NCBI RefSeq assembly: GCF_016432865.1
Contig: NC_067400.1
Coordinates: 299,150,001 to 299,214,000, forward strand
DNA: 64,000 nucleotides
Direction of reading: 5' to 3'
Source of the DNA: Antechinus flavipes
Taxonomy: Eukaryota
Shown here one piece after another: positions 1 to 64,000 of the stretch. The translations under genes and the position numbers were made by a program. Position 1 is the stretch's first letter; every line of letters starts with the position of its first letter. The notes beneath the pieces were generated by a model. It ran no database searches, was not told where the DNA came from, and worked only from the letters and a program-made list of their open reading frames with translations.

Positions 1-990
1 GTATACATTAAGGTTGCCTCTGTAACATTTGATTTAGATAAATGAAGCAAACTTGGAACTAGGTCACCCAAGAAGTCTACATTGGGTATAAAGAAAAACT
101 TTTAACAGATGGATAGTTATGTATGATAATGGGGTTACCAAGGGAAATTGTGCTTCTTCTCTATAAATGTTGTAGAATAGGAAAGAATGATCCAACAGGC
201 AAGACTAGATGATTTTGTGAGTTTTTTTTTAGCCCCAATTATTTTTAGATTTGGAATTAGCAACTTTCACACAAGTAAAAATAATTTTTAAATTATTGTT
301 ATATAGAATGTATTATCCTCATTTGAGATAGCACAGTGCTTTAAAGTTGGTGAATGAAATATAGCATGAGAGGTTTAGAGTTTTTGTTTGGCCTTATATT
401 TATAGAATATATACCATGCCCATCTCTTAGTTGGGATTTGTTTTCTAATATTTTATATAAAATCCTCTTTGGGGACTTGGTTGTCTATATTCTATTGTTT
501 TCATATGCCAGGAAAAGTTGTATTATATTAACTTTTTTATTCTTAATGAATGATACTTCATAGTACACTATTTTCTTATTCCTTCTTTGCTTTGAAACAT
601 TATGTTTCCAAATCACATATCATAAGATATTCTTGTGTATAACACAAGTTTAGATTTCCTCTAAAATTTTCATAATTGTTTCTCTCTTTGCAGTTTATTC
701 TTACTCAGATTAAGGAAAGAAAAAGTTTTTTTTGGTAAAGAAGAAATTAAATAATATAAGCTCTACTTAGCAAACTAATTATAGAGATGTGCTTGTGACT
801 GATTATAATTTGATATTAGGATGCCAACATAACGCTAGTATACTAGTCTACAAGTTATTAATGGAATTACTATACCAGCTGCTCCATAATCAGCTGCTCT
901 TTAGTACAGGGGGATGTTTAGACAGAGAGGGTTTGTTTTATGGGGTCTGAACACTTCACTTTTTTGGAAAATAAAATATCCCTAGAATTT

Positions 991-1218
991 TTGTTGTTCA
1001 ATCATTTCAGTCATGTCCAACACTTTATGGCCCCATTTGGGGTTTTCTTGGCAAAGATACTACAGTGATTTGCTTTTTCCTTCTCCAGCTCATTTACAGA
1101 TGAGGAAATTGAGGGAAACAGGGTTAAATTACTTGCCCAGGATCGTACAGCCACTAAGTGTCTCAGGCCGGATTTAAACTCAACTCTGGTACTCTATCCA
1201 CTGTGCCACCTAAGATGC
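991..1218 (-). mobile_element. MAR1-type CORE-SINE
   Basis: Reverse RTE-like tail (catttggggttttcttggcaaagatact) plus reverse CORE (cagatgaggaaattgagg...ttgcccagg) and tRNA-like head. Confidence 0.85.
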
Positions 1219-4200
1219 TGTGAATCCAAGCATTCTGTTCATGTGTCCCCTTGTTCCTGTTTTTATTTAATGTTTATTATATTATCATTGTATTATAATT
1301 CTATATAAGAATTATATTATTGTATATGTTTGTATTACAGTTCTATATAAGAAGCTAAACTAATATTGTGAATTATGTAGAATTTTTTTAATAAGCATAA
1401 GGAATAGGGACTGCACCCTTTATTTCATTGACAAAGGAGTACTGCTAAGGACAAAACTCCCTCTCCTACCTATTGCATGCTGGTATTATCTCTGCAGGTT
1501 ATGGTCTTGGAGCTCTGAAATAACAAGCTCTGAAGGCTTGGTACTTGTTACCTAAGGTCACACAACTAGCATATATCAGAAACAACTTGAACTCCATGTC
1601 ATCTTAGTTCCTAGTGTAGCTAATAATATATTTTACCATACTGCCTAGAGAAATCATTCTACAATTATTATTTTAGATCCAAACTTGTGGAATTTTTATT
1701 GTTAAACTTGCATATTTAGTAGAACCTGCTGCTGAGTTCCAGCATTCTCACTGGCATGTAGCACTCCAGGTAATCAATCTCTCCCATTGTAGATCCTGTA
1801 TTATGGTAGAATGAACTCTGCCAAAAAACATTCCAAATACTTAGATTCTTTTAGCCAGTGATTAACAATCCAGTTTTCTCACTGAACTATGTGGCAGCTA
1901 AAAGTGAAAGAGATAGACCACTTGAGAGATTAGAGGCAGTCCTATCTCTTTTCTAGACATTATCTACTCAGAGGTCTCTATAAACCTCTTTAATGCTTTT
2001 TTATGATTAGGCTCAGTGTTCTTAGTCTGAACAAGTGAATGAAATGGCTAGTGATGTCTCTCAGCTGTCAAGAAAAAGTAGGCACAGAAGTAGGAATGAA
2101 TTGTCTCCTTTTTCTCTCTTAAATTTTTAAAAATATTTTTACTAATATAAAATTTATGATAGAATATTTATAATAAAATTAATAATGAAACATTTTAATT
2201 ATTTCATATTTACTTTAATATAATAAAATATAACACTTAAAATGTTTTTATTTTTTCAGTTTTATGATGTAATTAGAAGAAAAATATGGCCCTAAGTACC
2301 AATTAAAATTTTTTCTTTTTAAACAACTTGCAGCAATTTAACTGTTCCATGTATTCCCAGGATTAGCACATAGTAGACAATATGGACTTAAGTACATAAC
2401 AGGCAATTAATAGATAGATATATGTCAAGTTGTTGACTTGGAAGAAGCCTATAGCTAACAAATATGCAAGACAATCACTTAATCTTATTTCCTTAGTTTT
2501 TAAATTTGTGTTTTCTACATGTTCATGTATTTACTTTTAAAACATGTTCGTTTTTACTACAAGTCTATATTTAAGTGTAACTATAAATTATGATATATTA
2601 ACTCAGACTTTCAAATATATCTGAATCAAAGTTCTTTATGATTTGTCATTTAAAGTGAGTAAGCTTCCACTTCAGTAGAGAGAATTTATTTAAATTATCA
2701 TTATAGATCTTTTGGTTCTGTTCTCTCTCTTTCTCCTTTTTCATCTCATCTGTCTGTTCATATTTTGACTTTAGTCCAGCCTACTTTTAGGTTTTTTTGT
2801 TTTGTTTTTTGTCTTCCCCGTTCTCTCACCATATTAATCCACATTTGTGGCTTTGATGCATTTATATTTCAAGACTAAAACTAAATGCAAGAGAAGAAAA
2901 AAGGAAAGAACTGGAAAATGAAATGAGAGAAATAGGAGGTAGTTGGGCTAACAGATTAGGAAATGAGCACATCATGTCTTTTAGAATTATGGTAAATTTA
3001 GAACATGTCATATTCAGGGAAACCCTTTCTTTCTCTAAATATGAATTTCAATGCTTGCAAAAATCAACCTGATTATTAGGCAGTTGTGACCACCTCTCTT
3101 GACTTATACAATCCAGTCTGTGCACATCCATATATAATGCTAGAGGCATACAAATCCACTTTCATATTGTTCTAGTGTAAAAACCAGACTTCTATGATTT
3201 GTTAACAACCCCAATCCAGAGTGGAATTCCTTGCAATTCATACGAAAGATATTTTCAGACTCCTTAGAAAAGCCAGAGAACTAAGCAAGAATGGAACCAC
3301 CTCTTCATTCTGCCTTAATTGGACTCAGCACAGTCTCATCTGTCAATGGTCTGATACTAGAGCAGCATATCTACCATTACAGAAGTCAAAAGCAACTGAC
3401 AATACACCTATCCCAGAGGTATTCATTATTTTACTGGACCCATATCATTATTTCCCTCTGCATCCATCAAAAAAGTGGGAAAGTGAGCAAAGAACAAGAC
3501 CTCTAATCTTTTTGTCACTTAGAATCATAAAATTATATTTCTGCGTTCAAAACTATTTCATCATTACAACTCTGCCTAACATATTTATTTCCAACTGGAG
3601 TAATAAAAAAGCAAAGCCCAATTAGTTCACCTACCTGGAAGCCTTCCAAATTACCACAGAATGCTAATTCATTGATATTGTTACTAATTTTTGTTACTCC
3701 AAATACCAAATATGTGTGTTTTTATGTAATCCCTTAAAAAGCTAATGCTTCTGGAAAATCTCCTACATTCATGATAATACCACCTTTTCTTTCCTCTTAG
3801 TTTATGGAATGGCTTTGGTTTTCCCCTCCTAATCTGTAGTCCTAGGGTGCAGCTGTAACATATACCTACAAAATATTCTTTTATATCCACCACATTCCCT
3901 GGAGAGCCACTTTAAAAAAAAAAATCCAAAAGCCTGTTTTTGTAACATCCTCAGGAGAAAATCTGTGTTTGTTGTGACTTAAATGCAGTCCCTAGAGAAA
4001 CTTTATGACTCTTTAGAGCTATGTGGAAATATTAATTGGCCACCATTTTAATATATAGAATTAAAGATCAAAAGTTCACATTTAGAAAAGCTTTTTTTAA
4101 AAACTGGCTTTTATTCTTAAGCATAAAATAATAAAAAGCCTGAATTTAAGCAAGTTAGATTATGATAATATGTTTTTCAGTTCATAATAATCTACTTATT

Positions 4201-5496
4201 ACCTTGCATTCCCCAAAGGTCTGCTCCCTTTCAGTACCTGGAAGCCCACCTGTTGCTTTCTTCTGGCTCCATTAATTCTGCTCTGGCTGCCATTTCCCAT
4301 CCCTATAGGAATATGTATGAGCATGAAATTAATGACAGTTGCTAATGATGCCGGTGTCTTGTGGGAGGAAGATGGAGAAGGAATGATGTATCTGTATATA
4401 GAATTTTTTTATACCTAAGTCCTGGAATTATTAATTGTTATAAATGCTTCAATTTCCTTTCTTGAAAATGCTATTCTGTATGCTTCTGAGTAATGTATAT
4501 ACTTACTTAAGGCCCATGTTACAGTTTCCTACGAACTCTTCATGGGAAAAAGAAAGTGCTAAAAATTGCCCTTAGCTGAGTAGCATTAACTAAAACATAG
4601 CACTGCTTTCCCAATGATAATGCAGGGTGGGAGCAGGGGGAAAAGCCTACCTGGAAAAGCACAATTCTATTGCTCTGGATACCCACTGTTCTTTTGCATT
4701 TCATTAATTGACTTAGAGGATTTAGGATCACTTTGTTCTACTAGAGAATAGGTGGGAGGTGCCTCCTACCAGTGACCCTGGCTCTTTTTTATTTTTGAGT
4801 GAATGACCCTTATAACCTATAAAATAGATCCTTTGACTGTGATGTGTCAGAAAAAAAAAAATAGGTGGTAAGGAATTGTTCACTCTCCTATATTTTTAAC
4901 TCTTGGAGTAATTTAGCCGACTAGTTTATTATTATTATTATTAAGTTTTTGTGGGGTTTTGTTTTTTTGGTCATCATTTCACTAACTGCCAAGTATCATC
5001 ACTTTTTATTTACTAATCATCTGTCTTTTTCCTAAAAGTGTAGAACATTCATGGAACATTTGTTATACCTTAGTTAGAAAGATTATGTTTACTCTGTTTT
5101 TATGAAGCCATTAACTGCTACACTCTTGGCAGGTGTTTTATGACCGTGTCCTTTTAGTAAATAGGAAAATAAGGATGGTGTGTTTCTATCTAGTCTTTCT
5201 TGCCTTTATGTAATTTATTCTGAATGCATGATGGTTGGAAAGATAGTTCAAGAGAATACCTGGCATCTTCTTAGATTGCAGAGGACAGAATAGATACTAT
5301 TGCCAAAACTCACAAATTATATACTCAGTAAACATTAAGGACTTATGGTGCTGAGGGTCAGGGGAAGAGGAATCCAGGGATAAAAAAGATACTGTCTAAA
5401 TCTCTGAGAAGTTTGTAATTTACTAGATGATGATAATAATAGCCAGAGTTCACATGTGTACCGTGCTAAGTACTTTACAATTTTTTACAACCTGTA

Positions 5497-5729
5497 ATTG
5501 AGTTGTTTCAGTCTTGTATCATTCTCCATGAGCTCATTTTTGAGATTTTCTTGGCAAAGATACCAGAGTGATTTACTGTTTCCTTCTCCAGCTCATTTTA
5601 CAGGTGAGCTCTTACCTGAGCTAAGTGACTTGCCCAGGTTCACAGTTAGACAATATCTGAGGCTAAATTTGAACTCAGATCTTCCTTATTTAAAACCCAG
5701 AACTCTCTGCTCTACGGCACCACCTCACT
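5497..5729 (-). mobile_element. MAR1-type CORE-SINE
   Basis: ttttcttggcaaagatac...ttccttctccagctcattttacag...aagtgacttgcccagg...tttgaactcag. Confidence 0.8.
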
Positions 5730-6112
5730 GTCCTGTATATGATTACTCCAATATGTATGTGTATGTATTTTGTGTGTGTGTGTGTGTATGTATGGAATTG
5801 TTGCGTCCCAGTTGTTCACTAAGCCTTAGTTTGAAATAACTTCGATTTAGGATGTAGGATTTCTCTCACATGTTCATTTTGAATAGCAGAGTGAATATTG
5901 ATGATATTGAAGGTAAATTGAAGAAACAGGGTGCATGATTATTTCATGATAACAAACTCCTGCTCCTCAGACCCAGGATGATTCCTTAATAAAGACTTTT
6001 TTATTTGTCTTTTCCTGTATTTCCCCAGTGACTTAAAATTTTCCTCCTGTTCTCTTCCAATTACCTGTGTAACACTCTACCTCAAGCTGGTACAATTTAT
6101 CAGCCACCAAAC

Positions 6113-6308
6113 TCAGTCAGAAAGACCTGAGTTCAAACATACCCTCAAACATTTACTATGTGACCCTGAGCAAGTCACTTAATCTTATTTACTTCAGTTT
6201 CCCCATCTGCAAATGATCTAGAGAAGGAAATGGCAAGCAATTTTAGTCAAGAAAATGCCAGATTGGGTCATGAAGAACTGGACACAACTGAAATGACTGA
6301 CCAACAAC
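6113..6308 (+). mobile_element. MAR1-type CORE-SINE (further tail fragment at ~6459-6515)
   Basis: gacctgagttcaaa...tgtgaccctgagcaagtcactt...gagaaggaaatggcaa...actgaaatgactgaccaacaac. Confidence 0.8.
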
Positions 6309-7699
6309 TTTGTGTTGTGAAAAAAACCTAACAATTAAAAAAGGGGGAGGAATGGAAGCTTTGGTAAATTATATGTAATGTTTGTAACTTGATTTCACAT
6401 TCTTTAGGATGTATATCTTCACAGTGGTGCAGAAAACATAACTGTTAACTTCTTTGTTTGCTAAGAAAATCCCAAATGGGGTTACAAAGGTCGGACATGA
6501 CTGAAACACAACAAAAAATCACTTCTTGGCTCTGAAGTTCTTTCATTACAGTTTGCATTCAACTGTGTAACTCATTTCAGTTTTCAATTACAGGTTTATT
6601 TATTTATTTTTCTAGGGGGGATGGGGAGAGATGGAGCAAGTTAAAAAGGTAGTCATTTAGTGATGAATAAGTTTGCAAAAATCCTCTTCCACTTAGAGAA
6701 TCCCAGAGAATGATCTTTTTTGTGTGAAAACTGACAAGTCCCATTTTTAGCATTATCCTTGGGTAAATTGTACTATTTAGAATTCTCATTTTCCTAAATC
6801 TTTAGACTTTCAACCTTTTCTTCATTATTTGACCTATTGTTCTATAAATAACTTGATTTTTGTGCCTATTTTTATACACTGCATCTTTATTCTAGAGCTG
6901 GTTTTTTCCCTTCATAGATCTCTCTAGATCAGAGATCCATGATGTGGATCCAGAAGTAGATTTCATGGAGTCATTAATCCTTGGTTTCCTCTGTAATCTT
7001 TTATACTTTATATCTAGATATCCATTATAGTTAGTTTTTGCTTTATGTAAGTGAATCACTAAGTCAAGTGATTTTTCATGTAAAGCAGATTTGCCTACAG
7101 GTGTGGGGAAGAGCGGTAGGTAAAAAGGGAGCATCCAGTGGAATGGGGGACTGACATATAGTTTAAGGACACTTAGAAGGAAAGAACAGAGGAGCAAGAA
7201 CAGGAGGAGGAATATCTGGACCAGAAACTGACGTGAGATCTGAGAAGACAGATATTCAGGGAGACAGAGGGGCGGACATGTAAACAGATGGACCAAGTTT
7301 GGCAAAGGTCACCTTTCTGTTGCTACAGGTCTCAAGACAAGCCTCCAATTCAGAGTGGACAGCAGAGCCTTTCTACATAAGTTCTTTTGCTTCACTTGAA
7401 GGGTTTTGGGTTTTTTGAGAGGTTTGAGGATGGGGGCTATGGTTTAAATTTATTTTCAGTGATAGTGGTGGCAGAGCACCCAGCTGTGGGTCAGCATTCA
7501 GATTCCCTTCAGAATTCTTAATGCAAATTTACATAAAGCAAAAACTGTCTGTAATACTATAAAGTGGTTGTATGTATTTGAACTTTAATCATTCAAAGGT
7601 ATAATTATTTAAAATATAATTGTTTGTTCCAGCCCAATAGAGATAGACAATGAATTCAAATAATGTAACCACTTCGCAGGATTCATTATTAAATACTAA

Positions 7700-7815
7700 T
7701 TGAGACTTCACTGTATTTTATGCATTTAAAAACATTATATTGAGGAGGAATCCATGGGTTTCACCAGTTTGCTAAAGGGAGTACTTGACACAGAAAGGAT
7801 TAAAGATTCTTGTTC
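7700..7815. mobile_element. hAT/Charlie-like MITE fragment (related copy at ~51270-51380)
   Basis: aacattatattgaggaggaatccatgggtttcaccagtttgctaaaggg... resembles cattattctaagacgagatccattgccttcaccagattatcaaaggggtccatgacac at ~51305 and recalled Charlie-type MITE ends; family uncertain. Confidence 0.5.
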
Positions 7816-7859
7816 TAAATAATAATGAACATAGAAATTATTTTCTTTATTTAAAGGAG

Positions 7860-8110
7860 ACTAGATGGGAAAGTGGATTGCAGCCTTGAGTTTGGAGTCA
7901 AGAAGACTTTAATCTCCAATCCAGCCTCAGATACTAGCCATGTGACCCTGGGCAAGTCACTTAAATTTAGTCTGAGTCAGTTTCCTCAACTGTAAAATGG
8001 ATATCACAATAGCATATCTTTCACAATATTCTTGTGGGGGCAAATGAGATAATAGCTATTAAGTGCTTAATATAAGTGCCTATCACATAATAGGCATTTG
8101 AATACTTATT
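7860..8110 (+). mobile_element. MIR SINE
   Basis: tttggagtcaagaagac...tgtgaccctgggcaagtcacttaa...cagtttcctcaactgtaaaatgg. Confidence 0.85.
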
Positions 8111-9391
8111 TTCTTTCTCTTTTCTGTAAACAATTACTATAGAATATTTTAAAATTTATTTTTGTAGTTAAGTAATTAATATCCAAAAAATCTTGAGAGA
8201 TTTTAAGACTCTTGTCTTCTTCTGCCTTCCCTGACATGGAATCTGGTTTTACATCAGTACCATATTAAACTGATTGTCAAGCTAATTTAATGTACTAGAA
8301 AGTATAAAATCTACTTGAGTAAATTCTTTGATGTTCAGTATATTGATTGCATCTATACAACTATGACTATGGCATAGAGATCTGACATGTATTAGAGAAA
8401 CATTCCTCTTTATTCAACTGTCAGACACACTACCTTTTCCTTTACTCACCTTGTTTAAAATAAGCATGCAGACTATTTCTAATCTGTCAGTCTGTTAACC
8501 AGTCATATCTCCACAAATGGAGAAAAATAATCTGTTTGATAAGTCAGGAATGCCAACTTCATCTGTAACATAAAGGTCACTACACACAAAACAGAATACC
8601 CTGAAGCTCAATAGCCCTCAATAAGCTATAAAAAATGTGAATAATATTGGGAGGCTAATTCTACTGTGGGTTTTTCTGGTTAGTATTTGGAATGTTCACT
8701 TCTCTGTTTTCTAATGGAGCAAAGATTCCCTAAACAGATTTTTACTGGAATTTCCTCCTACTCTCGCCCCTCCCCCAAAAAGAATAACCTGGAAAATATT
8801 TTGATTTTCCAGGTATTATTCTTTTCTGTAAAAGCCTCCCTTCCCCCCCCCCCCCTTTTCCTCAGTATAAGTTAAAAGGCAAGAAAAGTTGTCAGTTATT
8901 ATGAGGTCAGTAGATGTCTTGAAAAGATAACTTGCTTTCTCTGAAAAGCCAAAAGTCATCTTAATATAATTCCTCAGCAAGCTAGGAAAGATTACTCTCA
9001 TACTGTTCTTTCCTTTGTGATGTTTTATTTGTTCTTACAAGCAGAATCTTTGTTCAGACTACAGGATAAAGCCCTTGCATTACTAACAGGCTTTCTTAAA
9101 AGCTATGGGATGTAATTCTACTTCCTACATCCTGTGTGGTTTCTGTTTGGGGAAACCCAGTCTGTTCTAGCCTTAAAGAAAGTCTCTTCCCAATAAATTC
9201 CTAATGGAAACATTCTCCCTCCTTCTGTGTCCAAAGAAGAAAAAGTTTTTTATCTGTTTTTCCACTAGAGGATGTCTCATTGGGCCCATTTGAGTGGGGG
9301 GTTCGGGGTAATCATTTGAGATCACAAGATATTTCTCTGTTTTATAAAAGCTTGTTCATTAAAAATGTATTTATATTAATATTGTCTGTAG

Positions 9392-9481
9392 GTTCATTCC
9401 AGTCTCAGAAAAAGAACCTATTCCACAAAATTGTCAGCAAATATAAGCACAAAAAGGAGAAGCCTAATGTTCCGGAAAAAG
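9392..9481 (+). CDS. BBX: BBX internal coding exon (90 nt, phase 1-1): (G)SFQSQKKNLFHKIVSKYKHKKEKPNVPEK
   Basis: Flanked by tgtag| and |gtactg. The translation matches the recalled vertebrate BBX segment GPFQSQKKNLFHKIVSKYKHKKEKPNVPEKG. It is a symmetric 30-codon exon. Confidence 0.95.
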
Positions 9482-10189
9482 GTACTGGTGAATTCCATCC
9501 TCCATTAAGGTTTCTTGGACACCTCTTTGAATACATTCTTCTGTACCAACAGTCCCCTCCCTTTTCCTTCCTTTTTTGCTTGCTTCATCTTCATCACTCC
9601 TGGCTCATTCATGTAAAAATATTCTCCAAGGTCTAAGGTTGAATGGTTAGGATGATTTCCTTCACCACAATTCCAGCCATCCAATATTTGAATCCTTTTT
9701 TTGGGGGGGAAAGGGGAAGGGAGGGAAGAGGAGGGACATGTTTGTGGATCCTGAAATATCTTTCACATCTCCCAGGTTTTCACTTCATCTATTATCACGT
9801 TGTCATTTTTTTTAATTAAAAAAGCTTCTTGAGCTTTCAACCATGCCTTATCATTTCTTTTTCTTAACCTCATTTTTTTCAGCTTTTGTCAGTTGTCACA
9901 AGTGGTATTCATGTAACACTGGCTTCCATAGTCCTTGCCAGGGGGTGCTCCTTTCTCACCGTCCTTTTACTTCAATTCTTTACTTATTTCCATGGTTAGT
10001 TATAGATCCAATCTCCCTTTCTAATTTCTCCAAATTTTATTAAGTAAGCCTTCTAGAATACTACTATTGGCTGGTTCCTCTCCTTAAAGCACTGACACTG
10101 TTTCAGTCAGTTAAGTGGGGTTCCTAATTAATTCTGGGCCCATCATAAGATTAATTTCACTTTCTGGTTAAATCTTTGTTTCTTTTAAT

Positions 10190-10410
10190 AACAATCATAC
10201 TAAGCTACTCTTTCATTATATTTTACAATTTGTTTAGTACTTTCCTTTGAAAAGCTTGTGAAGAAGGGAGTCAAATACTTTTATCCTAAATTAAAGATGA
10301 AAACCTGAGTCTCATAGATATGACATGATTTGCCCATGTTTTATATAGCAAAATGGTGGTAGATCAGTGGGTGGGAGAGAACCAGGATTAGAACCCAGGT
10401 TTGTTGTTTC
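10190..10410 (-). mobile_element. MIR-family SINE (degenerate)
   Basis: Reverse CORE: aagatgaaaacctgagtctc...gatttgcccatg...ttagaacccagg. Confidence 0.6.
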
Positions 10411-11082
10411 TTTTTTTTATTTAATTCATAAACTAGTGCTTTCCCCACTATACTCTGTTGTTTCTCTTAAATTCTAATTCAAACATCTCATCTGACCCAT
10501 GTATAGTCCCTTATATTGAAAGTTGCATTTTATGAGTCCTCCCTTCACTTCCTGCTATCTCCCTACACATACTTTTTTCATATTTCATTGTATATGTGCT
10601 TGGCTGTGTTTTTGTTTTATACTCAAGTGACTCAGTGCTCTGTGTTGCTTTAATCTGAATGACCTTGTTGTATGCATCTATATACAATTCATGCATGTGT
10701 ATATTTGTATATACATGTAGCTAATTTTGCTTCATTTTATTTTGTCCACTAATAAACTGTTTTCTTCATGTAGAAAAATGTGATGTACAATATTTCAGTA
10801 GATGTTGTTTCCCTCCAAACTAAACTTTGTTTCTTTAACCAATTTACTTACATGACCTTGACCTAGCCACTTAATTTATAATTAAGGAAATTGATCTGCC
10901 ATTATTCCGAATCTGTTTCCAATATTACTTTGTTTTCTTAGTTGGTAAATGCTATTTTGATATTTCAGTCATTGAAGTAAAACTATTTTTAATGAATGTT
11001 TTTATGACTGAATCATAAACACACACACGTTCTGAGGCTAAAGCTTTATTTTCTCTTTTTTTTCTTTCTTCATTATTTTTAG

Positions 11083-11142
11083 AAAAGGTCAATAAATGGC
11101 CAAATAAATAACTTACCTTTGACACCATTCAGCTCACTGACG
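11083..11142 (+). pseudogene. BBX: Decayed/non-coding homolog of a 60-nt BBX exon (pseudo-exon)
   Basis: Long pyrimidine tract plus AG at 11081-11082. Phase-1 reading gives (E)KVNKWPNK*LTFDTIQLTD, versus recalled human GSGDKWSNKQLFLDAIHPTE. TAA lies at 11109-11111 and the in-frame donor position reads TT (11143-11144). Confidence 0.8.
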
Positions 11143-11423
11143 TTATAAAAGACAGTGCACATTTCCATATTCCATAGTCCAGTGAATATAAATATGATTA
11201 GACTATAATTGATCCATGTTGCATGGTCTTGTGGCTAGTTATTCCTGAGTTCATTTTCTAAAACTGGTTTCTATGTATAAATTTGAAAGGAAAAACTTAG
11301 AAAAGAAACCCAGTTGTAATGTTTGATTTAATTATTTTAACAGGATTACACTATAATAATAATAACAATTTTTACATTGATGAGAAATGTGATGTTTAAA
11401 AAGTTGGAATAGCATAGAAGTGA

Positions 11424-11426
<3 letters not shown>

Positions 11427-11502
<76 letters not shown>
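11427..11502. repeat. Compound microsatellite (GT)21(GA)17
   Basis: Read directly: GT repeat 11427-11468, GA repeat 11469-11502. Confidence 0.97.
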
Positions 11503-11506
<4 letters not shown>

Positions 11507-12979
11507 GACATATTGATAGGAGTTGATAAACTTGGAAGACATGTAATATTTTCCTAATCCAGTTTCCAGTTCTTGTCACTTCCTAGATTATGAAACTTAC
11601 ACTGTGCTTTAGTAATATAAGGAAATGTAATAACAGGTCTATGGATCACATTTTTACTTTTAATTTTTTAAAAATTAATTATACTATTATTATATTTGAA
11701 ATCATCCTAATATCCATTTCCCAAACTTCCAAACCAATATTATTTTGTAAGGTTGTTTAAGATGCTTCCTGTAATTGCTAAATATAATTATGCAAATAAA
11801 ATAGAACTGAAAGGAAACTTATAGAGTTCAAAATCCCATTCTACAGATGATAAAACTGAGATCCAGAGAGTGACTTGCTGATGTCAGATTGTTAGTTAAT
11901 GGTAAAGCCAAACAATAGTTCTGTCAGTCCAGTTCTTTTTCACCATTTCATGCCATCTGTGTTGAAAATAGTAATGTGTAAATTGGCCAAAAATTTATTT
12001 CAAAAAGTGTTTGTGTTTCAGTTAGCATTAAAAATACAAACCATTTGTTTTTGTCATTGGGAAATAAGGTTCCTGTCTATCATGTGTCTCTTTTTAAAAT
12101 TATTTTACTTGCAAAATAGCAATCTCATATAAATAATATTTATGATGATATATATGTAATTACATAGATAGAAGGAACACTGAACAGAGAGGCAATATCA
12201 ACTATCAATGAAGAAGCTGAACCTGGTGCTCCCTAAAATCATGCTCAGCTCCAACATTCTATGATTTAATGGTTTCTGTGTCTCTCCCGATGAGGTTAAA
12301 AATCCAATATTATGCACCAAACAGAAAGAGGTCTGCCTTCTCTGCTAAGAGTTATCTTCACAAAATTGATTTTGTGAAAGTCTCAAAATGGTCTAAAATA
12401 GTTTTAATGAGGCTGTTCTTACTGATAAGTTTTAATTTTTACTTACTAATTTGTATAGAACAGTACAATGAAAAGTAAATGATTTTGATTGATTCCCGAT
12501 TTGTCCCAAAAATAAACAAATAAATAAATAAAGCAACTTCAATTTAATTTAACTGTAATTTTTTAGACTGTATTTACCATTAGGTATTTTTATTTAGGGG
12601 ATAAGTATACAATTTGTGGGTTACTTAGATCCTTTTCTTCTCTCTGGTCATTTTACTGCTTCTTAGAAACTTTCCTGGAGACCTTATGGGAATTTAGAAG
12701 GTGAAATTTGAAATCTGTCTCCATACAATATTTATTAGTCTTCCTAATCTTAGCTGTCTGGTAGAAGAAATTTAAAACTGTTGCTTAAAATAATATTGGT
12801 TTAACTGAGACTTTTGGTTATCCATTCAAGGACAGTATATTAAAGTGAAGTGTTATCTTTGGAAGTTTGGAAATCTGAGTTGAAATCCCAGCTTTTCCAC
12901 TTACAACTATTGTGCCTTTGGACAAGTTCATTCAATTTCTCTTGGTCTTGGTTTATTTACATGTAAAATTAGTTTAGAT

Positions 12980-13184
12980 CTGTGATTCTCAAAATGTGAT
13001 CCACAGAATCCTGGGAGTCTCTGAAATCTTTCAGAGGGTTTATATAATAATTCAAAATTAATTATTATTTCTAAAATGGTAAATGTCTTTAAGTATAATT
13101 CACATAAACAAATACCCTTTGAACAGATCCTTAATAATTTTTAATAGCATAAAAATAATGAAAATAAAAGTTTAAGGACTATGT
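12980..13184 (+). mobile_element. Charlie1-derived hAT MITE inserted into a MIR3-like SINE (~12830-13230)
   Basis: Begins ctgtgattctcaaaatgtg (hAT-like TIR) and carries a Charlie1-type 3' end (cacataaacaaa...ttaataattttta). The 8-bp TSD is gtttagat (12972-12979) / gtctagat (13185-13192). Confidence 0.7.
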
Positions 13185-14674
13185 GTCTAGATGGCTTTTA
13201 AGATCCCTTTTCAGCTCAAAATTTGATTCTATTGAATTTTCTTTATACCTCTTTTTTGTATCATTCAGATTGCTATCCAAGCTTGATTCACCTCTCTCAA
13301 AGTAATCTTAGCACTTAGTAAAAAGTTGGAAATTTTAAAATTTAAACAAAATTTTTATACATTTCTCTGCTCTTACCTATCATGATCTTATAAATCTAAA
13401 TTAGGCTAATTAATTTGCTGCATGTGTACATCTAAAAATCAAATGTCTTTGGACTGGTTTAAAAAGAGACTTAAAGGAATAGAAATATGAATTATGAAGC
13501 ATTATTATTTTGTGTTTTAAGAAGGCTGTCATATTACTTACTTTGACTGAAAAGCAAGTGATTTTTACAGCTTCCATTTTTGGAGCTCAGTGTCTTTGTA
13601 ACTCTTACTTGTTTGATTTGTTTGTTTTTGACCAGTCCATGATTTCCCTCATGAGAGTAATAGTTCCTATTTAGTAGTCCAAAGGTTTCATACTAAAACT
13701 ACTTTAATAGTGCTTTTACCAGTAAATAATTACAGAATCTTATGAGAAGTATAACAGATTACTCAAGGGGTTCACAACCATTTTTGTTGTTGAAAGGCAA
13801 TTGAGGAAAAAAAATTGTTGGGAACCACAGGTCTAAGAATTCCCTGTGAGGCCATTTCCCCTACTGTTTTGTATTATGATTTTAAAGAGTTGTCTGGAAC
13901 ATTGGGAAGTTGTGACCTGCCCCAATTAACTGTTTCAAGTTTGTCTGGGAGTCTAGAATTCAGCACAAATGTTCTTGAAGCAGGGACAGACTCTCCACAC
14001 TGTGCAGTATTCCCCTCCTTGTTTCTCTTAGTTATAATTACATTTCTTTACTAAAATAAAAAGTGAGGCACAGCCTTGCTTCTTATTGTAGCACCTTACC
14101 TAATCTTTTTTTTACCCTAGATTCTTTCATTTTAATTCAATAAAAATTACAAGTGCCGGGGTTTTCATTTCTACTTCTAAAAAGAATCAGTAGCACCCAA
14201 GCCATTCAATCTTTGTCGTCCATTTTGAATGGATGGTTTTTAATGCCTCCCAGGATGAGTTAGATTAGTTTCATTGATTTATTTTTCATGTTCCATCAAA
14301 TACCTGACTGCTGTTTCAACTCTTATGAGACTAACCTAAGGGAGAAAGATTTCAGATTTGATCATAATTTTAGTGTGAGTTTGAATCTTTCTTTGCAATG
14401 TGAATTCACAGTTCTTTAGTACTCTGGAGGCCGAGGGGTTCTTAGATACCCTTTACTTCCCCCACTGCTGGATAAAGTTTGGAAAGCAAGATATTCTTGC
14501 TATATTTTTAATGTTGATTAATGATTTAGGTTTTTGTTTTATTTTTTCTTTGTCTCTTGAAAATTACATGTTATAATTGTGGACTCATTTTATTAAAGCT
14601 AATATCTCTGGACTTGTTCCTTAATACTGGATAGCTTTCTATAATTTCTTAAAGACAAAAAGGAAAAAAAAGTA

Positions 14675-14945
14675 TATGGCAGCTAAGTGATACAGTGGTT
14701 AAGTTGTTGGACCTGGAGGAAGATGAGTTCAAAACGGACCACAAATTCTTACTAGCTGATTGATCTAGAGCAAGTCATGTAATTCTCTATTTCCTTCAGT
14801 TTTCTCATCCTTAAAATGGGGATAATAGTAATAGCTACTTTCTAAGTTTGCTGTGAGAATCAAATGAAATAATAATTGTAAAGTGTCTGTTACATGACAG
14901 CACAATTGCTGGCATGTGGTAAACACTATATAGATGTTAGCTATT
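14675..14945 (+). mobile_element. MIR SINE
   Basis: ggcagctaagtgatacagtgg...gagttcaaa...cagttttctcatccttaaaatggggataata...tgttagctatt. Confidence 0.85.
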
Positions 14946-15329
14946 TTTCTTTAGGTGAGTGCTTTATATATATATATACCTTACTTCCCTCTACGACATG
15001 AGTCATTCATTTACCTCAAAAGGAAAAAAAAAAAATCAGATGTTTTTCCCTCATATCTTCTGTGACCGACAATTATAAAATAATAAAGTTTATTGTTGTA
15101 TTTGTATACAATCTATTTTGGTATCTTGGTATTCCATTTTTAAACATATTTGTCTCTTTGAACAGCTCTTTATTTTACCCCCTCATGATTTTCTTATAAT
15201 TTGCCAAGGAAAGTTTGCTTTCTCTGATTCATCTTGATTCAGATCTGCCTTTGCTTCCTAAAGTGTGTGGTATACAAAATTAGATATTTCAAACACAAAT
15301 ACAAAAAAAAGTGGATTTCACAATTAGGA

Positions 15330-15490
15330 AAGAACCTGGCTCTGAATCTTAGCTATCCTGTTTATGACTTGTGTGATCTTGGATAAGACCTTTCACTTAA
15401 CTGACCCTCATTTTCCTCATCTATAAAATTAGGGAGTTGGTCAGCGTGAGCTCTACAGGACCCTTCTAGCTTTAAGTACTCAAATCTTAT
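15330..15490 (+). mobile_element. MIR3-like SINE
   Basis: tgtgtgatcttggataag...ttttcctcatctataaaatt...ggacccttctagctttaa. Confidence 0.75.
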
Positions 15491-15918
15491 AAATATTCTT
15501 CCTTTTTCTCTATCACTCTTTGTCTTACATCTTCTCCAGTGGATAGGGCCAAGCCAAAATCCATTTTCCTTCAGAAGCACGGAGTTTAGAGTAAGGTCAA
15601 AATTGTAAGTGACATTTTCAGTCTGCCCTTATTTGGTGGTTTCCACTAGACCCAAGTTAACATCTTACCATCTTACCATTCCTTAACATCCTTCCAAAGA
15701 GCCTCTAATCTTTTAATGCAATGGTGTAAAACTTAACTTTTAAAATAGATCCCTGTAGGGCTGCATATTAATAATGTAAGAAAACCTCAGATTATTATCA
15801 TATATCCATTATATTATATTGCATTTCTATTTACTTTGCTGAACCAGTTAATTTTAATCTGGTTGGTTCTGCCCTGGAGAGTTCTGTACAGCAGGTGACC
15901 TCACTTGAACATTTGTGT

Positions 15919-16090
15919 TTTGTTGTCATTATTGTTCAGACTTTTCAGTTTTGTCTGACTTTGTGATCCCATTCCAAGTTTTTGTGGCAAAGATACTAGA
16001 GTAGTTTGCCAATTCTTTCTCCAGCTTACAGGTGAGGAAACTGAGACAAACAGGGTTTAGTGACTTTCCCTGAATCATACAATTAAATAG
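15919..16090 (-). mobile_element. MAR1-type CORE-SINE
   Basis: gtttttgtggcaaagatactagagtagtttgcc...ggtgaggaaactgagacaaacaggg. Confidence 0.8.
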
Positions 16091-16289
16091 GTTTCATATA
16101 GTTTCCCTGATGTTATTGACCCCAGCATTCCAGTCCAACTATATTTTTCATCCTGTGCAATTTTTGACTATGTCTACTCATAAATTTTCAATAGGGAATC
16201 TATCCAGTATACTGGAGACTTCTTCTTGATTATTAGTATTGTTTTTAAATCAGGTAGCCTTTTTAAAGCATATTTTCATGGCTCTGGAA

Positions 16290-16460
16290 CTCTCAATGAA
16301 GAAGCTCATTTGTTCTACAGATATAGAGTTTTGTCATGAACTTAGAGCTTATGACTTACCTGAAGTCATGCAACAGTTTGGATCAGGAATTAAGACTTGA
16401 GCCCAAGGTCTTTTGGACATCGGGACTGGCCCTCTCTTTATTAAGCCATACTGTCTCTCC
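16290..16460 (-). mobile_element. MIR3-like SINE
   Basis: Reverse CORE-like: gacttacctgaagtcatg...gacttgagcccaaggtc. Confidence 0.55.
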
Positions 16461-16614
16461 AAGAGCCCCTATCTTGGGATAAATTAGATTTTACATTAGC
16501 AGAAAGCACACAGAAAGTTTCCCGTCTAGATCAGAGTAGTCTCAGATTCAAGACGTTCTAATTACTGGTATATTATTTCTGTATATTAACTCCATTTCTT
16601 GTTTTTCCTTTATC

Positions 16615-16640
16615 TTTTTTTTTTTTTTTTTTTTTTTTTT
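16615..16640. repeat. T26 homopolymer
   Basis: Read directly. Confidence 0.95.
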
Positions 16641-18519
16641 GATATCCAGTTCCATTTTATCTGTTTCCTGATTGTTTGCCTGGTTTTTGGTCCACTGACA
16701 CTTTGACCTAATCATCTATATATTTTCTGAGTTATAGCTTCCCATTGGGACAGTCTTGATAACTTAACTTCTGGGTACCAGTGGCCAGAACTTATTTTTC
16801 ATTCCCAGCCATCCCTTGCTTTCTCCCAGAGCCTCGCTAACCATTGTCAGAATACAGAAAAATTAATCATGATTAGCAAGGAAGGAAATAAGTATTTTAA
16901 GAGCTTACACAGTGCTTTACAAATATTATCTCATTTAATTTTCTTTTCAAACTGATCTCTGCCCAGAAGTAATCAGGCATCTTTTTTTCAGATTGGGATG
17001 CAATGGTTTCTATAAAAAGTTTTGGGAGAAGAAAAATCTGCTACATATCTTTTTCCAAAACGGGTACCTCTTCTTTTGCCACCTAGGAAATTTTTCCTTA
17101 ATTTGCCTGGAGTTTTTGCCACCCATTTATCTTAATGAGTCCTAGTGTTCCTGTGGGGTTAGGAAGGATTGAAGCTGCTTCTGTCTAGAATATGTTGAAG
17201 AATCAATTGCAATATTCTCCTCCTCCTGATTCCCACCTTGTTTTGCCCTTGATATCAATAGCAGATGCAATTAACATATGAACCAGGAGACCGAGAACGC
17301 TGGGGACAAAGAGATGTGTAGTGGAGGTTATTTAATGTTTTTAGTTGAATAGTGGTTAAAATTCCTTCAGATTTATGTAAAGCCTTGACTTTCCAACATT
17401 AGCCTAATGATTGTTTTTCTCTTGATTTTTATTCCCATCTAAATTGCTCCCCCCCAACCCCCGTCTTTTTTAGCAGCTTTTTGTTATATTGCTGTTCCTT
17501 CCAAAAATTTTTCTTAGAATCTTGAAGTATATAGAGATAATGCTTTAAGATAGCCCAAACATAAAACTATTAAGTTTTATGAGCCCAAATAATTGGCTCA
17601 CTCAGGAAATAAACATCTCATATTATTAAGGGAGCTTTGTATGGCTTGGATCCAAGTCTATAACTTGAAAGGAGCCCTTTTTTCCCCATCCAGTTTCTGG
17701 TGACTTGCTTGACAAGAGTGTTTCAAAGCATTGCCAAAGTATTTGTTTGGGAGCAGGACTTTTACTGTATTTCCTCATTACTCTACATCTAGGCAAGAAG
17801 CCAAGCCTCAAATCATGGAATGATTTCTGCTGAGCATCTTTTCTGTTAGAGTAAATGCAAATTATTTTAGCCTTCTAAGTCTTTTAGGGATGAGATGCTG
17901 TAACTTTCAGATTAAAGACCTTGTGAATTCATAATACTCCTCCCCCAGGGGCAGACTTATAAAATAACTCTTTGGAGAGTTAGAGTAAAAAAATTGAAAA
18001 GGATTTGTGACCCATGTGAGTGTCTGTGGTCATATGTGCATGTGTACCCACATAAACACATACTTCTACTTTTACTCTTATCTTGTTTTGCTCTTAACAT
18101 GTTCTGCCTTTCATTAACTTAAGCTTTTTTCTTCAACTCTGTCTCTGTATTTCTCTCTCTATCCCTACATAATACTTCTAATAGCACCTTCAATTATCTT
18201 CAGATTTTATTTCCCTGAAATATCAAAACACATCATCTTAGTCACCTGATCCACTCTCTGCTCTTTCCATAAAGAATTATCTCGTGGCTAGCACTGAGTT
18301 TTTGATTGCTTCCTTTGGGAAAACTAAGCTATGTTTATCCCCCTATATTAAGTAAAAATATATTTTCAGGTTCCTTGTCTTCACTTCATCTCAATTCTTC
18401 CCTTCCCCTCCCCCCAAAAAAACCCCAGATGGGACTGCAAATATTAATTCTGACTAAATGGAGATCAAATGAAAAATAACATTCTTTAAAAAAAATTTGG
18501 TGGTAGAGTGAGGAGTCTG

Positions 18520-18700
18520 GTCCTGTGATTTAATTGTTTTAGGAAATTCAGGGTAGAAATCTCAGTTTAGGTAATTACAAATCAGGCACTAGTCTTTTTT
18601 TCATAGTTTTAGAAGACTTGCATGGGCTGCTGAGAGTTGTAACTTTTCCATACTTCTAGTAGAGAAGATTTGATCCCAAGTTTCCTGATGTTGTTATTAA
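18520..18700 (-). mobile_element. Marsupial CORE-SINE, WallSI4-like (related copies at ~49285-49520, ~50865-50910 and ~35580-35640)
   Basis: Shared tail cctgtgattt(c/t)attg... and gaaaattccctctaccaatgcag in the 49.3-kb copy; family name from recall. Confidence 0.5.
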
Positions 18701-19614
18701 TAGATAATTAATTCATATTTGCATAGTCACCTAATGAATGTTTGACAAAGATCACTAAATGACTTTGTTAGAGAAACAAACTCATATTCTGCCTTCCACC
18801 TTAGGGAGAAAGTCCTTGCCCCATAAACCATAGTTTTGTTACTATAGCATTATGGATTAAGTTACTCCCTTTTGGAAGAAAATGAAAGTCTGTGAACTAG
18901 TTTCCTCTCACACCTTCTACTAAAAATGCTTTACCTCACTGGGTTCAGCCGAAAGTGAGCGGGTATGAGGATCCTGCACTGGATTCATGAATGTCTATCC
19001 TTCCTTTCTAAGTAGAAAATATTAATAAAACAAGGAGGGATAATTTTATAAAAGTATTTGTCAGTTTGTAAATAGCTTTCTTTGCAACAGCCTAACTCTT
19101 TGACTTTAGTCAAGTCCTTTAACTTCCTCCCTGCCATTTGAAAAAAGAGATTGTACTCTCAGGTCCTTTCCAGCTCTGTGAGCATATATGACCTTGTATA
19201 TAGGTTATATAAGTATAATGACGTGCATTAGGACAAGAAAGGAAAAGGAACTCAACACAGACGGTTTCTTCTAGCTTTATTCTAAGGTAATGGAATCATA
19301 CATGGTAATAGTAGACTCCTTTAATTTAAGGAATATTGCCTCAACCTGCATGAACTTTGGGTAAATTCTGCCCTTTCTCACTAAGCCAAAAGTCCCAAAC
19401 ATTTTCACACAGTGCCCCAAATCCAGCTCTCCTTTTCTGTACCTGAGGGGAAAGTGAATTTCCTGTGTATGGAAGACGTGTACAGATTGCCCACTCCCTG
19501 CCTTTCCTGTCTGACTTTCTCTGTAGCCTAGTCCATAGGCCAGGCTACAAGTAGGTGTCTGAGCTCTCCCCGTTGGTGTTTTAATTTGCATTTCCTATCA
19601 TTGACTTATTTCAG

Positions 19615-19812
19615 CCATACTTTCAGAAGATAAAACCACCACTGAGCCTCTCCGCAAGACTAAAGATGCCCCATCAGTTCCAAGCACTCCAGAGCCAACA
19701 ACAACGCAAGAGCCTTTGGTTGGCAGCCAGAAAAGGAAAGCCAGGAAAACGAAGATCACGCATCTCGTCAGGACCGCAGATGGCCGGGTGTCACCAGCAG
19801 GAGGTACTTTGG
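19615..19812 (+). CDS. BBX: BBX internal coding exon (198 nt, phase 1-1): (A)ILSEDKTTTEPLRKTKDAPSVPSTPEPTTTQEPLVGSQKRKARKTKITHLVRTADGRVSPAGGTL
   Basis: ttatttcag| acceptor and |gtaagg donor; open frame; EPLVGSQKRKARKTKITHLVRTADGRVSPAGGTL is recognisably BBX. Confidence 0.96.
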
Positions 19813-20199
19813 GTAAGGAGATGAGATGGATGAGGAAAAAGGGGCCTGCTGGGGAGCCAGGGAGGGAAGCCTGCCAGATTTCACAGCGTCCTAGAGGGAG
19901 CGGTTCTAGGTTCTAGGTGGGGTTTTAAACATGTCCTGGACTGGGTGTTGGGAGGTAGAAGGGTTTCTATATCAAGGCACTTAAACAGATTTCAGAAAGC
20001 TACTATAAGTAAGGATTTCTATAGAGTTTTTTGGGAATGGATTCTAGTGAAATCTTGAAATTTATTTGTCGTCCTATAGATTACAAAAACAGCTCTTTCT
20101 CAAGACAGAATGTCTGAGGCTCTCTGAGAATTATGGGGCTATTTAATCCTATATGCTTTTCCTTTTGAGAGAAGGGGGGCAGGGGGGAAGGAAGAGTAC

Positions 20200-20318
20200 T
20201 TTTTTTTTTTCTGAGGCAATTAGGGTTAAGTGACTTGCACAGAGTCCAACAACTAGGAAGTGTCTGAGGCTGTATTTGAACTCAGGTCCTCCTGATCTTC
20301 TGCACCACCTAGCTGCCC
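20200..20318 (-). mobile_element. WSINE1-type short SINE, internally deleted (further fragment at ~21402-21465)
   Basis: poly-T then ctgaggcaattagggttaagtgacttgc...tttgaactcaggtcctcctga...ccacctagctgccc. Confidence 0.85.
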
Positions 20319-22101
20319 TTGTTTTTAATTTTTTTAAGATTTTTTAAGATTTTAAGATTTAACATTTGATCTGTCTCATAACTTACCATATATTATTTGC
20401 TTTACTGAAAGCCAGGTTTTCCAGTCCTAGATTTTTCAGCTGCTAGAATCAAACTAGTTCTAGGCATGGCTTTTATTTCTTACATCCAAAACCCTAAAGA
20501 AGTTCCAGTTCATAACTTATCCTCGGATGTTTTTGCTTATCTGACATACTAGACTCGTGGCTAGAACGGTTTCAGAAATTCCAGGTGTAAAAACAAATTG
20601 AGGTTCATTGCGTTATGCTTTGCAGACTTCACGATTCCCAAGTACCTAACATTAGCTATTGTAACTGTAGCTTTGTGGCTTTTCAGCAACTGTAGAATGT
20701 TCCTACAGCTTTTTCAGGAGTCAGATTTTTGTATTTCCTATGTATTACATTTAAATGCACTTTCATTTAAGTAAAATTAAACATTAAGAGAAGCAAAGAG
20801 TTTATTAAATTAATTTTAAACCAACGTTGTCACTTGAAGGACAGCAAAATGAGGAATTTCAATGACTTTTTCTTATATATTATACATGTGTTGGGCTGGT
20901 TTTTCTTTCTTTTAGAACTTTTCACATTGCAGCATATGGCAAGGCGTTGACTTTTTAAAACTGAAAGTCTTTAGATGATGCTTCCATTTTTAATGCAGTA
21001 AGGAATCATGGAATTTTTATGTTCTAATACAAGACACTTTAAGGCCATTACTATTTGCTCCTTAATTTAAAATTGCCTTTAAAACTCTGATAAGAATACC
21101 TCTTCTACCAAGACAACATGGTCAAATGAAGAAATTATTGCTATTTTCCAGTAGAGATATTTGAGTTACATTTCATACAGGTCTATTTTGTCTTATTTTT
21201 ATTATAGCATACTCTTGCCTTCGAATGTATGTCTTTCCCATCAAGTCATTTTTCGGACATGTTCATAAACAATGTAGTTCATGAAACAGACCAGTACATC
21301 AACGATACTGTATGTAATACTTCCTATGAAGCCTGATAATATATGTAATTTTCCATTCTCAGAGTCCCCCAACTCTGCAAAAAAGGGAAGTAACCTCATC
21401 CATTTTTTTTTTTGTTGTTGTTGTTTTTTTGGCTGAGGCACTTGTGACCCAGGGTCACACAGGCTCATCAGCTTTTAATAGATACTTTGAATCTGGTCTC
21501 CTAAACACTGAATAACCAGAAACCCTTTACTTTCAGTCAGAAATGATATAATTAGGCAAAGAAATATCAGGTCCCCAAAAGAAGAAGAAAGAACCTGGGG
21601 TATTTGGTAATACAGTAATCAATTTAATTAATTAAAAGCAATTCAGGGAGGGATACGATCATTCTTAACCACTGCAGACTTAACATTCATATTTCATCAC
21701 AAGCATTTGTATTCTCTGGGTATCTTAAATGCCCCTCTACCGAAGTTTCCTCAAGCTGTATTTTAACTTGGGCTTTTTTCCCTCCTCTAATCCAATCCTG
21801 ACCCATTCTGTGGCCTTGGATCAATCTCTTAAACTCTTTTCAACTTGGCTTCTGATTAAACTCTTTTCAACTCAGCTTTTGAGAATAATGCTGCCCATGG
21901 GAAGGACTGGGCTTAATAAAGGAGCCTTGTTGCTCTGGAAGAAGAGAATCTGTATAAGCCATTATATTCTCGGTATATATCAAGGGGAATTGGGAAGGAA
22001 TGTTACCTTCTTAACCAGTAAGTGCCACAGAATCTTCTTTCTCTTTTGTCTACAAGCTGGTAGGGCTAAATCCTCTTTGATAAATCTTTCTTTTGTTACA
22101 G

Positions 22102-22294
22102 ATGACAAACCCAAGGAACAACTGCAGGGTAGTCTCCCTAAAGCATCAGCTACAGATATCGATTGCAATGAGGAATGCTCCCAAAACATCGAAGCAGAGG
22201 AGATTCGTAGTATCACACCAGACATGCCAGCCGTGTCTGCCTTCTTCAGCCTGGCTGCCCTGGCTGAAGTAGCAGCAATGGAGAATGTACACAG
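22102..22294 (+). CDS. BBX: BBX penultimate coding exon (193 nt, phase 1-2): (D)DKPKEQLQGSLPKASATDIDCNEECSQNIEAEEIRSITPDMPAVSAFFSLAALAEVAAMENVH(R)
   Basis: ttgttacag| acceptor and |gtgagc donor; joins in frame with the exon ending at 19812 (G|AT=Asp); MPAVSAFFSLAALAEVAAMENVHR is a conserved BBX motif. Confidence 0.97.
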
Positions 22295-22559
22295 GTGAGC
22301 TGGTGGGAAGTTGCCTTCTACCCAGTCTTGTAGGCTCTTGCCTTTCTTTGGCAGAACGGATCCAAAGAAGGCAGCCTCCAAATCTAGACAAACCCCATTC
22401 CGGCGGTCAGATGTTCATTTTTTTCATGGCCGAATAGAGCCATGTCATCTCTCAGGATTTTGTTTCATATTTTGCTGAGCCTGTCACCTTGTATTGCTTA
22501 CACAAACGAATTAGTTACATGGAAAAACATGGAAGAGAAAATTGGCCAAGCAAATATAC

Positions 22560-23319
22560 TTTTATTCATATATCATATATAATAGCATTATGTATTAAAT
22601 AATGTATATTGAATAATAGAATACTATGGGATATATTAATATAATCTAAAACATTAGATATAATATACTATTATAATATTATGACATTATATATTCAAAT
22701 AAATATGTAATTAAGGCCTCTGATATCTTCAAAATTCAGAAAAAACTGAAATTAAAATCAGAATAGAGGCTTTCTTTGTCTTTTTTCAACTAGTTGCCTA
22801 TTATGTACTGTTAATATATTATTTTGTTATATTTAATATATAATTATTATGTATTAGCATATTGTGAACTACAAGTACATATTACTATAATATACATTAT
22901 AAATGTCATGTAAATAAATATATATGTGTGTGTGTGTGTGTTAGATGACTGTATATTACCTTAATACCATATCTCATATAATATATTCTGTAATTGCTAT
23001 GTTACATCATGTAGTTCCATATGCCATTTTATTACGTTATTATATATAATAATGTCACATACTAGTATTAGCATATTTTGCTTGGCTAATGTTGTCTTCT
23101 GTTTTCCATGTTACTAATTAGCTTGCATATGCATACAATATATAATGATTTTATACATATTGTGTGTACTATTACATTATTATAATACATACTATGTATG
23201 CATTATACATATTATGTTATAATTATTATATATTATACATAAGTATTTTAATACAAGATATGTATTATAATAATGTATATATAATCTATGTGTATAACAT
23301 TAATTTATAATTTATAATT

Positions 23320-23360
<41 letters not shown>

Positions 23361-23380
23361 TATATATATATATAATTAAT
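22560..23380. repeat. Very AT-rich low-complexity block ending in (TA)n(CA)n(TA)n (~23323-23374)
   Basis: Read directly. Confidence 0.9.
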
Positions 23381-23934
23381 AGGACTACTATTGTTCTACA
23401 AATTCTACAAGTGAACCTCACATTGTAAAATAAACTATAAGGAGAGAGTGTAGTTTGGGAAGAGTGCACGGACCCAACAGTTAGGGAGCCCACATTTTTT
23501 TCACATTGTGCTACTAATTTACCACATGCAGCAGATAACTATTCATCACTTCAGTTTTTTTGTCATTATTGTGAACATCAAATGAAATAAAAGATTCATT
23601 CAGCAATACCCAGCATTTATAAAGCACCTAGTAAATGCTTTGGGCACACAGAGCCCTTTGGAAATTTTAAAGTACTTCTCAAATACAAGGTAATATTTTA
23701 AGTGCATTTAGAGAATTTTCTTTTAAAGAAATTAATAGAGAGTCCTTTACTGAATACACATTTTGGCTATCTTTTCTAAATTGCTTTTTTCTTATTTTTT
23801 TCCTTGAAAAATGAGGTAAGGCCTCTGCTATCTGATGTCTTCAAAATGTAGGACAAACTGAAGTTAAAGCCAGAGCACAGACTTTCTTTTTCTCTTTTCA
23901 ATTAGCATGTTGTAAGATCTATACTTATGTCACA

Positions 23935-24390
23935 AATAGCTCATAGAATTTAAAGTGGGAAGAAATCTTAGAGATTATGTAGTCTTTGACTGTCTTATTT
24001 TATAGCTATAAAAGGTGAGGTGACTTGTCTAGATCATACAGAGAGTTGTTGACAGATAATTGAACCCAGGTCTTCAAATTGCAAAATCAGATTACTTTTA
24101 ATTACTTCAAATTATACAGTGCCATGTAGGATAAACTCTGTATTGCACAGTAGGTAGAACACTGGGCTTGGAGTTAGGAAGATTCACTCATGTTCATAAA
24201 TTCAAATTCAACCTCAGATATTTCCTAGTTGTGTGACTCTGGGTAAGTCACTTAGCCCTGTTTGTCTCAGTTTCCTCATCTGTCAAATGAGCTGGAAAAG
24301 GAAGTGACAAAAATACCATGCTATCTTTGCCAAGAAAACCTCAAATGTCATCACGAATAGTTGGACATCACTAAAAATGACAACAACGAT
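23935..24390. mobile_element. MIR3-like SINE (-, ~23935-24120) followed by MAR1 (+, ~24143-24388)
   Basis: Reverse gtgacttgtctagatcatac...gaacccagg; forward gtgtgactctgggtaagtcacttag...atctttgccaagaaaacc. Confidence 0.8.
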
Positions 24391-24719
24391 ATGTTGTCTC
24401 CTCGGGTTTTAGATTATTACAATTTTCCAGAAACTAAATATCTTATAATTTGCACAAATATAGCTATAACTTCCTAACAATATTTACAGTTGTCAAAACA
24501 CTATAGTGAGTACTTGGGGGTTTAAGAAGAAGTTTTATATAATGAAATAAATAAAATAATTCCTGCTTCTCTGTATCATTGTAGTATGGAGGGATCTGAT
24601 ATGTTGGAAGAGCTCATAGTATGGTCCCATGAACAGATTGTATCTTGTTTCTGAGAAGCATCCTTGCCTCTTTAAGGTATAGAGAGGCTCATTGTCAGTA
24701 TACTGGATACTTGATTATA

Positions 24720-25680
24720 AATTCTTTAGCCATGACAACCTATTAAAAATGTACCTTGGCAGCAACCTGTCAGCTTCTGTAGTGAAGTGACAGAATGCCC
24801 CTACCCATGCCATTAAAGAATCACATGATTTTTAGGCTCTCTATAAATATTAACTTAGCTAGTCGTACTCTAAATGACCAATTAGAGGATATTCTACTGA
24901 AGAACTGAATTACATCCATCTTAGATCCTTACCATAAATGACTCAAAAGGCAGAAGGAAGTTAAAACTAAATAGAAGGGTAGTTCGCTGGTTCTTTTTGG
25001 AAATAGAAGTTGGCAGAAAAAGTTTTATTATATGTCCAAAGGAAACAAGGAGATGTTCATAGGTGGTTTGGTCATTTTACATTGCAGAATCATGATAAAT
25101 ATTTGGAAAAAGGCCATCACAGAAATCATGAGAGCATATGTGACAACATCTGTTTTAGAAGATGAAGAGGTAGAGCAGGTTTACTGAAAGCAATTAGAAC
25201 CTCCAAATTAAATTAGTCTTATTCTTTGAAGCTCAGTGACTTGAATGCAAAGTCAGTGTAGATGAAGACAATAAAAAATGCTGAAACCACCAGTATCATG
25301 ACTTCTCTTCTTAAAAAAAAAAGAATCCAAAGGCATCAGGTATGATGAATACTGAATAAAAGAACAAAAAATGAAATTGCTTAATACTCCTATGGAGAGA
25401 GTTCATTAATCAACTTTATATGTACAGACCCAGAGATCAAATGAATGCATAAGAAAAAATAAAAACTTTAAAAAGGAGGACAATTAAATTGATTTCAATA
25501 TAACCTGTTAAAGCAAGTTGCTAATACTGAAAAATGGAAAATAGATGAATGAAAAGATATGAACACCAAATACATCTTCCAGAGATTTAACTATTAGTTA
25601 CCCCAATCCTTAACGCAACAGCAAATATTTGATTTATTTTTCAAGGTAGAAATGTGGCAGCCAAGGGTAACATTAATGTA
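24720..25680 (+). mobile_element. Decayed RTE-clade LINE, endonuclease region
   Basis: Remnant motifs EDEEVEQVY (gaagatgaagaggtagagcaggtttac), DLNAKV (gacttgaatgcaaagtc, cf. GDFNAKVG) and KNEI (cf. KNEIDYI) of an APE endonuclease; many stops and indels. Confidence 0.65.
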
Positions 25681-25729
25681 TAATAAATATTTATTTCTAA
25701 AATCATATAAAGATGCTCAATCAGCCAAG

Positions 25730-26330
25730 CATTTATCAAGCAGTGTACTAGATTTATCAATCTATATTAAACACAGAATGAGACAATCCTTGCTCTCAAG
25801 GAACTTAGAGGTACAGAATATTTGTAGTTAAGCAAATACAGGATAAATAATTTTTAAAAAAAATCACAAATGATCCTCAGAGGAGGAAGGCACCAATGAA
25901 TGAGTGAGTCAAGAAAGTTTCTCAAAAGAAAGTCCTTGAATAGAGCCTTCAAGGGAGATAAGAACTCTAAGATATAAAAGTGAGGAAGGCAAGGATCTAG
26001 ATATAGCAGATGATATAGCCTGTGCAAAGACAGAGTTGGAAGAACAGCTACGAGGCCATTTTGGCTAGAAAACAGAGCATGTGAGGGGGAGTAATGCGTA
26101 ATCAGCCTGGAAATTTAAGCTGATGCCATATTGTGAAGGACTTTAAATGCCAAAAAGACAAGTTTGTGTTTTATTCTAACTTATGATTAGTGGTATCTTT
26201 AAAAAGAAAAGGAGAAATGAAAGGGGGAAATTTTTTGAAAAAAAATATTTGAAGATCTCAGCAAGACCAAATCAATCAATCAGTAATATTAAATTTGTAC
26301 TATGTATCAAGTAATATGCTAAGCTCTGGC
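25730..26330 (-). mobile_element. L2 3' fragments interrupting the RTE
   Basis: aatcagccaagcatttatcaagc...atccttgctctcaaggaac... is the reverse L2 3' end. Confidence 0.7.
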
Positions 26331-26960
26331 ATCTAGGCAGAGTCGTGTAAGGATGAAACAAAAAGGAAGATGACAAGGAGATAAAGAATAGAGAAAATCT
26401 ATAGAAAATTTATACAGTGATTTCTCTGTGATCATGATGAACACTATATTTGGGCTCTAATAGTATAATACTTAAGATGCTTTAGTAGAAATAGTACTGA
26501 AGAAAAGATGAGAAAAGCCCATCTTCACAATGCCAGTTTTCTTCTAAGATGTTTTTTGTTGTAAGTTATGGAACAATGATATTGCCAGAGAATTGAAACT
26601 GGGCATCAGCTAATAGGTAGTGGAGAATCTATTGTGAAGGTGTATAGGCTGTAGCACATTACAAACAAGGAATTAAAAAGGGAAAACAGAGTGAAGGATC
26701 TATTGAAGAAACATAAAGCCAAAAAGGAGATAGTTGGCAATGTGGCAAGAGCAAAGGAGAAAGAATATGCTGAATTTGTATTCTCATAATGTTGGGAAAA
26801 CTCAAGGAAGGCCTCTAGCACATTGTATAATCCCTTTATGGTGAACACATGGGAGGATGTCAGTGAAAGTCTCATTGAAAGGAAGGGTTTCACTCTGCAT
26901 GATTAAAGGAAATATATGCATTAATGCTATTACAAATCCATTGGATTATATGAGCAAAGG
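26330..26960 (+). mobile_element. Decayed RTE-clade LINE, 3' region
   Basis: gccaaaaaggagatagttggcaatgtggcaagagc resembles the RTE C-terminal motif K.RWAGHVAR, followed by ggaaggcctctagcacattg (cf. GRPP.RW). Confidence 0.55.
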
Positions 26961-28817
26961 ATTTCTTCCTGTAAAGAAGCTTACAATCCAGTTGGGGAGA
27001 CAAAAAAAAAATGTATGCATAAAAAAATTAACTTTGTCAAATGAATGGTAAATAATTAGTCATATTACATATTCATATATAATATCTCCACATTTGTAAT
27101 TGACTCATTATAAACAATAAGAACAAGATCCTTTTAAGCCTTTGATGGAATGAAAGTGTTATAATTCAATAATACTAGAATTCAGAAGGTTAGATTTAGG
27201 TGTACCAGAGTGGGTATAGGGAAGACTTCAAAAAAAAAAAAAAAAAGCAATACCTTAAATAGAATTTGAAGGACAGTTAGAATTCACATATGGAAAGGAA
27301 AGGGAAAATAGCAGGAGTTAGAGGTCTGATTTTTCCTTGATTATGTTACTTAAATTCGTTATCAACATCACATGATTTGTAACTTACCTTAGAGAAATCA
27401 AACTTTGGAATATTTAATTACCATCATTTGGCATCTTTCTTTGAAAATGGTTCTGTCACTGCTCTTTGTGAGGGGTTTAACATTATTTTATGGGATATTA
27501 CTCACTAAATGAACATTGATTAAGATTCATTGTCTTCATGGTTCTGATAAACATAACTTTGGTTAATCACTATGCAAAGTTAAGGGAAAAATAAGCAAAT
27601 GAAAAAAACCTGTGGCTCATGACATTTGGGATACTTGTAGGAATCTAACATAGGAAAGCAGCTTCCCCCATAGAGAGGATAAATATATAAGCATGAGTTT
27701 GTATCTTTCCCCTTTTCTTGTCCTTTTTCTCTTTTCCCTCTCCTGCTTAATCCTGAATTCAGTGCAAATGAGGCATGTTCAGATTTAGAAACTATCAAGC
27801 TTTTCCAACAATGGCCTTTTCTACAATTTATCATCTTTTCCCTTTTTTCTTATTTTTCCTTCATTGTGGGGTACCTTAATATGTGTTCATGTATTATCCA
27901 CTTTCTCCTTGGACACATCAAAGAGAGTGGAGAACATTAAATTAGAAATAAGTAAAAGCCATCTTGGTTTCCCTTTCCCATTAGATTTTTTTTTTTTTTA
28001 ACAGATAGTGGAACAGATGTAGCAGGTTGCACTTAAAACATGCACACTTTATTAGACAGATTAAGCCAGAAGTTTGGTTCTTATACTTTTTGTAGTTTGT
28101 ATGTTTAAATCCATAATTCTTAAACTGGTTCAGTGAGCTTAACCAGAGTTCAGGAAACCTGAAAATTTGTCATATATCCTAGGTATCCATTTTATCCAGT
28201 ACATCAAAGGAAACTAGTAAAAATGTAGTAAAGTAAATGTGAATTGTTATATGTCTTAGATGATTTCAGCCTTTGGATAGCAACTGCAGTACTTTGGATG
28301 AAAATGTGATGAGTTTGAAAGGTTAAATCAATAATAACATATGTACTCCTTTACATAACCCGATTCAGTTGTAGCCCAGACTCAGAATCAGCTTAGTTCA
28401 GTTTCTACATTGCTTGACTTAGAAGTCAAGAGCCCAAGTCTGACTCCATTTCCTCTGGCCACTTGTCACTTTTGGTGAGACTTTGAATTGACTGATACCT
28501 GGATGGATAGTACCCCATCTTTAAAAAGAGGAGAATAAATTGGGGTACAATTCCCTCTCATGGAGAATCAAGGTAAAGTCAGATGAGGTGAGGAAATGAA
28601 AACTTAAAATTCTTTGAAAGTGAGACAATTTAAAATGACAACAGTTTTAACTAAGCAATATAATTGACGCCAAAATATCAGCAGCTGTTCAGCAAGATAC
28701 TGAAAAGCCTTTGTTATTTGTTCCATTCTTCAAGAACTGTCTCTGAATTATAGGATCTCAGAGCTGGACGGATTCTAAAAGATGATTCATTTCTTTTTTC
28801 TTCTTCTCCTTTTACAG

Positions 28818-28905
28818 AAGTCAGCGGGCAGCTCCTCTTGCCCATGATGGACAGCCGAAAGAAATGCCACAGGCTCCCGTACTTATTTCCTGCGCTGACC
28901 AGTGA
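28818..28905 (+). CDS. BBX: BBX terminal coding exon: (R)SQRAAPLAHDGQPKEMPQAPVLISCADQ*
   Basis: Long pyrimidine tract plus tttacag|; phase 2 matches the upstream AG|; ends in TGA at 28903-28905; matches the recalled BBX C-terminus HDGQPKEMPQAPVLISCADQ. Confidence 0.97.
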
Positions 28906-29288
28906 AGCTCCCCTTTATTGTAAAACATTGTGCTTTACCTAATATCCTAGCCTTGTCTTTACCAAGGGAAGCTAGTCAGTCCATAGGATGGAAAATATAG
29001 ATTGCAAACACGTGATTGGTGCCCTGCACGGCCCAGATTTCACTTGAAGCCAGAAGTTAGCAACTTGGGCCAGGTCGTCCTATTGGAACCCAGAATCTTT
29101 GAGGGGGATGTTATTTGTCTGATAATGAACAGAATGAGAATGATCCTGGAGCTTTGCTTTCTATTGAAGGCTTTTAATGGTAAATTGGTGGTTGCTTGGA
29201 AGTGGCTGCCTTTACTGTAGCTCATCCAGTGTCTCTTTTACCAACCAGAGAGTGTGAAACTAGTTTCGTATAATATCTAGTTATTCTT

Positions 29289-29354
29289 TAAAAAACAAAC
29301 AAAAAAAAACAAAAAAACAACAACAACAAAAAAACAACAACAAAAAAAAACAAA
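29289..29354. repeat. A-rich (CAA/CAAAA)n tract in the BBX 3'UTR
   Basis: Read directly. Confidence 0.9.
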
Positions 29355-31717
29355 CTGACGCACTGCACTAGTTATTATTAGATATTCCTAGTCATTTTTG
29401 TACATGAAGATTTAAGTTCTAAGATGGTTTATATAATAGGTTATGCCTACATTTATATTGTAGATTAAATTAAAAAACCTGTTCCAGAGAACCCCAAACA
29501 GCATGGGCAGACGTACCATTGTTAGCGGTGTATGCTCAGCCTCGTGGTCCATATATTCTGCACTTTTATATTTGCCACCAGAGTGGTAGTTTGTTGGCAA
29601 AAAAAGAAAAAAGTCTGACTCTATTTATAGGCTGAGTCTTTTCTTAGGCTTGAATGGTTAAGGAGAATTTGCATAGGGTAAGTTGTGGTATGTTTTCACC
29701 TAGTTGGAGGAAGAGTCCTGCAGATTATTGATGGTATCATGCCTTGAGGATTCTTTTTATTTTTTACATAGGGGTCTGAGAGACCAGTGGAACATTGATA
29801 CAAACAAACAAAAACGAAACAAACTAAAAAAAAAAGGACAGAAAAATTGTTCAGAAGTGACCTTAGAATTACTTCACTATTCTGAAAACATTGAAGACAT
29901 TGAATTCATGTGGACTCTGAGACACATACCTTTTATATCTCTCACAGACACACTGGACTGGGTTGCGATTGCTATGCACAGCCTAAATTGGCAATGCAGG
30001 TTTTTTTTTTTAGAGCCATTTAGAGTTTGTGTTGGTTAAGAGGTATGTGAGTAAATGATAATGAGAAGTATGCTTGACTCGAGTGGGGCTATCAAATCTA
30101 GATCTACCTGCCAGTTTCCATTTCTTTTTGTGTTTTGTTGCTTTTGAGCATTAAACCATAGATAGGCCAGTGCCAAGTGGATCAGCTGGCTTAGAACATT
30201 CAACATATTGACTTAACCACCTGACTTTCCCAGTGACTTGTTTCCTAGCAACAGCTACAAAGTGATAAATCAAAATTAGTCTGAGGCTACAAATTCTACA
30301 GGGTATTTGTTCCATAGCACAAAGTATTTCCCTATTCTTGCATCACAGCACAAAAAAAAAAAAAAAAGAAAGAAAAATGCCAAATTTTAATTACTGGACT
30401 CCAGCAATAATTTTTTTATTGGTCTTCATACTGGCTGAATTTTGATAGTGTTAGGTTGAGTTTGAAGCTCTTGAATTAGGTCTCAAAATGATGAGAGTTT
30501 ACATGGTTTTATCAGGCCTTCTTATTTATACTTGACTGAATTGATAATGATTTTTTTGTAATTGTAATTTGATGTAATAGCCATACAAAAAAAATAAGTA
30601 ACTCTTAATACAGACTAGGTTTAGCCTTTCATGGTTGTAGATATGACTTCAGTTTCGGTGCTGGAAAATATGTACAACATACTACACAGGAATGGAAAAG
30701 TAACTTGTATAGAGAGCAATGAAGATGAAAGGCATTTGGAATGATGTCCTCAAAATACATATTCTTTGTGCATTTGGAGGAAGAAGGAATAGAAAAAAGG
30801 TTAATCCAAGGTGACAGCTTAACCCCAATCAGGTAACACTAAACCTAGTAAAGAGTCCCAACAAATACAATGTACCTTAGGTTTTTACTATGAACCTGTT
30901 TTATTAATGTTTTCTAAATTTTAAAAAGTGAATGTTTGAAAATTGCTGGGTCCCAGTGTGGTGGCTGTTGGAGTTTTTGGACCACTTGCTAGCAGTGATT
31001 TAGAAATTAAGATTAGCTAAAAACCCAAAAATCGTACGGTGCGGACCATGCACCTTGACAATGGTACTAACTTGTTATTCTATAGAACACTTTAGAATAG
31101 GTCTATTTTTGCCAGAGCCTCTTCCAATCTTCCTCCAATTACATTTCACTAGTGTTCCTTAAGAGATTGCTGTATATTAATGGGACCTTTTTTTAAAAAA
31201 ACAAAACAAAACAAAACAAAAAAAGAAACAAAAGGATTACTTTTTTCTATGTGAATTAATATCTTACTTGATCTGCTTTTTCCTAAACCTCAGTGGCTTT
31301 TCCCTTAGGTGGGGCAGGGTGGGTGGGGAGAACTTACTGGATATGACTGTTTTCAGAGACTTATAAAAACTTTTTTGTAGAAATGCTTAATTTTTAAGCA
31401 GTTAGGCACTGAGAGCAGCAGAAATCCTGCAAAGCTTTATAGTTCTCTAGACCCTTACCTTGTTGTTTCTCTGAGTGAAGTCTTGATTTCAATAGCTAGA
31501 ACTGCTCATGCCCTGAATCTGCTACAGAGGGGTGTTGATATTTTTCAGGTAACACAGTTTGTTAGCACAAATATTTCAGACCAACGTTTAATATTATCTT
31601 TTCTTCCAGTTATTTTAATAGCATTCTTTTTTGTTTTGTAAAGTCATATTGCTATGGTGTGTACTTTAGTATGCCAGCAAACACTGTCCCACAAGCCTCC
31701 TTGAGAAAAAAAAAATG

Positions 31718-31859
31718 NNNNNNNNNNNNNNNNNNNNNNNNNNNNNNNNNNNNNNNNNNNNNNNNNNNNNNNNNNNNNNNNNNNNNNNNNNNNNNNNNNN
31801 NNNNNNNNNNNNNNNNNNNNNNNNNNNNNNNNNNNNNNNNNNNNNNNNNNNNNNNNNNN
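31718..31859. other. Assembly gap (N run)
   Basis: N characters. Confidence 1.
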
Positions 31860-34435
31860 TCTGGATTCAAACCTGTATATAAATCTTTTGAAAAAAATTG
31901 TCCTAGCCCTTCTCTGTGATGCTGGATATGGGGGATTTCGTCTCAAAGGGAGACACAGTACTGTTCCAGTTTTCTTTGGCTTTTATTTATTTAGTTATTC
32001 TGGGTATTTCCAATGTAATTTTGAGGTATGTAAAGTGTATTATAGTAGCTGAAGCTACAACCTATGAGAAGCTGCGTGAAAAATTACTGTAAGTCATCTT
32101 TTAAGTTTTAATTGTTTGAGTACTGTATATGAGGTTGAGAAAAAGTAAAACATGTTCCATAGAAACATTTTGAGATACAGGTTCTGATCCCCGACTAAGG
32201 TTATTTTTCAGATTTGAGACCAAAACTGTTAATTCATTAAAAACCTTCTTAAGGTTAAATCATGCTGTTGTAATCCTGTGACAGTCTTTATTCTCATGAA
32301 TGTGCTATAACTTCAGAAATGGAGTATCTTTATTTAATAAGACTGGATGAGTTTTTCAATTAATTCAATGTTCCAAAAGCCGTGCTGAAAAATTTGATTA
32401 GGTATAAAGTCCCAAATCATCAATTCATAGTTTCAATTCATACTTTCAAAATTAATGGGAAATGCCATATTTCTTTAAAAAAAAAAAAGGAAGTATATGA
32501 ACCGATTTGATATCAAGAAACAAACTTTTTGGATCACCTGTTTTTTTTCCTTGTTCAGGAAAACAGTACCCTCCTTGACTAGGGTAAACTTACTTTTGCA
32601 CTCTGCAGTCTTTGGCCCATCGTATTATAATTTTGTATCCGTGAAAAATGTCAAGAAAGTTAAAAAACTGCACCAGAAACCATCGCAAGCAGGAAACTGA
32701 AAGTTTGTTTATGAGGAAAAGAGTAGGATGGAAGTGCATCTATTACAAGTTTGGTATTAATGTGAAACACTTGCTTGCCAATTCAACTACTGTATGTATC
32801 TTAAATATGCGAAATTATGGAATATGTGGGCCTGAGGCGAGCCTACATTCTAAGAAAGACGACTACCATTTTATGGGGGGGGAATGAGGAAGAAGATATA
32901 AAATCTATTTTCCCCCCTTGCAAAGGGAAGACAGGGTTTATATGGCACCAATGGGTTAATATTTGATTACACTCTACGGAGTGGTCACTGATCAGGCCAA
33001 TGTTGATAGGCTACCTCTGCTTTAAAGGATAGCTTCATGACTTCCTATCTGTTTCAAAAACTGCACCATCTGATGCTTTTTGCCCTCAGTGCCACATTCA
33101 CACCTGCAGTGTTTAAAATTCCAGGAACCATCTCACACAGAGAGGACAGTGTATTGCTAAAAATGGGCAGTGGTAGCCTTGTAGTTATTGCTGTTTCATT
33201 TGACCTATGAAGTATTCTTGTTGGCTGCTTGATGGAATCTAAAATCGAGCTGTTAATTTGCTCTGAGAAAGATTGCCTGGCACCCTTTGAAAACCAGTGT
33301 TCTTCAGGGGTTGCTTTTTCTTGATACGAACATTCCCAAAGAATCATTTTGTTTATTTGTTTTGGTTTGGGCTTTAGATATTTTTAATATCCTGAGTTAG
33401 ACTGACTAACACTGTACTTCATTGAAAAGAAGCAGTTAGTTCATCTGTTTTCAGATGTGTGCAGTAGATTATTGAATGGACTGCTTTGCTTTAGTCTTAA
33501 AGTCACTGTTAATGTTGTCACACTGTATATCAAGTCATCTTGCTTGCCCTTTGCATGGGAGACATTATTTTCTACATTTCGAGACATTTCAGGACAAAGA
33601 AGCTGCAAGCAGATGAATCAAATTCAGTTGCAAGAGAGAAGTAATTTTTGTTTTTCTCTCTCATACTTTTTATCATTTCTGCCCACTTTTCTCCTTACAA
33701 ATCCAAATGAGGATTGCTCTTTTGGCCAAATAGTGTCTGGTATTATAGAAGCTGTAATGATTTCAGAAAGGTAAATTCTACACTTCAAAATATTTTGTAT
33801 TCTTATTTTTTTTCCAGCCAGTGGTCAGAGTTTATTTTATTCCAAATTGGTTTATCTAACAGTACTAATGGGCATATGAACATTGTTAAGTTCTTCCAAA
33901 GACTTCTTGGTCCAAAGTATGTTACTTGGTACCAAGTACCTAAGTCATTACCTTTTCCCTTTGAAATGCAAATCTTACCTCATAATCTCTAAACTAAATT
34001 ACTTAATACATTTTGAGAAATAACACACTAATCCCACCTTGTGGCCCACAAGAGGGTGACAAACATTTTCTCCCCATTGACACACTCATGTTAGTTTGTG
34101 CTGGACACTGGCTCTGGAAGTTAAAGAACTGTGGATATTGTGGTGTTGGCCAGAGAGCTCAATGAAGTTTCACATTTCAGTAGTATTTTACAAGTCTTTT
34201 ACTCTCCGAAAGTTAAATGTAGGAGACAGCAACAATAACAACCTGAGATTCTACACACCTGATTCTGAGTGTTGATTATAGGTTTGAATCTATTAGACAT
34301 CACAAATTAGACACAGCTTCATCTGACCACCAGGTCTTAAGTCTGTTGACAGTTTCAGCATGACAGAATTGCTTTTTTTTTTTCTTTCAGAAATTGGCTT
34401 GGTTCTCTTTAGATTTGATGTAAACATACCATGTA

Positions 34436-34573
34436 NNNNNNNNNNNNNNNNNNNNNNNNNNNNNNNNNNNNNNNNNNNNNNNNNNNNNNNNNNNNNNNNN
34501 NNNNNNNNNNNNNNNNNNNNNNNNNNNNNNNNNNNNNNNNNNNNNNNNNNNNNNNNNNNNNNNNNNNNNNNNN
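34436..34573. other. Assembly gap (N run)
   Basis: N characters. Confidence 1.
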
Positions 34574-34623
34574 AAGTCATGTGTATAACATGCTAAACTA
34601 CTTTAACTGTGATCTTGAAACTG

Positions 34624-34642
34624 AATAAAGATATTTAATAAA
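34624..34642 (+). terminator. Tandem polyadenylation signals (AATAAA at 34624-34629 and 34637-34642; a further one at 34767-34772)
   Basis: First canonical hexamers after the BBX stop codon, followed by U-rich sequence. Confidence 0.7.
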
Positions 34643-34949
34643 AATTTTAAATATTTTAAAGAAAACAATTCAAATAGATTTCTTTATACTTATATTATCA
34701 GCTATAGAGAATTGCTTTGAAAAAATATCTTTTCAAAATAGGCAAAAAAAAAAAAAGCCTTCATGAAATAAAATACCCACGTTCTATTTAAAAAAAAAAA
34801 ACAAATGGCATTTCCATTGTTTAATACATTTTTCCCAGCTTTATTGTGTTAATTGTTCTGAATATTTCTCCATATTTTTTTTAAAAGAAATACCTCTTCT
34901 CTGACTTATTGTTTAGAAGTTAATCGAAGGAAGCATTTTTTTTTTCCCC

Positions 34950-35090
34950 TGAGGATATTGACTTGGGAGTCAGAGGGCCTTGGTTCAAATCTCACTTCTG
35001 ACTCCATTAATTGTATGAGCTTGGGGAAAAGGTTGGATTATAATAATCTTTGCGAAATCTCCAAGCTCAAGATCTAGATACCTCTGAGAC
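34950..35090 (+). mobile_element. MIR3-like SINE
   Basis: gacttgggagtcagagggccttggttcaaatctcacttctg... Confidence 0.7.
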
Positions 35091-38000
35091 TCAGGGAATT
35101 GGGGAAGATATGATACATTCTTAGCAGAAAATTAGGCTGGAATGTGTAGTCTGTCTTTGAAATAAGGAATATAACCAATATTTGCAAATAGAATTTTTAA
35201 AATGATATAAAACTCAGATTTGGACTCTAAATTATTGAATGAGATTTCCTTGTCAAAGATTACATACATTTTCTCTTTGGACAAAACCATGTATATAGGT
35301 TATCACATCCTATCTTCTTCAAGCTTGATCTATTTCTTCTATGAAGATGTTGATGTTTCTCCATTTTTAACTTCCTGATTCACCTGGAACACCACAGACT
35401 TTTGAATAAACTGCTCCAGTAGGTTGGACATATAGAAAACAAAGAATGGGTTAAATTCATATTTGTTAAATTCAACTATTTTATAGATAGTGTAGACAAT
35501 AAGATTTCTTAATCAAACTAGCCAAAATAATGTATATTGAGAGGCAAGCAGTAGCTTTAAGACTGGAGAAAAGGACTGTACTTTTGTAATAATAGAAGGA
35601 ATTCCTTATATCAATGAAATCACAAGTTCCAACCAAAAGTTTTTAAAGAGCTAGATATTGGGCATATCAAGACAAAAATGTTTCCTCAACTTGCTTTCTC
35701 CTAGATGATTTTAAGAAAAGTCATATACAAATAGCTAAAGGGAATGGTACTGATGCCATTATTCCATTTACTAAAAACAATGTTTATATGTTTAAATCCG
35801 GGGAAATGGTGTTTCATGTAACTTTTCTTCCTATAATTTGTAAATATACATTAAGCATTTCCTGAAAACTTCCTCTTCGCAGTCTCCAGTTTCCATATAA
35901 CTCACAAATGTAGCAATAAAGAAGCTAATATGTATGAGTACTGGAGTGAAGATTATGGGTATCAGAATGAAAATTTGTGTATTGTGCCTTCTAATCAACC
36001 TTTATAAATTTCTTTCTGGAGCTACTTTTACTTGCTGGATACTCTTTAATTTAGTCATTCTCTTGCTTTTTTCCTCCCTTCAGGTATTTTTGCCAAAAAA
36101 GGTTACAAAGCCTAAAAATGACTTTTTAATTTTTAAAAAATTATTGTGGCACCAATAAATCTTTTTCTCCTTCAATCCGTTTTCTCTACATTCTCGCCAT
36201 CTTTTTCAGACTCCTGCCATTGTAAAAGTGTAAAAGTGAAGTACTTTGGGGAAAGTGGGATATTTAGAATGAGTTCTAGGAAACATTTTCCCTAGCATCA
36301 GCAATCTGAAATCTCAGGTCAATAGGCCGAAAATGATCACATAAAATGAAATCCCCTGCAGGGGAAGATAAGATGACTCTTCTGATTTTATAACCATCCC
36401 ACTTAGAGATCTTGAGCTCTCTGTAATTTTATGAAAGGTCAGTCATATTATGGGGGCTTTGGAAAGAGGTAAAGAAGAAGTAACTCTGGGAATTCAAGTT
36501 TCTAAGGGATTCCTGGGGAATGGAAAGAGAATAGGTAAGACCTATATCCAAGTAAGGTTGTTTTTTTAAATTAATTTTTTTGAGGAAGTTCTTTGTATTT
36601 TTTTTAAGTTCTACATGGTCATGAAACTGGCTTAGAAATGTTTTTTCCCTATGATAAAATATATGAAACGTCTTACTTGATCGTATCTGGTCTTTTCCAT
36701 CATTCCCACCAAATGATATGCATGATACTGGGAACCATGAGACAGGCTTAGCCATCTAGAAGTCAAACACCTGAGAGAAAACAATACAAACTTATCTAGA
36801 CAAAGGAATATGTGCAATGCTCAATAGGTTTTGGGGAAGAGGGATTTACTTGAATTCTGTGATTTCATAGGTTTAAGAAATTCCTGATGAAAATTCCATC
36901 AGCACAGAGGGATAATTCATATAACTTCTAGTTTTGGTTGCCTGGTACACTTGAGAAATTAGATGACTTGTCCATATGTTTTGAAAACATATGGTATCTG
37001 TTCTAAGGCCCGGATTCTATTCACTGTGCCATGCTATCCCATAAATAATGGAAGATCACTATTCCTTCATTGCCACACATTCCAAATAGTCATCAAGAGG
37101 ATTCACCAATATAAATGCTTCAGGAAAAAAAAAGTCTTTAAAAAAACCAAACATATTCTTGCCTCCTTTTAAGGAATATTATTACACTTCAAATGAATAA
37201 ATACTGGCAAAAATACTTAGCAGCATTGGAATTTATTTGAAAGCTCCACTTTTTCCCCATGTTGTAGTGTTTGCATTTTGCTGGATATTTGACTATTAAT
37301 TTTTCATTTAGAATTTTGTAGAACAATATATAGCATGTATATGGAACTCAGGATAAGTTAGACATTTTTGCCAACTACTCCATTTATATAATATCAACTC
37401 CCTAATTTAGACTTGTTCAACCAAAATTCCATCATTATGTCCCTTTTTAATGAACCATATCTTTAAGGCCCTTTGATTTAAAAACTTATGACCATCATCT
37501 TTCGTCTTCAACTAATTTGCTTTTACCTGGTTCCAAAAGGTCTTTTTGGGAAGCTCAAACCTCATTTCCATTAAGTTGCTTGTACTGTGTCACCATGTCA
37601 GTGTCATACAACTGTCTGCTTTTTGATGAATTGTGAAAAATAGTTCCATAATACTTCAGTGTCTCCTGTCAAGAAAATAAAGCATTTCATTTTCCCCCCA
37701 ACACTCATCCTCTAGGAACCCATAGTACAGGAAAAGCTATGTCTGCTTTCATCATTCCTCAAATCCCTTTGGTTCATATAAAGTAGATCATTTACACTCT
37801 ACCATATAAATAACCTTTCATAAAGGCAAAGATTGAAGGCTACCTTTCAAGCCATGAAGGAATCCTCTACTATTCTGGGCTAATTTAACCAGTCTGTTCT
37901 TCAATTAGGATTCTGGTATCTGCAGAAGTAGTTTGATTTGTAGTGAATTAGCTAATGGATTTGGGTGTAGAACACAAAAAAATTAGAACAAAGATTTTCT

Positions 38001-39722
38001 GCCACAATTTTTTGAATTTCAAACATATTCTAGTGTAGAGATTGGTCATGACATGTAGAAGGCAGTTAATAAATGCTTGTTGATTTGCTTATTTGTTGGC
38101 TTGGGACTAGAAGTCGGTAAGATAATAGTACTGATACCTAAAAATTCTGACCTTATGGAAATTTTCACTACTGGGCTGCCATCTTTTCAAGGTAATCCAT
38201 TGACTTCACATATTTATCATAGGTAAATTTTTAGTTTGTACTTTAATTTCCCAAAGTCTTGCTTAAAATTCTTTTGAGCTATTATTTTTTCACTGAGTAT
38301 AGTTGTATATTTTTCTGGTAAAAGGCACCATTAAATCCTGGTGAGCTCTGGGAGGATGGAGTCTCTTTTGTGGATAGGGCGAAATGTATGCTGTCGTAAC
38401 TCTGTTTGGGTTTTGAAATTGGGCATATTCCAAGAACACCACAATTCTAATCCTGCCCATTCATTCCAGGGACTTTGTTGGGATTACTTACCCTTTGGAA
38501 GCACTGAAGGATTTATCTACTTTGTTTAAGCTATTTATTCAGTTTGGTATTGTCATGGCCAAATCCCCTGTTCTAGGAGAAAGCAGGTAAAGTCAATTTC
38601 TCCTTTTAACTGGAGAAATTCCTATTTTAAGAGCCAAGGTTATTTCCACTTAGTTATGCTAAATGCACTGTAATTTATGCATGAATTCAGATGGAATTGT
38701 AGAAGTTAAAAGAGCTTCATTTGAAGTTCATCAGGAACTTGATCTGTACCCCCCAAAGACTTCGTCACTTAAAAGTTGTATGTTGCCAGGCGCCAGGTCT
38801 TCCATCTTAGTATCACAGATGTTCTGCTTTTAAAGAATCCTGGCAGATATGCGTGCCACAATATTTATTCAGAGCCCAAAGTGTGTAAAGAGAAAGCACA
38901 GAGTATTGAGGGCAGTATAAAAGAAAAGACGGGTCCAAGCCTTCAAATACTTAACAGCAAGCCATCTGAAATGGCACCTTAAAATTTCCTTGACTGTTCT
39001 GATTAGAAATAAAAGGGTGAGTGTTAAACCTTCCCGAGGGCATTGTCCTGGAAAGAATTTTGCATGGGCTTTTTCCCCCTTGCATAAATTATTTTCTTTT
39101 AAAAATCATTCCTTTTTTTTTTTTTCCCTACCTACGCAAGCAATATTCCATATGCCTCCCTTTAAAAAACATGATTTTCTGCTCTTGGGCATGCACTTTT
39201 CACTTCCTTTTCAGAGATGTTTTTTTGGTGTGTGTGACATTCTAGCCTGCCACCACCGCCTCTTCCTCTACCAAATATCTATTTTAGAGAGAAATCTGTC
39301 CCTCCTTTGGAGTATACTTCAGGGAGAAGCATCCATAATTGTAGTGGCAAGATGAACTGAGTCATAAATTGGCTGCTGAATAATATTCACTGGGAAACAG
39401 AGAGGTCTTGCCTTCATGCAGGGATACAGCAGAACATAGAATGAGAAAGCATGGCCTAGAAGTTCTGTTAGACAATGGGCACAGAAATGCCCCTTCTAGG
39501 ATGTTTGCTCCCTTCCCTGCTGTGGAATGCCGCCAGGAGAGCCTTCAGAGCCTTGGAATATAACTGTGATTTCCAAGATTAAACTGCTGTGACGCTTATT
39601 TTTACTCTAAGCTTCCAACTATCAGTCAGATCTTCCCAGACTTCTCCCACTTCTTTCCTAAATTAATAATACGTGCACGAAGTGCCTAAGTTGATGGATA
39701 AACAATAAGAGATGTCTATTTT

Positions 39723-39873
39723 TCCCTTTTTTTTCTTGAGGCAATTGGAGTTAAGTGACTTGCCCAGGGTCACACAGCTAGGACCTGTTAAGTATCTGAA
39801 CCCAGATTTGAACTCAGGTCCTTCTGACTTCAGGGCTGGTGCTCTATGTACTGCACCACTTTGCTGCCCCAGG
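39723..39873 (-). mobile_element. Full-length WSINE1-type SINE with a perfect 12-bp TSD
   Basis: gaggcaattggagttaagtgacttgcccagggtcacacagctag...tttgctgcccc; TSD gatgtctatttt at 39711-39722 and 39874-39885. Confidence 0.9.
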
Positions 39874-39889
39874 GATGTCTATTTTAATA

Positions 39890-40940
39890 GTGCTTTAAGA
39901 AAGAATAGACAGCTGGCTGGTGATCAGGTGGATAGAGAGTACTGGACATGAAGACAAAAAGAATTGAGTTCAAATCCAGTCTCAAACACTTGCTGGCTGT
40001 GTAATCCTGGACAAGTCATTTCTATCTCTCTTTTCCCATCTATAAAATGAGGATTAATAATAGCACATACTTGTCCTAAGGAGATGAGATATTTGCAAGA
40101 GCTCTTACGGAGTACCTAGTATATAGTGGCTCTATCTAATGCTCATAGGGCAGTTAGTTGGTACAGTGGATTATTGGGCTTGGAATTAGGTAAATGTATC
40201 CTCCTGACTTCAAATCCAGCCTCAGGCATTTATTAGTTGTGTGACCCTGGATAAGTCACTTAACCCTGTTTATCTCAATTTCCTCATGAGTAAAATGAGC
40301 TGGAGAGGGAAATGACAAACCACTCCAGCATCTCTGCCAAGAAAACTCCAAATAGGGTCAGGAAGAATTGTAAGCAAGTAAACAACATAAAAATGTTTGT
40401 TCATGTCTCCCATCCCTACCTTCTAGGATTTTTTATGGGAATAAAATGAGAATATTTCTGAAGTACTACATAAAAGCATAGTAAACATATAACATTGTGT
40501 ACCAGGTGCTGTGCTAAGTATTTTACAATTTGATCCTCACAACAACCCTGTGAAGGAAGTTCTATTATCATTCCCTTTTACAGATGAGGAAATTGAGACA
40601 TTTTAAATGAATTTTACAGATAAAGAAATTTTGACACACAGATTTTAAATGACTTAAATGATATTAAATGACTTATTTAAATGACTGGGTCATAACTGTG
40701 TGTGTGGCCAGAATTGAATTCAAATCTTCTTGGCTCCAGACCAGGTACTCCCTTCTCTGTACCACCTATCATTCTACCTACTTGTACCTACCATTCTACA
40801 TGGGGGTTCCAAAATGCTTTTGTATAAATTTTTTTTTCATTGCATCATTCCAACAACCCTGAAGGGGCAAGTTGCCCTAATGTAGGGGCAAGTATTATGA
40901 TCCCTGTTCAACTGATGAGGAAGTTGAGACCCAGATACGT
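39890..40940. mobile_element. SINE cluster: MIR (+, ~39890-40145), MAR1 (+, ~40146-40387), MIR (-, ~40470-40780), MIR fragment (-, ~40850-40940)
   Basis: Repeated CORE motifs on both strands; MAR1 tail ggaaatgacaaaccactccagcatctctgccaagaaaactccaaatagggtc. Confidence 0.8.
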
Positions 40941-40942
40941 TA

Positions 40943-41533
40943 AAGTGGTTTCTGGAAAGCCACCCAAAGTCGATTCCAAATTCAGAGTTCTGCTACAGAA
41001 ACTGTTATCCCTTCAACTTCCCACCTGTTTTATGTGGAAATATTTCACACACTGCAAATGTGAACAAGAGGCTAAAACAAAGAGATTCAGGTTATTGTGG
41101 ACCACCAAAGGTTCAGTTGTCACAGACCTTGGTCCAGTTGAGAGAGCATTGACCTTGGAATCAGAGGACTTGGGGTCAAATGGTTCCTCATTCTCATACT
41201 ACCCTTGTAGCAGCATTTATTAAGCAAGTGGTTTCTTGAAAGCCACCCAAGTAGGAAAGTCAACTGACTCCAGCTTCAGAGATCTGCTACAGGAACTCAT
41301 ATCCCTTCAACTTCCCACCTGTTTTTTAATGGAAATAACACGGTTATGTCACACACTACAAATATGAACAAGAGGCTAAAACTAAGAGAGTCAGGTTATT
41401 GTGGACCACCAAAGGTTCCAGTTCCAGGTGTCACAAACCTTAATGCAGTTAAGAGAGCATTGACCTTGGAATTGGAGAACTTGGAGTCAAATCATTCCTC
41501 AATCTCATACTACCCTTGCATTAGCATTATTAG
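40943..41533. repeat. Tandem duplication of ~283 bp + ~308 bp
   Basis: Both units start aagtggtttc (40943, 41226) and share long identical blocks. Confidence 0.95.
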
Positions 41534-41689
41534 GCTCCTATATATCAAACAGTGCATATGTAAGTATCTAGAAAATTTGTTTCCAAACATCCTTTTCAAA
41601 AACCAATGGCATTACAGGTGATGTCTTGACTGACACATGAATTGATTTTAAGCAATGCTGAGTTACACAAAGCATCAGTCTCATTCTCC

Positions 41690-42010
41690 ATGAGCCAATG
41701 AAGGACGAAAGTCAAGAAATACAAGATAGTGTAAAAGGAAGGGCACTAGGAATGGAATGATAAGGAAAGGCTCCTCATAAAAGGCAATGTTTTGAGTTGT
41801 GTCTTGATGGAAAGAGTTCTATAAATCAAAGGGGAAGGAGAGCATTCAGGGTGTGGACCATGGCCAGTCAAAGACCTAGAGATGGGAAGAGTATCGTGTG
41901 TGATACTAAGCACTTGTCTGCTCCTCTGTTTTTCATCTGTAACATGAGGGAGATGGATTGGGTGGCCTCTAATATCCCTTCTAGTTCTAAATCTACAATC
42001 CTATGAAAAT
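41690..42010. mobile_element. L2 fragment (-) followed by MIR3-like fragment (+)
   Basis: ttttgagttgtgtcttgatggaaa...ggagagcattcagggtgtgg; ttttcatctgtaacatgagg...cccttctagttctaaatct. Confidence 0.65.
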
Positions 42011-43839
42011 GATGCTTTCCATTTCTGTTGGCATATTTGCTTCCAAAGCACATTTCTCTGGGCTCCGTGCCACAAGATTGTATGCAAAATATTTATATTA
42101 ATTTTATAGACTCTATTTTGCTCTCCTGAGGGTGTCCATGTAGATAAGCCAGATTCATAAATCATCTAAAAAGAGGACCACCATTCAATCTCATTGCTTT
42201 GTGCATCCCAGAGTTGGAGCGCACCCATTTGTCATTTGCTTCTGTGAACCTGCAGGTTTATTTTTTCTCCATGAGAAGCTATCTCCCTTCCAAATCACTG
42301 AAACAGCCAAAATTCCACCATCCACAAGAACCTTGAGGAGCTCTTGGATAACCTTAGTTGGGCCAAGCTCTCCTCCATCCTGTGATTAGCTGGCCATGAG
42401 ATATTCTCCTGAGAAGTCTAAATCAGCTATGTTTCAAATTATTTCAGAGGACAGTTTCTCCCTTACTTACTTGAGGAAATTGGCCCATCCAGAAAAAGAA
42501 AGGAATTTTTGAATTGGGGTAGTGAAAAGTAATTGAAATATATAACTAGTCAAAAAGCATTAGACCAAAAAGTATAGATAGCCTTTCTGAATTTCAGCAT
42601 AAATCATAAAAACAAGCATCCTTTCTTACTTTGGAATTAGGAATTTTTTTTCTTTTTGTTGAAAGATTGAGTGGTATTGAAATTTTTGCATCAGAAAAGT
42701 GCCTGAAACCTCCACTTGTGAAAGCAGCTTCTTGGAAATTCAGATAATGTTTTAGAAAACTATCTCTTCTCTTTTAGGATACTCAGTGACCATTAATAAC
42801 TGATATAACTAGAATAAGCATTTTGAGCTTTTAGGAAGAAAGAGTCAATTCAATTATTTACAACCTGGACCAAATTCAGCAAATTTCTGCTTCCAAGTCC
42901 TTATTGACATCATCACCTCAATTAAATGCCTTGCTGGCGTAAACAGTGTCTTTGTTTAATCTAATTGAGCAAGAGCTGAAAAGGCCTTTTAAATCAAAAC
43001 AATGATCTATCGGCTCCTGAGAGTATCAGCAATGAGAATCCAACATTATCATGGACTGACCCTTTACATCAATCAGAAAAGATACAGATGACCCCTAAAA
43101 TGGCACAGAGAACAGAGAAAAACCTTAGTGGGACAAAACAGGACAGGGAGATGAAGCAGTCAGAGCTTTATATTGTGGTTTAATGTTTCTATTTAAAGCA
43201 TTATGAATTCCTACGCTATTAAATCTATATTAAATGTAAGATTTGGTCTATTAGGTTTTTTTTTAATCCTCAAGGGATCAAGTAGATAGGGTTTTGGATC
43301 ATCCACATCATTGGTCTGCTTCATTATTATGGATAATTGAGAACTGAATGGACAATATAAATCCATAGTATTGTTATTGCCACTATGATTTGACTATTCT
43401 AGGGCACTAAATGGTACTCTTGTGTCCTGAGAGACAATGCAACTTTTCAGAGGTGACTAATGTATTCCCAGGGAGTGGTTTTCACAGAGAATCCAAGTCT
43501 TTATGGTAAAATATAAAGAGAAAATCGACTGGCTTATGGTCAGAGGGTAGCTAATACTCTTTGCCTGAGGCTGGTGACAGTGTACTTGCTATATTCTTCA
43601 TATGGTCATCTGAGTGGGGTTGTGCTTCTTGATGAGGTGACTCATAACACCTTGTGATGCTTGAATGGAATACTTCGTGCATTCATTTTTCATTAAAAAT
43701 ATCCAAATGGTCATCACCATTGTTACAGTAATCGAAGCCTGCCATGATATGGAGTTGGCGGGGATGTGGTCAATTTCAAAGCAGTTTCATTGCATTATTA
43801 AAATCAATGGTATCTAGTGAAACTGTGGAGGACCAAATG

Positions 43840-44045
43840 AGACGCATTATGGTTTAGTGGGAAGAGCACTAGACGTAGAGTGAGTGAATGTGGGTTCACA
43901 TCCTGCCTCTTTCATTTATTCCCTATTCCCTATGTGACCTTGAGCTAGTTCTATGGAACTATTTTATTCATCTGTAGAATGATAAAAATGAAAGTAGGAG
44001 GTTCAAAAAAGTCCCTTCTGGCTCAAAATTTATAATTCTAATAAT
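43840..44045 (+). mobile_element. MIR3-like SINE
   Basis: tagtgggaagagcactagac...tgtgaccttgagc...gtcccttctggctcaaaat. Confidence 0.75.
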
Positions 44046-44719
44046 CTCTATTTCTTTGAATGACATAGATTAGATGCCACTACTGGATTTGCCTATTTTA
44101 TGTATTTTCCTAGATGTTCAACCCCTAATGGGAAAATTATGCATGGCACTATCTCCGTAATAGTATACTGGTTACATAATGTGGTGACTGAATTTTATTA
44201 GCTTTATAGTATTTGGAGATCTTGGAGGCATAATCACAAAAAAAAATTGTTGCTGCTAACAAAAATTGCTTGAAATTAATTTTGAAAATAAAGACATTAA
44301 TAGTCTCAGGTATAAAATGACATCATTCCAGAGAAATTACAAAACTTCTTCAGAAATCTTTTTTTTTTAATAGCATCTATTTTATAAGTATAGCCAAGTG
44401 CCCCAAACCTAGTGGCTCTGAATTATAAGTAAGAGAATATGTACTTTAGTTATTAATAAGCTAAGAGGATTATCCCTTTAACTCATTTTTAAGACCCGAA
44501 ACTTCAAATGACAAGTCATTTATTTGTGTTTTTGACCAGGAGTTAAGTTTTGCTTTTCTTGCAAGATGGTACCTCTCTGACCTTTCTGTTTGTGGCTGAT
44601 TCTATAAGATAAGCACAGAGTAGCAAAGGCCCCAGCCAAGGGACCAGATGCCACTCTTAATCTCCAAGTATACCTCACACTCACAGTAAATGCTTGGCCA
44701 TATGGCTCAAGGGCAGAGA

Positions 44720-45300
44720 TTATAGAATCCTAGATTTAGAACCAGAAGGTTTAGAGGTAGTTCACTTCTCTCATTCTATAGAAAAAGAAAATGAGGTGCA
44801 AAGAGGTGACTTGCCCAAAGTTATAAAGGTGATAGCCTAGATCAGGCAGGCAAGCAATAAAATTGATTAAACTCCTATTATGCACCAGGCACTGTGCCAA
44901 GGAATGGGTCAAGAAACTGATCTCAGGAGTTTAATCTAATAGGGGAGACAACAAACAAACAAGCTACAAGTACAGGAGATGATGGAGATAATCAACAGAG
45001 GGAAAGCACTAGAATTAAGTGGGGGAAGGATTCCTGTAGAAGGTAAGGTTGTAGCTAGGACTTGAAGGAATGTTGATTGCAGAGATGGGGAGGGAGAGAA
45101 TTCTAGATATGGGGGACAACCAGGGGAAATGCAGAATCAGGAGACTGAATGTCTTGCTTTAAGAACAGCTGGAAAGCCAATGTTATTGGATCACTCTGTG
45201 TGTGTGGGCTGGGGGGGGGGGTGAAGGGGAAGGATAAAAGGAGGGAGCTCCAAATAGAGCTTCTCTGATGACAAACTAGAACTCTCTTCATTCTATTCAC
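44720..45300 (-). mobile_element. MIR3-like fragment (~44720-44830) and L2 3' fragment (~44835-45300)
   Basis: gaggtgacttgcccaaag; tattatgcaccaggcactgtgcc...gagataatcaacagagggaaagcactag. Confidence 0.75.
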
Positions 45301-45814
45301 CAGGAATTATGGTGATCAAGCCATTTTCTTTGTAGCTAGGGAACCTTTCTTGCTACCATGAGCATATTTCATCAATGTCATCCCTATCAGCATCAAAGGA
45401 GACTTCCACCAATCGGTAGGTAGATAAACCAACCATATTTAGCAAGGGAGATTCTATTGAGAGAAAATGTTTGATGTTATTTCATAAAGTCAATTTCTCC
45501 CAGTAGCTATCTGCGACTAAAAGCACAAGGGTGTCTTCAGATGTACTCTGAAGCAAAACACAATTTGCATTTAAATATTTGAGTTAAACATATCTTCTGT
45601 TTGTGGAACACTAATACTGTTGACATTGTCCTACAGCAGTACTCTTAAGGGAATTGGAATCTGCCTGCACTATCAGTAGTCAACAAACTGTAAGTGGTAT
45701 TGTAATATAGGAAAAACAGAAGCTTCACTGTTGTTTATTACAACCCAACCATGATATTCCAATTGACACAGTCAAGAGAAATAATAACATCAGTATTATT
45801 GGTGAAATCACAGG

Positions 45815-46120
45815 ATCACAAGATTCAGAAATTGGAAAGGATCTTGGTAATCATTTTATTTATCCTACCTATGAAAGTATATCCATTATAACCTGTTGGG
45901 CAAATGATCATCTAGTGTCTGAGCTTGAAGATTGCCAAGAAAGGGAAATCTATCATCACCCAAGGCAAGTCATTCCATTTTGTATACTCTAATTATTGGG
46001 AAATTTTTCTTCACTTCAATCCTTGATTTTCTCCACATGGAGATCTCCCTCTGGGGATGCAGCCTTGCTATTTAAACTGAATTTTAAAAGTTCATCAGTA
46101 AGAAAGAATGGCCCAGTTAG
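45815..46120 (-). mobile_element. L3/CR1 3' fragment
   Basis: gaaattggaaaggatcttgg...cccaaggcaagtcattccattttg...ctaattattgggaaattttt matches the recalled reverse L3 3' end. Confidence 0.6.
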
Positions 46121-46239
46121 GGAAGAGAATAACATTCTTCTGAAAAAATACATTCATAACCCATCTGCATGGATCTCAAATTCAATTGACTTCTAAAAAT
46201 TTGGACAATTTCATTCCCCAAAGTCTTAAGAGACAAGAT

Positions 46240-48660
46240 AGCTCATCAATTGTATATTTATAGTATAGTTTTCTAAAACATGTCTTTCTAGCCACACTCT
46301 TTATCTTGCTTCAAACTGTTTCTATATGAATCTCTTGATTTAATAATTTCTCTATTTTTGCCCATTTTTGTTCCTTCTTTTATGTCATCCAGAGTAAGGT
46401 ATACCCCTCCTTCTTTCAAGACTAATCCCTCCACCTGTATTCGTAATTCCACTGACACTTCTGAAATCTTGTTCTCTCACTCTTTCAGTATTTACAATCT
46501 CAATCTCTTTCTCTCTCTTTCCCCCTTTTTCTCCCCAAATAAAGTATAAACATGTGCATATCTCATATTTGAAAAAAATTTAAGTTCCTTAAACCCTACT
46601 ATTTCCTCCAACTACTACTTTCATGCTATTTTCATTGCCAAATTTTTGAATAACTTTTATAAGCCTAAATTTCCCCAATATCCACTTGCTACTTTAATTC
46701 CTTGAATTGACTTTTGCCACTCTCCACATGATTAAAATTGTATTTGCCAAAGTCACCAGAGATCCAATGATTTTTTTCTTTGTTTTTTTTCTCCTTAATC
46801 TAGTAATATTCCACTATGTTGATCACTCCCTCATAAAAATTGTTTCCTCCCTTATTTCCATAACATTGTCCCTCATAAAAATTGTTTCCTCCCTTATTTC
46901 CATGACATTATACTGTCTTACTTTGGTCTCAATTCCCTGGTTGTACCTTTTCTGTCTCTTTCACAATGCCCATATTCTCGAACTTCCATTCTTGCTCCAT
47001 TTCTTTTCTTCTTTTCACTTCCTCTCACAGATACTGACCAAGTCTCTGAACTCTGGATTGAGTACTGTAACTATCTTTTTGAAGCCAGTGGTCTACGTAG
47101 CTATATCACCTGATCTGCATCCCAAGATTTAGTCCTTTACCTCTAGCTGTTCAATAGATATGGGCACCTGCATGTCAATCAAGCAGCCAATGTACATGCA
47201 TTCATTAAGTATCTACTATGTGCCACATATTGAGCTAAGCACTGGGAATAATACAAAGACAATTTTTTAAATGTACTCTCTTTATTTCAAGAATCTTACA
47301 TTTTAATGGGAGAGATAATGGATACAGAGAAAAGCAACTATGTATCTACTATAAAGAATGTTGCTGTTCAGTTGTATCTAACTTTTCAATGACTCCATTT
47401 GGGGTTTTCTTGGCAAAGATACTGGAGTGATTTGGCATTTCCTTCCCCAGCTCATTTTACAGATAAGGAAACTGAGGTAAGCAGAGTTAAATGACTTGCC
47501 CAAGGTCATCCAGCTAGTAAGTATCTGAGGCTAGATTTGAACTTAGGAAGATCTTCCTGACTTCAGCCCCAGCATTCTATCCACTGTGCTACCTAGCTGT
47601 CTATAACACATAGATTAGATATAAAATAATCTTAGAAGTGAAGATACTTATAGCTGGGTAGGACCTGAAGAAAATGGCATTTGTGGTGAAACTTAAATGT
47701 TAGCTTACCTTAGCTAACTTACTTAGCTACCTACATGGTAGTGGATATTGTCGGAATGGAAGTCGGGAAGATTTGAGTTCAAATGCAGCCTCAGACACTA
47801 ACTGTGTGACCCAGGATTAGCTCTTTAACCTTTCTCAGTTTCTCTTTCCTCATTAAGGACAGGTGGACAATAATTGCACCTAACTCCCGGTTGTTGTGAA
47901 AATCAAATGAGAATGGATTTGTAAAGCACTTTGAAAAATTTTAAAGACTACAGGTATTAGCTATTACTTTTGCTGGTGGAATTCAGGGATTCTAAAAAAT
48001 AGAGGTGAGGGAGGAAAGCATTTCTAACATTTCCAAGGCACAGAAACAAGAGAGTATTTTGAGTGACGAACAAGTAGACTACCATGATTGGAACATAAAG
48101 AGTACAAAAGGGAGTCTTGTGTAAGAAGACTGGAAAGATAAAGTCCAGTTTGGAAAGGCCTTTCAGTGCCAAAAGGAGACATGGTTGATCTGAGAATTAA
48201 CAGAAAGCTAATGGTATCTGTTGAGTAGGAGATGACATGACCCCAATAGTGCTTTATCCCTTTAGCATCTGTGTGGATGATACATTGGAGTGGAGAGATA
48301 ACCTCTAATCCATCATGTCTAAAACTAACCACCTCACCTTTTCCCCAAAATCAATTGTGTTGGGACTTCTTGTTTTCTTTCTGAAGTGTTATTTTTCCCC
48401 ATTAGCTAGCCTTGGGAGTCAGCCTTTTACTTGGTTCCTCTTCTGTCTCCTCCATTATCTACTTAGTCATAAGCCCTGTTGCTGCTTCTTTTGTAATATC
48501 TCATATTCATTTCTTCCTTCCACTCTCCCCATTCTTCCCATCCTTGTTTAAGTCTTTTTCAGCTTCTGCCTGGACTATTATAACCCCAGTCTTATAACTT
48601 ATATTCCTTGCTCTAGTCTTCACTGTTCGATCCTGTACATGGCTATATAACTGATCCTTC
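46240..48660 (+). mobile_element. L2 LINE RT/3' region (pieces ~46240-47170 and ~48300-48660), interrupted by L2 (-), MAR1 (-, ~47359-47601) and MIR (+, ~47735-47950)
   Basis: attgtatttgccaaagtcaccagagatc (cf. TAL.KVTNDL) and ccactatgttgatcactccctc (cf. FDTVDHSLL); nested SINE motifs in between. Confidence 0.75.
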
Positions 48661-49159
48661 CAATATGCAGCTTTGTGCAGTCAATCAATCAGTAACCTTT
48701 AGTAAGTACCTCTTGACACCTCCTACTAACAAATTAATGATAGATAATTCTATCTATAAAATCAATTCCAAACTTCTAAGAGATTCATCATAATATGATA
48801 TCCCTCCTTGGAAGAGCAGAAACAAGTCCATGAATCAAAGGAAATCTAAGGTCAGAACCTGCCCCTGATACCTACTTGTTGGATAATTATGCACAGATTA
48901 CTTCATGTTAAACCATAGATATATTTTTTAACACTGACCTCATAGAATAGTTGTGAGGCTCAATTATTTTGCTTACACCTTAAAAGTACTAAGAATACTA
49001 CTATTATGCTCTTGCCTTCCTGTCAATATTCACTGAGCATCAGCTATGTGCAGAAGAGGTCCCAACCTTATTTTCCTATATTCTCCTTGACATTAGTCTT
49101 CCAGTCTTATGTTGTCATACAAACTTCATCATCCAAATTCCTTGAAATTCCTTTGAATT

Positions 49160-50280
49160 TAATGAATATTTGTGAAGTGCATATACTGTACCAAGTAGGG
49201 CATTGTGCTAGCAATAAAAATACAAAGACAAGTAATATTTACACACACATGCTTATATGAGTAAATACAATATAGGGAATAGGGATTAACTCAGATTTCA
49301 TTGGTAAGAGGGAACTTTCATTGGTAATGAAAATTCCCTCTACCAATGCAGTATTATCATTATGACAACTTCTGTTGTTTGAACAATGTTTATGGTACTG
49401 AAAGTTTTAGATGATTTGCCCAGCACACAGAGCCATTATGTGTCAGAAATGGGATTTGAAACTGGGTCTTCATGGCTCTAATGTCATCTCTCTATTCACT
49501 ATATTATGTCGCCTTCCATACTTCAAGAAGTATGAAGAAAGGCCATTGAAAGAACAGGTAATCTGAGCTGTGCTTTGAAGAAATTCCATTAAACTAAGGA
49601 AAAGAGCAAGCATATGGTAGAAATGAGCCATTTTTTACAAAAGTAAAGTGGGAGATGTCACAAAAAGAAAATAGCTAGTAGGCCAGTTTGATTGAAGAGA
49701 GGAGTGTCTGAAAAGGAATAACATGAACTAAGAGCAGAAAGGTAGATCCAGCTTGCAGAGTAGTTTCAGTTCCAGGCAAATGATTTATATTTTATCCTCC
49801 AGGCAATAAGGAGCCATTAATAATTTTGGAGTTGCAAGTGATTTGGTCAGATCTATATTTTAGAAATTAGCAGTTTGACAATTGTGTGGAGGATGGGTTG
49901 GAGTAGATGGGAAGAGAGATCTGGAGTAGGGAGACTGCAGTAAGAGGCTATTGCAATATACCAGGTAGGAATTGATATGAGCATGAACTGGGGTAGTAGA
50001 TGACTGAGTGAAAAGAAGAGATTCTATTTACAATGTGGAGGTAGGGTCAACATTAGAGCTTCCAAATCTTCTTCCTCCAAAGACCCAACTCAAGCACTGT
50101 GAAGGCTTCTTGGACTATCCAGATACTTAGTGATCATAGGCTTATTGTCTATATTATATAGCTAAAATTCAGAATAAATTGTTTTCTCCTATTTGGCAAT
50201 TTTTGTCTATATCCTGTCTACCAAAGTAGACTGAAAACCCATATTATGCCCATAACTTAGCACAGCTCCTTGAAAACATT
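49160..50280. mobile_element. L2 fragments in both orientations with a nested CORE-SINE
   Basis: ctgagctgtgctttgaag...gaggctattgcaatataccagg (reverse L2); cttcttggactatccag...cttagcacagctcc (forward L2 tail). Confidence 0.65.
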
Positions 50281-50919
50281 AGAAACTCATAAATTTAGCT
50301 GGGTACCTGTTACACAGTGGGTATTTAAAAGTATTTGCTGATAATTCAATTAAATTTAACAAACTTTTTAAAGTACTTACTGAGTGAGTGTAACTACAAA
50401 GCCATAGATTGGGCATTGGGAGAACCTGAAAGATATGGCTCCTCAAGTGATGGATTTCACTGTCCAGCAAGATAGCTCTTTATATGAACACAAAGCAGTG
50501 TAATACAAAAATACACACTAAGTACATAAATGAGATTTGAACAAAATATGTGAGGCCCATTGTGTAGAAGCTATTACCAACTTTGGAAAGGAATGAAGGA
50601 AGGTTTTCAGAATCTATTGAACTTTTAAAGATATGCAGGTTATAGAGACCTATGATTTCATATACAAGCCCCATTTTCTGGTCTGATGTGTATATGAAAA
50701 TATCCAAGTGATTTGCTATTTAAGTTCAGATGAAGAAAAAAAGGAAAGAGCTGTAGGAATTCAATAGGCAGAGTTGGAATGATGGATCCAATAGAGGGAC
50801 ACTTGAAGCATAAGGAATAACATAAGTAAAGACATGAAAGTGGGAGGTGGGCAGCCTAGCGATCAGACCTGTGATTTTATTGGTATGGAAAACTCTTCTT
50901 GTTAATTGATTTAAGTCAC

Positions 50920-51510
50920 ATGCAACTCTTTGTTACCCTATTTGGGGTTTTCTTGGCAAAGATATGAGGTTTGCTCTTTCCTTCACCTCATTTTACAGAT
51001 GAGGAAATTGAGGCAAACAGGATTGAGTGAATTGCCCAAGGTCACACAACTAGTAGTGTCTGAGACCAACTTTGAATTCATTAAGATATATCTTCCTGAC
51101 TCTAGGGCTTAATACTTTACACTATGGTGCAACCTGGCTGCCCTACATGAGGAAATTCTCTCTTCCGAAGCAAGTCAGCACTTTCTTTGCAATTTATATT
51201 TTCAGTCAACAATTCTTAACTGAGATCTCTGAAATTGTTTTGATAACTATAGTTCATTATTATTGGTTTCCTTTGTAACCTGTATTTATTGTATGAATTT
51301 AAAACCATTATTCTAAGACGAGATCCATTGCCTTCACCAGATTATCAAAGGGGTCCATGACACTATAAAAGTTAAGAAGCTTTATCTTAGTTGACTAGAG
51401 AGGGCTTAGAAGTTAGGTGACTTGCTTAGGCTAACAAAGATAGTATGTATCAGAGATAGGACTTGAACACAGGTCTTCCTAATGCTAAGTCCATTTGTTT
51501 TCACTGTCTC
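50920..51510 (-). mobile_element. MAR1 (~50920-51143) and MIR3-like (~51380-51510) SINEs
   Basis: ctatttggggttttcttggcaaagata...cagatgaggaaattgaggcaaacagg. Confidence 0.8.
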
Positions 51511-52344
51511 TCATATGGAAGAAGGAGGAGTAATTCAGTTTGGCTGAAATATCAACCACCTAGGGAGGGTGAATGAATATATTAGCAGTGACTATTTGAC
51601 CTCGTAGTCAGAGGCTCTTTTGAATGAAGTGTTACTGTCTTTGCAGAGATTCTTCTTCCAGATGACTGCCCCAGATGGCAATATCCCATTCCTTGATTAG
51701 AAGCACCATAATTATATCCCGGGAATTTGCTTAAAGAGATTAATCATTCTGGCAGACAAATTTAGAACTTGCACTTGCTGTGGGATCTGCTCTTTAGATC
51801 CCCTGGGATATCCTGATTATACCTGATTGTTGGGACATTGCCAGAGTCTTGGGTGTGTCAGCAACTGGTTGGTAAAAGCCTATCGGGAAGAAAAACCTGC
51901 CTTGTTTCCATAGAGCCCTGAAGGCTGGCCTCTGGAATTATACTGAGACTAGTGAGATGGGCCAATGTGCTCAAAAGTGTTAGTAACCTTTGATTACAGT
52001 AATCCCTTTTTCTTCTTTCATCTTAAAAAAAGAGAGGGTCAAAATAATTCACACCTTATTCCTATGGACCTGGCTATTTTAGGTACTGTGAGTGGGTGTG
52101 CTTCGGACTCACCCTAGAGGAAGCATATAAATGCACATTTAAATTCTGAATAATCAGAATTAGACTATGTTTCTTAAAATCCATAAATTCTTCCCTAGAT
52201 CTATATGAATGACAGAAACAAATATACTTCCCTGAACAATAAATAGCAAATTCAACACAACCATTTGTAATACTGCAAGACTTACTTGCAATAGAAAAAC
52301 TCCAAGTCTGCAAATGGCAGTAGAAAGATATATGTATGATCTGG

Positions 52345-53560
52345 TCAGCCAGTCCATCAGCAAGCCTTTATTAAGCATTTACTATGTGCCAGGAACTACA
52401 TTAAATATTAAGAATGCAGAGAAAAGCAAAAATAGATCCTGCCCTCAAAAAGCATATATTTTAAATGAGGAAGAAAACATGTAAATTACTAGGTCAAATC
52501 TACCCAGCAGACAAAAGGCAATTCTAAAAGAGGAAGGCATTAGTAATTGGGGAAAAAGGGAAAGACAGAGTGTGGGATTTGAGCTGGGTCTTAAAGGAAG
52601 CCAAAAAAAATTAATAGGGTTAAAATGATGACAGGTTAAATTTAATCTGGCATCCAGAGAGGAAATTTTTTCTCAGCCAACTTGATTGGGACTGACTCCC
52701 TGATAAACTAATAGTCTTTGGTTCCATTATACCTACTGGAAGACAAACATAAATGTGAAATTTGGTCAATCTGATGACTTCAGCCATCTTATAAATCAAA
52801 TATACCAATTGTCTTGAGCTTGCTTTATCGGTTTTTTTTTTAAATGGTTGTTTTTAAAAATCTGTATCAAGGAGCTTAGCTAGAGAATTCCTTTGGATTA
52901 TTTACAGGAATGCTATAAATTTTCTTGGATGTGGGCTCTAATTATCTTCTCAAAATTTACAAAGTACTCACTAGCATTCTTAACACAACTATATAGGAAA
53001 GAAAAATACCATTGCTAAAGGGCAAGATAATACTGAATCAGAGCAGAGAGAGAAAGGGAAGGTAAAGCCATTTGGTATTTCCTAAAGTTGTGTTGATAAT
53101 AATAGCTGTCACTTTTATATAGCACTTTAACATTTGCTGAGTATTCTCATTTGATTCTCTTATAAAAGCTATTGTTATCCCCATTTTGCCATTGAGGAAA
53201 CTGAGGCAGTTATGTGACTTGCTGAAGGTCTTAGAACTTGGTAAGTAAAACCATATCTGAACTCAGATCCTCCTGACATCAGGCCTAGCTCTCCATCCAC
53301 TCTATCATGTTTAACCTGTTTAAAATTTGGACAGCTTTAGGTAAGAAAAAAAAAGACTTGAACAATCCTGATGATTACCAGGCCCATCATGCATTTTGGT
53401 ATAGGGAAAATAACACTGATTCTGAAGTCAAGAGGCCTGGGTTCAAATATTATCTTTGTTAGTTTTGTGAACTTGGGCAAGTTGGTTAACATCACTGGGA
53501 CTCAGTTTCTTCCACTGTAAAAATGAAAGAATTGAAGTAGATAACTTCTGAGGTCCTTTT
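52345..53560. mobile_element. L2 3' end (-, ~52345-52600), MIR (-, ~53095-53310), MIR3 (+, ~53390-53560)
   Basis: agcctttattaagcatttactatgtgccagg; gaggaaactgaggcag; cagtttcttccactgtaaaaatg. Confidence 0.75.
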
Positions 53561-54315
53561 GGGGTTGACTTCAGTGTCTCATCTTCCAAAATGACCTTAT
53601 TTTGAAAATAATCATCAAACTGTGTTTATTATACTGTCTTTTCTAATGGATAAAATTTGGGGGACCAGAGTGTCCTGATCCTCAAAGTGACAAAATAATT
53701 AATTTCAACATTATCAAGCACACTTCAAGATTTTCTTTTTATTGTTTTCCATTCATAACAATTCAATACACTGAAATGCTTAGCTAACTTGAAAGTTTTA
53801 TTGAGATTTAAGAACATGTTCTTTCCACCAGTTTTGAGAAATAAATGTCTAAATTTGTTATCTGTCTCTTCATATAAGACAGACTGAATTTTAGATATTG
53901 TTATATGGGTTTTCTATTTTGGGAACTATCTTCATACATTTTAACTCCCAAGCATTTAATAAAGAGTATTAAGTGTGCACATTATAAAATTTTTAAAATG
54001 ACTCATATTGCTATCTTCATATGTATCATTCCCTCCAAAAACAAGCCATATAAAACTCCTATTCCTGAAGTTTTGTGTTAAAGTGATCATTTCCAAAACT
54101 GTGAATATGTGATGAAACAAGAGTACTGTTGTGCTAGGCTCACATCATTTTTTGAAAATTATAATGTTTTGAAACTTCTATTCAGAATATGTGTATTAAT
54201 TTATTGGATAGTGAAAAATCTGCCTAAACTATCCTAAATAGGAAAGTCCAAACATATCCTCCTAGTTACCTAGCCTTAACGCCTTTATATTTGTGTTCAC
54301 ATATGATCAAATCTT

Positions 54316-55987
54316 TATTTATTATTATAGCTTTTTATTTACAAGATATATGCATGAGTAATTTTATAGCATTGACAATTACCAAATCTTTTGTTCCAAT
54401 TTTTCTTCTCCTTCCCCTCCCCCCCTCCCCCAGATGGCAGGTTGACCAATACATGTTAAATATGTTAAAGCATAAATTAAATACAATATTAGCATACATG
54501 TCCAAACATTTATTTTTCTGTACAAAAATGTTGTAGTTCTTGTTCTTCTTTATAAATAATAATATAAGATGGTGGTTCTCTCTGGGGGAGAAAGCAGGTT
54601 TCTCGGGGGAGGTTTTCTTGGAGGCAGCCTTAGTATCAGTTCAGATCAATACTTACCCCCAAATGCAGCCAGCTGGTAAAAATACAAACGTTTATTTCTC
54701 TCCTTCCAAGTCTTGTCTCTTTCCTTGGGCCCAGATAGCTAGATTCTTAGAGGCCTATCTCTCTGCTTGGTTTCAAGAGTTCCCTCCGAATGTCTCCAAA
54801 TCCAAAGGTTTTGTCCTTCAGCTTCTGCCTCTGCTTTCTTCAGCCTCCAGCCAGCACAAAGATGGAATGAATCTCTTGTCTCCTTCACTTGGGGCTTGGC
54901 TAGCTTTCTGGTGAGTCTTTTAGACCAGCTTGGTCTCAGTGGGGGAAGTGCAGGAGCCCAGCCACCACAGAGAGCCTTCTCAATCTCCCACTCAACTCTC
55001 ACTCATAGCTTCTTCCTCTCAAAACTCTTCCTTCGCTACCAGCCAGCCAAGTGGAAAATATTCGAATGAATCACTCTTCACTGGCTTATTTATGACTCTT
55101 CTGAGAGAATGGGATTATGGTTTTTCTCCCATAGTGCTCTCTGGCTCTAAGAGCTTCAAGGGAGGTGTGAATTCAGATACCTCATACTAAACCCTGAAAT
55201 TTCCCAAACGTGTGAACTCCAATGAGTAAAGGTGCAAACACAAGCATTGTATTAATTAGTTCTACTTAGTATCTTGTTTCAGGTTCTGACCCAAAACATC
55301 TTCTTGTAAGAGCAGATCAATAATCTATCAACTTTAATGAGTTAGCAGTTTGTAAAGATTCCAACACAAAAAGAATCGGATTTTGAAATAGTGTACAATT
55401 ATCCTGTAAAGGAAATCAAAAATGCAGGTAGACAAAAAGAGGGGGATTGGGAATTCTATGTAGTGGTTCACAGTCATTTCCCAGAATTCTTTCACTGGGT
55501 ATAGCTGGTTCAATTCATTACTGCTCTAATGGAACTGATTTGGTTCATCTCATTGTTGAAGATGGCCACGTCTATCAGAATTGATCATCATATGTATTAT
55601 TGTTGAAGTATATAATGATCTCCTGGTCCTGCTCATTTCACTCAGCATCACTTCATGTAAGGCTCTCTAAGCCTTTGTGAAATCATCCTGTTGGTCACTT
55701 CTTACAGAACAATAATATTCCATAATATTCAGATACCACAATTTATTCAGCCATTCGCCAATTGATGGGCTCACTCAGTTTCCAGTTTCTGGCCACTACA
55801 AAGAGGGCTGCCACAAACATTCTTGCACATACAGGTCCCTTTCCCTTCTTTAAAATCTCTTTGGGATATAAGCCCAGTAGTAATACTGTTGGATCAAAGG
55901 GTATACACAGTTTGATAACTTTTTAAGCATAGTTCCAAATTGCTCTCCAGAATGGCTGGATGTATTCACAATTCCACCAACAATGTA
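54316..55987 (-). mobile_element. 5'-truncated L1 (ORF2 C-terminus + 3'UTR) split by a solo LTR
   Basis: Reverse ORF2 end at ~55700-55987 (the track reads IVGGIVNTSSHSGEQFGTMLKKL in a shifted frame) and marsupial L1 3'UTR. The 15-bp TSD is atatgatcaaatctt (54301-54315) / atatgaccaaatctt (55988-56002). Confidence 0.9.
54529..55366 (-). mobile_element. ERV solo LTR (838 bp), probably class II/beta-like
   Basis: TGTTG...CAACA inverted termini; 6-bp TSD caaaaa (54523-54528, 55367-55372); on the - strand a TATA-like CATAAATA (55087-55094) lies upstream of AATAAA (54691-54696). Confidence 0.9.
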
Positions 55988-56019
55988 ATATGACCAAATC
56001 TTAAGCCAGTGGTTCAATA

Positions 56020-58280
56020 GAAGGATCGCTGAATTTGAAGTTGAATGACTAGGGTTCAAAATCTGTCTTCTGATATTTATTATCCAGGTGCCATTAGGCT
56101 TCACCTAACATCTCTAAGGCTCAGGTTCCTTATCTATAAAGTAAGGGGGTAAACTAAATTAACTTTAGAGCACTGGGCCTGGAGTGAGGAAAAACTGAGG
56201 TCAAATTTTAAATCAGCCTTATTAGCTTTAATATCATCTATCTCTCAAGAGTTGGTGTGAGTTCCAAATGACATATATGTAAAATGCTTAGAGCTGTGCC
56301 TGGTAGGTGCTTAATAAATCAATCCTTCCTTTTCCCCTTCCTTTTTCTCTTTACCCTTTCTTCTTTCCTTTCCTCTTTCCCCCTTCCTCCCTCTCTTCTT
56401 CCACCCTCTTCCTTTCTTCCCTAGATCTATTGTACAGTTGTATGACCATTCATGACCTGTGCGTTCTGGGCAAATATCTTCATATCTTTAAACCTTAGTT
56501 TTCATATCTGGCTTAGATGTCCTAGAATCCCTTCAGGGTCTAAGTATACAATCTTCTGATTCTGTGGTCTGAATATGTGACTATAATTACTTAAGCTGGA
56601 GAATCATAGCAAGGGAGCACACTGTCCTATCGTTACTTTGAAATTAAGAACAACTTCCACATTTGTTGATCAGCAAGTCTTACTGATTATTAATTATCAC
56701 TAAAGAAACTTTGTTCAATTTTTCTCTGTAAATTCCATTTTGGAGTTTTGTGTCATGTAAATAAGTGTTTTGCTCTTCTATTTGAACAGATTTTTCATTC
56801 CTTTGTGATATCACATATCACTATCTGCTATCTAAACCCACAGGCTACTAACTTGTAATACAGATCTCCCTTATTTTTAGACCAAGGATGTCTGCTAAGT
56901 GAGGCTATTTTCTCATTTGAAGGCATTATATTCCAGATACAAAAGTAGTCTGACCACAGAATATTGAACACTACCTAATTTATAATGTACTTATTGGCTT
57001 CATTATTAAAACAGTAATAACTTTAGCCACCAACACATATGTAAGCTATAAATGTATTCTTAAAATAAATCTCTCTGCATATAAGGGAGGGGGAGATTCA
57101 CTAATCTTCATGTGTAACTACTATTCAATACATTCTGTTCATGTTATACTAAGATGCTTACAGAAAGTTCTCTCTATATATGCATATATATAATTGATAT
57201 AAACATATAGCTGTAATATGTGCAGCTGTGCATATGTATATATGCATATGTGGATAGTCAAATACATTTTTGCATAAAATGCAGTTTTCGGATTTATTAT
57301 ATCACCAAAACCCTAAAAATGTAAGAATTAGGATTGAATATGAAACTTCATTCTCTTGAATTATTCTCAGATTAGCATATTGTAATTATATAACAAAACT
57401 AGGAAAGATGAAAATAATAATAATTGTAGCCAACATTTATATAGCCCTTTAAAATTTCCGTAGTGCCTTACTCAATATTATCTCAGTTCGTTCTCACAAC
57501 AACCCTGTGAAGTAGGTGTTATTATCTCCATTTTATAGATAAGAAAACTGAGGCAGAAGGAATTTTCTTTCCTTATAGATAAGGAAACTGTTACATGACT
57601 TTCCCAGGGTCCCAGAATAAGCATATGGGATCATATTTGAACTCAGGTCTTCCTAACTCCAAGTGCAACAATCTATCCATTGTAACCATCTAGATATTTA
57701 TTGATTGAATTATTTGAAAGACAGTAGCTACTCAATGCTGGGCAGTTAGGTAGTATAGCAGAGAGAGGGCTGGCTTCGGGGTTAAGAAGTTTTGTTTAAG
57801 TCATGTATCAGACACTTACTATGTGGCTTTGGACAAGTAATTTAACTTCTGTTTGCCCAGGAGCATCAATGCTAAGTGAGACTACTTTCTCATTTGAAAG
57901 CATTATATGCCAGATAAAAAGTTACCTGACCCAGACCATAGAATGTTGAACACTACCTAATTTGTAATTGTGAGTTACTAATGAGATATTTAAAAAAAAA
58001 AACATTTTGCAAACTTGGAATCATTATGTAAATTCTAGCTATTCTTATTGACTAGCATTTATATAGTGACTTAAGATAAGCAAAGTTCTTTATATTTATC
58101 TTATTTGATCCCTATAACAACCCTGTGATTTAAGTGCTATTATTATCCTCATATTTTAAATGAGGAAAAGGAGGCCTTCAAATGTAAAGTGACTCCAGGG
58201 TCATACAACTAGTAAGGATCTCCATCAGCATTGGAATTCAGGTTTTCCCTTTCCAAGTCTAGTACATTATCTTCCATATC
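56020..58280. mobile_element. Cluster of MIR-family SINEs (~56020-56330 +, ~57420-57690 -, ~57740-58030 +, ~58030-58280 -)
   Basis: CORE motifs such as acaaccctgtgaagtagg...agataagaaaactgaggc. Confidence 0.75.
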
Positions 58281-58719
58281 CTGTAGCTGCAGGTAGACAT
58301 CTCTGAAAGTACATTGGTACACTTTCCAAATTACATATATTAGAATAAAAAAAACCCTGGATAATTCAACCTGCTATATAATCTGTTAATTCCATGACTT
58401 GGCATTGCCTTAGGCAATATATAATATGTATAAAGTAAACATGAGGTATTATGGGAACTGTATTTATAGCCTTAGTATCACCTGTAGTCATGAATCAGAA
58501 ACTCCAGCATATGTATTAGTTTGGAAGAGCAGTCAAAAAGTAGGTGTCATAGATGGTATTCTACAAAACAGATATCCTTAGAAATATTTATCAAGTCAAC
58601 TTTAAGCTACTTAATGGCGTGAGACTTTCCTGGAAGAGGTTTGCTTTGAACAGTCCTAAAGGTAGAATGACTTTTTGAGTTGTAACTTTATCCATGTTGG
58701 TTAGTTTCTTTATTTATGT

Positions 58720-59093
58720 TTGTTTCTTTCTGTTGCTTTCTCTCTCTTATGCTTTCCTTCCTTTCTTCTTCCCTTTTTTTCTCCTTTCTTTCCTCTTTCT
58801 CTCTCATTTCCTCCCTTCCTTTCCTCCTTCTTGTCCTCCCTCCTTCCCTTCCTTCCTTCCTAACTCCCTCTCTCTCTCTCCTTCCCTCCCTCCTTCCTTT
58901 CTCCTTTCCTTTCCTTTTCTTTCTTTTCTTCTTTCCTACTCTTCTTTTCCTTTCCTTTCTCCCTCTATTCTCTTCTTTCCCTTCTTCTCCTTCCTTCCTC
59001 CCCTTCATTCTTTTCCTCTTTCACTCCCTTCCTCCTATCTTTTTTCTTTCCTTCCTTCTTTTCCTTTCCTTTCTTCCCTCTATTCTTTTCTTT
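58720..59093. repeat. Polypyrimidine (CTTT/CTTC/CT)n tract running into a gap; shorter one at ~56325-56420
   Basis: Read directly. Confidence 0.95.
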
Positions 59094-59223
59094 NNNNNNN
59101 NNNNNNNNNNNNNNNNNNNNNNNNNNNNNNNNNNNNNNNNNNNNNNNNNNNNNNNNNNNNNNNNNNNNNNNNNNNNNNNNNNNNNNNNNNNNNNNNNNNN
59201 NNNNNNNNNNNNNNNNNNNNNNN
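59094..59223. other. Assembly gap (N run)
   Basis: N characters. Confidence 1.
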
Positions 59224-60859
59224 AGCATCTGCAGTATTGTATTACATATTCAAGATACAAAGACAGAATCCAATATTATGAACCCTAAAGGAAATTACAT
59301 TCTATTAGAAGAAAACAACATATGCACATTTAAATATATAGTAATTTCCAGCAGGAGAAATGGGTTTATCTGAAGGTTTGTTTGTTAACTATAGGGGAAA
59401 AAAAAGGTTTCCAGGAGTCCAAAAGATAGGGAAGAATTGAACAATTATACCAGTAGTCCAGGGCTGATATGGATAGATATGAGAAAGCTGGGAGCAGTGG
59501 TTTGGGAAGCTCTGGAGCATTAGCTCAGGCAGCTTACAGTGTAGCCTACGCGGATTCTGGAAGAGCCATAGGACAGCAGGCTGTCATGCTTTCCTTAACT
59601 ATGTGGTAGAAAACAATAATTTGTCTGCCTCAGATTTTAGTTTTACCAATGTACTGTGCAGATTCCAATTCAAAACCATTTGGTACAACTTGGTCCATAA
59701 AATGAGTGAGAACATTTTATGAGACGTCTTCTTCATCTCAGGGGACAGAGCATAACTATTTAGCCACAATGCCCTTCCTGCCTGAAGGGGTTTCTACTAT
59801 CAGTATTCTTGTCCTGAATATTTTATGGAACTCTAAAATTTGCCTTAAATTACATCAGATTAACTAATATTCCACTGATTCTTTTAGATTTAATGTTTTC
59901 TTCTGAGTCATTTTCACTGGTTTTAATAGTGAAGCAAAACCTTGATTTTTTAAAAAAATAATTTAAAATGGAACATGTGTCCTATGTTAAATATCTCTTA
60001 CAAAAAGACAAGGTAATCATCTGATATTATCTTCTAGATAAGGATATGTTCCTGTAATATATCTCCTCACAAATTAAGACTTCTTTCTCATAGTTTTAAT
60101 GTTGGTTGTGGGGAGATAGAGCCAAGTTAATCCATCCCCTATCCTACTGTAATAGATAAAAAGAACCTAGACTTTTCTAATAGCAGATCTTTAAATCCCT
60201 TCATTACTAAGCTAGGAAGAGTGTCAAATCTTTTCTTGCTATGTGTGTAATAATGAGCCTAGGCAAAAATTCCTTATCTTCCTGGTTTCTATGCACTAAA
60301 GAAGCTTATTCATTCCCTTATCCTTTCCACGTGACTTGGCTCCATGTTCTGTTCCAAGGAAAAATAATATGCCCCTTCTTATTTGTAAGGCCTATTACTT
60401 TCACCTTGTGACTCATATTCGTTATCTCACTTGTCACAGGAACTGGTTCAACAAACACATATATTCAGCCATATACTCTCTCCGCAGCATCTCACATATT
60501 GGCAGGAACTGAGAGAGCAGATGAAAGCATCATTTAAACCTGGGCACTGAAAGGCCTTTGCATGTAATTTAAAGGGAGCAGCAAGTCCTAGCCACATCAG
60601 AGGCACCTGTGTAGTGGTTTTGTGAATTATATTCCATCTCTTTGTACTTAATGTGCAGGCAGATTTACTAGTTTCTTGTAGTCATATTCTCATTACAGGT
60701 TATGCCTTGAGAGTATTTCCCCAGTCACGCTTATGGGAATGTGCTTAGCAGGTATAAGCACTGAGATAAGGCTCTATACAAGCTGCTTGGACTATTTTGA
60801 CAGCCTAAGTAAAACCTTCACCTGGACAAATGATCTGCAGCTTCATTCATTAAGTGTTG

Positions 60860-61000
60860 ACATTGGCAGGAATCTTTGAGGTCATCCAGTTGAACCCCCT
60901 TAATTTTGCAGATGAACAAAGTGAATTCAGAAAAGGAAAATTATTTGCCCACAGTCACACAGTTAGTAGAATTGGCAGAGAAAAGTCCAGGTCATAGATC
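60860..61000 (-). mobile_element. MIR3-like SINE
   Basis: ctttgaggtcatccagttgaacccccttaattttgcagatgaac...ttgcccacagtcacacag. Confidence 0.75.
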
Positions 61001-61559
61001 TCTTGTGTCTCAACAAATGCCTTAGCAGGATGATGCATCCAGAAATTTTTTTTAAAGTCATGATCAAAACAACTGCAAAAGAATATTATGAGCCACATGA
61101 CATTTCAGAAAGGAAAAAGGGATTTTGATAATATTTCTGGTTATTGATTAATTAAATTTATAAATATTTGTCCAACTGAATTAGATCCAATTGAATTAAT
61201 GAACTTGTCATCAATAAATATGCTCAGGCTGTACTTATTGGAACAAATGCTTGACCCATTAAGGTCCCAGAATCTGCTGCAGATTGAAAGATTTGAAGAA
61301 AATCTAAATTCTACCATGTAGGGGATGTTTTAATAGATAAGTAATGACTTAGTATTATTGCCAAAATAGTTTTTAATACTATGGACTTCCCAATAGGATT
61401 TTAAGGAGTCCCATAAGACATCAAATGATATTTTTGAGAGTCTCTAATCTAGGCTAACCTAGAATAAGCATCTAATTATACTTGGTTAATTCTGTAATAA
61501 CTTGGGCTCTTTTTTATCTATGGAAAATACAATATATTTCTTCCCTTCTTATCTAAATT

Positions 61560-62133
61560 CTTCAAAAACTTTTCTGTGCTCAATAAACTCCAGTGATTAC
61601 CTATTACCTCTAGAATAAATATAAAATTGTCTGTTATGGTGTTTAAAACTCTTCATAACCTCTCTCCTTCCTCTACCTTTCCAATCTTTACACCCTACAC
61701 TATACCCCTTCTCCCCCCAAAAAAGCAAAGCACAAAAACAAAGACAAAAACCATCTCTTCAAACTCCCAACATTGGCCTTCTTTCTATATTGCTTGAACA
61801 CAGCACTTCAATTGCCAGCTCTGTGCATTTTCTCTGACTATCCCCACTTTCTTCCTCACCACCTCCTCACATCCTTGTCTTCTTCAGGTCCCAGCAGAAA
61901 TATTATCTTCTATAAAAAGCCTTTCTTGATCCCTCTTAATTCTGGTGCCTTTCTTTCTCCTGTTATTTGCAATTTATCCTATATCAAATTTGGTTGTAAC
62001 ATGGTGCTTTGAATGTTGTCTTCTTGTCTCCTTGAAAGCAGAGATTGGTTTTTCCCCCCTTTCCTTGTATCCACAGAGCTTAACATAATGCCTTGTACTT
62101 AGTAGGCACTTAATAAATGTTTATTGACCAACT
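61560..62133 (+). mobile_element. L2 3' end
   Basis: aaactccagtgattacctattacctctagaataaat...tagtaggcacttaataaatgtttattgac. Confidence 0.85.
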
Positions 62134-62249
62134 AATTCCCCATACTCCAACATGCAAGTCTCTCCTGCTTTTAGAATTTTGTTCTTATGGGAAATAAAAA
62201 TTCAGAGGCTAATGTGGGAGTTAGACCAAATCAAAGTGTCATCTAATTT

Positions 62250-62650
62250 TTATGGAGATCTTGAGACCTTTTGGGAAATCCATGGGATTAAAAACTCTTT
62301 TGGTAATAATAGTAAGACATTATTTGCCTATTAAAATACTCCCCCCTTTTCCAACTACATATTGAGGTTAGATTTTCTAAATATACTTCAAAATAACATA
62401 GCACAACAGATTGAATGCAGATGTAGATATGAGAATAAAGCTGCCATTAGGCTAGACATTGAAGATATTTACAAGAAATATGAAAAAAATGCCAATTCTT
62501 CTTACCTGAATATTTCTTTGTTTGGAAAATAGCTATTTTCATTTAAAATGTTATTTAAATTAACATGCAACGTGTTTATTGTCATTATTGTAAATGAACT
62601 AATAAATATTTTAAAATTTGATCAGGTTTAATTTCTAATATCATAAATAC
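62250..62650 (+). mobile_element. Internally deleted Charlie1-family hAT DNA transposon
   Basis: taataatagtaagacattatttgcc joined to ccaactacat...acagattgaatgcagatgtagatatgagaat, matching the recalled Charlie1 transposase C-terminus and 3' end. Confidence 0.75.
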
Positions 62651-63559
62651 CATTTGATATTATCTGAATGAACAAGAACTTTTTCCTTTGTCAAAATTTC
62701 TTAATAGTTGTTGTCAAATCACTCCAGTGGACAACTGGAATCCCCATTCCTTTCTGGAATAAGATAATGAGTCATGATTTTTTCTAGCCTTGGAAACTTG
62801 GCGTAATGACCTTTCATTATGTCAGTTTTCCCAGCTTATTTATTTAGTGGAAATGTCCTACAGAAAGACAGATTAGAGTGTAAGGCCAAAAAAATGGATT
62901 TGGTCACTTGGATTGAATGTATCACTCATGGGATCTAACCAAGCTCACTTAAAAACCATCTGGGTTTAAGATTCACCCCCAGAATGAGAACTCAATCAAA
63001 AACAGTATTGGAAAGAAGAACCCATGTCTCAACTATTCCAGGCATAACTCCAAGTCATGCATTCTATAAAGTGGAGATAATTACACCTGTTCCCTCCTGA
63101 TTACATGGAGATATTATGGGAATTATTTAAATAATGACTGTCAGAAAATCTTAATTCCTCTGAGAGAAATGCTATATAAATACAACATATGATTATTCAG
63201 AATGTCATCCTACCTGTAAATATCAGGACAGATATTCAGATTATGAGATAAGACCCAAAAGTCACAATGCCACTCGAAATTTCTGCAGACTCCAAAGGTT
63301 CTCCAGAAAATTCAATTGTGCCCTAACCATAGGAGCAGAATGTTTTACACAAAGAAACTTTACACAGCCATGTGACTACCTCCCATCACTGAGATTGGAG
63401 ATAGTTACATAGCTGATCTTTTCTTCCTTTAAATGAGAGTTCCAGAGCAAAGATGTTCTATTTCTGTAGTCAAGTTTGGTCCCTCTTAAGTGAAATTTTC
63501 TTTCATGGGGCATCTTATGTACTTGGAAATCATAAGCCCTATCTTTCAATCTTATTTTC

Positions 63560-63985
63560 CTGGCACTTGTTAGCCAAATGACATTTTGTGAGACATTTAG
63601 CCTCTCTGAAACCTCAGTTTCCTCATCTGTAAAATGGAAACTTGCACCACTTACATCATAAAGTTATTGTATTTGGTGGTGTTAAAGTGCTACATGTGCT
63701 TTGAATTATCATGACATTTGTTATGGTTAAGACCTCTGAGTGGAGTCTTACACCCCAGCTAGGTGGTATAAGGGACAGAGCTCTGGACCTGGAGTCAGGA
63801 AAACTCATCTTCCTGAGTTCAAATCCAGCTTTGGACCTTTAGTGTGGGCAAGTCATTAACCCTATTTACTTCAGTCTCCTTATCTATAAAGTGAAGTGGA
63901 GAAAGAAATGGCAAATTATTCTAGTATCTCTGCCAAGAAAATGGGGTCACAAAGTATGAGACATGACTGAAAAACAACTGAACTG
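63560..63985 (+). mobile_element. MIR fragment (~63560-63710) and MAR1 (~63757-63985)
   Basis: ctcagtttcctcatctgtaaaatgg; cagctaggtgg...gagaaagaaatggcaaa...tctctgccaagaaa. Confidence 0.8.
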
Positions 63986-64000
63986 AAAGACTTCTGGAGA

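Follow-up and report, generated by a model that had tools for sequence, protein, structure and literature searches.

New exons may form from intronic sequence, a process known as exonisation (Sorek 2007; Alekseyenko et al. 2007, as presented in the review PMC12992808), and for Nrk the gain of a new exon in the placental (eutherian) ancestor has been described (according to the account in bioRxiv 10.1101/2021.02.09.430412). Exons may also disappear, as with exon 3 of TNNI3, which was lost by splice-site decay in moles and shrews (as cited in PMC12992808). The BBX gene offers a further instance in which the two processes have to be told apart. A coding exon of 60 nt found in placental mammals, on which a literature search returned no paper, has a recognizable counterpart in an intron of the marsupial Antechinus flavipes; this stretch is the orthologue of the placental exon, unusable as an exon, and is probably the intronic precursor of an exon that was born on the placental stem.

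The window, namely the whole 64-kb stretch of Antechinus flavipes DNA that was analysed, covers the 3' half of BBX, encoded on the + strand, and four coding exons could be read by translation. The 90-nt exon at 9392-9481 (phase 1-1, translation SFQSQKKNLFHKIVSKYKHKKEKPNVPEK) agrees with the marsupial BBX models (...KYKHKKEKPNVPEK) and is followed by exons at 19615-19812 (ILSEDK...GGTL, 85% identical to the mouse exon) and at about 22102-22296 (DDKPKE...ENVHR), and by the last coding exon, which ends near 28905 with ...ISCADQ and the stop codon. The BBX protein pieces of the window are closest to marsupial models, being a mix of those of dunnart and devil, and identical to neither. At its start, the exon at 19615-19812 reads AIL(S/A)EDK in marsupials, turtle and crocodilians, and AIFSED in placentals and in a bird. 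The window also contains three runs of N, at 31718-31859 (142 bases), 34436-34573 (138) and 59094-59223 (130).

The 90-nt exon is a cassette exon: some predicted marsupial, placental and crocodilian isoforms leave it out, and their exon joint (here indicated by a slash) is then TSK/AI... or SNK/AI.... Conservation extends from the exon into about 55 nt of the upstream and about 45-65 nt of the downstream intron (9337-9545, 84-89% identical to the bat-like and mouse DNA introduced below). The blastn blocks cover 9338-9545 with the bat-like sequence (84%) and 9337-9525 with that of mouse (89%), extending beyond the end of the exon into the conserved start of the downstream intron (9482-9545, + strand), and open reading frames that run from the exon into this intron are similar in placentals. 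Such conserved flanks are typical of a regulated cassette exon. Only placental fragments matched the open reading frame across the 90-nt exon in the protein collection searched, and five open reading frames around the 60-nt stretch found no match in it.

The properties of the placental exon were established from protein models, retrieved with the 65-residue translation of exon 19617-19811 as the query and by follow-up searches, and from two genomic sequences, namely a contig of a non-human placental mammal (L002), which contains both exons and encodes a bat-like peptide as in Rhinolophus, and the mouse locus (L005). The exon encodes a segment of 20 residues located between ...KPNVPEK, or ...TSK in isoforms that omit the 90-nt exon, and AIFSED..., which was found in 137 long placental BBX models of those fetched, with representatives in Afrotheria, Xenarthra and Boreoeutheria. 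Most placental models contain it and a few predicted isoforms skip it; no part of it falls within the Pfam domains of BBX (HMG box and DUF2028), and in mouse the segment is present in the complete 937-aa protein encoded by a contig free of introns. The commonest form of the peptide, GSGDKWSNKQLFLDAIHPTE, accounts for 29 clusters in the protein database, and the variants differ from it at 1-3 positions. It coincides with the string that the initial annotation had given for human BBX, a statement that was checked through the non-human placentals. At the DNA level, the bat-like exon (L002 2534-2593) and that of mouse (L005 71587-71646) are identical at 58 of 60 positions, synonymous sites included, which points to constraint on the nucleotide sequence beyond that exerted through the protein, perhaps on splicing signals.

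Two side observations concern the borders of the placental exon. In a lemur model (P0065) the segment is followed by ten additional residues (GKASSIHCLTS), and this isoform would use another donor, located some 30 nt further downstream (...TTTCAG/GT in L002, 2594-2630); the Antechinus stretch has no GT at that place. In mouse, the end of the exon with its donor, CAGAAG/GTAAAAGCA (L005, approximately 71640-71660), is similar over 16-18 nt to the beginning of the exon that follows, CAGAAGATAAAAGCA (approximately 78160-78180). That the exon arose as a duplicate of this beginning was considered and set aside as unsupported: the mouse resemblance has an uncorrected p of about 0.03-0.05, the marsupial one a p of 0.7, and the similarity is probably due to chance.

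In the Antechinus window, the counterpart occupies positions 11083-11142 of the + strand, in the intron between the exons that end at 9481 and start at 19615. On direct reading, it is preceded by an acceptor-like signal (11044-11082, + strand) formed by a long pyrimidine tract, T/C-rich at about 11044-11080, and by AG at 11081-11082. The G contributed by the exon at 9392-9481 completes a first codon GAA (E), and 11085-11141 then translates as KVNKWPNK-stop-LTFDTIQLTD. The stop is the TAA at 11109-11111 (+ strand), which the alignment places at a CAA (Gln) of both the bat-like and the mouse exons and which breaks the frame, so that 11083-11142 contains no open frame in the phase of the neighbouring exons. 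Immediately downstream, TT (11143-11144, + strand) stands where the placental donor GT is found, the border being G/GTAAAA in placentals and G/TTATAA here. No usable 5' donor, whether GT or GC, was detected at or near 11142, and the remaining GT sites as far as about 11200 were judged by eye to be weak. With an in-frame TAA and no donor, the stretch in its present state cannot, as far as its letters tell, serve as an exon. The initial annotation had described precisely these features, namely an in-frame stop and TT in place of GT after exactly 60 nt, and had placed the stop at a Gln codon, for which a change of CAA to TAA would suffice; direct reading and translation bear out the former, and the CAA of the placental exons agrees with the latter. 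The surroundings include a (CT)n/(CA)n microsatellite at 11396-11560, about 280 nt 3' of the stretch, and a short (CA)5 at 11020-11028.

That the stretch corresponds to the placental exon was established by comparisons of protein and DNA. When the placental 19-mer (residues 2-20 of the segment) was scanned without gaps and with the BLOSUM62 matrix against both strands and all frames of the window (127,888 positions), the position 11085 on the + strand was the top match, with a score of 36 as opposed to 24 for the runner-up (z 5.9), and no other match to the 19-mer was found inside the intron. Eight of the 20 residues are identical. At the DNA level, 38 of the 60 nt match both the bat-like and the mouse exon in an ungapped alignment, the best value elsewhere in the window being 31 (z 6.3), and on including the 13 nt before and the 10 nt after the stretch 56 of 83 nt match the bat-like contig, as compared with 41 at best elsewhere (z 7.7), with no indel in this 83-nt core. 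The acceptor, TCATT-R-TTTTTAG in the marsupial and in the bat-like sequence, is identical at 12 of 13 positions between the two and at 11 of 13 with respect to mouse, with the AG at the same base.

The arrangement of the locus is also the same in the window and in the two placental loci, the 90-nt exon being followed after 1.3-1.6 kb by the 60-nt stretch or exon and, after a further 6.5-8.5 kb, by the AIF/AIL exon; in detail, the distance from the 90-nt exon is 1.6 kb here, approximately 1.36 kb in the bat-like contig and approximately 1.29 kb in mouse. With blastn, the two exons and the stretch were the only alignments obtained across the marsupial and placental introns, apart from a weak colinear similarity upstream of the stretch, at 10938-10982 (+ strand; L002 2366-2410, 73% over 45 nt), which is marginal with an E value of 0.05-0.09. 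Because position, exact boundaries and similarity of both protein and DNA agree, 11083-11142 is, by sequence comparison, a true orthologue of the placental 60-nt exon. The claim of the initial annotation that a non-coding counterpart of a placental coding exon is present thus finds support from all of these sides, and its particulars (the same length and phase 1-1, with eight identities in 20 residues) hold, the 38 of 60 identical nucleotides being clearly above random. It had further stated that the intron between 9481 and 19615 contains no intact copy, and neither the protein scan nor blastn revealed a second copy in the intron or anywhere in the 64-kb window. An origin from a repeat, such as a transposable element, thus finds no sign in the 64 kb of the window, the range over which further copies were looked for.

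As to the use of the stretch in marsupials, the segment is absent from all the 21 annotated marsupial BBX proteins, which represent 10 species (of Gracilinanus, Monodelphis, Dromiciops, Sarcophilus, Sminthopsis, Macrotis, Notamacropus, Petaurus, Trichosurus and Vombatus) and five living orders. These models join PEK/AIL directly, or TSK/AIL with the 90-nt exon skipped. In Antechinus flavipes the flanking exons ending at 9481 and starting at 19615 join in frame (G/CC) to yield PEK/AILSED, as in all marsupial BBX models, and the statement to this effect in the initial annotation was confirmed by translation and by these models; its corollary, that the species makes a BBX without the 20 residues, is supported indirectly, through the 21 models of other marsupials in which the flanking exons are joined directly. 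From the splice signals and the gene models of the other marsupials, we infer that the Antechinus flavipes mRNA skips the stretch. Internal exons are recognized through paired acceptor and donor signals. With a strong acceptor-like signal kept but the donor missing, the spliceosome should therefore pass over the stretch, and the 90-nt exon, or the exon before it, would be joined to 19615 to give ...PEK/AILSED....

The intron was also found in public runs of seven organisms, and the contigs of four runs were compared over 9546-11400. In a run labelled as RNA, from a relative that differs by about 5%, a 341-nt contig is colinear with the window over 11006-11346, and in a further related organism a 260-nt contig is colinear over 11002-11261. 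Neither contig contains a joint at 11083 or 11142, although, being assembled contigs, they are silent on the absence of splicing and on the level of expression. Loose ends observed at 11042-11080 belong to unrelated contigs, whose similarity is to the T-rich tract. In the two close relatives the divergence is 3.8-4.4% in the contig that includes the stretch, versus 4.5-5.3% over the whole intron compared; there is no sign, at the level of these sequences, of special constraint on the stretch among close relatives.

The outgroup set consisted of protein models of turtle, crocodilians and fish and of the intron DNA of one bird, no monotreme protein having come up among the matches. Turtle models connect KFKVPEK to AILAEDK with nothing in between (...KFKVPEK/AILAEDK), those of crocodilians, being isoforms that omit the 90-nt exon, read ...SNK/AILSEDK, and in teleosts the joint is ...DK/AI..., with the segment absent. 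In the bird Limosa (L001) the flanking exons are 7.4 kb apart, and neither the protein scan nor sensitive blastn identified in this intron a counterpart of the placental or of the marsupial version. Since the segment is missing in turtle, crocodilian, fish and bird, the 60-nt exon is, for the lineages sampled, a mammalian novelty. As a separate matter, the Limosa BBX locus (L001 1-29181) is annotated as two genes, with a 661-aa N-terminal and a 190-aa C-terminal model; the latter begins with a doubtful first exon (MLLRETTSLSIG), and the whole looks like a split gene model.

The 22 differences over 60 positions correspond to approximately 0.5 substitutions per site with the Jukes-Cantor correction, and, since the bat-like and mouse exons differ from each other at only two positions, nearly all of them must have accumulated on the branch leading to the marsupial and on the placental stem. 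By commonly quoted dates, these two branches add up to approximately 220 My, with the marsupial/placental split at approximately 160 My. With these dates, the Jukes-Cantor distance implies a rate of approximately 2e-9 per site per year, a value that is about neutral and that, as judged from the sequences, shows no trace of prolonged constraint as a coding sequence in the marsupial branch. The distribution of the differences among codon positions (6, 5 and 10 at first, second and third positions) is uninformative because it is predicted both by a birth in placentals and by an early loss in marsupials, and the neutral-like rate is equally compatible with such an early loss. That the stretch alone, within the intron, can still be aligned is accounted for by the placental side being frozen. 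However, the acceptor retained 12 of 13 positions, versus a neutral expectation of approximately 63%, and, together with the indel-free 83-nt core, this may be a hint of past or present function.

The initial annotation had left the choice between a lineage-specific loss and, if outgroups also lack the exon, a birth in eutherians. Since the outgroups reached do lack it, the birth branch of this alternative is favoured, an early marsupial loss after a gain in therians being the less probable one. We infer birth as the direction of change on grounds of parsimony, since a single gain on the placental stem is required by it and the alternative needs a gain on the therian stem and a loss in marsupials; it is understood that absence from outgroups does not by itself imply that no therian-stem gain with early marsupial loss took place. 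In the proposed sequence of events, the therian ancestor would have had plain intron here, already with an acceptor-like end, and on the placental stem changes at the two key sites would have opened the frame and created the GT donor, giving rise to the exon, which would have been nearly frozen since then. The competing account dates the exon further back, to the therian or mammalian stem, and has the marsupial ancestor still translate it; loss of the donor and a stop codon would then have disabled it early in the marsupial stem, with neutral decay ever since. It is a possible, though rather unlikely, account, in which the retained acceptor and pyrimidine tract, the exactly equal boundaries, the alignment of the 83-nt core without indels and the presence of a single stop in 20 codons would find a natural place, and approximately 0.5 substitutions per site fit an early loss equally well. 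Against it, two events are needed instead of one given the absence from turtle, crocodilian, bird and fish, no marsupial model from the 10 species kept the exon, and a single stop in 20 codons is close to the number that chance would produce in an AT-rich random frame, for which approximately 1.5 stops are expected by our estimate. A recent loss is ruled out, since the 22 differences in 60 positions are to be compared with an exon that changed at only 2 of 60 between the bat-like and mouse sequences.

Retention of the acceptor could also be taken to indicate that the stretch is a maintained non-coding element, either a decoy acceptor or binding platform that tunes the inclusion of the 90-nt exon or a rare poison exon. 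The 12 of 13 acceptor positions identical across approximately 160 My, the location 1.6 kb 3' of a cassette exon with conserved intron flanks and the fact that this is the sole alignable piece of the intron would agree with such a role, which is nevertheless improbable when it is considered that the frozen placental side (2/60) explains the alignability, that divergence among close relatives is that of an average intron, that no usable donor is present and that joints at the borders of the stretch are missing, as far as contigs can tell. A related and similarly improbable scenario would see in the stretch a decoy acceptor that lacks a donor and lies 3' of the alternative 90-nt exon, later made into a coding exon in placentals by gain of a donor and opening of the frame; if it were true, a regulatory intron element would have been the seed of a nearly invariant segment of the BBX protein. 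Finally, the resemblance to the placental exon might be fortuitous, as only 60 nt of AT-rich sequence are involved, or an assembly error might have corrupted a functional exon, the same-species contigs leaving 11096-11157 uncovered. Both are very hard to credit: the former in view of the first rank among 127,888 positions at the protein level and, by a wide margin, at the DNA level, in the expected intron, strand and phase; the latter because the stretch departs from the placental exon at 22 positions, with many radical replacements, rather than at two bases, and because the exon is absent from the marsupial models.

With birth on the placental stem as the preferred reading, the locus can be set against the systems introduced at the beginning. 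The closest one is the placental BBX exon itself, with which the marsupial stretch shares the intron, the strand, the length, the phase 1-1, the base of the AG and a similar distance from the upstream exon, and from which it differs in having TAA and TT in place of CAA and the GT donor; the exon is used in most placental models, whereas the stretch appears in no marsupial one. The loss exemplified by TNNI3 is similar in that a recognizable former or would-be exon with disabled signals is skipped in the mRNA, but in that case the outgroups have the exon at the site, while every outgroup reached for BBX lacks it. As in exonisation, the coding exon is confined to one clade and the orthologous site is plain intron in the sister clade and in outgroups, although many of the cases on record go back to transposable elements and show weak inclusion; the BBX stretch has no further copy in the window, and the exon is found in most placental models and is very strongly conserved. 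The Nrk exon, as described in the cited account, resembles it in being dated to the ancestral placental lineage, albeit in a different gene. Taken in this way, the BBX case is a clean but ordinary exonisation, unusual only in the cleanness of the two states and in the conservation of the exon, and it opens no new question, clade-specific exons from introns being well documented. In practical terms, the C-terminal region of BBX differs among vertebrates by a clade-specific segment of 20 residues, which matters when results obtained with placental BBX are carried over to other vertebrates. Moreover, both states of one exon are seen side by side, coding and nearly invariant in placentals and non-exonic, yet recognizable after approximately 160 My, in marsupials, and they differ at two decisive sites, the G or T of the donor and the Gln or stop codon; this makes BBX a neat case in which to test how small a number of changes can convert intron into exon.
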